Source of the DNA: an uncultured Clostridium sp.
GTDB taxonomy: Bacteria > Bacillota > Clostridia > TANB77 > CAG-508
Assembly (NCBI GenBank): GCA_945865665.1
Contig: CAMBEE010000005.1
Location: 17,186-81,185 of the forward strand
Length of the DNA: 64,000 bases
Direction: 5' to 3'
Part shown: one piece after another, positions 1 to 64,000 of the stretch
Layout of the letters: the number at the start of each line of letters is the position of its first letter
Numbering within the stretch: position 1 is the first letter of the stretch
The notes under the pieces: generated by a model
Told to the model about the DNA's origin: nothing
Databases searched by the model: none
The model's input: the letters and a program-made list of their open reading frames with translations, nothing else
Translations under genes and position numbers: made by a program

Positions 1-290
1 TTTAATTCTATGCTATCTCCTGTTTTACTATTTATGTCTTTTATTATTTCTTGCACTTCTGCTATATTAACATCTGTTCCTGGTAATTCTTCTTTTGTTA
101 ATTGTGCTTTTGTATTTCTTTCTAATATTGCATATTGTACCATTTCTAATTCAGACAATTGCTTTGCTGATACAGTTTCTTTATGCCCTCTTAGTGTTCC
201 TGTTATTGATATTCCTGATATTATTAGTAATAGTACTATTGTTATTACTAGTGCTACTAATGTTATTCCGTTATTTTTTCTTATGTTCAT
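1..290 (-). CDS. prepilin-type (type IV pilin-like) N-terminal domain protein; 5' part only, C-terminus lies beyond window start
   Basis: Minus-strand ATG at 288-290 is not in the ORF track because the frame runs off the window. Translation MNIRKNNGITLVALVITIVLLLIISGISITGTL... stays open to position 1. The leader plus hydrophobic segment after Gly matches the 343-aa protein at 18590-19621. Confidence 0.6.
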   Translation of the reverse strand, partial: MNIRKNNGITLVALVITIVLLLIISGISITGTLRGHKETVSAKQLSELEMVQYAILERNTKAQLTKEELPGTDVNIAEVQEIIKDINSKTGDSIEL

Positions 291-540
291 TTGCTTTTTT
301 GTATGACTATTTATTTTTAAATATTCATACTCTCCTTTCCGTTTTTGTTTTCTGTTATAATATATCATTTTTTTTTCAAAATTACAATAATAAGCCATAC
401 AATTTTCAATATTGTATGACAAACACAAATTTAATATTTAAAAGATTTTTGTAACAAATTTTCTCCTAATGCTTTATTTTTCCAACATTTTATAGTATAA
501 TATAAATGTAGATAAAAAAATTCATAAAGGAGAAATTATT

Positions 541-981
541 ATGTGGAAATTATGGTTAATAATTGCAGGACTATTTTTTATAGGAGAAATAGCAACAGTT
601 GGATTTTTAATATTCTGGTTTGGAATAGGAGCACTAATTGCAATGATAGTTAGCCTGTTTACAACAAACATAATAATTCAAACTACAGTTTTTTTAATAT
701 CTTCAACAATTTTAATTTTTGCAACCAAACCTTTTGTAAAAAAATTTGCTGATGTCAAAAAAACAAATACAAATGTATATTCAATAATTGGTAAAAAAGC
801 TTTAGTAATAAAAACTATTGACCCTATTCATTCAGTTGGTCAAATAAAATTAAATGGTGAAGTTTGGACTGCTGAAAGTGAAAACAATGAAATTATTGAA
901 GAAGGTTTAGAAGTTGAAGTTCTAGAAATAAAAGGCGTTAAAGCAATTGTAAAACCTGTTAAGGTTGAAAATAAAATATAG
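541..981 (+). CDS. NfeD-family membrane protein (short form, two TM helices plus C-terminal beta-barrel)
   Basis: 146-aa ORF with two N-terminal TM helices and a C-terminal soluble domain. It directly precedes an SPFH-domain gene, the classic NfeD-SPFH operon arrangement. Confidence 0.65.
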   Translation: MWKLWLIIAGLFFIGEIATVGFLIFWFGIGALIAMIVSLFTTNIIIQTTVFLISSTILIFATKPFVKKFADVKKTNTNVYSIIGKKALVIKTIDPIHSVGQIKLNGEVWTAESENNEIIEEGLEVEVLEIKGVKAIVKPVKVENKI

Positions 982-1101
982 TTTTTAATATTACTTTTTA
1001 AGTATTAATATATATAATAAAAAAACTACGATAAACAAAATAATTCAGCAAAACATCCAAAATACTGAATTATAATAAGCGTAGTGAAAGGAGTTTTTAA
1101 T

Positions 1102-2007
1102 ATGGGATTTTTAATAGTATTATTAGTTATAATTTTGGTTATAGCATTCAAATCAATTAAAATCGTTAAACAAGCTGAGGTTTATGTAATTGAAAGATTG
1201 GGCAAATTCTACAAAGTTGCAGATGCTGGTCTTACAATTATAATTCCATTTTTTGACCATGTAAGAAGCGTAGTTAGCTTAAAACAACAAACAATGGATG
1301 TTCCACCTCAAGGAGTTATTACAAAAGATAATGTAACAATTACAATAGACACTGTTGTTTTCTATCAAATAACAGATCCTGCAAAAGCAGTTTATGAAAT
1401 TCAAAGTTTGAAAAAAGGTATTGAATACCTAGCAATTACAACAATTCGTGATATCATTGGTAAAATGGACTTAGACGAAACATTTAGTTCAAGAGACGGT
1501 ATTAATAATCAATTAAGAGTTGTTCTTGACGAAGCTACTGATAGATGGGGATGTAAAATTGATAGAGTTGAAATCAAAGATATTACACCACCTGCTGATA
1601 TCAGAGATGCAATGGAAAAAGAAATGAACGCAGAAAGAAATAAAAGAGCTTTAATTCTTGAATCTGAAGCTCAAAGACAATCTGCTGTAACAATTGCTGA
1701 AGGTAAAAAACAAGCAGCTATTCTAGAAGCTGAAGCTGATAAAGAAGCTAGAATTACCAGAGCAGCCGGTGAAGCACAAGCTATAAAAGAAGTTGCTGAA
1801 GCTAAAGCTAAAGAAATCCAAATGGTTTATGAAGCTATTAAGAAATCAGACCCTGATGAAAAATTAGTTCAATTAAAATCACTTGAAGCTTTAGAGAAAG
1901 TTGCTGATGGAGAAGCTAACAAAGTATTTATTCCTTTTGAAGCAACTAGTGCACTTTCAAGTTTAGGTGCAATTAAAGAAGTTATAAAAGATGAAAAGAA
2001 AAAATAA
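1102..2007 (+). CDS. SPFH/band-7 domain protein (stomatin/prohibitin/FloA-like)
   Basis: Single N-terminal TM helix, SPFH core (QAEVYVIERLGKF...), Ala/Glu/Lys-rich coiled-coil C-terminus. RBS AAAGGAG lies inside the track ORF, so the start is more likely the ATG at 1102 than the GTG at 1084. Confidence 0.8.
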   Translation: MGFLIVLLVIILVIAFKSIKIVKQAEVYVIERLGKFYKVADAGLTIIIPFFDHVRSVVSLKQQTMDVPPQGVITKDNVTITIDTVVFYQITDPAKAVYEIQSLKKGIEYLAITTIRDIIGKMDLDETFSSRDGINNQLRVVLDEATDRWGCKIDRVEIKDITPPADIRDAMEKEMNAERNKRALILESEAQRQSAVTIAEGKKQAAILEAEADKEARITRAAGEAQAIKEVAEAKAKEIQMVYEAIKKSDPDEKLVQLKSLEALEKVADGEANKVFIPFEATSALSSLGAIKEVIKDEKKK

Positions 2008-2011
2008 AAAA

Positions 2012-2049
2012 CGGGATTATGGGACGGGTCTCCAATCCCCTTTTTTTTT
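2012..2049. terminator. Family-1 palindromic repeat (CGGGATT..GGGACGGGTCTCC..AATCCCC) plus T-run; bidirectional terminator between the SPFH gene and argS
   Basis: GC-rich hairpin followed by T9; the same unit recurs at 2105, 22084, 58724, 58766 and 60407. Confidence 0.7.
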
Positions 2050-2104
2050 AGAACATATATGAAAATTTCCAATTATCGTTCCCAACTTCACCTAAATTAA
2101 AAAT

Positions 2105-2135
2105 TAGGGATTGGAGACCCGTCCCCTAATCCCTA
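2105..2135. repeat. Family-1 palindromic repeat, inverted copy
   Basis: TAGGGATTGGAGACCCGTCCCCTAATCCCTA, reverse complement of the 2012 copy with one difference. Confidence 0.7.
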
Positions 2136-2139
2136 ATTT

Positions 2140-3888
2140 TTACATTTTTTCTGGCATTTCTATTCCCAACAAATTAGCCCCTTGTTTCAAAACTTCTGAT
2201 GTTGCATATGTTAAATATACACGAGCATTTTGAACATCTTTATCTTCAACAATAATTTTATTTTCATTATAAAAACTACTATAAGCTTTTGCCAAATCAA
2301 TTAAATATCTTGCAAGAATAGATGGTTCATTTTTATCTGTTACTTGAACCAATACATCTTCAAAATTATAAATCAATTTTAAAATCGCCATTGAATAATC
2401 ATCTGATAAATTTTCTGTTTTTACATCTTCGATTTTTGGTAAATATCCTGCTTTTTCTAATACACTTTTTGTTCTAACATATGTGTATTGAATATATGGG
2501 CCTGTTTCACCTTGGAAATTTAAAATTGTATTCCAGTCAAATACTTCATCTTTTATTCTTGATGCTGACATATCATTAAATATAACTGCACCTATTCCAA
2601 CTTTTTTAGCAACTTCTTCTTTATTTTCTAAGTCCGGATTTTTTTGTTCTATTATTTCTTTTGCTCTAGAAATTGCTTCATTCAACAATTCTTCAAGTTT
2701 GATAGTATTTCCTTCTCTTGTTGACATTTTTCCTTCTGGTAATAATACCATTCCAAATGATACATGCTCTAGTCCGTCTGTATATTTTTCATCTAATCCT
2801 AAAAGTTTTGCTACTTCAAATACTTGTTTAAAGTGCAATACTTGTTCATATGATGTTACATACAATGCTTTATCAAAGTCATACGTTCTAGCTCTATATA
2901 GTATTGCTGCTAAATCTCTTGTTGCATATGTTGTAGAACCATTTGATTTTTCTATTATACATGGTGTATTTATTCCTTTATCTTCTAGGTCTATTATTTT
3001 TGCCCCTTGTGATTCTACTAGTTTACCTGTTTTTTGTAATATATCTATTACTTCTGGCATTTTATCTGAGTAGAATGATTCTCCATTCCAAGAATCAAAT
3101 TTGCTTCCAAGTAAATCATATACTTTTTGGAATTCTTGTAAACTCAGTTCTCTAAATTTTTTCCAAATTTCTACACAATATGGGTCTCCATCTTCTAATT
3201 TCTTGAAGTTGTTTCTACAATTTTCTAATATTTGTTCATCATTCTTGCATGCTTCATTTATTCTTATATAAATTTTTGTTAATTCATTTATTGGATCTTT
3301 TTCAATGTCATATTCTTCTCCCCACATTTTGTATCCTTCTATTAGTTTTCCGAATTGTGTTCCATAATCTCCTAAATGATTGACTCCTGTTACATTATAT
3401 CCCAAATATTTGTATATATTATATAATGCTCCACCTATTACTGTTGAACGTAAGTGACCAATGTGAAATGGTTTTGCAATGTTTGGTGCTGAATAATCTA
3501 TTACTATATTCTTTTCTTTTCCTATTTCTGATTTTCCATATTGTTCTGTTTTTGATATTTCTTCTAATACTTCTTTTGCAAGAGTTTCTTTGTTTATAAA
3601 GAAGTTTAAGTATCCTCCTGCTACTTCTATTTTTTCTATTTCTTCTACTGTTTCTATTTTTTCTTTTATTTCATTTGCGATTGCTGGTGGTGCTTTTCTT
3701 AATTCTTTTGCTAATCTGAAACATGGAAACGCATAATCTCCATTTTTACTGTCTTTTGGAGTTTCAATGTAACTCTCTAATTCTTTCTCATTTATTTCTA
3801 TTGTTTTTGATATTTGTTTTGCTATTATTTTCTTAAAATTCCTCAATTTATTCATTCCTTTCTTAGGACATTTTTCCAAAATCCACAT
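2140..3888 (-). CDS. argS: arginine--tRNA ligase
   Basis: HIGH motif (PFHIGHLRS), typical ArgS length and C-terminal anticodon-binding region. An alternative start at 3855 (MNKLRNF) is possible. A TTGACT-17-TATAAT promoter lies upstream and no T-box was seen. Confidence 0.9.
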   Translation of the reverse strand: MWILEKCPKKGMNKLRNFKKIIAKQISKTIEINEKELESYIETPKDSKNGDYAFPCFRLAKELRKAPPAIANEIKEKIETVEEIEKIEVAGGYLNFFINKETLAKEVLEEISKTEQYGKSEIGKEKNIVIDYSAPNIAKPFHIGHLRSTVIGGALYNIYKYLGYNVTGVNHLGDYGTQFGKLIEGYKMWGEEYDIEKDPINELTKIYIRINEACKNDEQILENCRNNFKKLEDGDPYCVEIWKKFRELSLQEFQKVYDLLGSKFDSWNGESFYSDKMPEVIDILQKTGKLVESQGAKIIDLEDKGINTPCIIEKSNGSTTYATRDLAAILYRARTYDFDKALYVTSYEQVLHFKQVFEVAKLLGLDEKYTDGLEHVSFGMVLLPEGKMSTREGNTIKLEELLNEAISRAKEIIEQKNPDLENKEEVAKKVGIGAVIFNDMSASRIKDEVFDWNTILNFQGETGPYIQYTYVRTKSVLEKAGYLPKIEDVKTENLSDDYSMAILKLIYNFEDVLVQVTDKNEPSILARYLIDLAKAYSSFYNENKIIVEDKDVQNARVYLTYATSEVLKQGANLLGIEMPEKM

Positions 3889-3989
3889 AAATATTATAAT
3901 TTATAATATGAAAAAAGTCAAATTTTTCAATCTCAGAATAGTGTAAAATTGTTTCGGAATATAAAAAAAGAGTATTTTGTATAATACAA

Positions 3990-4022
3990 AAATAAGATGC
4001 TTTCTTTGGCATCTTATTTTTT
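3990..4022. terminator. rho-independent terminator after clpX
   Basis: AAGATGC-loop-GCATCTT hairpin flanked by A- and T-runs. Confidence 0.6.
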
Positions 4023-4061
4023 AAAGGGCTACTTGTTATTACTGTATGCTTTTGTTCTCTA

Positions 4062-5378
4062 TTAAGCAGTCTCTTTGCTATTTTGTGGAATATGTCTATC
4101 CTTTTTATTTTTAGGCTGTTCCTCTGTTTCTTTTCTTATAATAAGTTCAGGTGCTTTCTTTTCTAAAACTGTCTCTTTAGTTATTATACATTTTTCAATA
4201 TCTGGCGTTGATGGAACATCAAACATAATATCTCTCATTATTTCTTCGATAATTGAACGTAAGCCTCTAGCTCCTGTTTTTCTTTCAATTGCTTTATCAA
4301 CTATTGCTTCTAATGCGTCTTGTCTGAATTCTAGTTCAACATCATCCATTTCCAATAATTTTTGATATTGTTTTACCAATGCATTTTTTGGCTCTGTTGC
4401 TATTTTTATTAAGGCATCTTTATCCAAGTCTTTTAGTGTTGCAATAATTGGTAATCTTCCTATAAATTCTGGAATTAAACCATATTTCAATAAATCTTCT
4501 GGTAGCATTTCTTGGAATACTTCATATTTATTGATTTCTTTTGAACTTTCAATTTTTGTTCCAAATCCTATACTCTTTTTACCTGTTCTATCCTTAATGA
4601 TATTTTCTAGTCCTTCAAAAGCTCCTCCACAAATAAATAAGATATTTTCTGTATTTATTTGTATCATTTCTTGATTTGGATGTTTTCTTCCTCCTTGAGG
4701 TGGCACTGATGCAATCGTGCCTTCAACAATTTTTAATAATGCTTGTTGTACACCTTCACCACTAACATCTCTTGTAATTGATAAATTTTCTGATTTTCTT
4801 GTTATTTTATCAATTTCATCTATATAAACTATACCTTTTTCTGCCTTTTGGATGTCTCCATCTGCTGCTTGAATAAGTTTTAATAAGATATTTTCAACAT
4901 CTTCTCCAACATATCCAGCTTCTGTAAGGGTTGTTGCATCAGCTATTGCAAATGGTACATTTAATATTTTCGCAAGTGTTCTAGCAAGTAATGTTTTTCC
5001 ACATCCTGTTGGTCCTAAAAGCAAGATGTTGCTTTTTTGTATTTCTACATCATCTTTTTTCTCACTTTCTTCGTGAGCTATTCTTTTATAATGATTATAA
5101 ACTGCTACTGATAAAGTTTTCTTTGCTTCCTCTTGACCAATTACATAGTCATCTAAAATTTTCTTTATTTCTTTTGGACTAGGTATTTTATCTAATTCAT
5201 TTAATGTGTATCCTACTTCTTCATCTTCATAGCATTCTGCTTCAATTATGCTTGTGCACAAGTCTACACATTCGTCGCAAATATATACACCTGGTCCTGC
5301 AACTATTTTTCTTACACTATCTTGTGATTTGCCACAAAATGAACATCTTACATTTTTTGGTACATCATTTCTAGCCAT
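4062..5378 (-). CDS. clpX: ATP-dependent Clp protease ATP-binding subunit ClpX
   Basis: N-terminal zinc ribbon (CSFCGK...CDEC), Walker [12 protein letters not shown]-loop region, C-terminal conservation. Confidence 0.95.
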
Positions 5379-5465
5379 AATTTTCCTCCATTTTTATCTT
5401 TTATCAAATTTGAACAATGCACTACCATCTAACATTTCCAAATGGTAATGCTCTGAATTTCAAAT

Positions 5466-6077
5466 TTACATTCTTTTATCCATAATACCGTCAATTAAGC
5501 CATATTCTAAAGCTTCTTGTGCGGACATGTAGTGGTCCCTTTCAGTATCTTTTTCAATTTGTTCAATTGGTTGCCCTGTTTTTTCACTTAATAATTTATT
5601 TAATTTTTCTCTTGTTCTTATCATGTGGTCTGCATGAATCTTAATTTCAGTTGCTTGACCTGAAATTCCTCCACCTTGGCCACCTATTAATGGTTGATGT
5701 ATTAATATTTCAGAGTTTGGTGTTGCAAATCTTTTACCTTTTTCTCCATTTGCTAAAAGAACTGCTCCAAAGCTTGCTGCCAAACCTACACATATTGTTG
5801 TTACTGGGCATTTAATGTAATTCATTGTATCTACAATTCCCATACCATCTGTTATTGATCCTCCTGGTGAGTTTATATAAAGAAAAATTTCTTTATCTGG
5901 ATCTTCAGATTCTAAGAATAACAATTGTGCTATTACTAGACTTGCTGATGTAGGGTTTACATCTTCTCCTAAAAATATAATTCTGTCTTTTAATAATCTT
6001 GAGAATATATCGTATGATCTTTCTCCTTTACTTGTTTGTTCAACTACATAAGGTACTAAACTATCTTTTTCAAACAT
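5466..6077 (-). CDS. clpP: ATP-dependent Clp protease proteolytic subunit ClpP
   Basis: 203 aa; [16 protein letters not shown], active-site region GLAASFG. Confidence 0.95.
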
Positions 6078-6094
6078 ATTTTTTCCTCCTCTTT

Positions 6095-6222
6095 TCGACC
6101 AATGGGGACGTTGTTAAATTGGTTAAATATATTAATTATATTTAACATCATTTTATATTTATTGTATCAACCAATTTAAGAACGTCCCCGTTGGTTGATT
6201 TAACAACGTCCCTATTGGTCGA
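6095..6222. repeat. Family-3 composite hairpin repeat (ACCAATGGGGACGTTGTTAAATTGGTT modules in inverted orientation)
   Basis: Nested inverted copies of a 27-nt hairpin module in the clpP-tig spacer; the same module forms the 33-bp terminal repeats at 59781-60010. Confidence 0.7.
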
Positions 6223-6280
6223 AATTACAAAAAGTTGGCATGAAAATACTTATTTTTTCACCCCAACCTTTCATTATATA

Positions 6281-7567
6281 TTATTTCATTTTTGCATTTT
6301 TAACTAAAAATTCTAAAGCTTTTTCAGATTCTAATCCACTCTTTATGTATTTTCTAACATTTTCATTTTCCATAAATTCTTTATCATCTGATTTTCCATA
6401 GTTTTTAGCCATTTCTTTCATTTTTTCAACTATTTCGTCTTCTGTTGCTTCAATTTTTTCTGCTTTTATAACTGCTTCTAACATTAATCTTGATTTTATA
6501 GCTTCTATTGCTTGAGGTTCATATTCTTTTTTTACTTCTTCAGCTGTTTTACCCATCATTTGAAGATATTGTTCAAGTTTTAATCCTTGGTAAGAAAGTC
6601 TTGTTTCAATATTTCTTAACATATCTTCTGTTTCTGTTTCTATCATTCCAGATGGAATATCAACTTTTACATTTTCGCATACTGCTTTTATAACAGCATC
6701 TTCTGTTTCATATTTTTGTTTTTGTTCATTATCTTTTTCTAATCTGTCTTTGATGCTTTTCTTTAATTCTTCTAATGTGTCAAATTCACTAACATCTTTT
6801 GCGAATTCGTCATCTAATTCTGGTAATTCTTTCTTTTTGATTTCATGAACTTTTACTTTAAATGTTGCATCTTTTCCAGCTAAGTCTTTTGAGAAGTATT
6901 CTTCTGGGAATTTAACATTTATATCTCTTTCTTCATCGATTTTCATTCCAATTATTTGGTCTTCAAATCCAGGAATAAATGTGTTGCTTCCTATTTCTAA
7001 TTCGTGGCCTTCAGCTTTTCCACCTTCGAATGCTACTCCATCTACAAATCCTTCAAAATCAATTACTGCTATATCACCTTTTTCTACTGGTCTATCTTCA
7101 ATTGATATTAATCTTGAATTGTGTTCTTGCATATGTCCTAATTCATGGTTTATATCTTCATCTGATACAGTATACTCTATTTTTGGTATTTCTATACCTT
7201 TATATTTTCCAAGTTCTGCTTCTGGTTTTGTTTGGAATACTGCTGTAAATATTAAGTCTTTTCCTTTTTCTATTTGTTTTACATCAATATCTGGTCTACT
7301 AACTGCTTCAATATTGTTTTCTTTTAATGCTTCTTCTAATTCAGCTGGTACTACTTCATTGAATGCATCTTCATAGAAGATTTCTTTTCCATAATATTTT
7401 TCTACTATATTCATAGGAGCTTTACCTTTTCTGAATCCTGGTATATTAAAGTATTTTGCACTTTGGAAATATACTTTTTTTATTGCTTCTTCAAATTTTT
7501 GAGCTTCTATTGTTAACTCTAATTTTACTTCATTTGCGTTTTCTGTTTTTTCAACTTTACATTTCAT
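6281..7567 (-). CDS. tig: trigger factor
   Basis: 428 aa, N-terminal ribosome-binding GFRKGK motif, central PPIase region, acidic C-terminus; tig-clpP-clpX order. Confidence 0.95.
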   Translation of the reverse strand: MKCKVEKTENANEVKLELTIEAQKFEEAIKKVYFQSAKYFNIPGFRKGKAPMNIVEKYYGKEIFYEDAFNEVVPAELEEALKENNIEAVSRPDIDVKQIEKGKDLIFTAVFQTKPEAELGKYKGIEIPKIEYTVSDEDINHELGHMQEHNSRLISIEDRPVEKGDIAVIDFEGFVDGVAFEGGKAEGHELEIGSNTFIPGFEDQIIGMKIDEERDINVKFPEEYFSKDLAGKDATFKVKVHEIKKKELPELDDEFAKDVSEFDTLEELKKSIKDRLEKDNEQKQKYETEDAVIKAVCENVKVDIPSGMIETETEDMLRNIETRLSYQGLKLEQYLQMMGKTAEEVKKEYEPQAIEAIKSRLMLEAVIKAEKIEATEDEIVEKMKEMAKNYGKSDDKEFMENENVRKYIKSGLESEKALEFLVKNAKMK

Positions 7568-7807
7568 TGTTTATTCAATCCTTTCTTTTTGTTATTATAA
7601 ATTTATTTTTTAATTTATAATTCTATTTTTGTTGTTGCCTTTTTTGAAATGTTTATTACATCCACTCAATAGCTTTATTATTATACCATATTTTTGGCAA
7701 TTTGCAAGTTTTTTTTGATAATTTTAATAAAATACTTGTTTTTTTTATTTTTTTATGATAAACTTATTGTCAGTCAATTAATAAAAAATTTAGGAGGTGC
7801 AAAGATA

Positions 7808-8008
7808 ATGGCTAAATGTGCAGTTTGTGGTAAATCACAAAGTAATGGAAATAAGCTTAGCATAACTCGTTCACATATAAGTAAAAGAAGTCCAAGAACT
7901 TGGAAACCAAATTTAAGAAGTGTTAAAGCTATAATGGAAAACGGTGAAACAAAAAGAGTTCATGTTTGCACAAAATGTTTAAAAGATGGAAAAATTAAAA
8001 GAGCATAA
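7808..8008 (+). CDS. rpmB: 50S ribosomal protein L28
   Basis: MAKCAVCGKSQSNGNKLSITRSHISKRSPRTWKPNL...VCTKCLK; RBS AGGAGGTG 8 nt upstream of the ATG at 7808. The track ORF starting at 7694 is over-extended. Confidence 0.9.
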   Translation: MAKCAVCGKSQSNGNKLSITRSHISKRSPRTWKPNLRSVKAIMENGETKRVHVCTKCLKDGKIKRA

Positions 8009-8041
8009 TCGAACAGCTCTTTTTTTGTTATTCTATATACT

Positions 8042-8070
8042 AAAAAAGACCGCAATAGCGGTCTTTTTTT
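8042..8070. terminator. bidirectional rho-independent terminator
   Basis: AAAAAAGACCGC-AATA-GCGGTCTTTTTTT. Confidence 0.65.
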
Positions 8071-8074
8071 AATG

Positions 8075-8425
8075 TTATTCCAATAATATCTTTATGTTTT
8101 CTCCGTTTCTAAATGCACGTAGAACTTCCAGGCTTAAATATCCAGAGAACCTTTGGATTAAATCTTTAACAGAAATATCTTCTTTTAAAATAATCATACC
8201 ATCTTTTTCTATAAATAAAAACATATCTGAATATTCATAAAAAAAAGCATAGGTTTTATCTCTCGATAATAATAATGTTGAGCTAATTCCATTGTTATTT
8301 AATTCACTAACAATATTATTGCCAAAACATTCTATTTTTTTTATTGACAATTCCCGTTTTCCTGTTCTTTCTAAGTAGCTCACAAATGCATTTCCTACTA
8401 AGTCATCAATTCCAATATAAATCAT
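8075..8425 (-). CDS. hypothetical protein (116 aa, soluble)
   Basis: Uninterrupted ORF with no recognisable motif. Confidence 0.45.
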   Translation of the reverse strand: MIYIGIDDLVGNAFVSYLERTGKRELSIKKIECFGNNIVSELNNNGISSTLLLSRDKTYAFFYEYSDMFLFIEKDGMIILKEDISVKDLIQRFSGYLSLEVLRAFRNGENIKILLE

Positions 8426-8608
8426 ATAACATCTCTCCTTCTCTTTTTAACTTGTTGAATTAATGCTTTTATATTAAGCCTCCTTATGTTGATTTATTAG
8501 GAGATAATCAATATTTAATACTTTTATATTAACATATATTCTTTAGATTTTCAACCATTTTTTATATTTTAAAATTAAAAAATGGAGATAGTTATACATC
8601 CCCATTTT

Positions 8609-8683
8609 CTAATCTTTAATTCCAAAAATAAATTTCACAAATCCACGTAAACATTTTGGAACCTTTTTTACAACTATAGTCAT
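8609..8683 (-). CDS. small ORF, 24-aa cationic amphipathic peptide (MTIVVKKVPKCLRGFVKFIFGIKD)
   Basis: RBS GGAGGGAG 5 nt upstream of ATG; not in the track (under 60 aa). Confidence 0.25.
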   Translation of the reverse strand: MTIVVKKVPKCLRGFVKFIFGIKD

Positions 8684-8702
8684 ATGTAACTCCCTCCTTT
8701 AT

Positions 8703-8852
8703 TTAACAAGCAAGCCACATCAAGCCAACACAAGCAAGTGCAACTCCTATTATAAATAGCCAACCTGTAAACGGAAGTAATAATACTAGTAAAATACCAA
8801 GTCCAACTCCTATTAATATAACACCTATAGTTTTCTTTAACGCACAAAACAT
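8703..8852 (-). CDS. small ORF, 49-aa two-TM membrane peptide
   Basis: RBS GGAGG 7 nt upstream of ATG; MFCALKKTIGVILIGVGLGILLVLLLPFTGWLFIIGVALACVGLMWLAC. Local GC is higher than surroundings. A sigma-A-like promoter lies upstream. Confidence 0.35.
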   Translation of the reverse strand: MFCALKKTIGVILIGVGLGILLVLLLPFTGWLFIIGVALACVGLMWLAC

Positions 8853-9142
8853 ATTATTACCTCCTTGTTTTTATATATTATATTAATTTTTAAATTTTAT
8901 TGTTCCTTTTTATGTATATCAAACTACAAATGTTTATCTCTCTATATATTCTTTTTTTCTAAATATTTAACATATTAATGAAGCTTAATAACCATTAAAA
9001 ATAAGCTTTTCATAAAATACTACAAGATTGCAATATTTTACTAAAAATCTCTTATATTTGTTGATTTATTACTATTTTAACATTATAATTATATTATAAT
9101 GTAATTAAAAAGATATTTATCTATCTTTGAAAGGATAAAAAT

Positions 9143-9790
9143 ATGAAAAAATCAGATGCTATAAAATTTGTTGAAATATTAAAAGAAACATATCCTAATG
9201 CTACCTGTAGCTTAGACTTTAAAACACCTTTTCAAATGGTCGTGGCTGTAATGCTTTCCGCTCAATGTACTGATGAAAGAGTAAATAAGACTACTCCTGC
9301 TCTTTTTGAAAGATGCAAAACTGTTCAAGATTTTGCTGATATAGATATAAATGAATTAGAAAAAATCATTCACCCTTGTGGTTTTTATAAAAATAAAGCC
9401 AAAAACATTAAGTTGTGTGCAAAACAGGTTTTAGAAAATTTTGGCGGTGATGTTCCTAATAATATGGAAGATTTGCAAAGCTTGGCTGGTGTTGGTAGAA
9501 AATCTGCTAATGTTGTTATGCTTGAGGCTTTTAATAGTCCACAAGGTATTGCAGTTGATACTCATGCCAAAAGAGTTTCTAATTTAGTTGGTCTTTCCAA
9601 CGAGTCTGACCCAGTTAAAATTGAACAAGATTTACTTAAAATTTTTCCAAAGGAGTATTTGAAGGATATTAATCATTTATTTGTTTGGCATGGAAGAAAT
9701 ACCTGTGTTGCTAGAAAGCCAAAGTGTGATTCTTGTAGTGTAAAAAACTTTTGTAAGTACTATAAAAAGAGTAATGGTATAAAAATATAA
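9143..9790 (+). CDS. nth: endonuclease III (DNA glycosylase/AP lyase)
   Basis: HhH-GPD fold motifs, C-terminal 4Fe-4S cluster CX6CX2CX5C (CVARKPKCDSCSVKNFC). Confidence 0.9.
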   Translation: MKKSDAIKFVEILKETYPNATCSLDFKTPFQMVVAVMLSAQCTDERVNKTTPALFERCKTVQDFADIDINELEKIIHPCGFYKNKAKNIKLCAKQVLENFGGDVPNNMEDLQSLAGVGRKSANVVMLEAFNSPQGIAVDTHAKRVSNLVGLSNESDPVKIEQDLLKIFPKEYLKDINHLFVWHGRNTCVARKPKCDSCSVKNFCKYYKKSNGIKI

Positions 9791-9910
9791 AAAAACAAAC
9801 CGTCGTGGGGACCGTCAAAAAGAGTCGAAAAATTTATTTTTCGTTACTCTTTTTAGATGGGAGAGGTTTGAATTTTTTATACCATTACTCTTTTTTATGA
9901 TTTTAAAGAA

Positions 9911-10702
9911 CTATTTTTTTACATATTTAATAACTTCTACATTGCTCATTTTGCTTCTTTCCACCATTTGATTATAAATTTTATCTCTCAAATTTTGTTG
10001 TTTTTCTTTCATAGTGTTACAATTTTCATCTGGAAAAAATGGGCCATCTATATAAGAAACTAAACGAACTTTATCCTTATTTTTCCCATAGCTTTGATAT
10101 GTATTTGTAACGCAAAATGCTGGCACATCTAATTGTACTGGATATTTAAATGAAACATTTTTAAATGGTCTTATTTTTGTATAATATGGCCAAATATGTG
10201 CTTCCGGAAAAATTGTAATACTATGTCCTTGTTTTATTCTTAATTTTATTGTATTTAAAAAATTTTTCATTGCTTCCTTATTGTCCGGTATCGGAATTGC
10301 TCCAAGCATTTCTACTACGTTGCCTAAAAATTTCATAGATACATTTTCTGGGTTTACTATAAAATAATTTCTTTTTGGATAGTTTCCATTACTTGTTATA
10401 AATGTGTCTGCAAATACTTGTGTATGGTTTCCATATATAAAGTATCCTTGTTTTTTATATGGTTTGTATTTTTCTTTGCCAACATATTTTATTTTTAGTT
10501 TCAAATGTGCATATAAATATTTTATTGGTAAACTTAGTATGTTTTGTAAAATAAATGCTGTTGCATTCCATATTACATTTTTATGAATATATTTATAATT
10601 TTTATCTATTTTTCTTGGTGTTATTTCTGCTCCTGAAAATTCGTCATTTAGTTCATCTTTATAATATATTATTTTTTTTTCTTTCATTTTGTTTCCTTTC
10701 AC
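9911..10702 (-). CDS. acyltransferase, PlsC/LPLAT-like
   Basis: NHTQVFAD (HX4-5D-type) and FPEAHIW (motif III-like). Confidence 0.6.
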   Translation of the reverse strand: MKGNKMKEKKIIYYKDELNDEFSGAEITPRKIDKNYKYIHKNVIWNATAFILQNILSLPIKYLYAHLKLKIKYVGKEKYKPYKKQGYFIYGNHTQVFADTFITSNGNYPKRNYFIVNPENVSMKFLGNVVEMLGAIPIPDNKEAMKNFLNTIKLRIKQGHSITIFPEAHIWPYYTKIRPFKNVSFKYPVQLDVPAFCVTNTYQSYGKNKDKVRLVSYIDGPFFPDENCNTMKEKQQNLRDKIYNQMVERSKMSNVEVIKYVKK

Positions 10703-10821
10703 AAATATCTATTATAATATTATACAATAAATTTATATAAATATTTTTTATAATTTAATAAGGGCATGATATTAATAAAAATCACACCCTCTGTAATTAG
10801 GAATTTTCAATTTGTCTAATT

Positions 10822-11748
10822 TTAAACATTTACATTTTCTTTATCACTTTCAGTTGTATATTCTAATGGAATTCCATAAAAATTCTCATATATTTCTTTC
10901 CAAACTTCAAAATTTTTATTAAGCATCATTTCAGTATTTTCTCTTTGTGATAAATTCTCGTCTGGATAAATAGGTTCTGCAATATTTACAGTATATTCCT
11001 GGATTGGAAATCCTTCTCCATCTATTTTGTCACTATCTTCCATTGTTATAAAAATTGGTATAACTGGTACATTATTTCTTACTGCCATTTTAAATGCTCC
11101 ATGTTTCAATGGCTTTGGTTTTCTGTAATTCCACCACATACTTTGTTCTGGATAAATTAATATAAAATCTCCTTTTTGTAATAATGTATCAACTGCTCTC
11201 ATAAATTGAACCATTGTTCTTTTGTTTGAACTTAATGGCAATGTATCGCAGTTTCTAAAAAAGAAGCCGTATAATCCAGGGAAATTTGTATAATTTCCCT
11301 CTCTTATTACTTTATATAATCTTTTTTCTTCTATCTTACCTGACATTCTGAATACTTTTTCTACAGTAAAACAATCAAAAGGATTAAAATGGTTACATGT
11401 AACCATTGCTCCTGTTGAAATTTTATTTAGATTTTCTATCCCTCTTACTTCTTTTATTATTAATTTGTTGTTTTTTAAAAGATTATCTAAAAATCTTTCT
11501 CCAACTTCATTTGCAAATATTCGTTTTAATTTACTAGTCATTTTTTTTCTAAGATAATCAACGTTTTCAGGCGTTAAAACTATTGTAGGTGGATCGTCTT
11601 CTGCATCAACATCAAACTTTCCTTCTTTTTCAAGTTGTTCAATTTTCTTTAAAACTTCTTGTCTATATTGAGATTTTTCTAATGGTTCTTGAATATTTTC
11701 TTGTTTATTTCTTCTTATTTTGACTAATATTTTTCCTTTTGATTTCAT
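10822..11748 (-). CDS. acyltransferase, PlsC/LPLAT-like
   Basis: NHFNPFD (HX4D) and IYPEQSMW motif. Confidence 0.6.
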   Translation of the reverse strand: MKSKGKILVKIRRNKQENIQEPLEKSQYRQEVLKKIEQLEKEGKFDVDAEDDPPTIVLTPENVDYLRKKMTSKLKRIFANEVGERFLDNLLKNNKLIIKEVRGIENLNKISTGAMVTCNHFNPFDCFTVEKVFRMSGKIEEKRLYKVIREGNYTNFPGLYGFFFRNCDTLPLSSNKRTMVQFMRAVDTLLQKGDFILIYPEQSMWWNYRKPKPLKHGAFKMAVRNNVPVIPIFITMEDSDKIDGEGFPIQEYTVNIAEPIYPDENLSQRENTEMMLNKNFEVWKEIYENFYGIPLEYTTESDKENVNV

Positions 11749-11752
11749 TAAA

Positions 11753-12673
11753 CTATCTCCTATTTATTCTATCGTCTCCAACGCAATCTGTTTCCTTTTG
11801 TGCTAATTCTATTAGTTTTGCACTATTTGCGTCATCTCTTTCTTTGTCTGCATCTGTATATTTTGCTCCAATTGCTTTTATTTCATTATAGAATTCTGTT
11901 TTTTCCGCATATTTCCAGAAATATTCTTGATACAAAACATCGTCAAAATACCATGGTTTAGCTCCTAGATTATAGTGAATCAAGTTTATTTCACCATCTC
12001 TTTTTCCCATAATTGGCATTCTGTTCCAAGAAAAGTCTAATATTTTTACTCTTCCTTTGCAAAGTCTGTTTAAATAGTCTTGATCTTGTGCAACTTCAAA
12101 TCTAATTTTTCCTAACATGTATATGAATTTTTCCCCAAATTTGTATTCTCTTAGTTCTTTTAAATTCATTACAATAACACCTGCATTAAAGTAATTGTTA
12201 TAGTCTGCAACTCCAACTACTCTTTCTACATAATCTTGAAATGGTTTTATAGTTTGAACTACACCGTCTGATACTGCTGCTATTAAGTTGTCTCCCATAT
12301 CTGTATTATATAATTCTGCTATATCTGATAAGCATACTGTATCACTGTCAATATATACAGCTTTGTCATATTCTGGGTATAGTTCTGGTATAAACAATCT
12401 ATAATATGTTGTGTTTGAAAAATAATTGCGAGTATATAATTTTTCTTTTATATCTTCTAATTGTTTATTTAAGTCAACAAATTCTATACTGATGTTTTCT
12501 TTTTCATATTTTTTTATTCTTGCTTTGTTTTCTTCTGTTACGCTTGTATATAGCACTTTTATTGCATATTTATTTTCTTTTGATGTGTTTTCTATTAATG
12601 AGCTTAATGCTACTCCTAAAAATGGTATATATCCATTATCTACTGCGAAAAATACTGGTATTTCTTTATTCAT
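11753..12673 (-). CDS. glycosyltransferase family 8
   Basis: GT8 hallmarks: YIPFLGVALSSL, DXD-type YIDSDTV, NAGVIVMNL. Confidence 0.75.
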   Translation of the reverse strand: MNKEIPVFFAVDNGYIPFLGVALSSLIENTSKENKYAIKVLYTSVTEENKARIKKYEKENISIEFVDLNKQLEDIKEKLYTRNYFSNTTYYRLFIPELYPEYDKAVYIDSDTVCLSDIAELYNTDMGDNLIAAVSDGVVQTIKPFQDYVERVVGVADYNNYFNAGVIVMNLKELREYKFGEKFIYMLGKIRFEVAQDQDYLNRLCKGRVKILDFSWNRMPIMGKRDGEINLIHYNLGAKPWYFDDVLYQEYFWKYAEKTEFYNEIKAIGAKYTDADKERDDANSAKLIELAQKETDCVGDDRINRR

Positions 12674-13508
12674 TAATTTTCTCCCCTTTTTTGTTTGTAT
12701 ATTTTTTTTTTAATTCTATATATTCTTCTAAGTCTTTATCAAATGCATAGCATTTTAAAATTTTATGAACTTCTTCTATTTGCCATTGTTTAAAGTTTTC
12801 TGTGTGTGGATATGGCCTCCATAAAAGTCTTTTGCAAAAATGACATATTACTGTATCTTTTTTGTTAAATTTTGACTGTTCATTATATATTCTTGGTAAT
12901 AATAATTTTGATGTTGTTGAATAATATATTGCACTTTGGTCTGCAAAAATTAGCTTTTTATTTTTTATTAGTTCTCTTGCCTTTACTAATAAGCCTGTTT
13001 CTTTTATCTTTTTCATATTTAGTAAAAGCATTCCAGCATTTATATAGTCTGGCCATATAAATACTGAGCCATATTTTTCTTTTACCGCTGCATATTCATA
13101 TTCTGTTATGTCTGTATTATATAATTCTGATATATCTCCATTTGCCATCATATCAATGTCTAGATATAACAATTTGTCTGGCATATCTGGAACCAAATCC
13201 GCTAATAGCCTTAACAAGGTATATGGTGTACAATATGCGTCTTCATTTTTGCAATGTCCAAATTCTTTTTCATAAATATCTGTTATATCTACTTTTATTA
13301 CTTGGTTTTTTGAATTTTTTGTTTTTACTACTTCATTTAAAAATTCAATTTGTTCGTCTTTTATTGATGTATATTCTGGTTTTATTCTTGATAAATCCAT
13401 TGTGAATATATATGCCGTTATAGCTTCTTTTGTTTTATTTGTAATTGATATTAGCTCTGTTAGTGCTCCATCAAATACTTTTCCATTTCCACATAAAAGT
13501 ATATTCAT
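12666..13508 (-). CDS. glycosyltransferase family 8
   Basis: YLDIDMM DXD-type motif, NAGMLLLN. Start placed at MNILLCGNG (RBS GGGGAAAAAA) rather than the longer track ORF ending at 13625. Confidence 0.7.
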   Translation of the reverse strand: MNILLCGNGKVFDGALTELISITNKTKEAITAYIFTMDLSRIKPEYTSIKDEQIEFLNEVVKTKNSKNQVIKVDITDIYEKEFGHCKNEDAYCTPYTLLRLLADLVPDMPDKLLYLDIDMMANGDISELYNTDITEYEYAAVKEKYGSVFIWPDYINAGMLLLNMKKIKETGLLVKARELIKNKKLIFADQSAIYYSTTSKLLLPRIYNEQSKFNKKDTVICHFCKRLLWRPYPHTENFKQWQIEEVHKILKCYAFDKDLEEYIELKKKYTNKKGEKINE

Positions 13509-13563
13509 AATTTTTTCCCCTATTTTAAAATCTTCAACATTATATATTATTTTAAAATTTTTT

Positions 13564-14607
13564 TCAACTTTTTTCTTCGTTATTTTTAGTATTTTTTTCT
13601 TCCATTTTTTGACATTTAATTGCATTTACCATTGTTACTATAGCACTTATAATTATTAGCAAATAAAAATTGATTCCTCTATTTAATATCATCGCACTAC
13701 TTATTGCATTTTGTGGGAATATTGTTTTAAATATTTCCAAAAATCCACCTTCAGTAACTCCAACAGCTCCTGGTGATGGTATTCCAGATACCGTTCCATA
13801 TAATACTGACTGTATGCTTATTATTCTTAATATATTGTGTTCATGTAATCCAAATGAACGATATACCCAATATGATACACTATAAAATGCTAAAAATTGG
13901 ATGTATGTAGTCATTACTGTTTTTAGCATTACTAACTTGTGTTCTTTTATATAATCACTACTTGTCTGATATTTGTTTAATTCATTTTCTATTTTTTCTT
14001 GTTTTTTATCCACATTTCTTATTTTTAATTTTTTCATTACTTTTACTACAAAGTTTATTAGTTTTTGTAATAGTTTTTTATGGAATATCGCTATTATAAG
14101 CAATGTTAATGCACTTGCATTTAACAATATCCCTATTACAAAAAACCATATTAGTGCAGTGTTCATAATACTGTGATTTACTGCTACACTTATTAGTGCA
14201 AGTGATATTGTTACTACTTGCATACTACTCAGATTTATTAATAATGCTAGTGTTGAGTTTGCTACTGATATTTTATCTTTATACATATAATATATTTGCA
14301 TTGGTTGACCACCGCTTGCTGCTGGTGTTATTCCGCTAAAAAAGAATCCTATTAGTGCATATTTTATATTATTGAAAAATGATGATTCTTCGTTTAATGC
14401 TTTTAGTGTTCTTCCTATGTTAATTGCTTCACCTAGCACATATATGCACATACATGTTATTCCTATTAGGACATATTGTAATTTTACTGTTCCTAATATT
14501 TGAAATACACTATCTATGTTTTGATCCTTTAGTATTATGTAAAATGTTAATATTATAAGCAGTATAAATATTATCATATTTCTTATTAATTTGCTCTTAT
14601 TTTTCAT
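13564..14607 (-). CDS. integral membrane protein, UPF0104 / LPG-synthase-TM (flippase-like) family
   Basis: About 8 TM helices, conserved ITPAASGGQP and PSPGAVGVTEGGF segments typical of the family. Confidence 0.55.
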   Translation of the reverse strand: MKNKSKLIRNMIIFILLIILTFYIILKDQNIDSVFQILGTVKLQYVLIGITCMCIYVLGEAINIGRTLKALNEESSFFNNIKYALIGFFFSGITPAASGGQPMQIYYMYKDKISVANSTLALLINLSSMQVVTISLALISVAVNHSIMNTALIWFFVIGILLNASALTLLIIAIFHKKLLQKLINFVVKVMKKLKIRNVDKKQEKIENELNKYQTSSDYIKEHKLVMLKTVMTTYIQFLAFYSVSYWVYRSFGLHEHNILRIISIQSVLYGTVSGIPSPGAVGVTEGGFLEIFKTIFPQNAISSAMILNRGINFYLLIIISAIVTMVNAIKCQKMEEKNTKNNEEKS

Positions 14608-14740
14608 TTCTACCTTCCATTCTTATATAGTATATTATATTTATTTTTTATTTTTGTCAACCCAAAAGAATAAATATAAAAAAAGAAATATCCGTAGAAT
14701 TTTTTCTACAGTAATTTCTTTTTAAAGTGAATGTTTTTTT

Positions 14741-15646
14741 TTATGTTGCAGATCCATTTTTATTTGCTGGCAACAATTCTATGTTTCTTAATCCATTATT
14801 TTTAAATAAATTATTTATATCATCTATTATTGAATCATCTATTCTATTGCTATCATTATTAATTATTCCTTTTACAACTGTTCTTGCTGCATTTTTTAAT
14901 GTTTTTTCTAGTTTTTCATCATAGTTATCTGCATATTTATATATTGTTTCTTGTTCTAAGTCACTTAATGAACAAAATAGTTCAAATTTATTCTTAGTAT
15001 CACTATATGTATAATAATAGTAATTTAAAACTGATGCCCCGTAACTATTTTTAGCATTAACCATTAATACCAATTTGTCTGATGTCTTATATACTCTATT
15101 TAAAGAAAATGATGTTGGATCTTTTAAATCTTTAATTAAATCTTTACTCAAATATGCAATTAAATTTTCATCTAATACTTCTTGTTTTTCATTATTCTTT
15201 GCCTTGTCATATGCTTCTTGGAATTTTCCCTCTTGCATTAATTCTTTATATGTAATTGTTAATTTTGGCAATACATTTGTTATAAATATTACTGCTAAAA
15301 TTATTACTACTATTAGTGGAATAAGTATTTTTAAAATTTTTTTAGGCATTTTCTTTTTCTTAGCTTCTTGTATAACATCACTTGAAATATTTAATTTTGT
15401 TTTAGCACCACATTTAGGACAAAATTTTTCTCCTGGTCCTAATATTGCTCCACATTTTTGACATTTTTTGTTGTTCTTTTCTCCTTTTTTTGTTCCACAA
15501 TTTGGACAGAATTCTTGATCCTCACTCATAGTTGTTCCACATTTAATACATTTGTAACTTTTTTCTACAACTTTTTCTTCTTTTTTTTCATCCATTTCAC
15601 TTACATTATTTGTTTTTTTACTTTCCATTTTTATATCCCCTTTCAT
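14741..15646 (-). CDS. double zinc-ribbon membrane-anchored protein
   Basis: Two CxxC..CxxC pairs (CIKCGT..CPNCGT; CQKCGA..CPKCGA), then one TM helix and an extracytoplasmic domain. Confidence 0.5.
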   Translation of the reverse strand: MKGDIKMESKKTNNVSEMDEKKEEKVVEKSYKCIKCGTTMSEDQEFCPNCGTKKGEKNNKKCQKCGAILGPGEKFCPKCGAKTKLNISSDVIQEAKKKKMPKKILKILIPLIVVIILAVIFITNVLPKLTITYKELMQEGKFQEAYDKAKNNEKQEVLDENLIAYLSKDLIKDLKDPTSFSLNRVYKTSDKLVLMVNAKNSYGASVLNYYYYTYSDTKNKFELFCSLSDLEQETIYKYADNYDEKLEKTLKNAARTVVKGIINNDSNRIDDSIIDDINNLFKNNGLRNIELLPANKNGSAT

Positions 15647-15754
15647 ATAAAAAAGTACTTTTTTTAATATTTTTATACTATATATATTATATCAAATTAT
15701 GTATTTATAATCAATGTATTTCAAGTTTCAAATATTTTCAGAAGAATTCTTGTT

Positions 15755-16813
15755 CTAAATTATAATATATCCTTTATCTGATGCAGTTAGTCTTACACTT
15801 CCAAATTTCGTTATTTGAACTGTATCTTCTATTCTAACCCCAAATTTTCCTGGAATATAAATTCCCGGTTCATCTGTTACAACCATGTTTTCCCTTAATG
15901 TTGAGTCATATCTAATTCCTACATATGGTGTTTCATGTATTTCTAAACCAACCCCATGACCTAAGCTATGAATTAAATCATATCCATTTAACTTAAAATC
16001 ATTTTCTACCATTTTTGTAACTTGTCTTGTACTTGCACCCTCTTTATATTGGTCTAACGCAAATTCTTGATTACTTAAAACTAGGTCATAAACTCGTTTC
16101 ATTTCTTCAGTTGGCTCACCTACAAAAAATGTTCTTGTCATATCTGAGCAATATCCGTTTACTTTGCATCCCATATCTATTGTAATTATATCATGCTCTT
16201 GTATTTTTCTATTTGATGGAACTGCGTGCGGTTTTGATGAATTTTCACCTGATGCAACAATTGTGTCAAATGATGTTCCATCTGTTCTTTCCTCATAGTA
16301 GTCGTCAATTTCTTTTGCTATTTGTTTTTCTGTCATTCCTGGTTTTATATAGCTTAAAATGTATTTAAAGCAGTCATCTGTTATGTTACATGCTTTTATG
16401 ATATTACTAATCTCTTCGTCATCTTTTATCATTCTTTGTTTTTCAATTATATATTCTGTTTCTACAAAATTATGTATTTTATATTTTCTTATATATTCTT
16501 TGTATGTTGCATATGATATGTAATGCTCTTCAAATCCCACATTTTCGCAGAACATAAAGATATTTTCATAATCATCTTTTGACAAATCGTTTACATCATA
16601 TACTATTATTTCGTCAAAAAGTGTTAAAATGCTGTGTACATATTCTATATATCTTCCATCTGTTATGTACATATTTTCTTTTGGTGTTATTAATAATGTT
16701 CCTTCTGCATCTATGTTTGTTAGGTATTTTATATTTATTGGATTTGATATTATTATTCCTTGCATATCTAAGCTTGACATTTTGTTTCTTAGCCATTGAA
16801 GTTTTTGATTCAT
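15755..16813 (-). CDS. Xaa-Pro aminopeptidase (M24 family)
   Basis: M24 metal-binding motifs including HSLGHGVGLEIHE; creatinase-like N-domain. Confidence 0.85.
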   Translation of the reverse strand: MNQKLQWLRNKMSSLDMQGIIISNPINIKYLTNIDAEGTLLITPKENMYITDGRYIEYVHSILTLFDEIIVYDVNDLSKDDYENIFMFCENVGFEEHYISYATYKEYIRKYKIHNFVETEYIIEKQRMIKDDEEISNIIKACNITDDCFKYILSYIKPGMTEKQIAKEIDDYYEERTDGTSFDTIVASGENSSKPHAVPSNRKIQEHDIITIDMGCKVNGYCSDMTRTFFVGEPTEEMKRVYDLVLSNQEFALDQYKEGASTRQVTKMVENDFKLNGYDLIHSLGHGVGLEIHETPYVGIRYDSTLRENMVVTDEPGIYIPGKFGVRIEDTVQITKFGSVRLTASDKGYIII

Positions 16814-16840
16814 TTGTAAACTTCCCCCAATCCCTAATTT

Positions 16841-17593
16841 TTATTTTGCATATAGTCCTAATGTGAAAATCATTAATAATGCATTTTTTATTGTTTCAAA
16901 TGGTACAAAAATACTTATAAATGTTCCTAACACTATAAAAGGTCCAAATGGTATATATTCATCCATTTTTTTGATTCTTGTTGCTAATAATATTACACTT
17001 AATATTGCTCCTATTAAGAATGAAACTAGTGTTATTGCAATTATATTTGATAGTCCAAAGTATAATCCTAATGCTCCCATTAGTTTTACATCACCAAATC
17101 CCATTGCTTCTTTTCCATATATTGCTCCACCTATTAATGTTATAAGTAAGAAAATCCCCCCTCCTGCAAGCATTCCAAGTGCCATGTTTATTGTTATGGC
17201 TACATCTGATAGTCCATATAAAAATGCTATTACAAGGCCTATTTCGAACATTGTTAGGTTTAGTCTGTTAGGTATTATTTGTAATCTATAGTCTATTACA
17301 AATGCTGATAATAACATTGGTGTTAATATCATATATTTTATTAAATCTAAGTTTGCTATAAATGTTGTTCTTATTCCGTAAAAATATAAAAGTGCTACAT
17401 ATATTGCTGATGTTACTAGCATTAATATATAATTTGGTTTGAATTCTGCAAAGTATTCTGTAAATATTTCTTTTGAAAATACTTTTTTATAGTCTGGTAG
17501 TCTTTTGTTCATCCAATCTACCAGCATTCCTACAAAAAGTCCTATTATTGCAAATACTGCGTAATATGCTATATGTGTTTCATTAATATACAT
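16841..17593 (-). CDS. prepilin peptidase (A24 family, PilD/ComC-like)
   Basis: Polytopic membrane protein with GFGDVKLMGALGLYFG aspartyl-protease box; lacks the N-terminal zinc/methyltransferase domain. Confidence 0.8.
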   Translation of the reverse strand: MYINETHIAYYAVFAIIGLFVGMLVDWMNKRLPDYKKVFSKEIFTEYFAEFKPNYILMLVTSAIYVALLYFYGIRTTFIANLDLIKYMILTPMLLSAFVIDYRLQIIPNRLNLTMFEIGLVIAFLYGLSDVAITINMALGMLAGGGIFLLITLIGGAIYGKEAMGFGDVKLMGALGLYFGLSNIIAITLVSFLIGAILSVILLATRIKKMDEYIPFGPFIVLGTFISIFVPFETIKNALLMIFTLGLYAK

Positions 17594-18158
17594 CTTTGTT
17601 TTTCTCCTCTTTTGATTTATATTTATTTTTAATCATGTTTTCTATTGGTCTTTTCCATGCAGTGTACCAGTAGTCTTTTTTATTGTCTATTGGGTCTACC
17701 AATATTGTAAACATGTTGCTTCTGTTTCCACCTAATACATCTGTAAAAATTTGGTCTCCTACTACTGCTATATTTTCTGGTTTTATATTTGTTTCTTTTT
17801 GTATGTTTTTAAATCCTTTTTTTAGTGGTTTCATTGCAAAGTATTTGTATGGTATTTGCAGTTCTTTTGCTACTGTTTCTACTTTTTCTTTGTTGTTTGT
17901 ATTTGATAGTATGTATAGTTTTATTCCTTGGCCTTTCATTTCTTTGGTCCATTGTTTTACTTCTTCTGATAAGTTTTTGTAATAGTCTATTAGTGTGTTG
18001 TCTACGTCTAGTATTAGTAATTTTATTTTATTTTTTAATAATGTTTCTATTGTTATTTCTTCTACTTTTTTGTAGTAGAGGTTTGGATATATTTTTTTCA
18101 TTTTTATTTTTCCTTCCTCAAGGTACAAATCTGGTTGGGAAAGAATTAAATTTTCCAA
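17583..18158 (-). CDS. yqeG: YqeG-family HAD phosphatase (HAD-IIIA)
   Basis: LILDVDNTL motif I, later GDQIFTDVLGGN; real start may be the internal MKKIYPNL. Confidence 0.75.
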   Translation of the reverse strand: MENLILSQPDLYLEEGKIKMKKIYPNLYYKKVEEITIETLLKNKIKLLILDVDNTLIDYYKNLSEEVKQWTKEMKGQGIKLYILSNTNNKEKVETVAKELQIPYKYFAMKPLKKGFKNIQKETNIKPENIAVVGDQIFTDVLGGNRSNMFTILVDPIDNKKDYWYTAWKRPIENMIKNKYKSKEEKNKDVY

Positions 18159-18589
18159 CCTTTTGTGCTCTTTCTTTTGTTTTTTTGCACCTATATAATA
18201 TCAATACGGCTTTTATTTGTCAAGGAATTTGCTAAAATTTAAGCAATCAAAAAAATCACTCTATATCTAGTTTTTTCAATATGTTTATATTGATTTTTTT
18301 CTAGATTTTAGAGTGATTTTTTATTTTAAAAGATTTTCTAATTCTTATGTATCTTTTATTTTTGCTCTACTTATCCTGCTTTTTTTAATAGTCCTGTTTG
18401 TTTTTTATCAGATATTGAAATTCCCGTTTAAATTAGCAAAATAATTATTGTTACAATCAACGAAATAAGAATTACTGCTTAATTCTTTGTTAATGTATTT
18501 TTTTAAAACTTTTCCTTCAATTTAATGCTTTCTTGTATTTTTTCTAAATTAAAAAGCTTTATAATTTTTATCTAAAGTCTTTTTATTTA

Positions 18590-19621
18590 TTACTCTAGCC
18601 ATATTTCATACACCTTTAATATATATGAATTTGAGTCAAATATTAAATATGTTTCTGTATTTGTTAATCCATTTAAATCTATAGTTATTGTTTCTATTCC
18701 TTGATTTAAATTATCAACTGCTGATTGTCTTATTCTTTTGCTAAAACCTATATCAGTTCCATTATTAGCCTTTAATCCAATTCCTGTATTTCTATTTTCA
18801 TGTGATGAAGAAACACCTGTTACTTCTACTTTGGCATATATTTTAGAATATCCTGTAAAATCCATTGTTTTTTCTTTCATTACCATAAAATTTCCTGTAT
18901 AACAATAATTCCCTGTAATTAATAAATAATTTGATTCTTTTGAAAATGTTCCATGGTTTGGTTCTCCATAATTACTAACCTTCCATTCTCCACCAAATGA
19001 TGAATATTCTATTCCATCATTATATAAATACACCTTGTCTATTGTTGTTTCTTCTATTTCTTTTGATATTTTTATTTTTCCATATTTATCCATAGCAATT
19101 ACTTTTATGATATATTTGTGATTTTTTTCTAAATTTTCATATACATATTGTGATTCCTTTGTATATCCTTTTACTTCTCCATTTAAAAGATATGCATATC
19201 CTACTATTTCATTAGAATTTTTTACAGTTATATCTGATGCATCTATTGTAATATAATTTCCATTTTTTTCTTTTAACTTTGGTTTAAAGTCTTCTATATC
19301 TTTTGATATTAAATCATTTTCTGTATCTCTTGAAGTTCCATCTATATATTTTGATATCTTATCTTCATAATCATATAATGCACTATTTTCTAATTTTTCT
19401 GCATTTTTTTGTTTTTCTTTTGCTTGTTTTACTTTTCCAAATAGTCCTGTCTGAGTTAAAGCTGATATTGAAATTCCTGCCAAAATTAATAATATTATAA
19501 TTGTTACCACTAATGCTACAAGTGTTATTCCTTTTATATTTTTCTTTTTATTTTCTTTTAAACTCCCTGTGTGTGTGTGTGTGTGTACAGCCCCAAGGCT
19601 TTCATTTGTTATCTTTTTCAT
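18590..19621 (-). CDS. prepilin-type N-terminal domain protein (343 aa) with (CA)9-encoded His-Thr repeat in the leader
   Basis: RBS AGGAGAG; leader MKKITNESLGAVHTHTHTGSLKENKKKNIKG then ITLVALVVTIIILLILAGISI hydrophobic segment. The motif is noncanonical (Ile+1, no Glu+5). Confidence 0.65.
   Translation of the reverse strand: MKKITNESLGAVHTHTHTGSLKENKKKNIKGITLVALVVTIIILLILAGISISALTQTGLFGKVKQAKEKQKNAEKLENSALYDYEDKISKYIDGTSRDTENDLISKDIEDFKPKLKEKNGNYITIDASDITVKNSNEIVGYAYLLNGEVKGYTKESQYVYENLEKNHKYIIKVIAMDKYGKIKISKEIEETTIDKVYLYNDGIEYSSFGGEWKVSNYGEPNHGTFSKESNYLLITGNYCYTGNFMVMKEKTMDFTGYSKIYAKVEVTGVSSSHENRNTGIGLKANNGTDIGFSKRIRQSAVDNLNQGIETITIDLNGLTNTETYLIFDSNSYILKVYEIWLE
19568..19586. repeat. dinucleotide simple-sequence repeat (TG)9 / (CA)9 inside the coding leader of the pilin-like gene
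   Basis: Read directly: tgtgtgtgtgtgtgtgtgt. Confidence 0.95.
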
Positions 19622-19920
19622 TTCATTCTCTCCTTTGTATTTCTAAATACACATTCAAATTTCATAGTATTAAATGTGTGCTTTATCATTTTATAGTTTC
19701 ATTTTACTATAACTAAAACTATATTTCAACAATTTAAATTATAGTTTTGTGTTTTTAATAAAAATGTCATATTCTTGTAATATTTTTGTAATATTCTAAT
19801 TGTTTAAGTTACATCTTTGTGGTTTCTTATAATAAAAAAAAGCATATATTTTTCTTTTAGAATTATATATACTTTTTTATATTAATTATTAATTTGTTTA
19901 TATCTCAAACAATTTTCTAA

Positions 19921-22017
19921 TTATACTATCAAATCAGTTTCTTCCAATTTTTCTGATAATTCTTGTTTAAATTTTATAATAGGTCTTCTAAATACTAAAC
20001 CTATCAATAATGGAATAATTGTATGTAATAATAACGCACCTATGTACATTATATAATTATTCCCATAGAATCCACCTATTGTTTCTCTTAATGCATTCAT
20101 TGCTGGATAGAATGGCATTATTGGTTGTAATTTTTGAAAAAATCCTGGTAATAGTTCAATTGGGAATGTTCCTCCTGAACCAGCAACTTGTAATACCATT
20201 ATTACTACTGCTGTTGCTTCTCCAACTTTTCCAAATGATATTGTTAGTGAATATACAATAAGCATAAACACTAAACTTGTGAGCATAATCGTTAATAAGA
20301 TTAATGGATAATTTACAACCTGAACTCCCATTATAATATCTCCAACTCCTATTACTAATCCTTGTAAAACTGCCAAAATTCCGAATGTCATAAATCTTCC
20401 GAAAAATGCTTGATATGGTTTTATTTCTCCTAGTTTTTTGTCTTTTTTTATATCTGTTTTTACTATTGATACTAGCAATGTGCATCCAACCCAAGATGCT
20501 AATACTGTATAGAATGGTGCCATTTTTGAACCATAACTATTTATTTCATATAAATCAATTTCGTTTGTAGCAATAGGTGTTGAGATAAAGTCTGCTACAT
20601 CATTTGGCTTGTTTTCTAACAGATTCAATATTTTCAAGTATAACTCACTTTGTGTTGCTCCACCTAATTTGCTTATTATTTTGTTTATATCATCTTCTAA
20701 GCTTACTAATACTGTATCAATATTTGTTGTTAGTTTGCCTGTACTATCTAATGCTTTTATTGTACTTGCCAATGCTGTATCACTTTTTCCTAAAGCTGTG
20801 TCTAATGTCGAAATCATATTTGCTATATTTGACATTGATGTTGATGCATTAGAAAAAGCTTTGTTTAATGCTGGTTTTACTGTGTTATTATATTGTGTTT
20901 TTATATTTTGTATTTTTTGATTTAGTTCTGCTGATTTTGCTTTTAAATCTGCTAATGAACCTTCGTCCATTTTATTTAAGTCTTCTATCATTTTATTAAT
21001 ATCGTCAAGTGCCTGCTGTGTTAGTTCTTTTAGTTTGTCTAATGTTACTCCTTGTGTTCCGTTTAATGAATCTATTATGCTATTTAATTGTGATAGGACA
21101 CTTGATAAACTATTTAATGCATTTAACAAATATTCTTTATTTTCTTCTATTTTTCCTGACTGAATAACATTATTTACATTTGATGATATTGTTGCTGCTG
21201 CATCTATTATTAGTCCTATATTGTTGTTAACATCTGTATATACTCCATTAAATGACTTTATTATGTCTTTCATATTTGATATATTTTTTGAAGATGTTGT
21301 TGATATATTACTTACTGTTGGTAATAAGTCTTTAACCGCATTTAATGCATTTCCTGCTGAATCTGATGCAAGTGATATTGTGTTTAGTGTTGCTCTTAAT
21401 TGTTCTATACTTTTATTTGTGTTTTTTAATTTTGTAATTACATCTGTTGTTGTTGCTGTTCCTTCCGCCACAACATTTGCATCTTCTGCAGTGTCCATTA
21501 CTTTATATACAATTGCATTTACAAATGCTTGGTCTAGGTTGTTTTCTATTGTTCCTATTGCTTTGTTTACAATAATTGGTGCAATTGGATTTTTCTTTTG
21601 ATTTACATAGAAATCAAATTGTGGTTTTACTATTTCTGTTCCATCAAAAAGTGTTGCTATTTTACTTGTAAAATCTTCTGGTAAAATTATTACTCCATAA
21701 TATTTTCCCTTATCGACATTTGCTTTTGCATCATCTTCGTCAGTAAATATCCATTTCATTGCTGTGTTTGATTTTAAACTGTCTACCAGCAAGCTTCCCA
21801 TATTTATGTCTTCGTTTAATATTGTTAGACCTTGGTCTTTGTTTACTACTGCTATTGGCAGGTTTCCTGTGTTGTCATATGGATTCCAGTTTGAGTCTAT
21901 GTTTAGCCATGCATATATTCCTGGTATGAATAACAGGCCTATTAATATTATTACTGCTATTTTTCTTTTCCAGACTTTTTTCATGTCTGTTTTGAATATT
22001 TCTATTATTTTTTTCAT
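19921..22017 (-). CDS. YhgE/Pip-domain membrane protein (phage infection protein-like, ABC-2 type)
   Basis: N-terminal TM, long Ser/Thr/Asn-rich helical ectodomain, C-terminal multi-TM bundle. Confidence 0.75.
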   Translation of the reverse strand: MKKIIEIFKTDMKKVWKRKIAVIILIGLLFIPGIYAWLNIDSNWNPYDNTGNLPIAVVNKDQGLTILNEDINMGSLLVDSLKSNTAMKWIFTDEDDAKANVDKGKYYGVIILPEDFTSKIATLFDGTEIVKPQFDFYVNQKKNPIAPIIVNKAIGTIENNLDQAFVNAIVYKVMDTAEDANVVAEGTATTTDVITKLKNTNKSIEQLRATLNTISLASDSAGNALNAVKDLLPTVSNISTTSSKNISNMKDIIKSFNGVYTDVNNNIGLIIDAAATISSNVNNVIQSGKIEENKEYLLNALNSLSSVLSQLNSIIDSLNGTQGVTLDKLKELTQQALDDINKMIEDLNKMDEGSLADLKAKSAELNQKIQNIKTQYNNTVKPALNKAFSNASTSMSNIANMISTLDTALGKSDTALASTIKALDSTGKLTTNIDTVLVSLEDDINKIISKLGGATQSELYLKILNLLENKPNDVADFISTPIATNEIDLYEINSYGSKMAPFYTVLASWVGCTLLVSIVKTDIKKDKKLGEIKPYQAFFGRFMTFGILAVLQGLVIGVGDIIMGVQVVNYPLILLTIMLTSLVFMLIVYSLTISFGKVGEATAVVIMVLQVAGSGGTFPIELLPGFFQKLQPIMPFYPAMNALRETIGGFYGNNYIMYIGALLLHTIIPLLIGLVFRRPIIKFKQELSEKLEETDLIV

Positions 22018-22083
22018 GTTTCCTCCTAGTATTTTTTATTATGATAATTTTATAATAAGGGTGATTTTTTGTCAATATAAAAT

Positions 22084-22112
22084 CGGGATTGAAGACCCGT
22101 CCCCCAATCCCG
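22084..22112. repeat. Family-1 palindromic repeat
   Basis: CGGGATTGAAGACCCGTCCCCCAATCCCG between pheT stop and the YhgE gene. Confidence 0.7.
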
Positions 22113-22118
22113 ATTTTT

Positions 22119-24491
22119 TTATTTTCTTATTTCTAAACCTTTGTTTTCTAAATCTTTAATAATATTATCTAAAATAGTATTAATTTCTTCATCATTTAAA
22201 GTTCTATCAGGTGTACCAAATGTTAATGAATATGCAATACTTCTCTTATTAGAATCAATATTTTTACCTTCATAAACATCGAATACGTTTATATCTAATA
22301 ACAATTTTCCAGCCTTTTTCTTAATTAACATTTCAACTTCTTTTGATGTCATATTTTTGTCAACTAATAATGCTAAATCTTTTTTTACAACAGGGAATTT
22401 TGAAATTTCTTTGAATTTCATTTTTCCTACTCTTTTTTCTAGCAATTTGTCTAAGTTGATTTCCATTACATAAACCGCTTCTTTTTCTACTGATGGATGT
22501 ATTCTTCCTACAATTCCTACAACATCATTATTTACTGAAATTTCTGCAGTTTGACCTGGATGGAATTCTGCTGGCATTTGTTTTGGTAATACAAAACTGT
22601 ATCTTCCTGCATATCCTAAATAGTCTAATAATTCTTCTGTTACACCTTTAATGTCATAGAAGTCAACATTTTTGCTATGTCCTATTCCTTCATAATATTT
22701 TCCTGTCATTAACACACAGATTTTTTGATTTTCTCCGTATTCTTCACCTTTTTTCCAGAATCCTTTTCCAATTTCAAAAAGGCAAACATCTTTGTTTTCA
22801 CGTGCTTTGTTGTATTCATAAATTTTATATAATGAAGGTATCATGCTATATCTTAATGTGTTTCTTTCTTCTGTTATTGGGTCTAATAATCTGACTTCTT
22901 CAAATTCGTCTGTTGTGAATTTGTGTACGTCTTTGTCATTTATTAAGATATATGATAATGTTTCGTTTAATCCCATATTTGACATTTTTGCTCTTATTTT
23001 TCTTGCTGTTTTGTCTAGATGTCCCATTTTCATTGGAACTACTGGTAGTTTACCTTGGATATTGTCAACTCCATAGATTCTTCCGACTTCTTCTATTAAA
23101 TCTGCTCTAATTGATATATCAATTCTTCTTGTTGGTACTGTAACGATTACAGTCTCTTCTTTTACATCTGTTTTAAAGTCTAATTTTCTAAATACATCAA
23201 CAATATCTTCTTTTGATATGTTTGTTCCTAACACATCATTGATTTCTTTATATGATATTTCAATTACTTTTTCTTCATTTTTTGTAACATCGTATTTTAC
23301 AATTCCTGTTTCAATTTCTGCATCTGCATATTTTTGTAATAATGTACATGCTCTTTCCATTGCCATATAAGTTCTTGCAGGGTCAAGTCCTTTTTCAAAT
23401 CTGTTGCTTGCTTCACTTCTTAATATTTTATTTGATGTTTTTCTTACTTTTACTGAATCAAATATTGCTGATTCGATTATTACATTTTTAGTTGTTTCTT
23501 CAACTTCTGTATCTAATCCCCCCATAACACCGGCTAATCCGATAGCTTTTGTTCCGTCTGTTATAACTATATCTTCATTTGATAAAGTTCTTTCTGTGTT
23601 ATCTAGTGTTGTTAATTTCTCTCCATCTTCTGCCATTCTAACAACTATTTTGTTGCCCAAATTATCTGCATCGTAGAAGTGTAATGGTTGACCTAATTCT
23701 AGCATTACATAGTTACTGATGTCTACAACATTGTTTATTGGTCTAATTCCACAAGCGATTAGTCTGTTTTTTATAAATTCTGGACTTTCTTTTATTGTTA
23801 CATTTTTAGCTTTTTTTGCTAAGAATAGTCTACAATTTTCTGTATCAACTCCAACTGAAAATTCTTTATTTACATCTTCTCCGCTTTCTTTGTATCCATA
23901 TTCAACCGGTTTTACTTTTTTGTCATAAATTGCTCCTAGTTCATAAGCCATACCTAAAATACTTAATAAATCTCCTCTATTTGCAGTTAATTCAAAATCA
24001 ATAATGCCATCATCTAATCCCATATATTTAATTGGGTCTTCTCCAACAGGTGCATCTGCTGGTAATTCATGTATTCCATTTTTATCTGCTTCAGATAAGA
24101 ATTTTTTATCGATTCCTATTTCATATAAAGCACATAACATACCATTTGACTCTTGGCCTCTTATCATACCTTTTTTGATTTTGAAGTCTCCTGGAAGTTC
24201 TGCTCCAACTTGTGCGACAATTACTTTTATGCCTTTTCTGGCATTTGGTGCACCACAAACTATATCTAATATTTCACTTCCAATATCAACTTTACATAGA
24301 TGTAAGTGGTCAGAATCTGGATGCATTTCACATTCTTTTATTTCTCCTATTACTAGTTTTGTTGCATTTACTAATTTTTCTGCAGAATCATATTCATTTC
24401 CAGCTTTTGTCATCGCTTCTGCTATATCTTTTACACTTAATTCGTTATCTAAATCTATATAGTCTTTTACAAAATTTAAACTTAAATTCAT
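22119..24491 (-). CDS. pheT: phenylalanine--tRNA ligase beta subunit
   Basis: 790 aa with tRNA-binding, B3/4, B5 and FDX-ACB domain order; follows pheS. Confidence 0.95.
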   Translation of the reverse strand: MNLSLNFVKDYIDLDNELSVKDIAEAMTKAGNEYDSAEKLVNATKLVIGEIKECEMHPDSDHLHLCKVDIGSEILDIVCGAPNARKGIKVIVAQVGAELPGDFKIKKGMIRGQESNGMLCALYEIGIDKKFLSEADKNGIHELPADAPVGEDPIKYMGLDDGIIDFELTANRGDLLSILGMAYELGAIYDKKVKPVEYGYKESGEDVNKEFSVGVDTENCRLFLAKKAKNVTIKESPEFIKNRLIACGIRPINNVVDISNYVMLELGQPLHFYDADNLGNKIVVRMAEDGEKLTTLDNTERTLSNEDIVITDGTKAIGLAGVMGGLDTEVEETTKNVIIESAIFDSVKVRKTSNKILRSEASNRFEKGLDPARTYMAMERACTLLQKYADAEIETGIVKYDVTKNEEKVIEISYKEINDVLGTNISKEDIVDVFRKLDFKTDVKEETVIVTVPTRRIDISIRADLIEEVGRIYGVDNIQGKLPVVPMKMGHLDKTARKIRAKMSNMGLNETLSYILINDKDVHKFTTDEFEEVRLLDPITEERNTLRYSMIPSLYKIYEYNKARENKDVCLFEIGKGFWKKGEEYGENQKICVLMTGKYYEGIGHSKNVDFYDIKGVTEELLDYLGYAGRYSFVLPKQMPAEFHPGQTAEISVNNDVVGIVGRIHPSVEKEAVYVMEINLDKLLEKRVGKMKFKEISKFPVVKKDLALLVDKNMTSKEVEMLIKKKAGKLLLDINVFDVYEGKNIDSNKRSIAYSLTFGTPDRTLNDEEINTILDNIIKDLENKGLEIRK

Positions 24492-24552
24492 TTTCTAATC
24501 TCCTTCCAATTTATAATTTTCAAAAGAAACAAGTATTGCTAGGCAAAATTAA

Positions 24553-24598
24553 TTTAAAAGGCAAGGGCGCATACGCGTGTATGTAACCGCGTTTTAAA
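24553..24598. repeat. 46-bp conserved hairpin element (copy 1), pheS-pheT spacer
   Basis: TTTAAAAGGCAAGGGCGCATACGCGTGTATGTAACCGCGTTTTAAA. A near-identical copy sits at 54057-54102 upstream of cysS. Confidence 0.7.
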
Positions 24599-24636
24599 TT
24601 AATTTTAACGCCGCAAGACGAAGTTTATTTTGGAAA

Positions 24637-25686
24637 TTACTCTTCGTCTTTTCTATCAAATTGACTTAAAAATCTAACATCATTTGTATATAAATATCTC
24701 ATATCAGTAATACCATATCTAAACATAGCCAATCTATCAATGCCTGTACCAAATGCAAAACCACCGAATTTTTCTGGGTCATATCCATTCATTTTTAAAA
24801 CATTTGGATGAACAATTCCTGCACCCAAAACTTCTATCCAACCTGTTTGTTTACATAGGTTACATCCTTTTCCACCACATTTGAAACATGTAACATCTAC
24901 TTCATAAGATGGCTCTGTGAATGGGAAGTAACTTGGTCTAAATCTTAAATCTAAATTTGCTCCTATTATTTTTCTAACAAAAACTTCTAATGTTCCTTTT
25001 AAATCCGCTAAAGATACATTCCTTTCTTTTTTGTCAATTACTAATCCCTCTATTTGATTAAATTGATGTGAATGTGTTGCATCGTCTTCTCTTCTATATG
25101 TTTTCCCTGCTGTAATCATTCTTATTGGTGACTTTTCTGTATTTGCCATCATTGTTCTCGCTTGAACTGCTGATGTTTGTGTTCTTAATAAGTATTCGTC
25201 TGTAATATAGAAGCTATCTTGCATATCTCTTGCTGGGTGTCCCTTTGGAAGGTTTAGTCTTTCAAAACAATATTCATCATTTTCAAGTTCTGGTCCTGTT
25301 ACTACATCATATCCCATTGATACAAATAAGTCTTCTATGTCTTCTATTATTCTTGTTACAGGGTGTAAACTTCCTCTTTTCATTTTTGTGCTTGGTAATG
25401 TGATGTCAATTTTCTCTGCTTCCAATTTTTTATTTAATTCTTCTGTTTTGAATTTTTCTTCTTTTTCTTCAATTAATTTTTCTAGGCTTTCTTTAGCTTC
25501 ATTTACTAATCCACCTATTATTGGTCTTTCTTCTGGGCTTAGTCCTCCCATGCCTCTTAATACTGCTGTAAGTTCACCTTTTTTTCCTAGGTATTTTACT
25601 CTTACATTTTCTAATGTTTGTAGGTCTTCTGCTTTTGCTATTTCTTCAATAGCTGTTTTTTTGATGTTTTCAATTTGTTCTTTCAT
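24637..25686 (-). CDS. pheS: phenylalanine--tRNA ligase alpha subunit
   Basis: 349 aa, class II motifs ([25 protein letters not shown]). Confidence 0.95.
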
Positions 25687-25699
25687 CTTTTCTCCTTTC

Positions 25700-26010
25700 C
25701 AAATTTTCGTGTACTTTTATCCTTTTGTCCCATTAGGGGACGGTTCTTTTTGAGACATCGATTCTAAATAAGACATCGATGCAAAACAAAAATTGCCTTT
25801 AAAAAGGACATTTAAAAATCCATTTCTATTCTATTAGCACTTATTTGTGCTTATAGGACGAAATGGATTTCCGTGGTACCACCTAAATTTATTAATTTTT
25901 CTTTATACTTTAAAACATTTTTAATATACTCTTTTATTAATAAAATGCATATTTAATATAAAGTTACTAACCTCATTTTAGTTTTAACGGTGCAACCGCT
26001 TCTTCCTAAT
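25700..26010 (-). promoter_or_regulatory. T-box leader (Phe) with terminator/antiterminator
   Basis: On the minus strand, AGGTGGTACCACGG (fwd 25872-25885) matches the T-box consensus. It overlaps the 5' arm of an 11-bp terminator stem (AAATCCATTTC / GAAATGGATTT, fwd 25815-25871) followed by a U-run. Exact 5' boundary unknown. Confidence 0.65.
25726..25757 (-). repeat. Family-2 hairpin repeat between the T-box terminator and the pheS RBS
   Basis: Minus strand: TGTCTCAAAAAGAACCGTCCCCTAATGGGACA. Confidence 0.7.
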
Positions 26011-26034
26011 TTTTATTCTTGTTGGGTATCTTAT

Positions 26035-26065
26035 GTCCCAAACAGAACCGTCCCTAATGGGACAT
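26035..26065 (+). repeat. Family-2 hairpin repeat, inverted relative to the 25726 copy
   Basis: TGTCCCAAACAGAACCGTCCCTAATGGGACA. Confidence 0.7.
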
Positions 26066-26282
26066 TTTCAAAAGAAGTCCTAAAAAGTGAAATTTCTATA
26101 TATAGTTTTAAATATCTTTCAGCCTCGGATATTTTCTCTGTTTGTTTATTTATATATATACTTTGCTTTTTAATTGGATTTATTTTATTTGTTAATCTTT
26201 TATTATGTTATCATAGTTTGAGCTATTTTTCAAGCTTTTTTGAAAATTTAAATTTGTTTATTTTTAATAATTTTGCATTTTT

Positions 26283-26930
26283 TTATTCTTTTAATAATTT
26301 TTCTATTTCTTCTTTTTTTAGTTGTGTTGCTTCTTCAACTTGTTCACTTGTTAGTCCCATCTTAAATAATTTTTTTGCAATTTCTATGCTTTTTTCTTTA
26401 ATTCCCTCAATTTTACCTTCTATTTTACCTTCTTTTCTTCCCATATCAATATACATCTGATTTTCTCTTCTTATCATATCAACCACTGCTAACACTTCTT
26501 TTCCCCTCCCTTCTTCTATTTTATTTACTAATCTTTCTACTTCATCATCTCCTAGCTTTTCTTTAAATACTATTTTTATATTTTTCTATGTCTTTTATTT
26601 CTATTTTTGCATTTATTGCTTTATTTATTATTAAAACTGCATTTTCTTTTTTATCTAATATTGTTCTAAATATTTTATCATGCTCTTGATTTATTTCTTT
26701 CTCCTGAATATTTGCTTTTGAACTCATTCTTTCATATTTTACTTTTGGTTCTTGTAATTCAGCATAATAATTCTGATTATTATTTTCATCAATTATTTTC
26801 CAAAGTTTTTCGAATATTGTTTTATATTTTATATATTCTTTATATGTAAACTTTTCTATATTAATTTCATCTCCTTCATTATAATATTTGTTTTCATTTT
26901 TGTCAACATTTATTTATAAGTTTATATGTA
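26283..26930 (-). pseudogene. Rpn-family (PD-(D/E)XK, transposase_31-like) recombination-promoting nuclease, degraded remnant
   Basis: C-terminal 70-aa ORF ends GKIEGKIEGIKEKSIEIAKKLFKMGLTSEQVEEATQLKKEEIEKLL, the characteristic Rpn tail. An upstream fragment MSSKANIQEKEINQEHDKIFRTILDKKENAV carries the N-terminal HD..FR motif. The nuclease core is missing, although a TTGACA-17-TATAAT promoter (26878-26906) is still intact. Confidence 0.5.
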
Positions 26931-27101
26931 TTTTTTAATCACCTACTTTCATATTTTTTTAAATTCATTTTGGATTTTTTCTTTGATTTTAAATCTTTGA
27001 ATTAATTGATTTGAATAAAATTAAAGTACATTTATAATACAACAAAATGCTGAACTTTGCAACATTTTTTTATCGCAAAATTCGACATTTTCTGTTTAAT
27101 A

Positions 27102-27393
27102 GTTACAATTCACAGCTTTAAAAATTTTGTGTGCAAGTTGCCGCATTAAGGGTTATATATATTTGATATTGTATCCTGTTCATTACGTTTAAAAAGAAAA
27201 TCTAAAATATCTAACTGAGCCTCTCTCACTTAGGACAGAAATGTATATATGTATTTCTTTTGTGAGCATTCCTCAGTTTTTTATTTAAGATTTTCTATTT
27301 TTCACTTCAATCAAACGAATACAATATCAAATATATATAACCCTTAATGTGACAACTTGCACACAAAAATTTTAAAAAGCTGTGAATCGTAAC
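27102..27393. mobile_element. MITE-like non-autonomous element, copy 1 (292 bp, ~75-bp TIRs, TTTAATA target duplication)
   Basis: Ends GTTACAATTCACAGCTTTAAAAATTTTGTGTGCAAGTTGCC... and its inverted complement; flanks (g)TTTAATA on both sides; no ORF. Confidence 0.75.
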
Positions 27394-27420
27394 ATTTAAT
27401 AATCAAATATAAAACTAATA

Positions 27421-29574
27421 TTATAAAACTAATATCACATTATACACTAAGTTTGTAAGCATACATAAAACAATTCCGCAAATAGTTGGAATTGCAAAAG
27501 AAATTGTAGTCCATTTCCAGCTACCAGTCTCCTTTTTAACAGTAAGCAATGTTGTAGTACAAGGAAAATGTAGAATTATAAAAAGCATAACATTCATAGC
27601 AGTAAGCATGGTCCAGCCATTTTGAATTAAAATCTGTCCAATTTGAATTGTATCCTCTATATTTACCAATGTTCCGCCTTTCAAATAACACATCAAAATT
27701 ATTGGTAATACTATTTCATTTGCTGGAATTCCTAAAATAAATGCAGTTAAAATATATCCATCCAAGCCCATTAATTTTGCAAAAGGATTTAAGAAATTTG
27801 CTATAATTGAAAGCAAACTTTGACCATCAATTCCTATATTTGCCATAAGCCATATCACAAGTCCTGCAGGTGCTGCAACAGATATAGCTCTACTTAAAAC
27901 AAATAGAGTTCTATCAAATATTGAACGAACTAATATTTTTCCGAATTGTGGTTTTCTATATGGTGGCAATTCTAAAACCATTGATGATGGCATTCCTTTT
28001 AATATTGTTTTTGATAATATTTTTGATGTTACGAGTGTTAAAAATATTCCAAATATTATTACAATAATTACTGCAAATGTTGATAATATTGATGCTAGAA
28101 ATCCATTTCCACCTGCAAATGCTCCTGCTATAAATATTGTCGCAATTGTTATCAAAAATGGAAATCTTCCATTACATGGGACAAAGTTATTCGTTAATAT
28201 TGCAATTAGTCTTTCTCTTGGTGAATCTATAATTCTGCATCCTGTTACTCCACACGCATTACACCCAAATCCCATGCACATTGTTATCATTTGTTTTCCA
28301 CTACAACAAGCCTTTTTAAAGAAGCCGTCCATATTAAATGCAATTCGTGGAAGATATCCCAAGTCTTCTAATATTGTGAATAGTGGGAAGAATATAGCCA
28401 TTGGTGGTAACATTACTGCAACTATCCAAGTTAATGTTTTATACACTCCATTTATTAACATATCTGAAAGCCATATTGGGCAATGTATATAATTTGCAAA
28501 ATGTACAAGTCTGTCTTGAAACCAGTTAAAAATACTGAATAGCCACTCTGATGGATAATTTGCTCCTACTATGGTTATCCAAAAAATTAGGCCTAAAAAT
28601 AGTATCATTATTGGAATTCCAAATATTTTTGATGTTAAAATTTTGTCTATTTTTAGGTCTCTTTCTCTATAATTTTTGTTTTCAAATGTACATACTTCTT
28701 TTGATGTTTCTTCTGCTTTTTTCATGATATCTGCAACTATTTTATCCTTAAAATTTTTGGATGTGATTTCTCTTGTTTCTAGATTTTCTTTTGCTTCTAC
28801 TACTGACTGTTGAATTTCTTGTTCTTCTAAGTCTAATTCTAAATTTTCTTGTATTGATTTTAATATTTTTTCTTCTCCATCTATTAGTTTTATCGCTATC
28901 CATCTGCATAATTTTTTTGATATTTTATTTTTCTCAACTCCTATTTCTGTTACTATATTTCTTTTTTCTGAATATTCATTAACTAATAAATCTGTATCAA
29001 GTTTCTCCACTATTTTTTCAAGATTTTCTTCTATTTCTTGTTCATATCTAACTGTTTTGGTATATGGTCTTATTTCACCTTCACATACTTTATATATTGT
29101 ATTTTTTAGATTTTCTAGTGTTTGTTTATTTCTTGCAACAGTTCCTACAACAGGAACTCCTAACAAATCTTCTAATTTTTTTAAATCAATTTTTATTTTT
29201 TTCTTTTTCGCTTCGTCTAACAAATTTACACAAACAATTATGTTATCTGTTATTTCCATAATTTGATATACTAAATTTAAATTTCTTTCTAAACATGTGC
29301 TGTCAACTACAATTACTGTTGCATCTGGGTTTCCAAAGCATATGTAATCTCTTGCAATTTCTTCTTCTTCTGAGTTTGACATTATTGAATATGTACCTGG
29401 AATGTCAACAAATGTGAATTCTTTGTCATTAATTATTGCTTCTCCTGTTGCGTTTGCTACTGTTTTTCCTGTCCAGTTTCCTGTGTGTTGATGCATTCCT
29501 GTTAAACTGTTGAATATGGTTGATTTTCCTACGTTTGGGTTTCCTGCTAATGCTACTATATATGTATTTTTCAC
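27421..29574 (-). CDS. feoB: ferrous iron transporter FeoB
   Basis: N-terminal GTPase (GNPNVGKST), gate motifs, C-terminal polytopic permease; 717 aa. Confidence 0.95.
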   Translation of the reverse strand: MKNTYIVALAGNPNVGKSTIFNSLTGMHQHTGNWTGKTVANATGEAIINDKEFTFVDIPGTYSIMSNSEEEEIARDYICFGNPDATVIVVDSTCLERNLNLVYQIMEITDNIIVCVNLLDEAKKKKIKIDLKKLEDLLGVPVVGTVARNKQTLENLKNTIYKVCEGEIRPYTKTVRYEQEIEENLEKIVEKLDTDLLVNEYSEKRNIVTEIGVEKNKISKKLCRWIAIKLIDGEEKILKSIQENLELDLEEQEIQQSVVEAKENLETREITSKNFKDKIVADIMKKAEETSKEVCTFENKNYRERDLKIDKILTSKIFGIPIMILFLGLIFWITIVGANYPSEWLFSIFNWFQDRLVHFANYIHCPIWLSDMLINGVYKTLTWIVAVMLPPMAIFFPLFTILEDLGYLPRIAFNMDGFFKKACCSGKQMITMCMGFGCNACGVTGCRIIDSPRERLIAILTNNFVPCNGRFPFLITIATIFIAGAFAGGNGFLASILSTFAVIIVIIFGIFLTLVTSKILSKTILKGMPSSMVLELPPYRKPQFGKILVRSIFDRTLFVLSRAISVAAPAGLVIWLMANIGIDGQSLLSIIANFLNPFAKLMGLDGYILTAFILGIPANEIVLPIILMCYLKGGTLVNIEDTIQIGQILIQNGWTMLTAMNVMLFIILHFPCTTTLLTVKKETGSWKWTTISFAIPTICGIVLCMLTNLVYNVILVL

Positions 29575-29746
29575 AAGCTCACCACCTTAAATTTTATTAT
29601 TACAATATATGTTTTGGTTTTGAGTTTATGAATTATATATTTTTTTGATTATTATTTTTGTTTTAAATTGTCTGAACAAAATTTATATCTGCTACAATCT
29701 CAAAAACCCCAACTCTAATAGAGTCGGGGTTTTGAGATTAGTTAGA

Positions 29747-29890
29747 AATACTTCTACCGTCATCCAGGTTGATCTTGCTTTCACAATAATCTATCATATT
29801 TTTTACCATATCTGGTATTATTAGATTATCATTTTCATTAGCTTTCACCAACCGATTTTTGTCATTTCTCATTTCTAACATATTCTACCT
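29747..29890 (-). CDS. small ORF (47 aa) upstream of feoB, unknown function
   Basis: RBS GGAGG 6 nt upstream of ATG; followed by hairpin CCCCAACTC..GAGTCGGGG plus T-run. No FeoA-like SH3 signature. Confidence 0.3.
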
Positions 29891-29995
29891 CCACTTATTT
29901 GTGTTTTTGGACTAACTTTATTATATCTCATTTTTATGTTAATTGCAATATTATTTCCAAAATTTGTAATTTTTCTTAGTTTGTGAGAATTGTAA

Positions 29996-31684
29996 CTACT
30001 TAGTATCTAGTATCCTTTTAACATCTTCTGCTGAATTCAATTGTAAGACCTTCTTTGCAAGTTGTTTACACTCTTCAAAACTCAAATCAGTTATTAACTT
30101 TCTAGCCTTCAAGATCTTATTAGCATTCATAGAAAACTCATCAAGTCCAAGACCCACAAGCAAAGGAATAAACTTAACATCACCAGCCGCTTCTCCGCAC
30201 ATACCACATAAAATACCATTTTTATGAGCACCATCAATAGCAGATTTAATCAAGCGAATTACAGCAGGATTAAAATGAGAATATAAATTTGCAAGTTTCT
30301 CATTACCTCTCTCAACAGCAATAGTATATTGAATCAAATCATTTGTCCCTATACTAAAAAAATCACACTCTTTTGCAAACTCCTCAGCCATTACTGCAGA
30401 TGACGGAATTTCAATCATAATTCCAACTTCTATATTTTCATTAAATTTTATATTTTTTTCTTTTAACTCTTGTTTTACTTCTTCAATAATTTCCTTTGAT
30501 TTTCGTAATTCTTCAATTGACGAAATCATTGGAAGCATTATTGCAACATTTCCATAACTACTTGCTCTCAAAATAGCCCTTAACTGAACCTTAAATAAAT
30601 CAAAATTATCTAGATAAATTCTAATAGCTCTATAACCTAAAAATGGATTTTCTTCCTTTGGTAGTTTCATATATTTTAAGTCTTTATCTCCACCAATATC
30701 TAATGTCCTTATAACAAGTCTTTTATTTTCTAAACTTTCTGCAATTTTTTTGTATGCCTCAAATTGTTCTTCTTCTGATGGAAAATCTTTTGCATCCATA
30801 TACAAAAACTCACTTCTTAGAAGCCCTACACCTTCTGCCGTATTATCAATTACAATTTGAATATCTTGTGGACCACCAATATTTGCTAAAAGTTCAACCT
30901 GATGTCCATCTTTTGTTATTGCTTTTTTATTTTTATATTTTTCTAATTCTTGTTTTTCTTGTTTTATATTCTCTTGATTTTTTGTTAATTCTTTGATTTT
31001 CTCTTGTGTTGGATTTAAAAATATTTCTCCTGTTGCCCCATTTAATGCAATAAAATCATTTTCTTTTATATTTTCAAAAATATGCCTTATACCAACAATT
31101 GCAGGAATTTCATTAGTTCTTGCAATTATAGCCATATGAGAATTGACACCACCAATTTCTGTAATAATTCCGGAGATGTTTTTTAAGTTCATTTTAGCAC
31201 TGTCTGATGTTGATAATTCTTTTGCAACAAGTATTGTATTTTTAGGTAATTTTGATAAATCAATTTCTTCTATTTTTAATAATTTTGCTAATATTCTTTT
31301 TTTCATATCCTCTATATCTCTGCTTCGTGCAGCCATATATGGATCGTCCATCTCTTCAAATGTTTTTATTATTTGATTTAGTCCATTTTCTACTGCATAT
31401 GCACTATTGCATTTCTCTTGTTCAATTATTTTGATAGTTTCTTGAATCAAACTAGGGTCTTGCAATATCATTAAATATGCTTGCATTATTTGTTTTTCTG
31501 TTCCATCTATATTCTGGATTAATTTTTCTATTTCACTTTCCACTTCTTTTACTGCATCATATATTTGTTGTTTTTCTGCTGAAATATCTTCAATTTTTTG
31601 CTTTTCTATTTTTAATCCATTTTCTTTTAAAATTACTGCTTTTCCAAGTCCTATTCCCTCAGAAATACCTTTTCCAACAAGCAT
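29996..31684 (-). CDS. ptsI: phosphoenolpyruvate--protein phosphotransferase (PTS enzyme I)
   Basis: EI N-domain, phospho-His region, PEP-utilising C-domain (GGPQ..., CGMCGE). Start placed at MLVGKG with RBS AAGAAGG. Confidence 0.9.
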   Translation of the reverse strand: MLVGKGISEGIGLGKAVILKENGLKIEKQKIEDISAEKQQIYDAVKEVESEIEKLIQNIDGTEKQIMQAYLMILQDPSLIQETIKIIEQEKCNSAYAVENGLNQIIKTFEEMDDPYMAARSRDIEDMKKRILAKLLKIEEIDLSKLPKNTILVAKELSTSDSAKMNLKNISGIITEIGGVNSHMAIIARTNEIPAIVGIRHIFENIKENDFIALNGATGEIFLNPTQEKIKELTKNQENIKQEKQELEKYKNKKAITKDGHQVELLANIGGPQDIQIVIDNTAEGVGLLRSEFLYMDAKDFPSEEEQFEAYKKIAESLENKRLVIRTLDIGGDKDLKYMKLPKEENPFLGYRAIRIYLDNFDLFKVQLRAILRASSYGNVAIMLPMISSIEELRKSKEIIEEVKQELKEKNIKFNENIEVGIMIEIPSSAVMAEEFAKECDFFSIGTNDLIQYTIAVERGNEKLANLYSHFNPAVIRLIKSAIDGAHKNGILCGMCGEAAGDVKFIPLLVGLGLDEFSMNANKILKARKLITDLSFEECKQLAKKVLQLNSAEDVKRILDTK

Positions 31685-31798
31685 ACAATTACCTTCTTTC
31701 AAGTATTTTTTAATTTATAATATTCAACAAATTTGAAAATATATTGTTTTGAAATACCGCGTAAGCGACCAAACGAACAAGTGTGAGTGCGAACTGGA

Positions 31799-32053
31799 TT
31801 ATAAACTACATAAAAAATTTTTAACATCCTCTAACGCCAAATCTTCATTTTCTCCATCACAAATAATTTCCAACTCCGTCTTATACTTTATACCAGCAGA
31901 CATAATCATAAGAGGAGACCTAGCATCAATTAACTTACCATTAACAATTAGATTAATAGTACATTTATACTTCATCGCAAGTTTTGCAAGTTCAGTTGCA
32001 GGTCTTGCATGAAGACCTGTCTCATTTTCAATAACAACATTTGCTTTTTTCAA
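31799..32053 (-). CDS. ptsH: phosphocarrier protein HPr
   Basis: GLHARPAT (His15 site) and a Ser46-type region. Confidence 0.85.
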   Translation of the reverse strand: MKKANVVIENETGLHARPATELAKLAMKYKCTINLIVNGKLIDARSPLMIMSAGIKYKTELEIICDGENEDLALEDVKNFLCSL

Positions 32054-32096
32054 CTTTTATCCTCCTTAATTTGATAATCCTATTGAAAATTAATTA

Positions 32097-34097
32097 TTAT
32101 TTTTCAATCGAATCCTCCCAAACATTCTTCTTCCAAACAGCCATAATACCCATAGCCACAAATGAACCAGCAGCAAGAGCTACAACATACCAAGGCCAAT
32201 TACCAATTAAAGGTAATACAAATATTCCACCATGAGGAGCCATTAAAGTACAGTTAAATGCCATTGATAATGCACCTGAAACAGCTGAACCAATTACGCA
32301 AGAAACCAAAACACGAAGTGGGTCTGATGATGCAAAAGGTATTGCTCCCTCTGATATAAATGAAAGTCCCATAACATAATTTAATAAACCTGCTTGCCTT
32401 TCCTTTTTAGGTAATTTTTTAGGGAAGAATGTTGCTAAAAGTGCTATTGCAAGTGGTGCTACCATTCCACCAATCATAACTGCTGCCATTATTTCGTAAT
32501 GTCCTTCTGCTAACATTCCTGTTCCAAAGGTATATGCCGCTTTGTTTACAGGTCCGCCTAAGTCAACAGACATCATACCTGCAAGAATTGCTCCTAAAAT
32601 TACTTTGTTAACTTCACTCATTGATGATAAGAAATTATTTAAACCTGTATTTATTGCTGATACAAATGGATTTATCAATAACATTATTAGTCCAATTAAC
32701 AATACACCTGCAACCGGATAAATCAAAATTGTTCTTATTCCCTCTAAGCTTTTTGGCATAAAACTAAATAATTTTTTCAAAAATAAAACTACATATCCAC
32801 CTATAAAACCTGCAAGTAATGCTCCTAAAAATCCTGAACTTACTAACACTTCTTCTGGATTTCCAAGTGATGTAAATGTTGTTCCTGCTTTGCTTATTGC
32901 TCCACCAACAAATCCAACTACAAGCCCTGGTCTATCTGCAATACTCATTGCTATATATCCTGATAAAATGACTAGCATAAAGTCAAATGCCATTCCACCG
33001 ATTGTTTTGAAAAATGCTGCAACTGGTGTATTCATACCAAAATTTGATGGGTTAATTGAATAGTCATCTAATAAAAATGCTATTGCAATTAAGATTCCTC
33101 CACCAACAACAAATGGCAACATATGTGTTACACCATTCATTAAATGATTGTATATATTTCCTTTTGGCTTTTCCATTTCTATATTTTCTCTTTTATTTCC
33201 CTGATGATGATAAACTGGAACATCGCTTTCAGAATTTAATACTTTTTCTATTAATTCTTTTGGCTTATGAATTCCCTCTGATACGCCTGTTCTTAAAATT
33301 CTTTTTCCATCAAACCTTGATAAATCAACTTTTACATCTGCTGCTATGATTATTGCTTTTGCATTTTTGATTTCTTCATCTGTAAGTTTATTTTTTGTTC
33401 CTGATTGTCCTTGTGTTTCTATTTTTATTGGATGTCCTAATTCTTTTCCCATTTGTTCCAAACTTTCTGCAGCCATATACGTATGGGCTATTCCTGTTGG
33501 ACATGCTGTAATTCCTAATAATTCATAATTATTGTTAGATTTATTCATTGATTTGTTTTCATCATTTTTTAATTTATTGTTTTCATTTAAATTATAATTT
33601 GTATTATTTGATGTTTCTTCATTGATTTTTTGTTCATCTGCCTTATCTATTATTTCTAAAAATTCTTCTTTTGTTTTTGCATTTAACAAATCATTTTTAA
33701 ATTTTTCATTCATTAACAAAGCTGATAAACGACTTAAAACTTCAAGATGAAGATTATCTTTACTATTTGGTGCTGCTATTAAAAATAGTAATTTTACAGG
33801 TTTGCCATCTAATGAATTAAAGTCAACTCCATCTGGTATTACCATTGCAGCAAGTCCTGGTTTTGAGATAACATCACCTTTTCCATGTGGTATTGCAATA
33901 CCTTCTCCTACACCTGTTGAGCCTTCTTCTTCTCTTTTGATTACTAATTCTAAATATTTTTGCTTGTCTTTAATATTTCCATTGTGTTCCATCAATTTAA
34001 CTGCTTTTTCTATCACTTCTTTTTTACTTGAGGCTTTTACATTTAAGTCGATTGATTCTTTTTTGAGTAAGTCAGTAATTTTCATTTTTAATACCAT
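32097..34097 (-). CDS. fruA: PTS fructose-specific IIA-IIB-IIC component
   Basis: N-terminal IIA(Fru), Asn/Lys-rich linker, IIB with GITACPTGIAHTYMA cysteine site, C-terminal IIC permease. Confidence 0.9.
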   Translation of the reverse strand: MVLKMKITDLLKKESIDLNVKASSKKEVIEKAVKLMEHNGNIKDKQKYLELVIKREEEGSTGVGEGIAIPHGKGDVISKPGLAAMVIPDGVDFNSLDGKPVKLLFLIAAPNSKDNLHLEVLSRLSALLMNEKFKNDLLNAKTKEEFLEIIDKADEQKINEETSNNTNYNLNENNKLKNDENKSMNKSNNNYELLGITACPTGIAHTYMAAESLEQMGKELGHPIKIETQGQSGTKNKLTDEEIKNAKAIIIAADVKVDLSRFDGKRILRTGVSEGIHKPKELIEKVLNSESDVPVYHHQGNKRENIEMEKPKGNIYNHLMNGVTHMLPFVVGGGILIAIAFLLDDYSINPSNFGMNTPVAAFFKTIGGMAFDFMLVILSGYIAMSIADRPGLVVGFVGGAISKAGTTFTSLGNPEEVLVSSGFLGALLAGFIGGYVVLFLKKLFSFMPKSLEGIRTILIYPVAGVLLIGLIMLLINPFVSAINTGLNNFLSSMSEVNKVILGAILAGMMSVDLGGPVNKAAYTFGTGMLAEGHYEIMAAVMIGGMVAPLAIALLATFFPKKLPKKERQAGLLNYVMGLSFISEGAIPFASSDPLRVLVSCVIGSAVSGALSMAFNCTLMAPHGGIFVLPLIGNWPWYVVALAAGSFVAMGIMAVWKKNVWEDSIEK

Positions 34098-34114
34098 TCC
34101 TCTCTTAATAAAAA

Positions 34115-35026
34115 TTATCTAAATTTATTTAAAACATCTTCAATTTTATCTTTTGTCGCCAAGAACAGAGTGTTTGTCGTTGCTGTTGCTGCTGCAACCC
34201 CCATTTGAAGTGCCTTTTCATAATTATTAAATTGTTCATGTCCTGCTAAAAATCCTGCAACCATTGAATCTCCTGCACCAACTGTGTTTATCGCTTCTTC
34301 TGCATTTAGTGCGTTAATTTTATATGAATATCCATTTTCGTCTAAAAGTACAGCTCCATCACTTCCCATTGAAACAATAACATTTTGAGCGCCTTTTGAC
34401 TGTAACTGTTCAGCATACTCTAGCGCCTCATCTTGGTTTAATATTTTGACGCCGAAAATTTCTTCTAATTCTTCTTGATTTGGCTTTATTAAATATGGCT
34501 TGTATTTCAATGTTTTAAGTAGCAAATCACCTGTTGAATCAACTACAATTTTTATGTTTTTATGTTCTAGTTTTTTACAAACTTCTTCATAAATACTGTT
34601 TGATACGCCATTTGGCACACTTCCTGATAGCACTAAAATATCTTCATCTTCTATTATTTCCAATTTTTTGTATAATAATTCAAGATATTTTGAATCAATA
34701 TATGGACCTTTTGCATTTATTGCTGTTTCTCGATTTTCTTCTAATATTTTTACATTTATTCTGGAATTATTATTTTCGATTTCTATGAAATCAGTCTTAA
34801 CTCCATATTTTTGTACTTGTTTTTCTATTTCATTTCCTACAAATCCCGCTATAAATCCCATTGCCGTTGTTTCTTGCCCTAATGTTTTTAGTACTATTGA
34901 TACATTTATTCCTTTTCCTCCTGGAAATATATATTCTTCTTGGCTTTTATTTATCTTTCCTGTATTAAATTCTTTTGATTTTATTACATAGTCTAATGCT
35001 GGATTGAATGTTATTGTGTATATCAT
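34115..35026 (-). CDS. fruK: 1-phosphofructokinase
   Basis: MIYTITFNPALDY start with RBS AAAAGGAGG; PfkB ribokinase-family motifs (GGKGINV, DTVGAGD). The track ORF is extended 55 codons upstream of the real start. Confidence 0.9.
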   Translation of the reverse strand: MIYTITFNPALDYVIKSKEFNTGKINKSQEEYIFPGGKGINVSIVLKTLGQETTAMGFIAGFVGNEIEKQVQKYGVKTDFIEIENNNSRINVKILEENRETAINAKGPYIDSKYLELLYKKLEIIEDEDILVLSGSVPNGVSNSIYEEVCKKLEHKNIKIVVDSTGDLLLKTLKYKPYLIKPNQEELEEIFGVKILNQDEALEYAEQLQSKGAQNVIVSMGSDGAVLLDENGYSYKINALNAEEAINTVGAGDSMVAGFLAGHEQFNNYEKALQMGVAAATATTNTLFLATKDKIEDVLNKFR

Positions 35027-35040
35027 TTTTCCTCCTTTTG

Positions 35041-35070
35041 AGACACATGGGACAGTTTGATTTTGTCTCA
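35041..35070 (-). repeat. Family-2 hairpin repeat abutting the fruK RBS
   Basis: Coding strand: TGAGACAAAATCAAACTGTCCCATGTGTCTCA then AAAAGGAGG-N5-ATG. Confidence 0.7.
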
Positions 35071-35427
35071 TTCTTTTGTCGAATCTTGTCATTTTGTTAT
35101 TTGCTTTATTTTTCTTTTGTTTTAAATATTTCCCAAAAGCAAAAAGAATATTCATTTCTGAATATTCTTTTACATAATTTAAGTTTTTCAACCCAACTAT
35201 TGACTTTCAGCCACTATTATATCATATCACAGCTAAAACAAAAATCTCCAGTTCTTTTAAATAAGAACTGAAGATTTAATGGTGCCAACGAAGTAGTTAT
35301 CTACAACTTTTTTGGCTCTCATAACGATTGATTCAAAAATCAATCAATTTATTAAAGTATATCATATTTTCTATAAATTGCAATAAATTTCTTCAAAAAA
35401 ATTGCCACGAAATTTTGTTCTTAAGTA

Positions 35428-35456
35428 TTGATTTTTATTATTTCCTATGCTATACT
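35428..35456 (+). promoter_or_regulatory. sigma-A-type promoter for the small hydrophobic-peptide transcript
   Basis: TTGATT-17-TGcTATACT (extended -10). Confidence 0.55.
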
Positions 35457-35539
35457 GTCTAACATAGGAAATGAGAATAAACAGATGTGGTTTGCCACTT
35501 TTAATCCACAACTTATGTTGTGAGTGAGGAGGTGGTACT

Positions 35540-35650
35540 ATGATAGAAGCTGTTTTATTAGAAATAATATACTTACTTTTATTTGGTTTAGTTGTCGAAA
35601 CTATTATAGTATTTGCCTTAGTTATACTAGTTATAATTTTAAGCAAATAG
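35540..35650 (+). CDS. 36-aa hydrophobic peptide, candidate type I toxin (MIEAVLLEIIYLLLFGLVVETIIVFALVILVIILSK)
   Basis: Perfect RBS GAGGAGG 8 nt upstream; a single TM helix. Not in the track because it is under 60 aa. Confidence 0.4.
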   Translation: MIEAVLLEIIYLLLFGLVVETIIVFALVILVIILSK

Positions 35651-35654
35651 ACAA

Positions 35655-35698
35655 TAAAAAAACACATCTGTAATTTGACCGTTGTAGATGTGTTTTTA
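35655..35698. terminator. bidirectional rho-independent terminator shared by the convergent peptide mRNA and an antisense RNA
   Basis: A7-ACACATCT-loop16-AGATGTGT-T5. Confidence 0.7.
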
Positions 35699-35746
35699 CA
35701 TATTTTATCGGCAAACCACGTTTGTGGCTCTTCATTTCCTATATTT

Positions 35747-35775
35747 ATTATACAAAGATTTTATTGTTTTGTCAA
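35747..35775 (-). promoter_or_regulatory. consensus sigma-A promoter driving a ~75-nt antisense RNA toward the shared terminator
   Basis: Minus strand TTGACA-17-TATAAT, a perfect consensus. Confidence 0.55.
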
Positions 35776-35908
35776 TTGTTTTAAAAAGTTTTTCTAAATT
35801 GCTTCAATTGGTGATATTCCCAAATTGAGATGTTTATCATTTTAAACAAGAAATCGAAGTGAGCAAGATTATCTTGCCCACTTCTTCAATATTCAGTTGT
35901 AATGTCGT

Positions 35909-36391
35909 TTAGAAGATATCGCCCATATCGCCCATATAAGCATCCACTCCATTTTCAATAAGAGCCATATTAAGATTCCAGCCATCATCAACAATCTTAT
36001 TGTATCTTGCCAGAATTTCATCAGGACTCATCGTTGTATCTTCTTTGATGGTTGCTTTAGCATATCCTTCAGCTTTTCCGAAAGTAAAGAAACCTCTGAA
36101 CATAGGACTAAATGCAGTCCAACAGCCATCTCTTTCCAAATTCGGAAAGCAATAAAGAAGAGGTGAAAGCTCACGTTCTGTGGACATCTTCAGATATACC
36201 AGGTTATTGTTGGACTCATCATATTTGCCATGAATGTATCTTTCAGAATCATAGCGAGATGAATACTGTTCCTCCATATACCCCTTAATCTGCCCAGACT
36301 CTTCAAGTACAAAGTACCCCTTAAAGTCCGCGGGTAATTCGCTATACCGACCATTTTGCTGGAACTTCCCCTCAATGCTGAATACTTTCAT
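35909..36391 (-). CDS. hypothetical protein (160 aa), horizontally acquired cargo
   Basis: About 40% GC against a ~27% background; own promoter TTGAAA-17-TGgTATGAT and RBS GGAGG; no recognisable motif. Confidence 0.5.
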   Translation of the reverse strand: MKVFSIEGKFQQNGRYSELPADFKGYFVLEESGQIKGYMEEQYSSRYDSERYIHGKYDESNNNLVYLKMSTERELSPLLYCFPNLERDGCWTAFSPMFRGFFTFGKAEGYAKATIKEDTTMSPDEILARYNKIVDDGWNLNMALIENGVDAYMGDMGDIF

Positions 36392-36525
36392 ATTGTTTCC
36401 TCCTTACAATTGTAATATGGGATTTTACAACTTGCTATTTTTGTTTATTTCGCATAGCTACGAATATTTTACTTTAATATCATACCATATTTTACATAAA
36501 ATTTCAACTGAATTTCTCAAATTTA

Positions 36526-36831
36526 TTATGCCTTATAATTTACACTATTAAATAAATACAAAGCAACCTTATTTCTTTCAGTTTCAGTCATTTCCATAAT
36601 CTTAGCCATTGTAGACATTACAAGTTGATATTTTGCAAAATTTATTAAAGTAGTTCTATATTCTTCATCACCTTCTTTTAGCATAGTATCAAATTTCTCA
36701 TACATTTCAGTTTTATTGTATAAAATATTAGCCCAATCGCTTGTAGATAAACATATTCCAAGTATTAATTTATCTTTTATATCCATATCTTTAATTATAT
36801 TTATTACATTTTCAACTTTATTTTCTTCCAT
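36526..36831 (-). CDS. hypothetical protein (101 aa)
   Basis: Open ORF immediately downstream of the relaxase on the same strand. Confidence 0.4.
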   Translation of the reverse strand: MEENKVENVINIIKDMDIKDKLILGICLSTSDWANILYNKTEMYEKFDTMLKEGDEEYRTTLINFAKYQLVMSTMAKIMEMTETERNKVALYLFNSVNYKA

Positions 36832-36844
36832 AAATTTAGCTCCT

Positions 36845-38230
36845 TTACTTTAATTCCATATTATTTTTCTTTTTATTCTTATCAATTATTTCTTCTTTAG
36901 GTTTTACTTTTCTATAAATATTATTTGCAATTTCATTTTCATCATCAGTAAATATACCATTTTTATATAAATCATCACTAACAATTTTATAGTTCTCATT
37001 TTTATCAAAACAAATTCTTTTATGAAAATGTCCCATAATACTATGCCAAAAGTCTTTGAATTTCTGTAATTCTTGTTTTAATTTTTCTTTTTCAGCTTGT
37101 AGTCTATTTACAACCTTGTCTTTAGTTGTTAGTTTGCTTTTCAAGTTATCTATTTCATCTTCTTTTAGCTCTAATTGATATTTAAGTGAATGATTTTCTT
37201 TCGCTATTTTAAAAGAACTATACTCAAAATCTTTAATAGCCATATTTAAGTCATTTACACTTCTAATAGTTTTAGTGGTATCTTTTACATCTTTTGTAAA
37301 ACTTTTGATTTTTTCAATATCTTCGTTTGAAATAACCTTATTATTTTTATTAAATGGGGTAGGTTTTAAATTATCTAATATTGTACTTATATCTTTACTC
37401 GTATTATCAAGTTTTTTAGTTTGGCTATTAGCTTCAGCAAGTTTTTTCTCTTTCTTTTCCAGTTGCTTTTTTATATTTCTATAATTTCCCATATCATTAA
37501 CATTTATGTCTTGATTTCTGCCTTTTTGCTTTTCTTTTAATTTAAATTCTATATCATAGAACTTGTTAAAAGACTTAATACAAGCATTTCTCATTTTATC
37601 TTGAATTGCAGTTAATGACTCTTTTGTAAAAAGTTTTGTTTTACCAACTTGTTTTTTCATGCCTCTAGGAGAGTTCTCTATTATAGGTACTCCAACAATG
37701 TGCATGTGGGGAGAGGTTTCATCAAAATGAATTGTTGCATTTGCTATTTTAAAAGTTGGCACAATTTTAGCTAATTCCTTAACTTGTTCATTATACACAT
37801 CAATCATTTTTATTCTATATTCTTGCTCTTTACCGTTCCAAAAATCCATATCTCCAAGCTCTATTATAATTTCACAGGCTATATCATTTTGTGAGTCACA
37901 CACTTTTTCAAAATAGTTGTCTATTTTTCTATCATCTCTAGTCTGTTTATTATTATATTCAATACGAGCTTCTTCAAATTCTTGTAAATATAAATCTTGC
38001 ACATCATTTACAATATTATCTGTACCATAAATAACTCTAATCAAATCTCTTTGATTATCATAATCTCTTAAGTTGTGTTTATTAACTCTTGATAAATCAT
38101 TTGCATTTTGAATTGCATTATTTGATAGAGAAGTAGTACCAGATACATTTTCTTTAGAAACTTTCTTTGCTAATTTACTTTTATTCTTATCACTACCTAA
38201 ATGAAAAGAATATGCTAATTCTTGCTCCAA
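36845..38230 (-). CDS. plasmid recombination/mobilization relaxase, MobV (Mob_Pre) family
   Basis: N-terminal LAYSFHLG (catalytic Tyr), KHNLRD, and the HxDE..PHxH box (IHFDETSPHMHIV); long coiled-coil C-terminus. Likely TTG start after RBS AAGGAGGTG inside the track ORF. Confidence 0.8.
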   Translation of the reverse strand: MEQELAYSFHLGSDKNKSKLAKKVSKENVSGTTSLSNNAIQNANDLSRVNKHNLRDYDNQRDLIRVIYGTDNIVNDVQDLYLQEFEEARIEYNNKQTRDDRKIDNYFEKVCDSQNDIACEIIIELGDMDFWNGKEQEYRIKMIDVYNEQVKELAKIVPTFKIANATIHFDETSPHMHIVGVPIIENSPRGMKKQVGKTKLFTKESLTAIQDKMRNACIKSFNKFYDIEFKLKEKQKGRNQDINVNDMGNYRNIKKQLEKKEKKLAEANSQTKKLDNTSKDISTILDNLKPTPFNKNNKVISNEDIEKIKSFTKDVKDTTKTIRSVNDLNMAIKDFEYSSFKIAKENHSLKYQLELKEDEIDNLKSKLTTKDKVVNRLQAEKEKLKQELQKFKDFWHSIMGHFHKRICFDKNENYKIVSDDLYKNGIFTDDENEIANNIYRKVKPKEEIIDKNKKKNNMELK

Positions 38231-38428
38231 TGAAAACACCTCCTTGAAATTTCTTCGAAGCACAGGACTTTGACCTTGTCATAAGTCCTAACCCCCTATA
38301 TGTTATGACATACTATCATAACATGGGGGCTCTGCGAGGCAATAAAATTTATTTTTTGCAAATAAATTTTATTCAAATTAACTATCGCCACTTTCATTTT
38401 TGTTATCACAAAAACAAAACGTGCCACG

Positions 38429-40352
<1,924 letters not shown>

Positions 40353-40582
40353 TTTCAATTTGCATAACCTCCTAACTTCAAAAAAAGAGACATCAAAGTA
40401 CACACGAGTACTAATGACATCTCTTAAATCCGTTTATCACAAAATAAAATACAATATAATTGTAATATAATATAATTTTTTCAAAGTACTCGTAAATCTA
40501 TATTTGCTATTGCCCAAGAAAATATAGATAATTAATTGCCTATATTATATCACGATTTAAAGAAATGTCAATTTTTTACAAA

Positions 40583-40864
40583 TTATATTTTTTTCAAATA
40601 TTCTTCTAACTCTGATAATTTAATCTTTTTAGTCAAATTTGAAATATACACATCATTTGAATAATTAAAAACTAAAAAAGTAATATTTTTAATAATCACT
40701 CTATGTGGTTCAATGTATGTAAGATTAGTTTTCTCTAATTTTCTAACACTACCATTGATAAAAGTAGGATTAACTTTAGAAAACTCACATATAAATTCAA
40801 GTCGTTGTTTTAGACATTCCTCAAATTCTAATTCTTGCTTAATTATCTTCATTTCAAACACCAT
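40583..40864 (-). CDS. hypothetical protein (93 aa) upstream of the recombinase
   Basis: Open ORF with no recognised motif. Confidence 0.4.
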   Translation of the reverse strand: MVFEMKIIKQELEFEECLKQRLEFICEFSKVNPTFINGSVRKLEKTNLTYIEPHRVIIKNITFLVFNYSNDVYISNLTKKIKLSELEEYLKKI

Positions 40865-40974
40865 CCTTTCATTGTAATTTTAGGATGATTTTTTCGCAAA
40901 AGAAAAAAATCAACCATTTCTGATTGATTTTTGTATCTATCTGTTCTATAAAAAAGTTCGAACAGAAACGTCAT

Positions 40975-41062
40975 TGGTGCAGATGGCCGGAATCGAACCG
41001 GCACGGTTTATTCAACCGCAGGATTTTAAGTCCTGTGCGTCTACCAGTTCCGCCACATCTGC
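40975..41062 (-). tRNA. tRNA-Leu (anticodon UAA)
   Basis: Cloverleaf read by hand: 7-bp acceptor GCAGATG/CATCTGC, anticodon loop CTTAAAA, long variable arm, T-arm GGTTCGATTCC, encoded CCA. Confidence 0.9.
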
Positions 41063-41100
41063 ATTTAATATTTGAACTGGCTGTCCTAACGACAATTGAT

Positions 41101-41129
41101 ATTATAATATTATATAAAAAAATTGTCAA
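41101..41129 (-). promoter_or_regulatory. consensus promoter of tRNA-Leu
   Basis: Minus strand TTGACA-17-TATAAT about 30 nt upstream of the tRNA 5' end. Confidence 0.6.
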
Positions 41130-41260
41130 TACTTTTTTCAAAAAAACTTCAGAAATCTTCAAAAAATTTTTCAACCAGTAAAAAACAAATTATTTTAACC
41201 CATACTAAGTTGAAAATCTTCATAGATTATTTTGCAAAACAAAATAATCTATGAGAATTA

Positions 41261-41824
41261 TCAATTTTTTTTATAATCAATACAATATTTTTTATAAAGT
41301 TCCTTTACATTCTTTTTAGTCAAAGCCCTATCTATACCAACTTGGCTAACTTGAGTAAAGAAATCAGTTATCAAATTTTCAACTTGATCATTAACAAGGG
41401 TTTTATCTCTTTCATTGACCCAATATTCTAGTTCATATCCCTTAGTCCACTCTTTACCTTTGTATATCAACCCTGCTGCCAATTTATCACAAAGCATCTC
41501 TGCAACATATTGATATGGAATAATTGGTGTTTTATCTGGTGCACTTAAATCTACCCAGTAATCTGTATGATGCTTGTTTCTTCCTTTATGATGTAACCAA
41601 GCCTTTGAATATCCCTCTGTTTTTTTGCAGTCAGTTATTGGGGAATGTTTTCCATTAAAATATTTTACTCCTTCCCAAAATTCTGTTGGTGAATATTTTG
41701 ATAAATCATGAACTAAGCCTCTCCAAGGTTGTCCTACTTTGCAACATAATTTGAATACTACCCATTTGTGTCTTGTTATTACCATAAAATGCCCTACTAT
41801 ATTTTTTAAGTACATATATTTCAT
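41261..41824 (-). CDS. hypothetical protein with His-rich HD-like motifs (187 aa)
   Basis: HDLSKY..., AWLHHKGRNKHHTDYW. Confidence 0.45.
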   Translation of the reverse strand: MKYMYLKNIVGHFMVITRHKWVVFKLCCKVGQPWRGLVHDLSKYSPTEFWEGVKYFNGKHSPITDCKKTEGYSKAWLHHKGRNKHHTDYWVDLSAPDKTPIIPYQYVAEMLCDKLAAGLIYKGKEWTKGYELEYWVNERDKTLVNDQVENLITDFFTQVSQVGIDRALTKKNVKELYKKYCIDYKKN

Positions 41825-41990
41825 CTCCTCTTACTACGTGTTTAGTTTATCACATATTTTTTTCAAAAGCAACTTTTTGAAAAAATTGCATATACTATTA
41901 AAGATGCTAATAAATATTGTTAAAATTTGCACTTTTTTTAATTGTCATTATATTTTATTGGCTACTTTTATCAAAGTCGGAGGTTTATAT

Positions 41991-43839
41991 ATGTGTGGTT
42001 TTGTTGGTTTTGTTGATTTTAAAAATGATGTTTCTTCTAAGAAAAATATCTTATTAAATATGAATTCCACTCTGGCTAAAAGAGGTCCAGATGAAGATGG
42101 ATATTACATAAACAAAAATGTTGCTTTAGGTCATAAACGTTTAATTGTTATTGACCCTGAACGGTGGAAAGCAACCAATGATAGAAAAGTATTCTTATGG
42201 TGAATATGTTATTGTTTATAATGGTCAAATTTACAATACTAAAGAATTGAAAGAAACTTTGTCTGAAAATGGATTTAATTTTAATGGTCATTGTGATACT
42301 GAAGTTTTATTAAAATCTTATATTCATTATGGAAATGATGTTGTTAATCATCTCAATGGAATTTTTGCTTTTGCTATTTGGAATAGTAGAAAAAAAGAAC
42401 TTTTTATGGCTCGTGACCATTTTGGGGTGAAGCCACTATTTTATACAATGAAAAATGGTAGTCTGATTTTTGGCTCTGAAATTAAGGCTTTATTCGAGTA
42501 TCCAGGAATTGAAAAAGTACTAGATAATCAAGGCATTGGCGAATTATTTGGAATCGGTCCTGCTCATACCCCTGGAACTACAGTTTTTAAGGATATTTAT
42601 GAGCTAAAACCTGCTCATTGTGCTACTTTTAATAGTTATGGTTTGCACATTGAACACTATTGGAAATTAAAATCTGAAAAACATACAGATAGTTTTGGAA
42701 CTACTTGTCAAAAAGTGAAATTTTTGTTGAATGATGCTATTACTAGACAACTTGTTTCTGATGTTCCTTTATGTACATTCCTTTCTGGTGGTCTTGACTC
42801 AAGTATTATTACAAAATTTGCTTCTAATTATTGTAAGGATAATGGATTACCGCCTTTAGATACTTACTCTATCGATTATGTGGATAACGATAAAAATTTT
42901 GTTAAAAGCGATTTTCAACCGAATTCAGATAATTATTACATCAATTTAATGAATAGAGATTTACACACAAATCATCATCCAATTGTTATTGATACTCCTG
43001 AACTTGCAGAATATTTAGAAGATGCTATGATTGCACGTGATATGCCTGGTATGGCAGATATTGATTCTTCTTTATTGCTATTCTGTAAAAATGTAAAAAA
43101 GGAAATGACTGTTTCTCTTACTGGTGAATGTGCCGATGAGATTTTTGGCGGATATCCATGGTTCTTTCGTGAAGATGCTTTAAATAGTGGAACTTTTCCT
43201 TGGTCTATTGCAATTGATGAAAGGCAAAGACTTTTGAATCCATCTATTGGTCAAAAGGTTAATTTAAAAAGTTATATTGATTATAGATATAATGAGAGTT
43301 TGTCTGAAGTTGAGATTTTAGATTCAGATTCTCCTGAAACAGCTGAAAAAAGAAAGATTTCACACCTTACGTTGAATTGGTTTATGCAAACTCTTTTGGA
43401 CCGTTCTGACAGAATGGCTATGTATAATGGTTTTGAGCTTCGTGTTCCATTTTGTGATTATCGTTTGGCTCAATATGTTTGGAATATCCCTTGGGAAATA
43501 AAGGCTTTGAATGGTCGTGAAAAAGGTTTGCTTAGATATATCTGCAAAGATTTCTTGCCTGATGAAATTGTTGATAGAAAAAAATCTCCTTATCCTAAGA
43601 CTCATAATCCTACTTATTTGGCTAAGGTTAAGGGCATGCTTGCCGATATTATGAAGGATAAAAATGCTCCTATTAACAGCCTTCTTAATCGAAATTATAT
43701 TTTAGAGATTTTGAATACTGATGGTTCTGCTTTTTCTCGCCCTTGGTTTGGGCAACTTATGACTGGACCGCAATTGATGGCTTATCTCTGCCAGGTTAAT
43801 ATGTGGCTTGAGAGGTATCAGCCTAAAATTGAATTATAA
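41991..43839 (+). pseudogene. asnB: asparagine synthase (glutamine-hydrolysing), frameshifted near codon 58
   Basis: RBS GGAGG; starts MCGFVGF (Cys2 nucleophile) and reads to ...RLIVID. The conserved NGGKQPM continues in the +2 frame (track ORF 42145-43839). A single extra base near 42166 (gaaCggtgg) explains it. The rest carries the AsnB synthetase domain (SGGLDSS). Confidence 0.7.
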
Positions 43840-43952
43840 TATTCACCTCATAACTAAAATAATTTTCCTATGCATTATAATAGCAAGTAATTATCAATAA
43901 TCACTTGCTAAAAATTTTATTATTCTCTTAAATTTTACAATATAACATTTCT

Positions 43953-44660
43953 TTATTTTTCACTATTTAATATTTCATAATTATCTAAATTTGGTCTTTC
44001 TACATCTTTATCTGTTACTACATCTAATTTTACATTTCTATTGCAATCTAATTTTATTAATCCCATAGCACTATAATCAATTCTTTTCATTATTAAGCCT
44101 GTATCCTTATCAATGTAAAAGATTGTTGGATTTACTTTAGTATTATCTTTATTCCATACTTGAACAAGTATAGTCATTCTTCCATTATACTGCTTTTCAC
44201 CTAAATATTCAAAATTAGTATTAAAAGTTTTTTCATCAGCAATTATTGAATAGTCAAAACCTTTTTGATTATATAAAACTGTTTCATCACCATAATTATA
44301 ATAACTTTTTAAAGATGAAACACCTGCATTTTTTCCCATTATACTAATTACTTCATCTGTATTATAATTTTCCCATCTTAAAATATTACCATTACTTACA
44401 CATTTTATAACACCATCTTTTATATAATATTCTGTTTTAATTTCATTTACTTTTTTAAACAATATATATTCTTCAGAAGAATAATAATAATTTGAACATT
44501 CTTCTCCTTTTTTTAATAATGTAACAACTTCCTCTCTTGTCATTGTATTGTCTTTCTTTAAAATTCCATTAAAGTGTAGAATTGTAAAATAAATTAATGT
44601 AATTAGTAATAATGATAATATTATAATTCCAATAATTTTAAATATTTTTTTCATTTTCAT
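43953..44660 (-). CDS. membrane-anchored hypothetical protein (235 aa)
   Basis: N-terminal TM anchor, extracytoplasmic Tyr/Asn-rich domain. Near-palindrome TTGACTGTCAA in its promoter region. Confidence 0.45.
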   Translation of the reverse strand: MKMKKIFKIIGIIILSLLLITLIYFTILHFNGILKKDNTMTREEVVTLLKKGEECSNYYYSSEEYILFKKVNEIKTEYYIKDGVIKCVSNGNILRWENYNTDEVISIMGKNAGVSSLKSYYNYGDETVLYNQKGFDYSIIADEKTFNTNFEYLGEKQYNGRMTILVQVWNKDNTKVNPTIFYIDKDTGLIMKRIDYSAMGLIKLDCNRNVKLDVVTDKDVERPNLDNYEILNSEK

Positions 44661-44838
44661 ATAAATTCCCCCTTTTCATTTGATTTTGAACTATCATATA
44701 TAATATTTCCATTTTTATCATATATTACAATATATTTCATGATGTTGACTGTCAAGTTTTTAGGCTTAACAGATAACCCAAAATCAAAATAATAAATATA
44801 TAAATACTCATAAAAAAAAGTCGCAATGCGACCTTTTT

Positions 44839-45087
44839 TTAAATTTCTTCCACGCCCTTCAATAAATCATTAATTTTAACATTAAAATATTTAGCAATAC
44901 CCAGCAAAACAGTAACTTTAGGAACAACTAAACCTTTTTCAATATTAAGATATGCTGTTCGACTAATTCCTATTTCTTTAGCAGCCTTAACCTGAGTAAT
45001 AGGAATTAAATGTCCTGTTTTTCTTGCTTTAAGCACATTGTTGCCTATAATCCTTGCTATTTTTTCTTCATTTTTTGATTTACACAT
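44839..45087 (-). CDS. XRE-family helix-turn-helix transcriptional regulator
   Basis: HTH_XRE signature (AAKEIGISRTAYLNIEKG); terminator hairpin GTCGCAATGCGAC follows. Confidence 0.8.
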   Translation of the reverse strand: MCKSKNEEKIARIIGNNVLKARKTGHLIPITQVKAAKEIGISRTAYLNIEKGLVVPKVTVLLGIAKYFNVKINDLLKGVEEI

Positions 45088-45191
45088 ATGCGTCCTCCTA
45101 CAAATGTCTAACTTTTTATAAGTATTCTTTATTTATATTAACATAATATTGTGTTTTTTTCAAGTTTTGCATTCACATATTTTTATATTTG

Positions 45192-48100
45192 TTATTCTTG
45201 TCCACATATCCCATCAAAAATTTTCTTAATCTCATCATTATAATAAATAGCCCCACAAGGTCTAATATCATCGCCAATTTTAACCTGAACATTCATATTA
45301 TTCCTATCACCAGAAAAATACTTAATAGCACATCTCAACTTCTCCTTTTGCTCTTCAGTAAAATCAGTAATATCAAAAGTCACAACCTTTGGTTTTTCTT
45401 CTCCTAAATCTTTAATTTCATTTGCAATTATAGTTGGTTCTTGGTCATCTCTGATACTCAAACGACCATCAATTAAAACAATATTCTCTTCAACTAGACT
45501 TCTTCCCGCTCCTATAACTGCATTTTCAAAAGCAAGTACTTCTGCAGTTCCATACAAATCTTCTATTGTAATAAATGCCATAATTTTATTATTTTTTGTA
45601 TATTTTTTCTTAATTGAAGTAATTATTCCGGCATACTTTACTTTTTGACCATCTACAAATTTAGGCTTACTATTTCTTGCTTGAACATTTGCCATTTCAT
45701 CTCCATTAGCACCATTATCATTATTTGTCAAGTTTTGCTCACTTATTTGGACTAAATCCATACTATTGATATTTGTTGAATGCATAATTTGTTCTCTTAA
45801 TTTTTCAAGTGGGTGTCCTGAAATGTAAATTCCAAGCATTTCTTTTTCCATTGAAAGCAATTCTTTTTCAGGCATTTCTGGATGTTCATTAAATTGATAT
45901 TTTTGTTTTTCCATTTCTTCTTTTTCTTGCTCTGTTCCTATATCAAACATTGATACTTGTCCATTAAAGCCTTTTTTCTTTCCACTTTGAATTGTGTCCA
46001 TTATTGTTTCAAATGAAGCTAATAGTGTTGCTCTTGTTTGTTCAAATTCATCAAATACTCCTGCTTTTATTAAACTTTCTACACATTTTTTATTTACTTG
46101 AGTATCCGCTATTCTTTCACAAAAATCTGTAAAGTTTTTGTATTCTCCATTTTCTTGTCTTTCTGCTACAATATTTTCAACTGGTACTGTGCCTACATTT
46201 TTTATTGCTCCAAGGCCAAAACGAATTTTTCCGACTCCATCAGTTTCTATATCATTTTTGCTGTTGCTTTTTATTTCACTTTCTACATACATAGAATCTT
46301 TCTTTTCTACTTCAACTGTAAATTTTTCAAAACTCTTATTTATATCAGGTTTTAAAATTTGAATTCCAAGTCTTTTGCACTCATCTATATATTGAGGTGC
46401 TTTGTCTAAATTTCCTAAATAACTATTTAAAGTTGCAGCCATAAATTCTGCAGGGTAATATGCTTTTAGATATGCTGTTCTGTATGATACAACTGCATAG
46501 CATGCAGCATGTGATTTGTTAAACGCATATTTTGCAAATTCTGCCATCTCGTCAAATATTTTGTTGGCAGAAGCTTCGTCTATTCCATTTCTTACACATC
46601 CTGGTACAACTACATTTCCATCTTCATCTACTTGTCCATGTATAAATACTTCTCTTTCTTTTGCCATTACATCAAGTTTTTTCTTTCCCATGGCTCTACG
46701 AACTAAGTCCGCTCTTCCTAGTGAATATCCAGCTAAATCTCTAACAATTTGCATAACTTGCTCTTGGTAAACCATACATCCATATGTTACATTTAATATT
46801 GGTTCTAGACTTGGGTGTGTGTATTCATTGTGACCTGGGTTTTGCTTTCCTCTGATATATCTTGGTATTTGATCCATAGGACCAGGTCTATATAATGAAA
46901 CACCTGCTATTAAATCTTCCAAACAGTCTGGTTTCAATTCTTTCATAAAGTTTGTCATTCCTTGTGATTCAAATTGAAATATTCCTGATGTGTTTCCGTC
47001 TTGCCATAATTTATATACTTTTGGGTCTGACATATCATGGTCAAATTCTACATCAATTCCGTGATTTTCTTTAACCATATCTATTGTGTTTTGAATAACT
47101 GTCAAGTTTCTTAATCCCAAAAAGTCCATTTTTAAAAGTCCTAATTCTTCAAGTGTTGTCATTATGTATTGAGTGTTTATTTGTCCATCTCTTACATAAA
47201 GTGGAACATATGTATCTACTGGGTCTTTTGTTATAACAACTCCACATGCGTGTGTTGATGCCTGTCTTGGCATTCCTTCAAGTCCCATTGCTATGTCTAA
47301 TATTTTTTTAGTTGGCTCATCTGTTTCATATCTATCTCTTAATTCTTTGTTTTGCTCTAAGGCTTTTTTTATTGTTATATGAATTTCATTTGGAATCATT
47401 TTTGCCAATGCATCTGCTTCTGCATATGGATAGTCCAAAACTCTTGCAACATCTCTTATTACCATTTTTGCAGCCATTGTTCCAAATGTGATTATTTGTG
47501 ATACATGGTCATGTCCATATTTTCTTGCAACATAATCTATAACTTCTTGTCTTCTTTCATCTGAAAAGTCTACATCAAAATCAGGCATACTGATTCTTTC
47601 TGGGTTCAAAAATCTTTCAAATAGCAATCCATATTTTATTGGATCAATATCTGTTATTTCAATTGCATATGCCAAAATAGAACCTGCACCTGAACCTCTT
47701 CCTGGTCCTACTGGTATTCCATTTGTTTTTGCATAATGTATAAAATCCCATACTATTAAGTAATAATCAACATATCCCATTTTTTTGATTATTCCTAATT
47801 CATATTCTGCTCTTTTTTGTATTTCTTCTGATAAATTTTTTCCATATCTTTTTTCTAGACCTTTATCACATAACTCTTTTAAGAAGTCATAATGTGTTGG
47901 ATATTCTGGTGGTACATCATAATTAGGCAATATTGTGTGTCCAAATTCAAATTCAACATTACATTGCTCTGCTATTTTTACAGTATTTTCAATTGCATCT
48001 GGAAACGCTTTGAAATATTCTGACATTTCTTCTGGTGATTTTACATATAGTTCGTCTGTATCGAATTTCATTCTGTCTTCGTCACTCATTCTTTTTCCAG

Positions 48101-48773
48101 TTTGAATACATAACAAAACTTCGTGATTATATGCATCTTCTCTTTTTAAATAATGTGCGTCATTTGTTGCAACTAATGGAATATCAAGTTTTCTGGCTAA
48201 TTGAACTAATTTTTGATTTGCTAAAACTTGTTCTCTTAATCCATTGTTTTGAATTTCTATGTAATAATCATCACCAAAAACTTTTTTATGCCATAATGCT
48301 ATTTCTTCTGCCTTTTCAGTTTGGTTTGCTAATAAAGCTTGATTTACTTCTCCTGCAAGACATGCACTTAGGCATATTATGCCTTTATGGTATTTCTCTA
48401 ATATTTCTCTATCTATACGAGGTTTATAGTAGTATCCATCAACAAAACTTAATGAAACTAATTTACTTAAATTTTTGTATCCTTCATTATTTTTGGCAAG
48501 TAAAATTAAGTGATAGTAATGGTTGTCTATTCCTGGTTCTTTTTGTAATCTTGAACGTGGTGCAACATATACTTCACATCCTATTATTGGCTTTATCCCT
48601 TCTTTTTTACATGCTTTATAAAAATCAATAGCTCCAAACATTACTCCATGGTCTGTTATTGCTATTGAGTCCATTCCTAATTCTTTTGCTCTTACTGGTA
48701 AGTCTTTTATTCTATTTGCTCCGTCTAATAAACTGAATTCACTGTGTATGTGTAAGTGTACAAATTTTGACAT
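45192..48773 (-). CDS. dnaE: DNA polymerase III alpha subunit (DnaE-type)
   Basis: N-terminal PHP domain (HLHIHSEFSLLDG), polymerase core, OB-fold; 1193 aa. Confidence 0.95.
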   Translation of the reverse strand: MSKFVHLHIHSEFSLLDGANRIKDLPVRAKELGMDSIAITDHGVMFGAIDFYKACKKEGIKPIIGCEVYVAPRSRLQKEPGIDNHYYHLILLAKNNEGYKNLSKLVSLSFVDGYYYKPRIDREILEKYHKGIICLSACLAGEVNQALLANQTEKAEEIALWHKKVFGDDYYIEIQNNGLREQVLANQKLVQLARKLDIPLVATNDAHYLKREDAYNHEVLLCIQTGKRMSDEDRMKFDTDELYVKSPEEMSEYFKAFPDAIENTVKIAEQCNVEFEFGHTILPNYDVPPEYPTHYDFLKELCDKGLEKRYGKNLSEEIQKRAEYELGIIKKMGYVDYYLIVWDFIHYAKTNGIPVGPGRGSGAGSILAYAIEITDIDPIKYGLLFERFLNPERISMPDFDVDFSDERRQEVIDYVARKYGHDHVSQIITFGTMAAKMVIRDVARVLDYPYAEADALAKMIPNEIHITIKKALEQNKELRDRYETDEPTKKILDIAMGLEGMPRQASTHACGVVITKDPVDTYVPLYVRDGQINTQYIMTTLEELGLLKMDFLGLRNLTVIQNTIDMVKENHGIDVEFDHDMSDPKVYKLWQDGNTSGIFQFESQGMTNFMKELKPDCLEDLIAGVSLYRPGPMDQIPRYIRGKQNPGHNEYTHPSLEPILNVTYGCMVYQEQVMQIVRDLAGYSLGRADLVRRAMGKKKLDVMAKEREVFIHGQVDEDGNVVVPGCVRNGIDEASANKIFDEMAEFAKYAFNKSHAACYAVVSYRTAYLKAYYPAEFMAATLNSYLGNLDKAPQYIDECKRLGIQILKPDINKSFEKFTVEVEKKDSMYVESEIKSNSKNDIETDGVGKIRFGLGAIKNVGTVPVENIVAERQENGEYKNFTDFCERIADTQVNKKCVESLIKAGVFDEFEQTRATLLASFETIMDTIQSGKKKGFNGQVSMFDIGTEQEKEEMEKQKYQFNEHPEMPEKELLSMEKEMLGIYISGHPLEKLREQIMHSTNINSMDLVQISEQNLTNNDNGANGDEMANVQARNSKPKFVDGQKVKYAGIITSIKKKYTKNNKIMAFITIEDLYGTAEVLAFENAVIGAGRSLVEENIVLIDGRLSIRDDQEPTIIANEIKDLGEEKPKVVTFDITDFTEEQKEKLRCAIKYFSGDRNNMNVQVKIGDDIRPCGAIYYNDEIKKIFDGICGQE

Positions 48774-48790
48774 TTTTTTCTCTCTTTCTT

Positions 48791-48821
48791 TGTCGCATTG
48801 GGGACAGTTCTGTTTGATACA
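48791..48821 (-). repeat. Family-2 hairpin repeat about 20 nt upstream of the dnaE RBS
   Basis: Coding strand: ATGTATCAAACAGAACTGTCCCCAATGCGAC. Confidence 0.65.
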
Positions 48822-48932
48822 TCAGTTCCCAGAAGGACATTTTTCTGTATTATATTATCTTTTTTTCTTAAAGTCAATGGCAATAAAATTGAAAAGGGTC
48901 CAATATACATTTGTATATTAGACCTTTCTCTT

Positions 48933-49262
48933 TTAGAAATCATCATCAGGGATTATTTCTCCCTCTTTACAATATGCGTCAAGAACTGCCCAAACTACAC
49001 TATGAGTATGTATAATCGGGATACTTCCAACTTTGTCTTCAAGCATATAATAAAGTTGGTTAATTTCTGCTGTACTATCCCAATTTATTTTTATTTCTTT
49101 TGCAACTGGAATAATTTCAGCTAATTGCTTTGACACCATATTATTAGGACTAAATCCTTCTATTAAGCCCTCAAATGTTGCCATAAATTTTTTTCTTTTT
49201 ATTCCCTTCCGGAAAATTTTTCCATCTTTTCTCCACTTTAGAATGATTTCATCTTTTTTCAT
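48933..49262 (-). CDS. hypothetical protein (109 aa)
   Basis: Open ORF with RBS GGAGGA, sitting between ssrA and dnaE. Confidence 0.4.
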   Translation of the reverse strand: MKKDEIILKWRKDGKIFRKGIKRKKFMATFEGLIEGFSPNNMVSKQLAEIIPVAKEIKINWDSTAEINQLYYMLEDKVGSIPIIHTHSVVWAVLDAYCKEGEIIPDDDF

Positions 49263-49405
49263 TTTTTGTCCTCCATGATTTTATTTTTTATTTTCGGAGG
49301 GAAAAAATTTTAGCCCTCCGATATTACGAAAGGCTATCTAAACCTTTTATGTTTATATTATACTATATTTTTTTTTGATTTTCAACTAAATATTTATACA
49401 TTTTT

Positions 49406-49762
49406 TGGTGGAGATGAGGGGAGTCGAACCCCTGTCCATAATACTTTCCAAATAGACCTCTACAAGTTTATTTTATCTTTTATTTTCATCTTTAACTCGC
49501 GGATAAACACGCTAATTAAAAATATAGCTTTATAAAATACCCACTATTTCTAAAGCCAAAATAGCTTTGTTTCCTACTTTAGTTATAACACCCTTACTAA
49601 ATCAGTAGGCTATTTAGTTCAGATGACGTTGCAAACTAGGCAGCGTATGCTAATTCTTCGTTGTTAGCGTTTATTTTTATTTTCTCGTTTTTTAAGTGGC
49701 CAACGAGAATCCACTACTTGCTATCTGTTTTTCTGGTAATATGTCGAAACCTTTACATCCCC
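49406..49762 (-). ncRNA. ssrA: tmRNA (ssrA)
   Basis: 5' end GGGGATGTAAAGGTTTCGAC..., 3' tRNA-like end GGACAGGGGTTCGACTCCCCTCATCTCCACCA. Internal tag frame GCT AAC AAC GAA GAA TTA GCA TAC GCT GCC TAG gives a tag ending LAYAA. Confidence 0.85.
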
Positions 49763-49775
49763 ATATTCCCTTATT

Positions 49776-49804
49776 ATTATACTATATCGAGTTGCATTTC
49801 GCAA
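49776..49804 (-). promoter_or_regulatory. ssrA promoter
   Basis: Minus strand TTGCGA-17-TATAAT, 7 nt before the 5' end. Confidence 0.55.
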
Positions 49805-49842
49805 CATTTTTTTGTAATCTTCATATTATATATAAAATAAAT

Positions 49843-50309
49843 GTTACAATTCACAGCCTTAGAAATCTTTGTGTGTAAGTTGCCACCTTAAGGGTTTTAT
49901 ATTTGATATCATATCTGCTTTATTGAAGTGAAAATTAGAAAATTTTAAATATAAAACTGAGGAATGCTCACGGAAAAAATGTATATATGTATATGATTTG
50001 AAACATTTTCTCGGTTCAATACGCAACATATGAATTTCTAAAATAAATTTATGGCACCCTTTCACTTAGTCCTCGCTTCGCTCGACGTGAACTCTTTCCA
50101 TAAATTTATTTAAGAAATTCTAATATTGCTCCAATCACATTCGAAAAGTTCAAAATCATATACATATATACATTTTTGGCCTGAGTGAGAGCGGCTCAGT
50201 TTTGTATTTTAGATTTTCTTTTTGAACGTAATTAACAGATATGATATCAAATATAAAACACTTAAGGTGGCAACTTACACACAAAAATTCTTTAGCCGTG
50301 AATTGTGAC
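49843..50309. mobile_element. MITE-like element, copy 2 (467 bp, inverted relative to copy 1, 8-bp AAATAAAT target duplication)
   Basis: TIRs GTTACAATTCACAGCCTTAGAAATCTTTGTGTGTAAGTTGCCACCTTAAGGG... and complement. Perfect AAATAAAT direct repeat on both flanks. Interior shares blocks with copy 1 plus a ~150-bp extra GC-richer palindrome. Confidence 0.8.
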
Positions 50310-50339
50310 AAATAAATATATTAAACAGGAGGATTTAAT

Positions 50340-51259
50340 ATGTCAATTGTTCCAACAAATATTAATTATAACTACTCTATATTAAAACAAAATTTAAATA
50401 CTTTAAAATCAACATATTCATTTTTAGATATTACAGTTGTCGGTAAAAGCGTCCTTGGAAAAAATATTTATGTTGTTAGACTTCGGTACTGGCCCAAAAG
50501 AGGTTTTTTATTCTGGTTCAATTCATGCAAATGAGTTTATAACAAGTACTTTACTCATGAAATTTATAGAAGATTATTGTAATGCATATGTTCAAAACGA
50601 AAATCTTTATGGATATTCAATCCATGATTTATTTAGCAATGTCTCTATTTATATAATGCCTATGGTAAATCCTGACGGGGTTGATTTAGTAGCAGGAAAT
50701 ATCTCAAAAAATTCATATGCTTTTATTAATGCTAAAAAAATATCTGAAAATTTTAATGATATTCCTTTCCCTCTCGGCTGGAAAGCTAATATCATTCGGT
50801 ACTGATTTAAATTTACAATTTCCTGCTGAATGGAATAAAGCTAAAGAAATCAAATATTCTCAAGGATTTAATAAACCTGCTCCCAGAGATTTTGTAGGAT
50901 TTGGTCCTTTGACTGAACCTGAAGCATTGTGCATTTATGATTTCACTCTTATGCATAATTTTAGACTTATAATTGCTTTTCATACTCAAGGGCAAGAAAT
51001 CTATTGGAATTTTCAAAATATTAATCCACCATCTGGCTATACTATTGCAAATAAGTTTGCAGAAGTAAGTGGTTATGCTGTAGCCGAAGTCCCTTATAAT
51101 TCAAGTTTTGCTGGTTTTAAAGACTGGTTTATACAAGACTATAATAGACCAGGTTTCACTATTGAAGCTGGTCTTGGAGAAAATCCTTTGCCTCTTGAAC
51201 AATTTGATCAAATCTATATTGGTAATTTAGGTATTTTAATTTTAGGTGCTATTTTATAA
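50340..51259 (+). pseudogene. M14-family metallopeptidase (gamma-D-glutamyl-diamino-acid endopeptidase-like), two frameshifts
   Basis: RBS AGGAGG; frames 50340-50534, 50437-50805 and 50717-51259 join into one M14 protein (SIHANEF zinc site, FHTQGQEIYW, GFTIEAG). One-nucleotide indels near 50495 and 50790. Confidence 0.7.
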
Positions 51260-51362
51260 TTTTTTTATTTTCAACTTCATTTCGACAGACTTTTTAAAAT
51301 CATTGCTCTAAAATATATTTACAACAAACGGTTTTTACATATTTGAAGGGAGGCAAATATCA

Positions 51363-51518
51363 ATGACTAAAGACGAACTCTTAAACAAAGAATTTGCCTC
51401 TGCTTGTGAAGCGATGATTGCATTAAACGCTTTTTTGGAAAGCGTTGATTCATTGCCTTCAGATAGCAGGGCAAATTATCAGAATTTGAGGGCTATTGGC
51501 AACAAAATTTATGAATAG
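51363..51518 (+). CDS. small ORF (51 aa), unknown
   Basis: RBS GGGAGG 8 nt upstream; locally higher GC; followed by bidirectional terminator GGTAGA..TCTACC. Confidence 0.3.
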   Translation: MTKDELLNKEFASACEAMIALNAFLESVDSLPSDSRANYQNLRAIGNKIYE

Positions 51519-51576
51519 CATCCCAAAAAAAGGTAGATTATATTTCTACCTTTTTATATTTTTGCTTATAATTTTA

Positions 51577-52581
51577 TTATCTGCTTTTTTCTATATAATT
51601 CCAACTGTCTTTACACATGTCATCAATATTCTTTTCTGCTACCCAGCCTAATTCTTCTTTCGCTTTAGTTGGGTCAGCATAGCAAGTAGCAATATCTCCA
51701 GGTCTTCTAGGTGCAATTTTGTATGGAACTGCTTTACCTGTTGCTTTTTCAAAGCCTTTAACCATATCAAGTACACTTACTCCATGTCCTGTTCCTAGAT
51801 TATAGATATATAATCCCTTTTGTTCTTTTTCAAGTTTTTCAAGTGCTTTTATATGCCCTTTAGCTAAATCAACAACATGTATGTAATCTCTTACTCCTGT
51901 TCCATCTGGTGTATTATAGTCATTTCCAAATACTGATAATTCTTTTAGTGTTCCCGCTGCAACTCTTGCTACATAAGGCATTAAGTTATTTGGTATTCCT
52001 TTTGGTTCTTCTCCAATTAATCCACTTTCATGTGCTCCAACTGGGTTGAAATATCTTAATATACAGATATCCCATGTGTTATCAGATTTGTAAATATCTT
52101 TTAATATTTGTTCTATAAACAATTTTGTTGTACCATATGGATTTGTTGTTCCACCTGTTGGTGTGTCTTCTGTTATAGGCATTTTTTCTGGTTCACCATA
52201 TACTGTTGCTGATGAACTGAATATAAATTTTTTGCATCCATATTTTCTCATTGTATCTAATAATACTAAAGCTCCTGAAATATTATTTTCATAGTATTCT
52301 ATTGGTTTTTGTACTGATTCTCCTACTGCTTTATATCCAGCAAAATTCATTACTGCTTCTATATTATTTTCTTCAAATACTTTTTCTAATTTTTCTCTGT
52401 CAAGATAATTCATTTCATAAAATTTGAAATCTTTTCCTGTAATTTTCTTTATTGATTCTAATGCTTTTGGCGTACTGTTTGAGAAGTTATCTATTATAAC
52501 TATCTCTCTTCCTTTATTTAATAGTTCTACAGCAGTGTGACTTCCTATAAATCCTGCTCCTCCTGGTAATAATATTGCCAT
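51577..52581 (-). CDS. galE: UDP-glucose 4-epimerase
   Basis: GGAGFIGSH Rossmann motif, YGTTK catalytic motif; 334 aa. Confidence 0.9.
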   Translation of the reverse strand: MAILLPGGAGFIGSHTAVELLNKGREIVIIDNFSNSTPKALESIKKITGKDFKFYEMNYLDREKLEKVFEENNIEAVMNFAGYKAVGESVQKPIEYYENNISGALVLLDTMRKYGCKKFIFSSSATVYGEPEKMPITEDTPTGGTTNPYGTTKLFIEQILKDIYKSDNTWDICILRYFNPVGAHESGLIGEEPKGIPNNLMPYVARVAAGTLKELSVFGNDYNTPDGTGVRDYIHVVDLAKGHIKALEKLEKEQKGLYIYNLGTGHGVSVLDMVKGFEKATGKAVPYKIAPRRPGDIATCYADPTKAKEELGWVAEKNIDDMCKDSWNYIEKSR

Positions 52582-52583
52582 TT

Positions 52584-53990
52584 TTATTCCCCCGTTCTTT
52601 TACTAATTTCCACTCCATTTTTTGTGTCTTTAATACTATATCCTTTTTGATTAATCAAATCTCTCAATTCATCTGATTTAGCCCAATCTTTATTTTCTCT
52701 TGCAGTTTTTCTTTGTTCAACTAACTCTAAAATTTCCTGTGGAATTTCTTCTTTTTCTGAATTCACTTCATCAATTTTAATTCCAAGAACTGTATCAAAT
52801 TTTGCAAGTAATTTTGCAACTTCTGGATTCTTTTTTTCGAATCTTGCAGTTTCCCAAACAAAGCTCATTGCAAGTGGCATATTCAAATCGTCATTTATTG
52901 CTTTATGGAAGTTTTCTTCTATTTTTGCTAATTTTTCCCTGTCTTCTGCTGTTAATTCGTCTGTTCCATTCAAGTTTATTTGATAACTATTGCGTAATCT
53001 TTCTAATGATTTTGATGCTGCATCTATACCTTCCCATGTGAAGTTTAATTTGTTTCTGTAATGGCAAGAATAGCTGAATAGTTTATATACAATAGGATCA
53101 TATCCTCTTTCTTTTATATCTTTTACTAGATATACATTTCCTAATGATTTTGACATTTTTCCACCATTTATAAGTAGATATTCTCCATGTAGCCAATATC
53201 TTGCTGGAATTTTACCACATTTTCCCTTGCTTTGTGCAATTTCATTTTCGTGATGTGTTGGTATTAAATCTATTCCACCTGTATGTATATCAAATTGGTC
53301 TCCTAAATATTTTTGTCCCATTGCTGAACATTCTATATGCCATCCTGGGTAACTTGACCCCCAAGGGCTATCCCATTTCATCAAATGATTTTCTGGGGCT
53401 TTTATCCATAATGCAAAATCATGTGGATTTCTTTTTTCAGGGTCAACTTCAACCCTTGCACCTGCTTTTTGATTTTCTACATCTAAGTTTGATAATATTG
53501 GGTATTTGTCTAACTTTGATATATCAAAATAAATTGCAGTTGATGTTTCATAGGCATATCCATTTTCCATTAGTTTTTCAACATATTCAAGCATTTCTTT
53601 TATATGGTCTGTTGCCTTGCATACTATTTCTGGTGTTTCTATATTTAATGATTTTAAATCGTCAAAAAACAATTTTGTATAATGTTCTGCTATTTGTAAT
53701 GGTGTTTTGTGCTCTTCTCTAGCTGATTTTAACATTTTGTCTTCGCCATCGTCACCATCTGACACTAGATGCCCAACATCTGTTATGTTCATTACATGTT
53801 TTATTTTATATCCATTGTAACGCAATGTTCTTCTTAATACATCTTGAAATATATTTGTTCTCATATTTCCTATTGTTGCATCTTTATATACTGTTGGTCC
53901 ACAAGAATATATTCTTATTTCTGTTGGGTCTAATGGTTCAAATTTGTCTTTTTTTCTTGTTAATGTATTATAAAAAAATATGTCCATTTT
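52584..53990 (-). CDS. cysS: cysteine--tRNA ligase
   Basis: CGPTVY region and KMSKSLGN motif. Start placed at MDIFFYNTL with RBS AAAGGAAC; the track ORF is 12 codons longer. Confidence 0.9.
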   Translation of the reverse strand, partial: KMDIFFYNTLTRKKDKFEPLDPTEIRIYSCGPTVYKDATIGNMRTNIFQDVLRRTLRYNGYKIKHVMNITDVGHLVSDGDDGEDKMLKSAREEHKTPLQIAEHYTKLFFDDLKSLNIETPEIVCKATDHIKEMLEYVEKLMENGYAYETSTAIYFDISKLDKYPILSNLDVENQKAGARVEVDPEKRNPHDFALWIKAPENHLMKWDSPWGSSYPGWHIECSAMGQKYLGDQFDIHTGGIDLIPTHHENEIAQSKGKCGKIPARYWLHGEYLLINGGKMSKSLGNVYLVKDIKERGYDPIVYKLFSYSCHYRNKLNFTWEGIDAASKSLERLRNSYQINLNGTDELTAEDREKLAKIEENFHKAINDDLNMPLAMSFVWETARFEKKNPEVAKLLAKFDTVLGIKIDEVNSEKEEIPQEILELVEQRKTARENKDWAKSDELRDLINQKGYSIKDTKNGVEISKRTGE

Positions 53991-54056
53991 TGTTCCTTTC
54001 TTTTTTCTATTTCTATATAGTTGCAAAAGAATTAAATTTTGGCAAGGAAAATTTCA

Positions 54057-54102
54057 TTTAAAAGGCAAGGGCGCATACGTTTGTATGTAACCGCGTTTTA
54101 AA
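54057..54102. repeat. 46-bp conserved hairpin element (copy 2), upstream of cysS
   Basis: TTTAAAAGGCAAGGGCGCATACGTTTGTATGTAACCGCGTTTTAAA; differs from copy 1 only in the loop. Confidence 0.7.
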
Positions 54103-54146
54103 CGAAATTTGACACAGCCAAAATTGTAATTATTTTGCAACATTTA

Positions 54147-56699
54147 TTACTCTGTAGTCTCATCAACACCAGTATCATTCTTATTAGGTTTCTCTATCGT
54201 ATTATTAGGTCCTGTTGTTGTATTTGTTTTATTCTCTACAACATTATTATTTGTTGTATTTGTTGCAGGAGCAACCGGTGTCTCTGCTGGTTTCTCTACT
54301 GGTTTTGTATGAATTGTACATACATCTTCTATTTTTTCACTAGCAACTTTTGACTGTTTAAGTGTATTCCATAATTTTAATTGTTCTTTTGGAATAACTC
54401 CGCCATAACTTACAGTCTTAACTTTGTCAGCTGGGCAATATTCATTTGCAACTTTTCCAGATTCTGTACATATTTTTTGTACTCCGTGACCTTGGCAAGT
54501 TTCTGGAATATTGTCTGCTGTAAATATCTCTGAATATGTGTTAGTACATGTTGTTGTTGCAATACATCCTGTATCTTTACATACTGTTTTTGTAACTATA
54601 CCAGTTGATGGTGTATTAAAGTTTTTGTTTGTTAATCCTTTATGAATATCTTTCATAATTGATGACCATATTTGTCCTGCTGGGTTTCTTCCGTCTACAC
54701 TATAAACTGTTTTTCCTAATTTTAATGGTTCAGGAGAATCATATCCCCACCAACAAGCAGCTGTATAATATGGTGTCATTCCACAAAGCCATCTATCTTT
54801 ATAGTCATCTGTTGAACCTGTTTTTGCACAAGTTTCCATTCCTGGGATTGCGCAATATGTTGCTGTACCACCACTTTGTGTAGGTTCTTTAACAATTGAC
54901 CTTGTTAAATATGCGTTTTGTTCTGAAATAACTTTTGTTTTTTCTTGTTTTGGCTCTAACACTACATTTCCATTGCTATCTACTACTTTCGTATAAAGTA
55001 TCGGTGTTGTATAAACACCGTCATTTGCAATTGAAGCATATGCTCCAGCCATCTCCAATGGTGTAATACCATTACTTAATCCACCTATTGAAAGTGATGG
55101 ATTATTATCTTTATCGTCATCTAATGTTGTTATTCCCATTTTTTTCAAATATTCTATTGATTTCTTTGGTGTTAATTCCATCATCACTTTTACCATAGGT
55201 ATATTTTGAGATGTTCTAATACAACTTCTAATATTTATAAGTCCTTTTGGATCGTTGTAATCACCTGGTTTATATCCTCCGCCAAAATCTGTTGTTGAAT
55301 CGTCATATATTGTTGCTGCAGTAATTACTTTTTCTTGTAATCCTGGAACTATATCTGCTAATGGTTTCATAGAAGAACCTGTTTGTCTTACCGCTTGTGT
55401 TCCCCTGTTTAATAATCCTACTGTTTTTTGTTCTCCTAAATTTCCACCTACTGCAACTACTTGGCTTGTTTCATTGTCTATTATTACAATTCCTGCTTGA
55501 GTATGGTCATTTTTTAATGTTCCATCAGGATTTTTCTCTTTTCCTGAAATTTGATATTTTGTCTTAGCTAATTCTTCTTCAACTCTTGCTTGAACTTTTG
55601 AATCTTCTGTTGAATATATTGTTAATCCGCTACTATATACATAATTTTCAGCTAAATCTCTTGAAATATTTTTTTCTTCCATTACTTGTTCAATTACTTG
55701 TTTTATTGTTGCATCTGTATGATATGAATAATTTGATGCGCCTGAGTATCCTTTTTCAAATGTTAAGCCAGCCTCAACTTTTGCAACTGCTGCATTATAT
55801 TCGTCTTCATTTTCTATCATACCTTGAGATTTCATTTCTTTTAGAACTGTTAGTGTTCTTTCTTTTCTTAAATTTGCTGTTTTCTCTTGGTCTAGTGATG
55901 TATCATATGGATTATATGCATTTGGTGAATTATTAATTCCTGCTAAAAATGCACACTCTGCTAAATCCAAGTCTTTTGCGCTCTTGTTAAAATAATATTG
56001 TGATGCAAGTTCAACTCCGTGAAGTTCATTTCCGCCTACAAATATTATATTCAAATATAATTCAAGAATTTGGTCTTTTGATATCATTCTTTCTACTTGT
56101 ACGGCTTTTGACCATTCTTTCATTTTTCTTACTACACCGGCAACTCCTGACCTAGCTTTATCTTTTGTTATATTTTTTACTAATTGTTGTGTTATTGAAC
56201 TTCCTCCATAAGAAGAATTTCCTGTTACTGCTCCAAGTATCGCTCCTGCTGTTCTTTTTATATCTACACCATTATGTGAGTAAAATCTTTTATCTTCTAT
56301 TGCCACATATGCTTTTGGTAAATATGGTGACATTTCACTTAATGATATTTTTTTTCTTTTTTCGTCACTACTTAAATTTGCGATTTCATTTCCTTCTTTG
56401 TCTAAAACTATTGTATTAGAATTTCCTACTATTAGTTCTTCTTTTGTTATTTCGAATTGGTCACCAAATAATCCGAAAAACATTGCTGCAACTATCCCTG
56501 CTCCTACTACACATAAAAGTAAGAATATTACTAATAATATTTTTAAGAACATTTTGAATTTTGGATTCATTTTTTTCTTTTTGCGTGCTTTTGCTGTTGT
56601 TTTATTGCTTGGTCTTTTTGTATTTGTTCTTGTATTGTTTATCCTTGTTTTGCTTGTATTTTTTTGATATCTATTGTTTCTATTATTACTGTTTGGCAT
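54147..56699 (-). CDS. class A penicillin-binding protein (transglycosylase + transpeptidase)
   Basis: Transglycosylase motifs (EDKRFYSH, ITQQLVKN), transpeptidase SxxK/SxN/KTG motifs, membrane anchor. Basic Asn/Arg-rich N-terminal 43 aa may be over-extension; alternative start MNPKFKMF. Confidence 0.9.
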   Translation of the reverse strand: MPNSNNRNNRYQKNTSKTRINNTRTNTKRPSNKTTAKARKKKKMNPKFKMFLKILLVIFLLLCVVGAGIVAAMFFGLFGDQFEITKEELIVGNSNTIVLDKEGNEIANLSSDEKRKKISLSEMSPYLPKAYVAIEDKRFYSHNGVDIKRTAGAILGAVTGNSSYGGSSITQQLVKNITKDKARSGVAGVVRKMKEWSKAVQVERMISKDQILELYLNIIFVGGNELHGVELASQYYFNKSAKDLDLAECAFLAGINNSPNAYNPYDTSLDQEKTANLRKERTLTVLKEMKSQGMIENEDEYNAAVAKVEAGLTFEKGYSGASNYSYHTDATIKQVIEQVMEEKNISRDLAENYVYSSGLTIYSTEDSKVQARVEEELAKTKYQISGKEKNPDGTLKNDHTQAGIVIIDNETSQVVAVGGNLGEQKTVGLLNRGTQAVRQTGSSMKPLADIVPGLQEKVITAATIYDDSTTDFGGGYKPGDYNDPKGLINIRSCIRTSQNIPMVKVMMELTPKKSIEYLKKMGITTLDDDKDNNPSLSIGGLSNGITPLEMAGAYASIANDGVYTTPILYTKVVDSNGNVVLEPKQEKTKVISEQNAYLTRSIVKEPTQSGGTATYCAIPGMETCAKTGSTDDYKDRWLCGMTPYYTAACWWGYDSPEPLKLGKTVYSVDGRNPAGQIWSSIMKDIHKGLTNKNFNTPSTGIVTKTVCKDTGCIATTTCTNTYSEIFTADNIPETCQGHGVQKICTESGKVANEYCPADKVKTVSYGGVIPKEQLKLWNTLKQSKVASEKIEDVCTIHTKPVEKPAETPVAPATNTTNNNVVENKTNTTTGPNNTIEKPNKNDTGVDETTE

Positions 56700-56786
56700 T
56701 TTATGTACCTCCTTGCCAATATTTGAATTAACACCTCTATTATATTATACTTTTTTATAAATTAAAAGAGTTTAGGAAAAAATTTT

Positions 56787-57623
56787 TTAAATAGTACCAT
56801 TATTTAAATATAATTTTTTTATTACAATTTTATCTCTGTTTATTTCCTGCAGTATTGCATCTATTCCCTGTTTTTTATACAACTTAGACTCATACAAATC
56901 TCTTAAATAGAATTTACCACTATAAGCACAAATATCTTTTTTATCATCTCTAAAATCAATTTCATAATTATTAATATTAAGGCCATTAAATCTTTTTTGA
57001 ATGATTTTCATTTTTCCTCTTAGATTAATTATATTGCTATCTTCTTTTATTCTATATTTATTTAATAATTCTTTAGGAAAATCAACATTTATAATAATAT
57101 TTGACTTCATTAGACTTTTCTTTTTATTATTAGTGATTGTAATTATCACCCCTTCTTCTTGTAGTTTTTCCTCTAATTTCGTGAATTTCTCTATATGATT
57201 TGTTACAATATTTATTGTTTTGTATTTTATTGCAAGAGTCTTTATGTTTCTTAGTTCTATTTCTGTTAAATCATTTATCAATATTGATATATTTGCTTTT
57301 TCTATTTTCTTTTTATGTATCAAATATTCAACTATATTTGTTAACAATATTTCAAATAGCCACCTTCCATTTGCAATTTGTATTCCATATGAATTTAAAT
57401 AATTTACAAATTGAACTTCTTCTTGTGCTTGTTTGCTTAATACTGCCTTTTTGCTATTTGATAATTTGTTTATTATTTTATTTGTTTTTTGAGCAAGTTT
57501 TTCTATTTGCTTACTTGTTGTTTTTTCGCAAATTGGCACTGTTATGGTGTTGTTTTCAACTTTTATCAATTTTAAAATTCTTACTAACCTGTTAGGCTTG
57601 TCATTTTTTTCTATATAAAACAT
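56787..57623 (-). CDS. hypothetical protein (278 aa)
   Basis: Open ORF between the PBP gene and truB with no recognised motif. Confidence 0.45.
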   Translation of the reverse strand: MFYIEKNDKPNRLVRILKLIKVENNTITVPICEKTTSKQIEKLAQKTNKIINKLSNSKKAVLSKQAQEEVQFVNYLNSYGIQIANGRWLFEILLTNIVEYLIHKKKIEKANISILINDLTEIELRNIKTLAIKYKTINIVTNHIEKFTKLEEKLQEEGVIITITNNKKKSLMKSNIIINVDFPKELLNKYRIKEDSNIINLRGKMKIIQKRFNGLNINNYEIDFRDDKKDICAYSGKFYLRDLYESKLYKKQGIDAILQEINRDKIVIKKLYLNNGTI

Positions 57624-57745
57624 AAAAACACCTCATATCTTTTTTATAAAATATATGCGGTGTTCTATTTTTTATGAAATATTTATTTTAAGTTTTCTTT
57701 TCAATCTTCTAGTTATTTTAATATTATTATAGATTGATAATATTT

Positions 57746-58705
57746 TTACAATATAATATCTCTTTTTAAGAGCTTATCCTTTATAGTCCCTGTTCCAATA
57801 AATTTACATGTATTATAACTTGTACGGCTATATATTTTGTAGACCCCATCATCATATTTTTGTGTAAGCATAACTCCATTTAAAAAAAGTTCTAACTTTC
57901 TATTGTCTAATTCTATTGATAGCGAATTTTTAAATATACTTTCAACTGATATTATTTTGTTGTTTAAAATTTCTGTTGTTGTTACATTTTCTATATTTTC
58001 ATTATCATTTTTATCAATTTTTGTATCATTTATCTTATTGCTTTTTGAATTTTGAATAATATTATTTAATTCGTCTATTGTTATACTATCTTCAATTTTA
58101 AAGTCTCCAACTTGTATTCTTTTAAGTGATTTCATGTATCCAACTGTTTCAAATTTAGTAGCAATATCTTCACATAGACTTCTAATATATGTACCTTTTC
58201 CACAAGATACTTCGAATTTTATTTGTTTTTTTTCTGGTGAATAGTCAATTAAATCTATATTATAAATTTCTATTTGTCTTGGTTTTAATTCAACTTGTTG
58301 ACCTTTTCTTGCATATTCATATAGTTTTTTTCCATTCACTTTTATTGCAGAATAAATTGGTGGTACTTGCTCTTGCTTTCCTATAAATGTATCTAATATA
58401 TTCGTTATATTTTCATTCGTTAAAAGGCTTTCTTTTACTTGTTGTTCTTCAATTACTTTTCCTTCTGAGTCTGCTGTGTCTGTTTTTATTCCCAATTGTA
58501 ATTCAACAATGTATTTTTTATCATGATTTATTAGGTATTTTGAAAGCAATGTTCCTTTTCCGATTAAAATTGGTAACACTCCTTCTGCCATTGGGTCTAG
58601 CGTTCCGGTATGCCCTACTTTTTCGTTTAGCATCTTTTTTATTTTATATACAATGTCATGTGATGTGCATCCTTTTGTTTTGTTTATGATTATTATTCCG
58701 TCCAT
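57746..58705 (-). CDS. truB: tRNA pseudouridine(55) synthase
   Basis: GHTGTLDPMAEGVLPI catalytic motif; C-terminal PUA-like extension. Confidence 0.9.
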   Translation of the reverse strand: MDGIIIINKTKGCTSHDIVYKIKKMLNEKVGHTGTLDPMAEGVLPILIGKGTLLSKYLINHDKKYIVELQLGIKTDTADSEGKVIEEQQVKESLLTNENITNILDTFIGKQEQVPPIYSAIKVNGKKLYEYARKGQQVELKPRQIEIYNIDLIDYSPEKKQIKFEVSCGKGTYIRSLCEDIATKFETVGYMKSLKRIQVGDFKIEDSITIDELNNIIQNSKSNKINDTKIDKNDNENIENVTTTEILNNKIISVESIFKNSLSIELDNRKLELFLNGVMLTQKYDDGVYKIYSRTSYNTCKFIGTGTIKDKLLKRDIIL

Positions 58706-58723
58706 ATTTTCCTTTCTAAAAAT

Positions 58724-58793
58724 CGGGATAGGGGGACGGGTCTTTAATCCCTAAAAAATTTTTTAGGGATTAAAGACCCGTCCCCCTATCCCG
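58724..58793. repeat. Family-1 palindromic repeat, tandem inverted pair
   Basis: CGGGATAGGGGGACGGGTCTTTAATCCC-A6T6-GGGATTAAAGACCCGTCCCCCTATCCCG between nrnA stop and truB start. Confidence 0.75.
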
Positions 58794-58798
58794 ATTTT

Positions 58799-59755
58799 TT
58801 ATTTTAATACTTTTCTTATTTCTTTCATAACTTTTTGTTTTACTTGTTCAACGTCTCCTTGAGCTATAGCTCCTGCTGCTTTTTCGTGACCTCCGCCACC
58901 AAACATCATGCATATATCAGAAACATTAACATAGTCATTTGAACGCATAGAAATTTTATATGTATTTTCGTCATCATCCTTTTGTCTAATAAATACTGAA
59001 ACTTCAACACCTTCAACATCTCTACCTATCTCAACTAATCCTTCGTGGTCTCCTATTCCAGCATTTACTTCTTCCAAGTCTTTATTTGTTATATATGTAA
59101 AAGTAACTTTTCCATCTTCTAGGAATTCCATTCTGTCTATTGTTCTTCTCATTAATTCAAAGTTAGCTTTTGTTTTTGTTTCTAAAACTCTTTTATAAAT
59201 ATCTGAAACATTAACACCTTTTTCTAGTAATTCCGCTGTAAATTCAAATGTTTCAGGTGTTACTCCTGAATATCTGAATCCACCTGTGTCTGTAATGATT
59301 CCTGTTAATATACATGTTCCTAACTCTTTGTCTATGTTGATATTAAAGTATTGGAACATTCCTATTAATATTTGGCAACAAGCTGGTGCAACTGGATTTA
59401 CAAAGTTAATATCTCCATACATTTTGTTACTGCTGTGGTGGTCTATTACTATTGTTTGTTTTGCCTTTTCAAAATATTCATTTCCTACTAGCCTTTTGAA
59501 GTCCGCGCAGTCCAAGCTTATTGCTAAGTCATATCTTTCTACATCTGAATCTATTTTTATTTCTTCCCTTCCAGGTAGAAAGTCAAATATTTTTGGAACT
59601 TCTCTTATTATTACATCAGCATTTTTTCCTAGTTGTTTTAAGGCAACTCTCATAGCTAAACAACTTCCAATTGCATCTCCATCTGGTGTTTCATGTGCCA
59701 TTATTACTATTGTTTCAGCTTTTTTTATTTCTTCTAATATATTATCTAAAGTCAT
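58799..59755 (-). CDS. nrnA: bifunctional oligoribonuclease / pAp phosphatase NrnA (DHH-DHHA1)
   Basis: DHH motifs (HETPDGDAIGS, DHH), DHHA1 GGGH. Start placed at MTLDNIL (RBS GGAG); track ORF starts 7 codons earlier. Confidence 0.85.
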   Translation of the reverse strand: MTLDNILEEIKKAETIVIMAHETPDGDAIGSCLAMRVALKQLGKNADVIIREVPKIFDFLPGREEIKIDSDVERYDLAISLDCADFKRLVGNEYFEKAKQTIVIDHHSSNKMYGDINFVNPVAPACCQILIGMFQYFNINIDKELGTCILTGIITDTGGFRYSGVTPETFEFTAELLEKGVNVSDIYKRVLETKTKANFELMRRTIDRMEFLEDGKVTFTYITNKDLEEVNAGIGDHEGLVEIGRDVEGVEVSVFIRQKDDDENTYKISMRSNDYVNVSDICMMFGGGGHEKAAGAIAQGDVEQVKQKVMKEIRKVLK

Positions 59756-59780
59756 AATTTTCTCCATTCCTGTCATTTTT

Positions 59781-60010
59781 GTGAACCAATGGGGACGTTG
59801 TTAAATTGGTTGAATTACTAAATGTGTTTACTAATTAAAATTTTTTATATATTAGGAAAGTTATGCAACTTTCCTAATATATAAAATTACATTGCACAGA
59901 AAATTTATTTCATAAATTTTCGCGCACGAACAAATTTACTGAAAATTGAAAATTTTCAGATTTGTTCTTTTAAATTTTCAACCAATTTAACAACGTCCCC
60001 ATTGGTTCAC
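59781..60010. repeat. Family-3 MITE-like element (230 bp) bounded by perfect 33-bp inverted repeats
   Basis: GTGAACCAATGGGGACGTTGTTAAATTGGTTGA ... TCAACCAATTTAACAACGTCCCCATTGGTTCAC, with internal palindromes and no ORF. It sits between rbfA stop and nrnA start. Confidence 0.75.
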
Positions 60011-60019
60011 TTTGACAAT

Positions 60020-60376
60020 TTATTTGTTTGGCATTATTTCTTTTAATATTGAATCTATTTTTGCTCCATATTCCATTGAATCATCTATTTCAAATATCAA
60101 TTCTGGTGTGTTTCTTAAATTTATTCTTTTTGCCAATTCTGTTCTTATAAATCCTGATGATTTTTTAAGTCCTTCCATTGTGTCTTTTATATTTTTTGAA
60201 TTGAATATACTTACATATACTTTTGCATATTTCAAGTCTGGTGTTACTTTTACTTTTGTAACACTTATCATTCCTGTAATGCTTGAATTTTTTAATTCAA
60301 AACCAATAATTTGACTTAATTCTTTTCTGTATTCTTCGTCAATACGTCCCATTCTGTTATTGTTTTTATTAGGCAT
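60020..60376 (-). CDS. rbfA: ribosome-binding factor A
   Basis: 118 aa, KH-like fold signature (VTKVKVTPDLKYAKVYVS). Confidence 0.9.
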   Translation of the reverse strand: MPNKNNNRMGRIDEEYRKELSQIIGFELKNSSITGMISVTKVKVTPDLKYAKVYVSIFNSKNIKDTMEGLKKSSGFIRTELAKRINLRNTPELIFEIDDSMEYGAKIDSILKEIMPNK

Positions 60377-60406
60377 TTTGTCTACCTCCTCTTAATTGCA
60401 TTTTTT

Positions 60407-60435
60407 CGGGATTGGAGACCCGTCCCCTAATCCCG
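60407..60435. repeat. Family-1 palindromic repeat in the infB-rbfA spacer
   Basis: CGGGATTGGAGACCCGTCCCCTAATCCCG; no U-run follows on the transcribed (minus) strand. Confidence 0.7.
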
Positions 60436-60441
60436 ATTTTT

Positions 60442-63400
60442 TTATCTTTTTATCTCTTCCATGATATATACTTCAATGATATCTCCCTCTTTAACATCAT
60501 TGTAGTTTTCAATTTGCATACCACATTCAAATCCCTTTGTTACTTCTTTAGCATCATCCTTGAATCTCTTCAATGTAGCAAGTTTTCCTTCATGAATTAC
60601 AACATTATCTCTAATAACTCTAACTCCGGCATTTCTTTCAACTTTACCTGATAGAACATAAGCACCTGCAATTGTTCCAACATTTGATATTCTAAATGTT
60701 TGTCTTACTTCTGCATTTCCTATTACTTTTTCTTCATATTTTGGTGCTAACATTCCCTTCATTGCAGCTTCAACTTCTTCTATTGCTTGGTAAATTACTG
60801 AGTATTGTTTAATTTGTACTTCTTCTTTTTCTGCCATTTCTTTTGCTGCTGGTATTGGTCTAACATTGAATGCGATTATTATTGCATTTGATACTTTTGC
60901 AAGTGTTACATCTGATTCGTTGACTGCTCCTGGTGCTGCATGGATAACTTTTACTCTTACTTCTTCATTTTGTAATTTTTCCATTGATTGTTTAACAGCT
61001 TCTACAGATCCTTGAACATCTGCTTTTACAATTAAGTTTAATACTTTTAAATTTCCTTCTTCCATTTGTTCAAATAAATTATCAAGTGTAACTTTTGTTC
61101 CAGCTCCAATTGATTTTTCTCTAGCTTCACGTTTTCTCTTTTCGATTAAGTGTTTAGCTGTTTTTTCGTCTTTTACTTCGTAGAATGTATCTCCAGCTTC
61201 TGGCACTTCTGTTAATCCCATTATTTCTACTGGTGTTGATGGTCCTGCTGATTTTACTTTTTTACCGTTTTCGTTTGTCATTGCTCTTATTCTACCAATT
61301 GAAGAACCAACAATTATTGTATCTCCAACATCTAGTTTTCCTCTTTGTACAAGCATTGTTGCTATTGCACCTTTACCTTTATCAAGTCTTGCTTCTATAA
61401 CAACACCTTTTGCTTGTTTATTTGGATTTGCTTTTAATTCTAGTACATCGGCTTCTAATAATACCATTTCTAATAATTGGTCAATGTTTATGTTATTTTT
61501 AGCAGAGATTGGTACACATATTGTGTCACCACCCCATTCTTCTGGTACTAATTCATAGTTCATTAATTCTTGTTTTACCTTGTCAACATTTGCGTCTGGT
61601 AAATCAATTTTGTTTATTGCAACTATAATTGGTATTCCTGCTGATTTTGCATGGTTTATAGCTTCAACTGTTTGTGGCATTATACCATCATTTGCTGCAA
61701 CTACTAATATTGCTATATCAGTTATTTGAGCACCTCTTGCTCTCATTGCTGTAAATGCTTCATGTCCTGGTGTATCTAAGAATGTGATTTCTCTATCATT
61801 TACTTTAACTTTGTAAGCACCAATTGCTTGTGTGATTCCACCTGCTTCTCCACCAATTACATTTGTTTTTCTAATAGTGTCAAGTAATGATGTTTTACCA
61901 TGGTCAACGTGTCCCATAACAACAACTACTGGTGGTCTTACTTCTAAGTCTTCTTCTTTATCTTCAGAATCATCAAATAAGATATCTTCGTCTGTTACAG
62001 TTTCTTTCTTTTTAGCTGTTATTCCAAATTCTCCAGCAACCAAAAATGCTGTATCAAAATCTAAGTCTTGGTTGATTGTAGCCATAATTCCATATCCAAA
62101 TAATTTTTTAATAACTTCTGCAGTTGTTTTCTTCATTTCTGCTGCTAAGTCTTTTACTGATATTGTATCTGGTATTTCAATTTCTGTTAATTCAAATATT
62201 TTTTGTTTATTTCTTTCTTCATTTTTAACTTGTTTTTTCTTGCCTTTTCTGCCTCTTTGTGTTGTTAAATCATAGTAATCAAGCATTCCACCATCTTGGT
62301 CTTCAAACATATTTGATAATTTGCTTGTTTGTTTTAATGATTTTAATTTTCCCTCGTCAAAGCTATTTTCACTTCTTCTTGATTTTGATTTTTTGTTTTT
62401 GTTATCATCAAATCTATTATTTAATTTTTGTTTATCGATATTTTTACTATAATCTCTAACAACCTCTTTTTCAACAGTATCAACAGCCATTATGTTTTTA
62501 ATGTTCTTTTCAATTCCTTTTTCGTCTAATGGTCTTCTGTTATAATTATTTCCATTATAATTATTTTTATTATTGAAGTTTACATTATCTTTTTTGAAAT
62601 TATTTCTGTTATTTGAATTGTTAAATTCACCATTTCTATTGTTATTAAATCTGCTATTTCTGTTATCAAAACCATTTTTATTTTCAAAATTATTTCTATT
62701 TTCAAAACCGCTTCTGTTTTCAGAATTATTTCTATTATTGAAATTATTTCTGTTGTTTTGATTGTTTCTTGAATTACCATTTCTATTATTAAAATTATTT
62801 TTACTAAAGTTATTAGTTCTTTCTGAATTATTGAAATTTCCATTATTTCTTTTTTCTGCTACTTGTGATTGCATTGCTAAATTACTATCCCCTTGTCTTT
62901 TAATTTCTTCTTTTTTTACTGGCTCTATTTGTGCCTGTTCTTTTACATTTTTACTTTTTACTTCTTCTTTTACAACTTCTTTCTTTGGTTCTGGCTTATT
63001 AAGTCCAAACAATTCATTAACAGTTTTAGGTTTATTGGGCTTATTTCTATAAACTATATTAAAATCTTTATTTTGTTTTCTTTCAACTATCCCTATATTG
63101 CTTTTATTTTCTTTTTTTGTTTTATTATTTTTTTTATTATCTTCATCATTTATAATAACTTCTCTTCTTATTATAACTGGTGCTTTTTCTTCTTTTTTTG
63201 ATGTATTACTTGGTTTTACATCTTTTTTTGGTACAGAAACATTTTGTTTTACATCTTTTTTTGAGGTCATTTCTGGTTTTGAATCAGATTTTTTTGATAA
63301 GCTATTTTCTATTTTTCTAGCTTCTTCTTCTTCTACACCACTCATATGACTTTTAACTTCTATATTTAGTTTTTGTGCCATCTCTAATACTTCTTTACTG

Positions 63401-63489
63401 GCTAAGCCTAGCTTTTTTGCTATTTCATAAATTTTTACCTTACCCAATAACATCACCCCCATCGTATTTTTTTTGAATTGAATTTGCAA
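60442..63489 (-). CDS. infB: translation initiation factor IF-2, with an Asn/Arg-rich low-complexity insert
   Basis: Conserved N-terminus [17 protein letters not shown]-domain ([17 protein letters not shown]), C-terminal beta-barrels. The real start is probably 63453 or 63462; the 63489 track start is TTG. About 120 aa of NRN/NFN low-complexity is encoded around 62500-62880. Confidence 0.95.
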
Positions 63490-63760
63490 AATTTATATCT
63501 TTTATACCAATTACAGCTTTGTTACTTTTTCCTATCGTTTTGCTTAATTCATCAATAGTCCCATCTATTATTATTGGTATTTTATAATTCTCACATAATT
63601 TTATAAATTTACTTTTTGTTCTTTCTGAACTCTCATTAGAAACTATTATTAACTTTGCTTTTCTTTTTGTTATAGTTTCTTCAACACTATCTGCTCCAAA
63701 TGCTACTTTTCCGGCTTTCATTGCTAGTCCAATTAGTCCTAATATATTATTATTTATCAA
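63440..63760 (-). CDS. ylxQ: L7Ae-family RNA-binding protein (YlxQ-like)
   Basis: 106 aa, L7Ae fold signature, conserved position between ylxR and infB. Confidence 0.8.
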
Positions 63761-64000
63761 TAATTACACCTCTTAAACTTTCATAAATTTCATCTGAAAT
63801 TGACATTTCAAAAACTCTTTCTAGTCTTTTACTTTTGATTAATTTATCTAAACAATTTACATCATCACAGATATATGCTCCGCGTCCCTCTTTTTTTCCT
63901 GTTCTATCAACTGATATTTCATTGTTTTTGTTTTTTACTATTCTGATTAATTCTTTTTTGTTCTTTTTTTGATTACATCCCATGCATGTTCTTTGTGGTT
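63750..64000 (-). CDS. ylxR: YlxR/DUF448 family protein (RnpM-like), 5' end beyond window
   Basis: CMGCNQKKNKKELIRIV zinc-knuckle-like start region; frame stays open to position 64000. Confidence 0.75.
   Translation of the reverse strand, partial: PQRTCMGCNQKKNKKELIRIVKNKNNEISVDRTGKKEGRGAYICDDVNCLDKLIKSKRLERVFEMSISDEIYESLRGVIIDK

Follow-up and report, generated by a model that had tools for sequence, protein, structure and literature searches.

ORF160, a cargo gene of a tRNA-Leu-targeted mobilizable element of gut Clostridia, encodes a predicted eight-stranded barrel of an unannotated family

The ORF160 locus and its carrier element

ORF160 is encoded on the minus strand of the 64,000-nucleotide stretch of DNA that was analysed as a whole (the window), where it lies inside an integrative mobilizable element (IME) adjoining a tRNA-Leu gene (Table 1). 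Reading along the minus strand from this tRNA gene, the element consists of orf93, a large serine recombinase gene, a relaxase gene (mob), orf101, ORF160, a small module with genes on both strands and a conserved end segment. Besides the recombinase and the relaxase, the ORFs of the 5.7 kb are therefore orf93, orf101, ORF160 and the gene of a 36-aa peptide.

Table 1. Features of the ORF160 locus, with positions given in the window
Feature	Position	Strand	Remarks
tRNA-Leu	40975..41062	minus	anticodon taa; integration target
Integrative mobilizable element	35280..40974	minus	about 5.7 kb; from attL at the tRNA-Leu CCA end to attR ...CGTTGGCACCA
orf93	40583..40864	minus	upstream of the recombinase; no family match; present in L041
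Recombinase promoter	40571..40544	minus	perfect TTGACA-16-TATAAT; upstream of the recombinase
Large serine recombinase	38429..40358	minus	broken by a frameshift near 40290
MobV / Mob_Pre relaxase	36845..38263	minus	Pfam PF01076 (2.5e-14); NCBIfam MobV
orf101	36526..36831	minus	conserved alongside the relaxase; no family match
ORF160 promoter	36479..36507	minus	TTGAAA-17-TG-n-TATGAT, extended -10; conserved in most related loci
ORF160 5′ UTR	36392..36472	minus	about 80 nt; two palindromes and the RBS
ORF160 RBS	36399..36404	minus	AGGAGG, 7 nt ahead of the ATG
ORF160	35909..36391	minus	160 aa, ATG start, 18.5 kDa, pI 4.65
ORF160 terminator hairpin	35856..35884	minus	13 pairs, 6 of them G-C, then a T-rich tail
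Type I toxin-antitoxin-like module	35428..35775	both
Convergent promoter of the toxin-like module	35775..35747	minus	perfect
Bidirectional terminator of the toxin-like module	35658..35697
36-aa hydrophobic peptide gene	35540..35650	plus	own promoter at 35428..35456
Conserved right-end segment	35280..35404	minus	outward promoter 35383..35356, two small hairpins, attR core GGCACCA 35286..35280
Host terminator hairpin	35242..35277	minus	outside attR

The recombinase was assigned the Pfam domains Resolvase, Recombinase and Zn_ribbon_recom, and the NCBIfam description CcrA/XisF-like. Its reading frame is interrupted in the window just after a ten-residue motif, and is intact (642 aa) in the copy of the element that was found on a human-gut contig (L041). 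The orf101 gene follows mob not only in the window but also in the L011, L014 and L041 copies. The hydrophobic peptide of the toxin-like module is conserved in L009, L011 and L018 (62% identical, with the same ...ILSK end), and the module is absent from two sibling elements (L014 and L015), both of which carry ORF160. The host hairpin that lies just beyond attR is probably the native terminator of the tRNA-Leu gene, displaced from its original position.

Ends, target site and movement of the element

Different tRNA-Leu genes (with anticodon taa in L015 and the window, and tag in L008, L019 and L041) are followed, straight after their CCA, by one conserved sequence (ATGACGTATCTGTTCGAAC...), which is therefore part of the element. 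At the other side, the conserved segment closes with ...GTTGTAGATAACTAC..GTTGGCACCA (35286..35280), and beyond GGCACCA the loci diverge, each beginning with a terminator hairpin of its own. An empty site is present in L008, in which an intact tRNA-Leu(caa) gene ending in ...ATCGGCACCA is followed by GTATGCATGTTTTTATGGG..., while in the occupied L011 site the same host sequence as in L008 resumes after the end of the element (...CAACGGCACCA joined to GTATGGATGTTTTTATGGG). Moreover, homology between the L041 contig and the window covers exactly 41066..35275, and this copy lies at a tRNA-Leu(tag) gene with unrelated genes on both sides. Together, the empty and occupied pair and the limits of the L041 homology delimit the element as listed in Table 1, and place its ends to within a few bases. 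The attL and attR ends share GCACCA.

A pattern search of metagenomes for an empty site returned none, the L008 site being one of the loci compared here, and the DUF5662 protein in the flank had no record with an identical sequence. Some other candidate features of the ends were rejected. Terminal inverted repeats at 35326-35346 and 40921-40941 were discarded, with the left arm being located in a terminator-like hairpin after the tRNA gene, and the right-end segment was not retained as a displaced tRNA fragment, having only GCACCA in common with the tRNA. Likewise, the GTTGTAGAT motif of the right end was dropped as a Cas12a-type repeat, since its stem order is reversed relative to that of such repeats.

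All copies whose left end is visible adjoin the CCA end of a tRNA-Leu gene, and three different tRNA-Leu isoacceptor genes were found to be occupied in this way. Comparison of the window with L037-L041 revealed an identity of 99.7-100% from mob up to the right end, with the exception of the toxin-like module (98% identical, with a 9-nt gap in L037 and L041), whereas orf93 and the recombinase are only 85-88% identical. This identical mob-to-end stretch next to a diverged recombinase module points to a modular element family that has recently moved between the genomes of gut Clostridia. The element thus combines the features of an IME: it has its own recombinase, a relaxase without mating-pore or coupling proteins, a site found both empty and occupied, and movement between sites. 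Tandem or remnant copies of the element are present in L015 and L037-L039.

Composition and expression signals of ORF160

The first-pass annotation of this DNA had singled out ORF160 as an atypical gene of about 40% GC, and this description holds. With a GC content of 0.400, it exceeds both the window as a whole (0.286) and the remaining genes of the element (0.22-0.29), and the excess is situated almost wholly at the third codon position. Among the window's remaining non-overlapping ORFs of 120 aa or longer, 38 in number, GC3 averages 0.159 (sd 0.029, maximum 0.237), and the value of ORF160 (0.391) stands about 7.9 sd above this mean. Third-position GC suggests a donor of about 40% GC or more. 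Given that a distant homologue in a core context (L024) is also rich in GC3 (0.354, versus a locus GC of about 29%), foreign origin may not be the sole cause of this composition. In most low-GC loci the gene lies 5-18 GC points above its surroundings; the copy in L020 has fully adjusted to its host.

The promoter, strong RBS and downstream hairpin that had earlier been attributed to ORF160 were all located (Table 1). A scan of the AT-rich window found 57 promoter sites with 38 expected, which means that a lone promoter-like match carries little weight. A better argument for the ORF160 promoter than the match itself is that promoter, 5′ UTR and terminator are kept across related loci. Specifically, the promoter is present at the same position and with the same sequence in most of these loci, with TTGAAA in 7 of the 10 aligned. 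The 5′ UTR contains an invariant near-palindrome, TTCGTAGCTATGCGAA (36449..36464), whose exact 16-mer occurs once each in 15 loci, and a second palindrome, TTACAATTGTAA, that adjoins the RBS. This 5′ UTR gave no Rfam match, and its consensus fold is weak (-6 kcal/mol), with compensatory changes in one predicted pair only. The terminator hairpin, which forms the end of the conserved cassette described below, is better kept than synonymous sites, and is 83-93% identical in most cassette copies that have the common promoter and 5′ UTR (75% in L012), with similarity in the flanks falling to that of random sequence. Judging from the extended -10, the consensus AGGAGG RBS and the strong terminator, high expression of ORF160 would be expected, and such strong signals fit a protein that acts stoichiometrically.

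ORF160 as optional cargo and as a discrete cassette

The region between orf101 and the right end varies among copies of the element. In L011, orf101 is followed by the toxin-like module and the end, without ORF160; in L014 it is followed by an AbiJ homologue (PADLOC 4e-82), a 243-aa gene, ORF160 and the end; and in the window by ORF160, the toxin-like module and the end. This varying content indicates that ORF160 is optional cargo. The earlier proposal that the gene is cargo of a mobilizable element is thereby sustained, with ORF160 lying inside a 5.7-kb element of defined ends, being optional among siblings and having a foreign composition.

The block from promoter to terminator (36553/36527..35841/35856, about 0.7 kb) is found again in unrelated surroundings, 75-89% identical at the nucleotide level, with flanks that show no more than random similarity. 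This cassette is flanked by a two-component system and an efflux-pump subunit in L007 and L017. In L001 it has a glycosyltransferase on one side and an ABC transporter on the other, and follows tRNA-Gln at a distance of 270 bp; in L016 it comes after tRNA-Met and a PD-(D/E)XK gene, and in L012 it is part of an island of small HTH genes. In three loci, a homologue follows tRNA-Gln, tRNA-Met or tRNA-Gly at a distance of 0.2-0.9 kb; the one behind tRNA-Gly, in Clostridium sp. CAG:793 (L022), is 42% identical and lies 220 bp from the tRNA gene. In L008, L009 and L018, the homologue is located 1.4 kb beyond an empty tRNA-Leu site. In total, close homologues occupy at least eight unrelated contexts. 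Moreover, decayed or tandem elements at tRNA-Leu (L015 and L019) have retained ORF160, and the cassette of L007 is preceded by the last ~27 nt of orf101, suggesting that solitary cassettes are leftovers of elements. The promoter-to-terminator block is a discrete unit that persists by tRNA genes and elsewhere after the mobility genes have been lost.

No conserved repeat could be detected at the cassette ends across the aligned loci, and a 9-bp inverted repeat around the window ORF160, which was considered as a mobility signal, is not conserved in other loci. Relocation of the cassette may simply be a matter of its being left behind when an element decays. As short single-gene units in varied genetic contexts, the ORF160 cassettes resemble integron gene cassettes. 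However, integron cassettes are promoterless and end in an attC site, whereas the ORF160 unit includes a promoter, 5′ UTR and terminator of its own and has no conserved end repeat.

Neither a conserved neighbour nor an adjacent cognate toxin gene accompanies ORF160 in about 15 contexts. Some copies lie near HipA, and others near a PD-(D/E)XK nuclease and a Schlafen/AlbA_2 protein, both of which are possibly conflict genes. The distant members of the family (22-30% identical) are located in core, non-mobile contexts, either as a diverged tandem paralogue pair between a GH25 lysozyme and rpsB-tsf (L024) or as single genes beside glyA (with sortase or CBAH on the other side) or rpoBC. A link to bile salt hydrolase, raised by a member that follows a CBAH gene (L027), was dropped, the syntenic L032 locus being without CBAH.

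Protein family and predicted structure

Scans of ORF160 with Pfam, NCBIfam, PADLOC (E up to 1) and PHROGs assigned it to no family, in line with the earlier remark that it has no recognisable motif, and a Pfam scan of 82 diverse relatives gave no match either. Relatives were absent from plasmids and phages (tblastn) and from viral contigs (scan). With a Kyte-Doolittle maximum of 0.48 over a 19-residue window, ORF160 is also without a transmembrane segment, as had been noted before, and its sequence is that of a predicted soluble, acidic, cytoplasmic protein.

Remote homology and structure, to which the first-pass annotation had pointed as the places to look, gave different yields. PDB sequence profile searches returned nothing beyond chance (all E > 0.1). 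AlphaFold reached a pLDDT of 91.7 with 24 sequences, and a pLDDT of 96.1 and a pTM of 0.91 with 82 diverse sequences (all five models at 94 or higher). Both runs yielded the same layout, in which eight up-and-down strands (residues 2-117) are followed by two or three helices (123-156). The model thus contains the eight-stranded antiparallel up-and-down barrel that defines the avidin/lipocalin (calycin-like) fold class, to which ORF160 would belong by prediction only. Foldseek of the model against the PDB and viral structures gave no match with E < 0.001, and because the calycin matches are no better than those to designed or outer-membrane barrels, they reflect fold class rather than family. 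Correspondingly, no sequence relationship was detected between ORF160 and the known calycin-like barrels (avidin/streptavidin, lipocalins, nitrobindin), from which the modelled protein also differs in being cytoplasmic and in having two or three C-terminal helices, and neither biotin-binding nor haem-binding residues were identified in it.

Among the 82 diverse members, strong conservation was found at the glycines G25, G37, G55, G89 and G109, at P77 and at aromatic or hydrophobic positions. The polar residues R51, K68, E117, E41 and N141 are conserved at only 67-77%, and no polar residue is invariant in the family. This pattern makes an enzyme improbable and favours a scaffold or binding protein, although the glycines and aromatics may be conserved for structural reasons alone. 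Lipocalins are marked by a G-x-W motif with a partner basic residue. In the wider ORF160 family a G-x-W occurs at positions 14-16 (W in 63%), where ORF160 itself has Y16, and sequence searches connected the family with neither lipocalins nor avidins.

The close ORF160 subfamily comprises about 30 clusters at 54-90% identity, and a profile search retrieved 114 family representatives at the 50% identity level, with nearly all full-length members being single-domain proteins of about 140-200 aa. The identical ORF160 protein is present on 462 public contigs (NCBI, JGI, ENA, Logan), the longest of 484 kb, and is called 'hypothetical protein' wherever it is named. Where hosts of the family are named, they are uncultured Clostridia of the human, mouse or rabbit gut, and between different hosts the ORF160 protein is 79-92% identical. 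Pairwise dN/dS among nine homologues amounts to 0.06-0.2 in most pairs, at dS 0.5-1.7, with higher values, up to 0.42, in a few pairs that involve the divergent copies L007 and L019. These ratios exclude a spurious ORF and argue for a real gene under purifying selection.

We therefore regard it as very probable that ORF160 is a real, selected and separately expressed gene that travels as optional cargo of an IME, that this IME inserts at tRNA-Leu and has moved recently, and that the promoter-to-terminator block behaves as a unit; its third-position GC suggests a donor with a GC content of at least about 40%.

Possible functions of ORF160

Our preferred functional reading, to which we assign a probability of roughly 0.3, is that ORF160 might be an abundant intracellular, non-catalytic binding protein that sequesters a constant and probably small hydrophobic or aromatic compound. 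According to this model, the acidic, soluble 18.5-kDa protein would fold as an eight-stranded up-and-down barrel with two or three C-terminal helices, and would act alone and stoichiometrically, without catalysis. The barrel would capture a constant small compound, probably hydrophobic or aromatic, and this capture would make the carrier cell tolerant or benefit it in some other way that is independent of the element. Such an element-independent benefit would in turn explain why ORF160 is under purifying selection even in decayed elements. Capture of a small compound is ranked slightly first because the calycin-like fold class is dominated by ligand binders, and because of the purifying selection across hosts, the retention after decay of the element and the strong expression signals. 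Capture of a protein, whether in counter-defence, in immunity or in the control of a regulator, is a possible and close second.

As counterpoints to small-molecule capture, the acidity of ORF160 suits the binding of a basic protein at least as well, and the conflict-gene neighbours in several loci (AbiJ, the type I toxin-like peptide, HipA and possibly a PD-(D/E)XK nuclease and a Schlafen/AlbA_2 protein) point to defence or counter-defence. More broadly, and tentatively, ORF160 could found a single-gene protective trait that is spread by elements among human and animal gut Clostridia, with the barrel capturing either a toxic compound or a host defence protein. Hosts would then value ORF160 enough to keep its promoter-to-terminator unit after the carrier has decayed.

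The first-pass annotation had considered an immunity, anti-phage or resistance function plausible. No defence family was matched and no phage or plasmid homologue was found; the AbiJ beside ORF160 in a sibling element speaks for such a function, and the mostly strong purifying selection and the core chromosomal contexts of distant members speak against a role in an arms race. In genetic conflict, ORF160 might act as a protein-binding inhibitor, a possibility that we would place only shortly behind small-compound capture: it could counter restriction or other defences and so help the element to become established in new hosts, or, as an orphan immunity or antitoxin protein, neutralise a toxin or nuclease that is encoded elsewhere. 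Such an inhibitor is suggested by the status of ORF160 as optional cargo in a variable region that holds AbiJ in a sibling and the type I toxin-like module in the window, by the other copies near HipA, a PD-(D/E)XK nuclease and a Schlafen/AlbA_2 protein, and by the diverged tandem paralogues in L024, which recall immunity gene arrays. A small, acidic (pI 4.65), stand-alone protein with its own strong promoter and without a catalytic motif would also fit. However, a dN/dS of mostly 0.06-0.2 and an identity of 79-92% across hosts are unusual for an arms race, the roughly 15 contexts contain no adjacent cognate toxin, and phages, plasmids and viral contigs contain no relatives, nor does PADLOC give a match. 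The position of distant relatives between the housekeeping genes rpsB, glyA and rpoBC also speaks against such an inhibitor. A single-gene anti-phage defence or abortive-infection protein appears unlikely. Its cargo region is shared with AbiJ in L014, copies are found at tRNA-linked integration hotspots, which often collect defence genes, and the weak fold matches include the Cap15-type nucleotide-binding barrel. Yet Cap15 needs transmembrane helices, and ORF160 has neither a membrane segment nor an effector domain, is not matched by PADLOC or Pfam, is acidic and without conserved catalytic residues, and has strong, apparently constitutive expression signals that suggest a non-toxic protein.

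Some barrel cyclases, isomerases and hydratases use the barrel as a reaction chamber, and ORF160 could be an enzyme of this kind. This is improbable, since no polar residue is invariant across the family and no conserved biosynthetic or metabolic partner gene is present nearby. Hardly credible at all is that ORF160 would be an ordinary host gene beside a tRNA integration hotspot instead of cargo, even though 22-30% identical relatives are found at GH25/rpsB-tsf, sortase or CBAH/glyA and rpoBC, and the L008, L009 and L018 homologue lies 1.4 kb past the empty tRNA-Leu site. The window ORF160 is situated between orf101 and the mapped right end, is 100% identical in the L041 copy, which has other flanks, and exceeds the GC3 of host genes by ~7.9 sd, and its close homologues are scattered over at least eight unrelated contexts. 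For the window copy, the sequence comparison with L041 appears to refute the host-gene explanation largely. The clear housekeeping homologues outside mobile contexts that the first-pass annotation had set against its own cargo proposal did not turn up, as the core-context relatives are only 22-30% identical.

Relation to known elements and significance

Tn4451 and Tn4453 are mobilizable transposons of Clostridium perfringens and C. difficile that encode the TnpX recombinase and the MobV relaxase TnpZ, and carry catP as cargo. The element described here has in common with them its small size (~6 kb), its occurrence in Clostridia and its combination of a large serine recombinase with a Mob_Pre/MobV relaxase, and like them it is without a transfer apparatus and has a separately expressed accessory gene (PMC5704250). 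However, its proteins are distant from those described, as the relaxase reaches no more than 39%, and the recombinase no more than 30%, identity to any plasmid-borne relative, and no TnpV-like gene was found in a Pfam scan that included orf93 and orf101 (TnpV being the only Tn4451 accessory gene with a model noted in the libraries searched). The Tn4451 family in the strict sense is characterised by the accessory genes TnpV, TnpY and TnpW, with catP between tnpV and tnpY, whereas the order here is recombinase-mob-orf101-cargo, with the cargo downstream of mob. Moreover, this cargo is not a resistance gene but a gene of an unannotated family. Finally, Tn4451 inserts with low target specificity (PMC5704250), in contrast to the specific insertion at the tRNA-Leu 3′ end observed here. 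Of the comparison with Tn4451 drawn in the first-pass annotation, the recombinase and relaxase architecture thus stands, and TnpV, the gene order, the cargo slot and the target specificity do not. The carrier appears to work like a Tn4451-type element yet falls outside that family.

A review reports that elements with a serine recombinase mostly go into protein-coding genes, and that it is tyrosine integrases that typically target the 3′ ends of tRNA genes (PMC5704250). The present element is a serine-recombinase element at tRNA-Leu CCA ends, a type of serine target that this review does not describe. Tandems and remnants have been described for the MOBV1 elements of gut Firmicutes such as Faecalibacterium (PMC12084326), which likewise are small and relaxase-only, lie side by side at att sites, decay to remnants and carry assorted cargo.

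What is new here is a protein family without annotation, predicted to adopt a well-known fold, whose gene rides as cargo on a variant of a well-known kind of element, and little of this will surprise a specialist in mobile elements. ORF160 merits experiment because of its prevalence and conservation. Should it prove to be a generic binding protein without a selectable phenotype, it would be an ordinary case, one more hypothetical cargo gene. Whatever ORF160 does, its carrier is a clean and delimited serine-recombinase mobilizable element that targets several tRNA-Leu CCA ends, and whose modules are exchanged between copies, which makes it of use in annotating elements and a candidate source for a site-specific recombinase. 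If, on the other hand, ORF160 gives tolerance or counter-defence, it would represent a widespread trait of gut Clostridia that annotation pipelines leave unnamed, and its unannotated family (~114 clusters at 50% identity) would join the catalogue of mobile-element cargo.

Insertion of the element at tRNA-Leu genes

The CCA end of tRNA-Leu genes was found to be the integration site of this serine-recombinase element, with three anticodons (taa, tag and caa) represented and a GCACCA core common to the insertion sites (see table). In a review of mobilizable elements, tRNA 3′ ends are given as targets of tyrosine integrases, and serine-recombinase elements are described as inserting within protein genes (PMC5704250).

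Positions of element features in the window and of tRNA-Leu sites in related loci
Feature	Sequence	Position	Remark
attL	window	40975	
attR	window	35280-35286	
Right-end segment	window	35280-35404	outward-facing promoter, conserved stretch, two hairpins
Module resembling type I toxin-antitoxin	window	35428-35775	between ORF160 and element right end
Large serine recombinase gene	window	38429-40358	split by one-base frameshift near 40290
tRNA-Leu(caa) site	L008	6427-6520	empty
Insertion site of sibling element	L011	2430-2470	
Insertion site at tRNA-Leu(tag)	L041 (human-gut contig)	2354-2450, 8090-8110	same element

The frameshift in the recombinase gene of the window directly follows the catalytic-serine motif, and the L041 copy is intact (642 aa). 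The disruption represents either a true inactivation, which would strand the element, or a sequencing error.

Tandem and decayed element copies were present at the same hotspot in other loci. Two end segments with a remnant in between were seen in locus L015 (4470-10700), while a fragment of another orf93 lay immediately past attR in three human-gut copies (L037-L039). Locus L008 additionally carried (at 2000-3270) a mini-element of ca. 1 kb at tRNA-Leu(tag), consisting of a left end, a 163-aa ORF and a right end.

Toxin-like module and right-end segment

The toxin-like module encodes a 36-aa hydrophobic peptide (MIEAVLLEIIYLLLFGLVVETIIVFALVILVIILSK) from a gene with its own promoter and a strong RBS, and peptides 62% identical to it and ending in ...ILSK were encoded in loci L009, L011 (two copies) and L018. 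The peptide gene runs into a bidirectional terminator, which is met convergently from the opposite strand by a perfect TTGACA-17-TATAAT promoter. The module also contains a 36-nt inverted DNA repeat (35461-35496 / 35710-35745), because of which its two RNAs would be alike rather than complementary. The region resembles a type I toxin-antitoxin module with a putative antisense RNA, whose pairing is not explained by the repeat.

In the right-end segment, the outward-facing promoter (TTGCAA-16-TG-n-TATACT, 35383-35356) is separated from the attR junction by ca. 75 conserved nt containing the two small hairpins. This segment could correspond to a small RNA, to recombinase binding sites, or to a promoter from which transcription would cross the joined ends of the excised circular form.

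ORF160 leader and distant relatives

The 5′UTR of ORF160 contains a 16-nt near-palindrome (36449-36464; TTCGTAGCTATGCGAA) that was exact in 15 loci; synonymous sites differed by 22-31% among loci with the same 5′UTR, yet this near-palindrome was constant. A second palindrome, adjoining the RBS, showed compensated changes (TTACAATTGTAA versus AACAATTGTT). Both palindromes may serve as operator sites for some regulator.

Distant ORF160 relatives occur in a core chromosomal context, where locus L024 (5483-6483) carries two diverged tandem paralogues of 164 and 160 aa, flanked by a GH25 lysozyme gene and rpsB-tsf. The 160-aa paralogue is GC-rich for its locus (0.395 versus 0.289). Tandem paralogues in this context were also recorded for L025, L026, L029-L031, L035 and L036.

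Mosaic structure of the element

In the sibling element L014, the stretch at 1050-2710, between orf101 and the ORF160 cassette, holds a homologue of the abortive-infection protein AbiJ (PADLOC 4e-82; Pfam Abi_C) together with a 243-aa ORF that lacks annotation. The record title of this 3.7-kb contig names an 'uncultured Rickettsiales' bin as its source; as the content is Clostridia-like, the contig was probably misbinned.

By sequence comparison, the element in the window is a mosaic. From mob to the right end (36845-35280), it was 99.7-100% identical to the human-gut metagenome copies (L037-L041), two of which had a 9-nt gap in the toxin-like module, whereas the module comprising orf93 and the recombinase (40864-38429) was only 85-88% identical to the same copies. 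This difference implies that modules were exchanged recently among related elements.

Follow-up and report, generated by a model that had tools for sequence, protein, structure and literature searches.

Gene Context and Architecture of the Element

The window, by which is meant the whole 64,000-nucleotide stretch of uncultured Clostridium sp. DNA that was analysed, carries infB, rbfA, nrnA and truB in that order on its minus strand, with a 230-bp element between rbfA and nrnA (Table 1). This element ends approximately 25 nt upstream of the nrnA start as called in relatives, in agreement with the original prediction, and every spacer of infB-rbfA-nrnA-truB holds a hairpin element with a GGGAC-type loop. 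A repeat search identified perfect inverted arms at the two ends of the element, 100% complementary and 162 nt apart, such that the terminal inverted repeats described earlier are indeed perfect but are 34 nt long rather than 33. Each arm is also, as had been proposed, a self-folding hairpin with a shared loop, AACCAAT and ATTGGTT enclosing 14 nt, and the 24-mer core of this unit (up to three mismatches) has four occurrences in the window, with none expected from 100 shuffles. Both inner palindromes of the original prediction are present, one (59843-59862 and 59867-59886) having 20 + 4 + 20 nt with no mismatch and the other (59939-59947 and 59951-59959) forming the tip of a longer hairpin at 59928-59967, and a third inner hairpin was found at 59899-59921.

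Table 1. Features of the window discussed in the text (unsigned features have an empty strand cell).
Feature	Coordinates	Strand	Remarks
infB	60442-63489	-	
rbfA	60020-60376	-	
nrnA	58799-59776	-	Start called in relatives, 59755
truB	57746-58705	-	
Left arm, family-A unit	59781-59814	+	GGGGACG on + strand; own hairpin AACCAAT-GGGGACGTTGTTAA-ATTGGTT at 59784-59811
Canonical A spacer, left part	59815-59840		TTACTAAATGTGTTTACTAATTAAAA; similar to other A-doublet spacers, e.g., L016; boundary with X near 59840 uncertain by ~3 nt owing to a T/A run
Family-X repeat nested in A spacer	59841-59967	+	Hairpins 59843-59886, ~59893-59927 and 59928-59967
Canonical A spacer, right part	59968-59976		
Right arm, inverted family-A unit	59977-60010	-	Exact complement of left arm; own hairpin 59980-60007
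Solo family-B hairpin, infB-rbfA spacer	60406-60436	-	TCGGGATT-AGGGGACGGGTCTCC-AATCCCGA; same loop signature, other stem
Family-B inverted doublet, nrnA-truB spacer	58725-58792		Units 58725-58751 (+) and 58766-58792 (-)
Second family-A element, tig-clpP spacer	6095-6222		Nested doublet, minus-strand genes; units 6098-6123 (+) and 6166-6199 (-), outer half-unit 6195-6218 (-)
Family B sites	2013-2142, 22079-22117, 58725-58792, 60406-60436		CGGGATT-AGGGGACGGGTCTCC-AATCCCG
Family C sites	25726-25757, 26033-26065		

The 230 bp are two elements rather than one, namely a canonical inverted doublet of approximately 103 bp belonging to a repeat family termed here family A, and an unrelated repeat of approximately 127 nt, family X, lying in its spacer. 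Once X is set aside the doublet consists of two inverted 34-nt units with a spacer of approximately 38 nt, and the remaining pieces, 59815-59840 and 59968-59976, together have the normal length and look of an A spacer.

Family X consists of three consecutive hairpins without terminal inverted repeats and without GGGAC. Copies free of A arms were found at L032:2604-2773 (96% identity) and at L021:6058-6191 (87%), the latter having a T-box terminator on one side and a ribosome-binding site on the other, with partial copies at L032:5426-5474 and L006:5543-5574 (L numbers designate the loci compared). Two alleles of the rbfA-nrnA spacer, L026 and L059, are 94 nt shorter than that of the window, with ends at AAATTT and a cut that runs through the third hairpin of X, and since this cut falls between two AAATTT repeats in X these alleles are read as deletion derivatives of a window-like state. 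The lack of GGGAC means that the mobility of X calls for some other explanation than that developed below for family A. In form X, which has hairpins at both ends, lacks terminal inverted repeats and lies after T-runs, is similar to IS200/IS605 miniatures. Viral contigs searched with X gave zero matches, and a search of X copies against Rfam in E-value mode returned nothing meaningful.

As a single strand the whole element is predicted to form four hairpins enclosed by a closing helix of 34 bp, at -113 kcal/mol (z = -19.4) when the 230 nt are treated as RNA and -84 kcal/mol (z = -19.3) when treated as DNA. Selection on a hairpin, of RNA or of DNA, could also maintain the complementarity of the arms. 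The element is transcribed within the infB-rbfA-nrnA-truB operon, and the predicted fold of its RNA is very stable. Rfam in gathering mode reported only tmRNA and one tRNA for the whole window, and matches within the 230 bp had E values of at least 0.05, far under the gathering score. The long structured RNA of the original prediction is conceivable as a side effect, given that the element is co-transcribed with the operon, and so is a part in the processing of RNA or in termination.

Dispersal of Family A

A scan with the exact core pattern, using one genome per species, retrieved 50 stretches, all of them in eight uncultured gut Clostridia assemblies, including Clostridium sp. CAG:575. These 50 loci hold approximately 98 units with up to four mismatches to AACCAAT-GGGGACGTTSTTAA-ATTGGTT, an A/T-rich stem of 7-10 bp closing a 14-nt loop that opens with GGGGACG, and family A is multi-copy. 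Most copies are inverted doublets of approximately 120 bp, and all 35 doublets have the same +/- order, with the GGGGAC strand leading and its complement second. The distance between the 24-nt cores is mostly 37-53 nt, with extremes of 7 nt and 172 nt, the latter being the window copy, and the A+T-rich interior is conserved in part. Many copies have in addition one or two extra half-units (GAACCAATGGGGACGTTSTT) on the outside, mirrored, such that the arms reach 76 nt. All but two of the 58 clusters are extragenic, with 32 lying between co-directional, eight between convergent and three between divergent genes and 13 at contig edges. The presence of several units at contig ends indicates that these elements are likely break points in metagenome assembly.

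The two arms of a doublet agree with each other better than with the arms of other doublets, the mean mismatch per 34 nt being 1.29 inside a doublet vs 3.24 across doublets. Arms match perfectly in 16 of the 35, and the G/C variant of GTTSTT is the same in both arms in all but one (34/35), which indicates that doublets evolve as units. Comparison of alleles shows that deletions between short direct repeats distinguish one copy from another, giving solo units, centre-deleted forms and alleles shortened by 94 nt and by 24 nt, and such deletions may be stimulated by the palindromes themselves.

The original prediction had offered a MITE as one reading, and the part of it that described a repeat that is multi-copy and polymorphic in its insertion is borne out. 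A classical MITE would be an IS copy that had suffered internal deletion, kept terminal inverted repeats of 34 bp and depended on a DDE transposase acting in trans, and the long perfect repeats, the small size, the dispersal and the polymorphism are all in keeping with this. No target-site duplication is visible, however, at the allelic rbfA-nrnA and tig-clpP sites, as had been noted from the sequence of the window, and when the ORFs of all loci were clustered only ordinary paralogues emerged, with no ORF recurring beside the repeats within any genome. Likewise, no longer element bounded by A arms is found in the 50 loci, and viral contigs searched with family A gave zero matches. The self-folding arms, conserved loop and variable outer stem fit a substrate that an HUH enzyme would recognise as a single strand and not the double-stranded end on which a DDE enzyme acts, and a classical MITE is considered improbable. 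Two loci in which A units lie kilobases apart (L007 and L036) were considered and set aside, containing housekeeping genes, and a small GIY-YIG gene adjoining one A unit in L036 was treated as a coincidence.

Allelic Variation at Shared Sites

Many gut metagenomes carry this organism, a look-up with RbfA having listed 1086 blocks. The contents of the rbfA-nrnA spacer vary between the near-identical flanks of three species-level relatives, L025 holding a solo 34-nt unit, L026 a doublet, and the window a doublet with a further 94 nt. Among ten contigs that encode exactly the RbfA of the window, two have a solo unit (L051 and L060), one a doublet (L059) and seven (L052-L058) have instead one or two doublets of another family, family D, with the structure TTGTCAA-CAGGGACGCCCTTTT-TTGACAA. 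The tig-clpP spacer behaves in the same way in strains with identical ClpP: three contigs (L061, L062, and L068) have an empty spacer of 75 nt, five (L063-L067) a nested A element of 227 nt, one a centre-deleted remnant and one a D-like hairpin. Relative to L063-L067, the window has lost one left half-unit of 24 nt at this site. The shorter sequence at 6095-6222 is therefore real but is a nested family-A element and not, as first described, a rearranged copy of the 230-bp element. Replacement of one family by another was also seen at 1995-2135 of the window, between convergent genes, where a family-B doublet occupies the position at which L027 has a nested A with identical flanks.

The repeat is thus polymorphic among strains with identical RbfA or ClpP and has many further copies, which on both counts is the opposite of what had been named as evidence against a mobile repeat, namely the same sequence at the same locus in all relatives and no further genomic copies. 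Empty alleles exist at tig-clpP, with flanks that differ by a few bases, and no clean pair of empty and filled sites with a defined A junction was obtained there or elsewhere. Where A lies in the centre of doublets of a further family, family G (L007, L011, L024, and L044), the G doublets that contain A are of another subfamily than those that lack it and supply no clean empty site for A.

The variation bears directly on a role in nrnA expression, the original prediction having been that the element may supply the nrnA promoter. A locus-specific regulatory leader or promoter would be in keeping with the short distance to the nrnA start and with two promoter-like matches on the sense strand, both made of weak hexamers, at 59804-59775 and 59785-59757. 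Yet the region 58600-60500 holds 10 promoter-like matches vs 9.6 expected, copies of the element are numerous elsewhere and no Rfam family was matched. Moreover, strains with identical RbfA share the 25 nt proximal to nrnA while differing widely in the insert, spacer contents being swapped from strain to strain, which indicates that the 230-bp element is dispensable for nrnA. The allele series therefore already contradicts this reading, which is largely refuted and has been left with a very small residual probability.

A broader possibility is that the element is selected by the host as a structure, whether an RNase III or other processing site, an mRNA stabiliser, an attenuator or a terminator, that punctuates operons and owes its spread and conservation to that function, with the likeness to transposase substrates being incidental. 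In keeping with this are the hairpins in all spacers of the operon, the family-B doublets with flanking A and T runs between convergent genes, the extreme stability of the predicted RNA with its 34-bp closing helix, and one inner hairpin that is terminator-like on the sense strand. There are precedents among REPs, which recruit DNA gyrase. REPs are also reported to act as mRNA stabilisers and as recruiters of IHF (PMC3479197). Against such a function, the same spot beside identical RbfA or ClpP may be empty or may hold a solo unit, a doublet, a composite or another family, contents that are interchangeable to a degree that argues that no particular structure is required, and solo A units lie either way round with respect to transcription (seven vs three). 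Host selection as the primary explanation is accordingly thought unlikely, though less so than a classical MITE, and a host function is compatible with the element being a REPIN-like mobile repeat if it is a secondary, exapted effect.

Related Hairpin Families and Y1 Transposase Genes

The window contains 15 occurrences of GGGACG, almost all of them within hairpin loops, and the hairpins fall into families with differing stems, including family A (stem ACCAAT) and families B and C (Table 1). A descriptor requiring a stem of at least 6 bp, a loop of 10-19 nt and GGGAC at a loop offset of 0-4 gave 10 matches in the window vs 0.42 expected, with a maximum of two in 100 simulations, while other permutations of the pentamer gave between none and two, barring those that overlap the same motif. 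A covariance model of the hairpins that flank Y1 genes (see below) was tried and dropped, since MAFFT lined the sequences up on GGGAC at the cost of misaligned 3′ stems, and the descriptor with simulated controls was used in its place.

The same signature was found at the ends of transposase genes. A search by tblastn with sequences of IS608, IS200 and E. coli RAYT yielded a single weak match, in L029, which led to a gene at L029:5588-6334 in an A-rich genome. It encodes a protein of 248 aa that matches Pfam Y1_Tnp (E = 8e-7), with a weak match to an HTH at the C-terminus. Its best NCBIfam match is the REP-associated tyrosine transposase (E = 1e-16, 61 bits against a curated cut-off of 80), while it barely scores against the IS200 model. 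Approximately 1000 homologues of 240-260 aa were identified, with N-H-x-H and CIKYIHMNPVKA invariant in the alignment, and the gene order recD2-Y1-comF is kept across species whose Y1 copies are 78-80% identical. A PDB sequence search with the Y1 protein found no relative, and to our knowledge no biochemical activity is known for the HTH-bearing Y1 subclass.

In L029, L071 and L075, from three of these species, the Y1 gene lies between inverted repeats that are 38-46 nt long and separated by 925-967 nt, each of which is a hairpin, TGAGACA-nnTGGGACAGTCCnAAnT-TGTCTCA, with a loop opening nnTGGGACAGTCC (family T). The flanks of this gene have the architecture of an A doublet, in the same +/- order, with the gene in the middle. 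Family T also has dispersed copies, both solo units and doublets, which were found in at least 12 A-bearing loci, and the window has one such copy at 35039-35070.

This arrangement is common among the relatives of the gene. A metagenome scan for Y1 relatives produced 80 loci, 48 of them with usable flanks, and the best inverted repeat around the gene, sought without reference to any motif, contains GGGAC in 38 of the 48. From these flanks, 64 distinct hairpin units were extracted, with widely different stems (among them GAGACA, GAACAC, TAGACA, TGCCAA, TTCCCC, AGGGATT, TGTCAA, TGAACTTT, and TGATTTT), and in all 64 GGGAC and a following purine stand at the start of the loop, preceded by 0-4 nt. 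The GGGAC-loop hairpin is a common feature at the ends of HTH-bearing Y1 genes, a fact that a structure selected by the host would leave unexplained.

Several of the dispersed families can be assigned to genes of this kind. The Y1 gene in L127, L129 and L137 has family D as its inverted repeat, a gene for a 259-aa Y1 protein in L123 has family E, and both families occupy spacers of A in sister strains. The flanks of these D and E loci are 88-95% identical to A-bearing genomes, which indicates that the clade holds several Y1 paralogues. The closest approach to family A is made by the Y1 gene of L143 (276 aa; also in L158 and L159), which is flanked by inverted repeats of 107 nt built of the unit TTGAAC-TTT-GGGGACGTTCCTT-AAA-GTTCAA, to be compared with TTGAAC-CAAT-GGGGACGTTCTTAA-ATTG-GTTCAA in family A. 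In L158, a locus of 14 kb, four gene-flanking units of this near-A type are accompanied by approximately 12 further TGAAC-type units, mostly in inverted doublets, and in L161, from another species, a 65%-identical Y1 is flanked in the same arrangement as in L143. Searches by tblastn of the 50 A-bearing loci, covering the analysed parts of their genomes, and of the window revealed no Y1 gene flanked by A units. Mobilisation of A by a Y1 enzyme is for this reason inferred, the link being the shared architecture together with the near-A family elsewhere.

Interpretation and Significance

Family A, with its relatives B, D, E, G and T, is a new REPIN/TIR-repeat family of uncultured gut Clostridia. 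The scattered copies and the hairpin signature shared with the ends of REP-type Y1 genes together suggest, with a probability of roughly two in three, that the element between rbfA and nrnA is a REPIN-like mobile repeat tied to HTH-bearing REP-type Y1 transposases rather than a regulator specific to nrnA. The tie of A itself to these enzymes is proposed from architecture, and the recombination site named in the original prediction survives only in the sense of a probable substrate for an HUH enzyme.

The likely course of events would be that a Y1 enzyme binds the folded A unit on single-stranded DNA, reading the motif in the loop and ignoring the sequence of the stem, and then cuts and rejoins the DNA such that doublets are copied into new sites. 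New copies may favour sites beside terminators or at the apex, which is single-stranded, of a palindrome already present, a preference that would explain the nesting of X in A, of A in A and of A in G. It is also conceivable, on tentative grounds and at odds somewhat short of even, that the whole TIRYT or subclass 2.1 branch of Y1 enzymes uses one module, a hairpin with a GGGAC(R) loop and a free stem.

If the whole branch does use one such module, REPIN-like populations would exist in gut Firmicutes with cognate and orphan families side by side in one small genome, and these families would compete for intergenic hot spots and insert into the apices of each other's palindromes. Work on REP and REPIN-RAYT systems has been confined almost entirely to Proteobacteria, and for the large HTH-bearing Y1 subclass the published survey identified no dispersed partners, the TIR families of Di Nocera et al. 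aside. The small A+T-rich genomes of gut Clostridia offer a compact and testable case in which a GGGAC(R) loop on any stem can be set against enzymes that can be named, with a natural series of alleles available at essential operons. Such elements account for much of the strain-to-strain variation in spacer length and should not be annotated as regulators of the neighbouring genes.

Comparison With Known Systems

Correia elements in Neisseria and RUP, BOX and SPRITE in Streptococcus pneumoniae are small co-transcribed intergenic repeats with inverted ends and long hairpins, and transcripts of Correia elements are targets of RNase III. They differ from the present elements in having defined target duplications (TA for Correia) and a link to DDE enzymes, and they are without Y1 association and without a conserved loop motif. 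Integron attC sites, CRISPR repeats, DNA-uptake sequences and CsrA or CodY sites were each considered and set aside as misfits in orientation, gene context or motif arrangement. The IS200/IS605 family shares with the present system an HUH Y1 enzyme, hairpin substrates on single-stranded DNA and the absence of target-site duplication. The ends of IS200/IS605 elements are, however, not mutually inverted, the enzymes found here score far better on the REP-associated model, and a TnpB gene is absent nearby.

There is also resemblance to REPIN/RAYT systems of Pseudomonas and E. coli (PMC3116915, PMC3333891, and PMC8266576). As in family A, these comprise extragenic palindromes arranged as inverted pairs with a short spacer, present in tens of copies per genome, in which each doublet evolves as a unit and solo units resemble products of decay. 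As in families T, D, E and near-A, a single-copy, vertically inherited HUH Y1 gene lies between units of its own, and the best NCBIfam match of the enzymes found here is the REP-associated tyrosine transposase. The individual unit is less alike. A canonical REP has GTAG or GTGG 0-2 nt 5′ of the hairpin, a G+C-rich stem of 7-20 bp and a loop of 2-5 nt (PMC6006769), and none of these three features is found in family A, where the outer flanks are GTGA, TTGA, TCGA, TCAA or GAGA, variable among copies, in place of the GTAG/GTGG tag. In further contrast to REPIN/RAYT, the present elements have A/T-rich stems of 6-10 bp with a loop of 11-19 nt that itself bears GGGAC(R), the Y1 enzymes have an extra C-terminal HTH and Firmicutes hosts, and several families are found per genome, with mutual replacement at spacers and mirrored stacks of half-units. 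One group of RAYTs has been noted in Clostridia (Bertels et al., PMC5581495).

Further counterparts are the TIRYT genes, which are RAYT-like and flanked by inverted repeats, many of which share GGGGWSAS, with some of these inverted repeats forming families as dimers or clusters (Di Nocera et al., 2013, PMC3733652). The TIRYT correspond to subclass 2.1 of the Y1 enzymes, which has a C-terminal HTH (Quentin et al., PMC6006769), and the same survey reports finding no REP-like sequences near the genes of that subclass. The GGGGWSAS motif is matched in full in many of the Y1 loci, as GGGGACAC or GGGGACAG, at seven of eight positions in family T (TGGGACAG) and at six of eight in family A (GGGGACGT). 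Family A departs from a TIRtron in this six-of-eight fit and in not being seen around a Y1 gene in its own genomes, and a motif at the 5′ side of the loop combined with a freely varying stem is a rule absent from both accounts (PMC3733652 and PMC6006769). In common with the TIRtron, the present system has a Y1 enzyme with a C-terminal HTH encoded between terminal inverted repeats and a motif of the GGGG(A)(C) type, with some inverted repeats being self-complementary and copies scattered as singles, dimers and clusters.

Hairpin units in gene spacers

The first inverted doublet of family B (hairpin units with a GGGAC-type loop on a stem of their own; see table) is flanked by A and T runs and lies between convergent genes, and at the matching spot L027, another of the loci compared, carries instead a nested element of family A, the hairpin units with a GGGGACG loop. 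Every spacer of the infB-rbfA-nrnA-truB operon holds a GGGAC-loop hairpin. In four loci the central spacer of the doublets of family G, which have a further stem, holds family-A solos or doublets, exactly placed.

The palindromic insert between clpP and clpX is lacking in L062 and L068, whose clpP-clpX spacers measure 14 nt, and other strains have different inserts of 69-157 nt at this place. Elsewhere the window has a 580-nt segment (8029-8610), with a 116-aa ORF on the minus strand (8075-8425), that both orthologous loci, L005 and L021, lack; in L021 a solo family-A unit sits at the corresponding junction.

Hairpin units and RNA genes in the window and in compared loci (L numbers)
Feature	Location	Strand	Sequence or basis
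Family-B inverted doublet	2013-2142		GGGATT-AGGGGACGGGTCTCC-AATCCC
Further family-B hairpins (two solos, one doublet)	22079-22117, 58725-58792, 60406-60436		
clpP-clpX palindromic insert, 73 nt	5379-5465		TTTGAA..GCATTACCATTT-GGAAATGTT-AAATGGTAATGC..TTCAAA
Family-C hairpins, both sides of putative T-box leader	25726-25757, 26033-26065		
Solo family-T hairpin	35039-35070		TGAGACA-CATGGGACAGTTTGATTT-TGTCTCA, then TTCTTTTGTCGAA
Family-G doublets	L007 2076-2161; L011 4988-5142, 7076-7148; L024; L044; L009; L033; L047		AGGGATT-AAGGGGCCACCAC(N5)-AATCCCT
tRNA gene	40978-41062	minus	Rfam gathering match
tmRNA gene	49406-49762	minus	Rfam gathering match
Mirrored tandem arrays at L116 Y1 gene, three to four units each	39-168, 1115-1244		TTCCCC-CTCAGGGGACACACACCGGAA-GGGGAA

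The minus-strand region 25700-26070 (GGTGGTACCACG), which lies 5′ of the gene at 24637-25686 and contains the family-C hairpins, is probably a T-box leader. Its orthologue in L021 gave a partial T-box match (E = 9e-5) and is followed by an inserted copy of family X, the repeat of about 127 nt that is nested in the 230-bp element. Rfam at gathering score reported no T-box for 25700-26070 in the window. About 1.7 kb (25690-27420) is without a convincing gene and includes an imperfect long inverted repeat (27087-27408) with arms of about 84 nt, 83% complementary and 92 nt apart.

Hairpin units at Y1 transposase genes

The solo hairpin of family T, with a minus-strand ribosome-binding site just downstream, shares its unit with the inverted repeats of the Y1 (HUH) transposase gene found in the order recD2-Y1-comF. 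At this gene in L029 the preceding recD2-like ORF takes its final residues from the upstream repeat, and the downstream repeat overlaps the called comF start. In the metagenomic loci L143 and L158 a third hairpin unit of the near-A type, the closest relative of family A, lies within the Y1 ORF, at its 3′ end (L143 901-930; L158 about 3873-3905), and supplies the last codons. Another Y1 gene, in L116, has mirrored arrays on either side, and this stacked-array architecture is common to them and the nested family-A elements.
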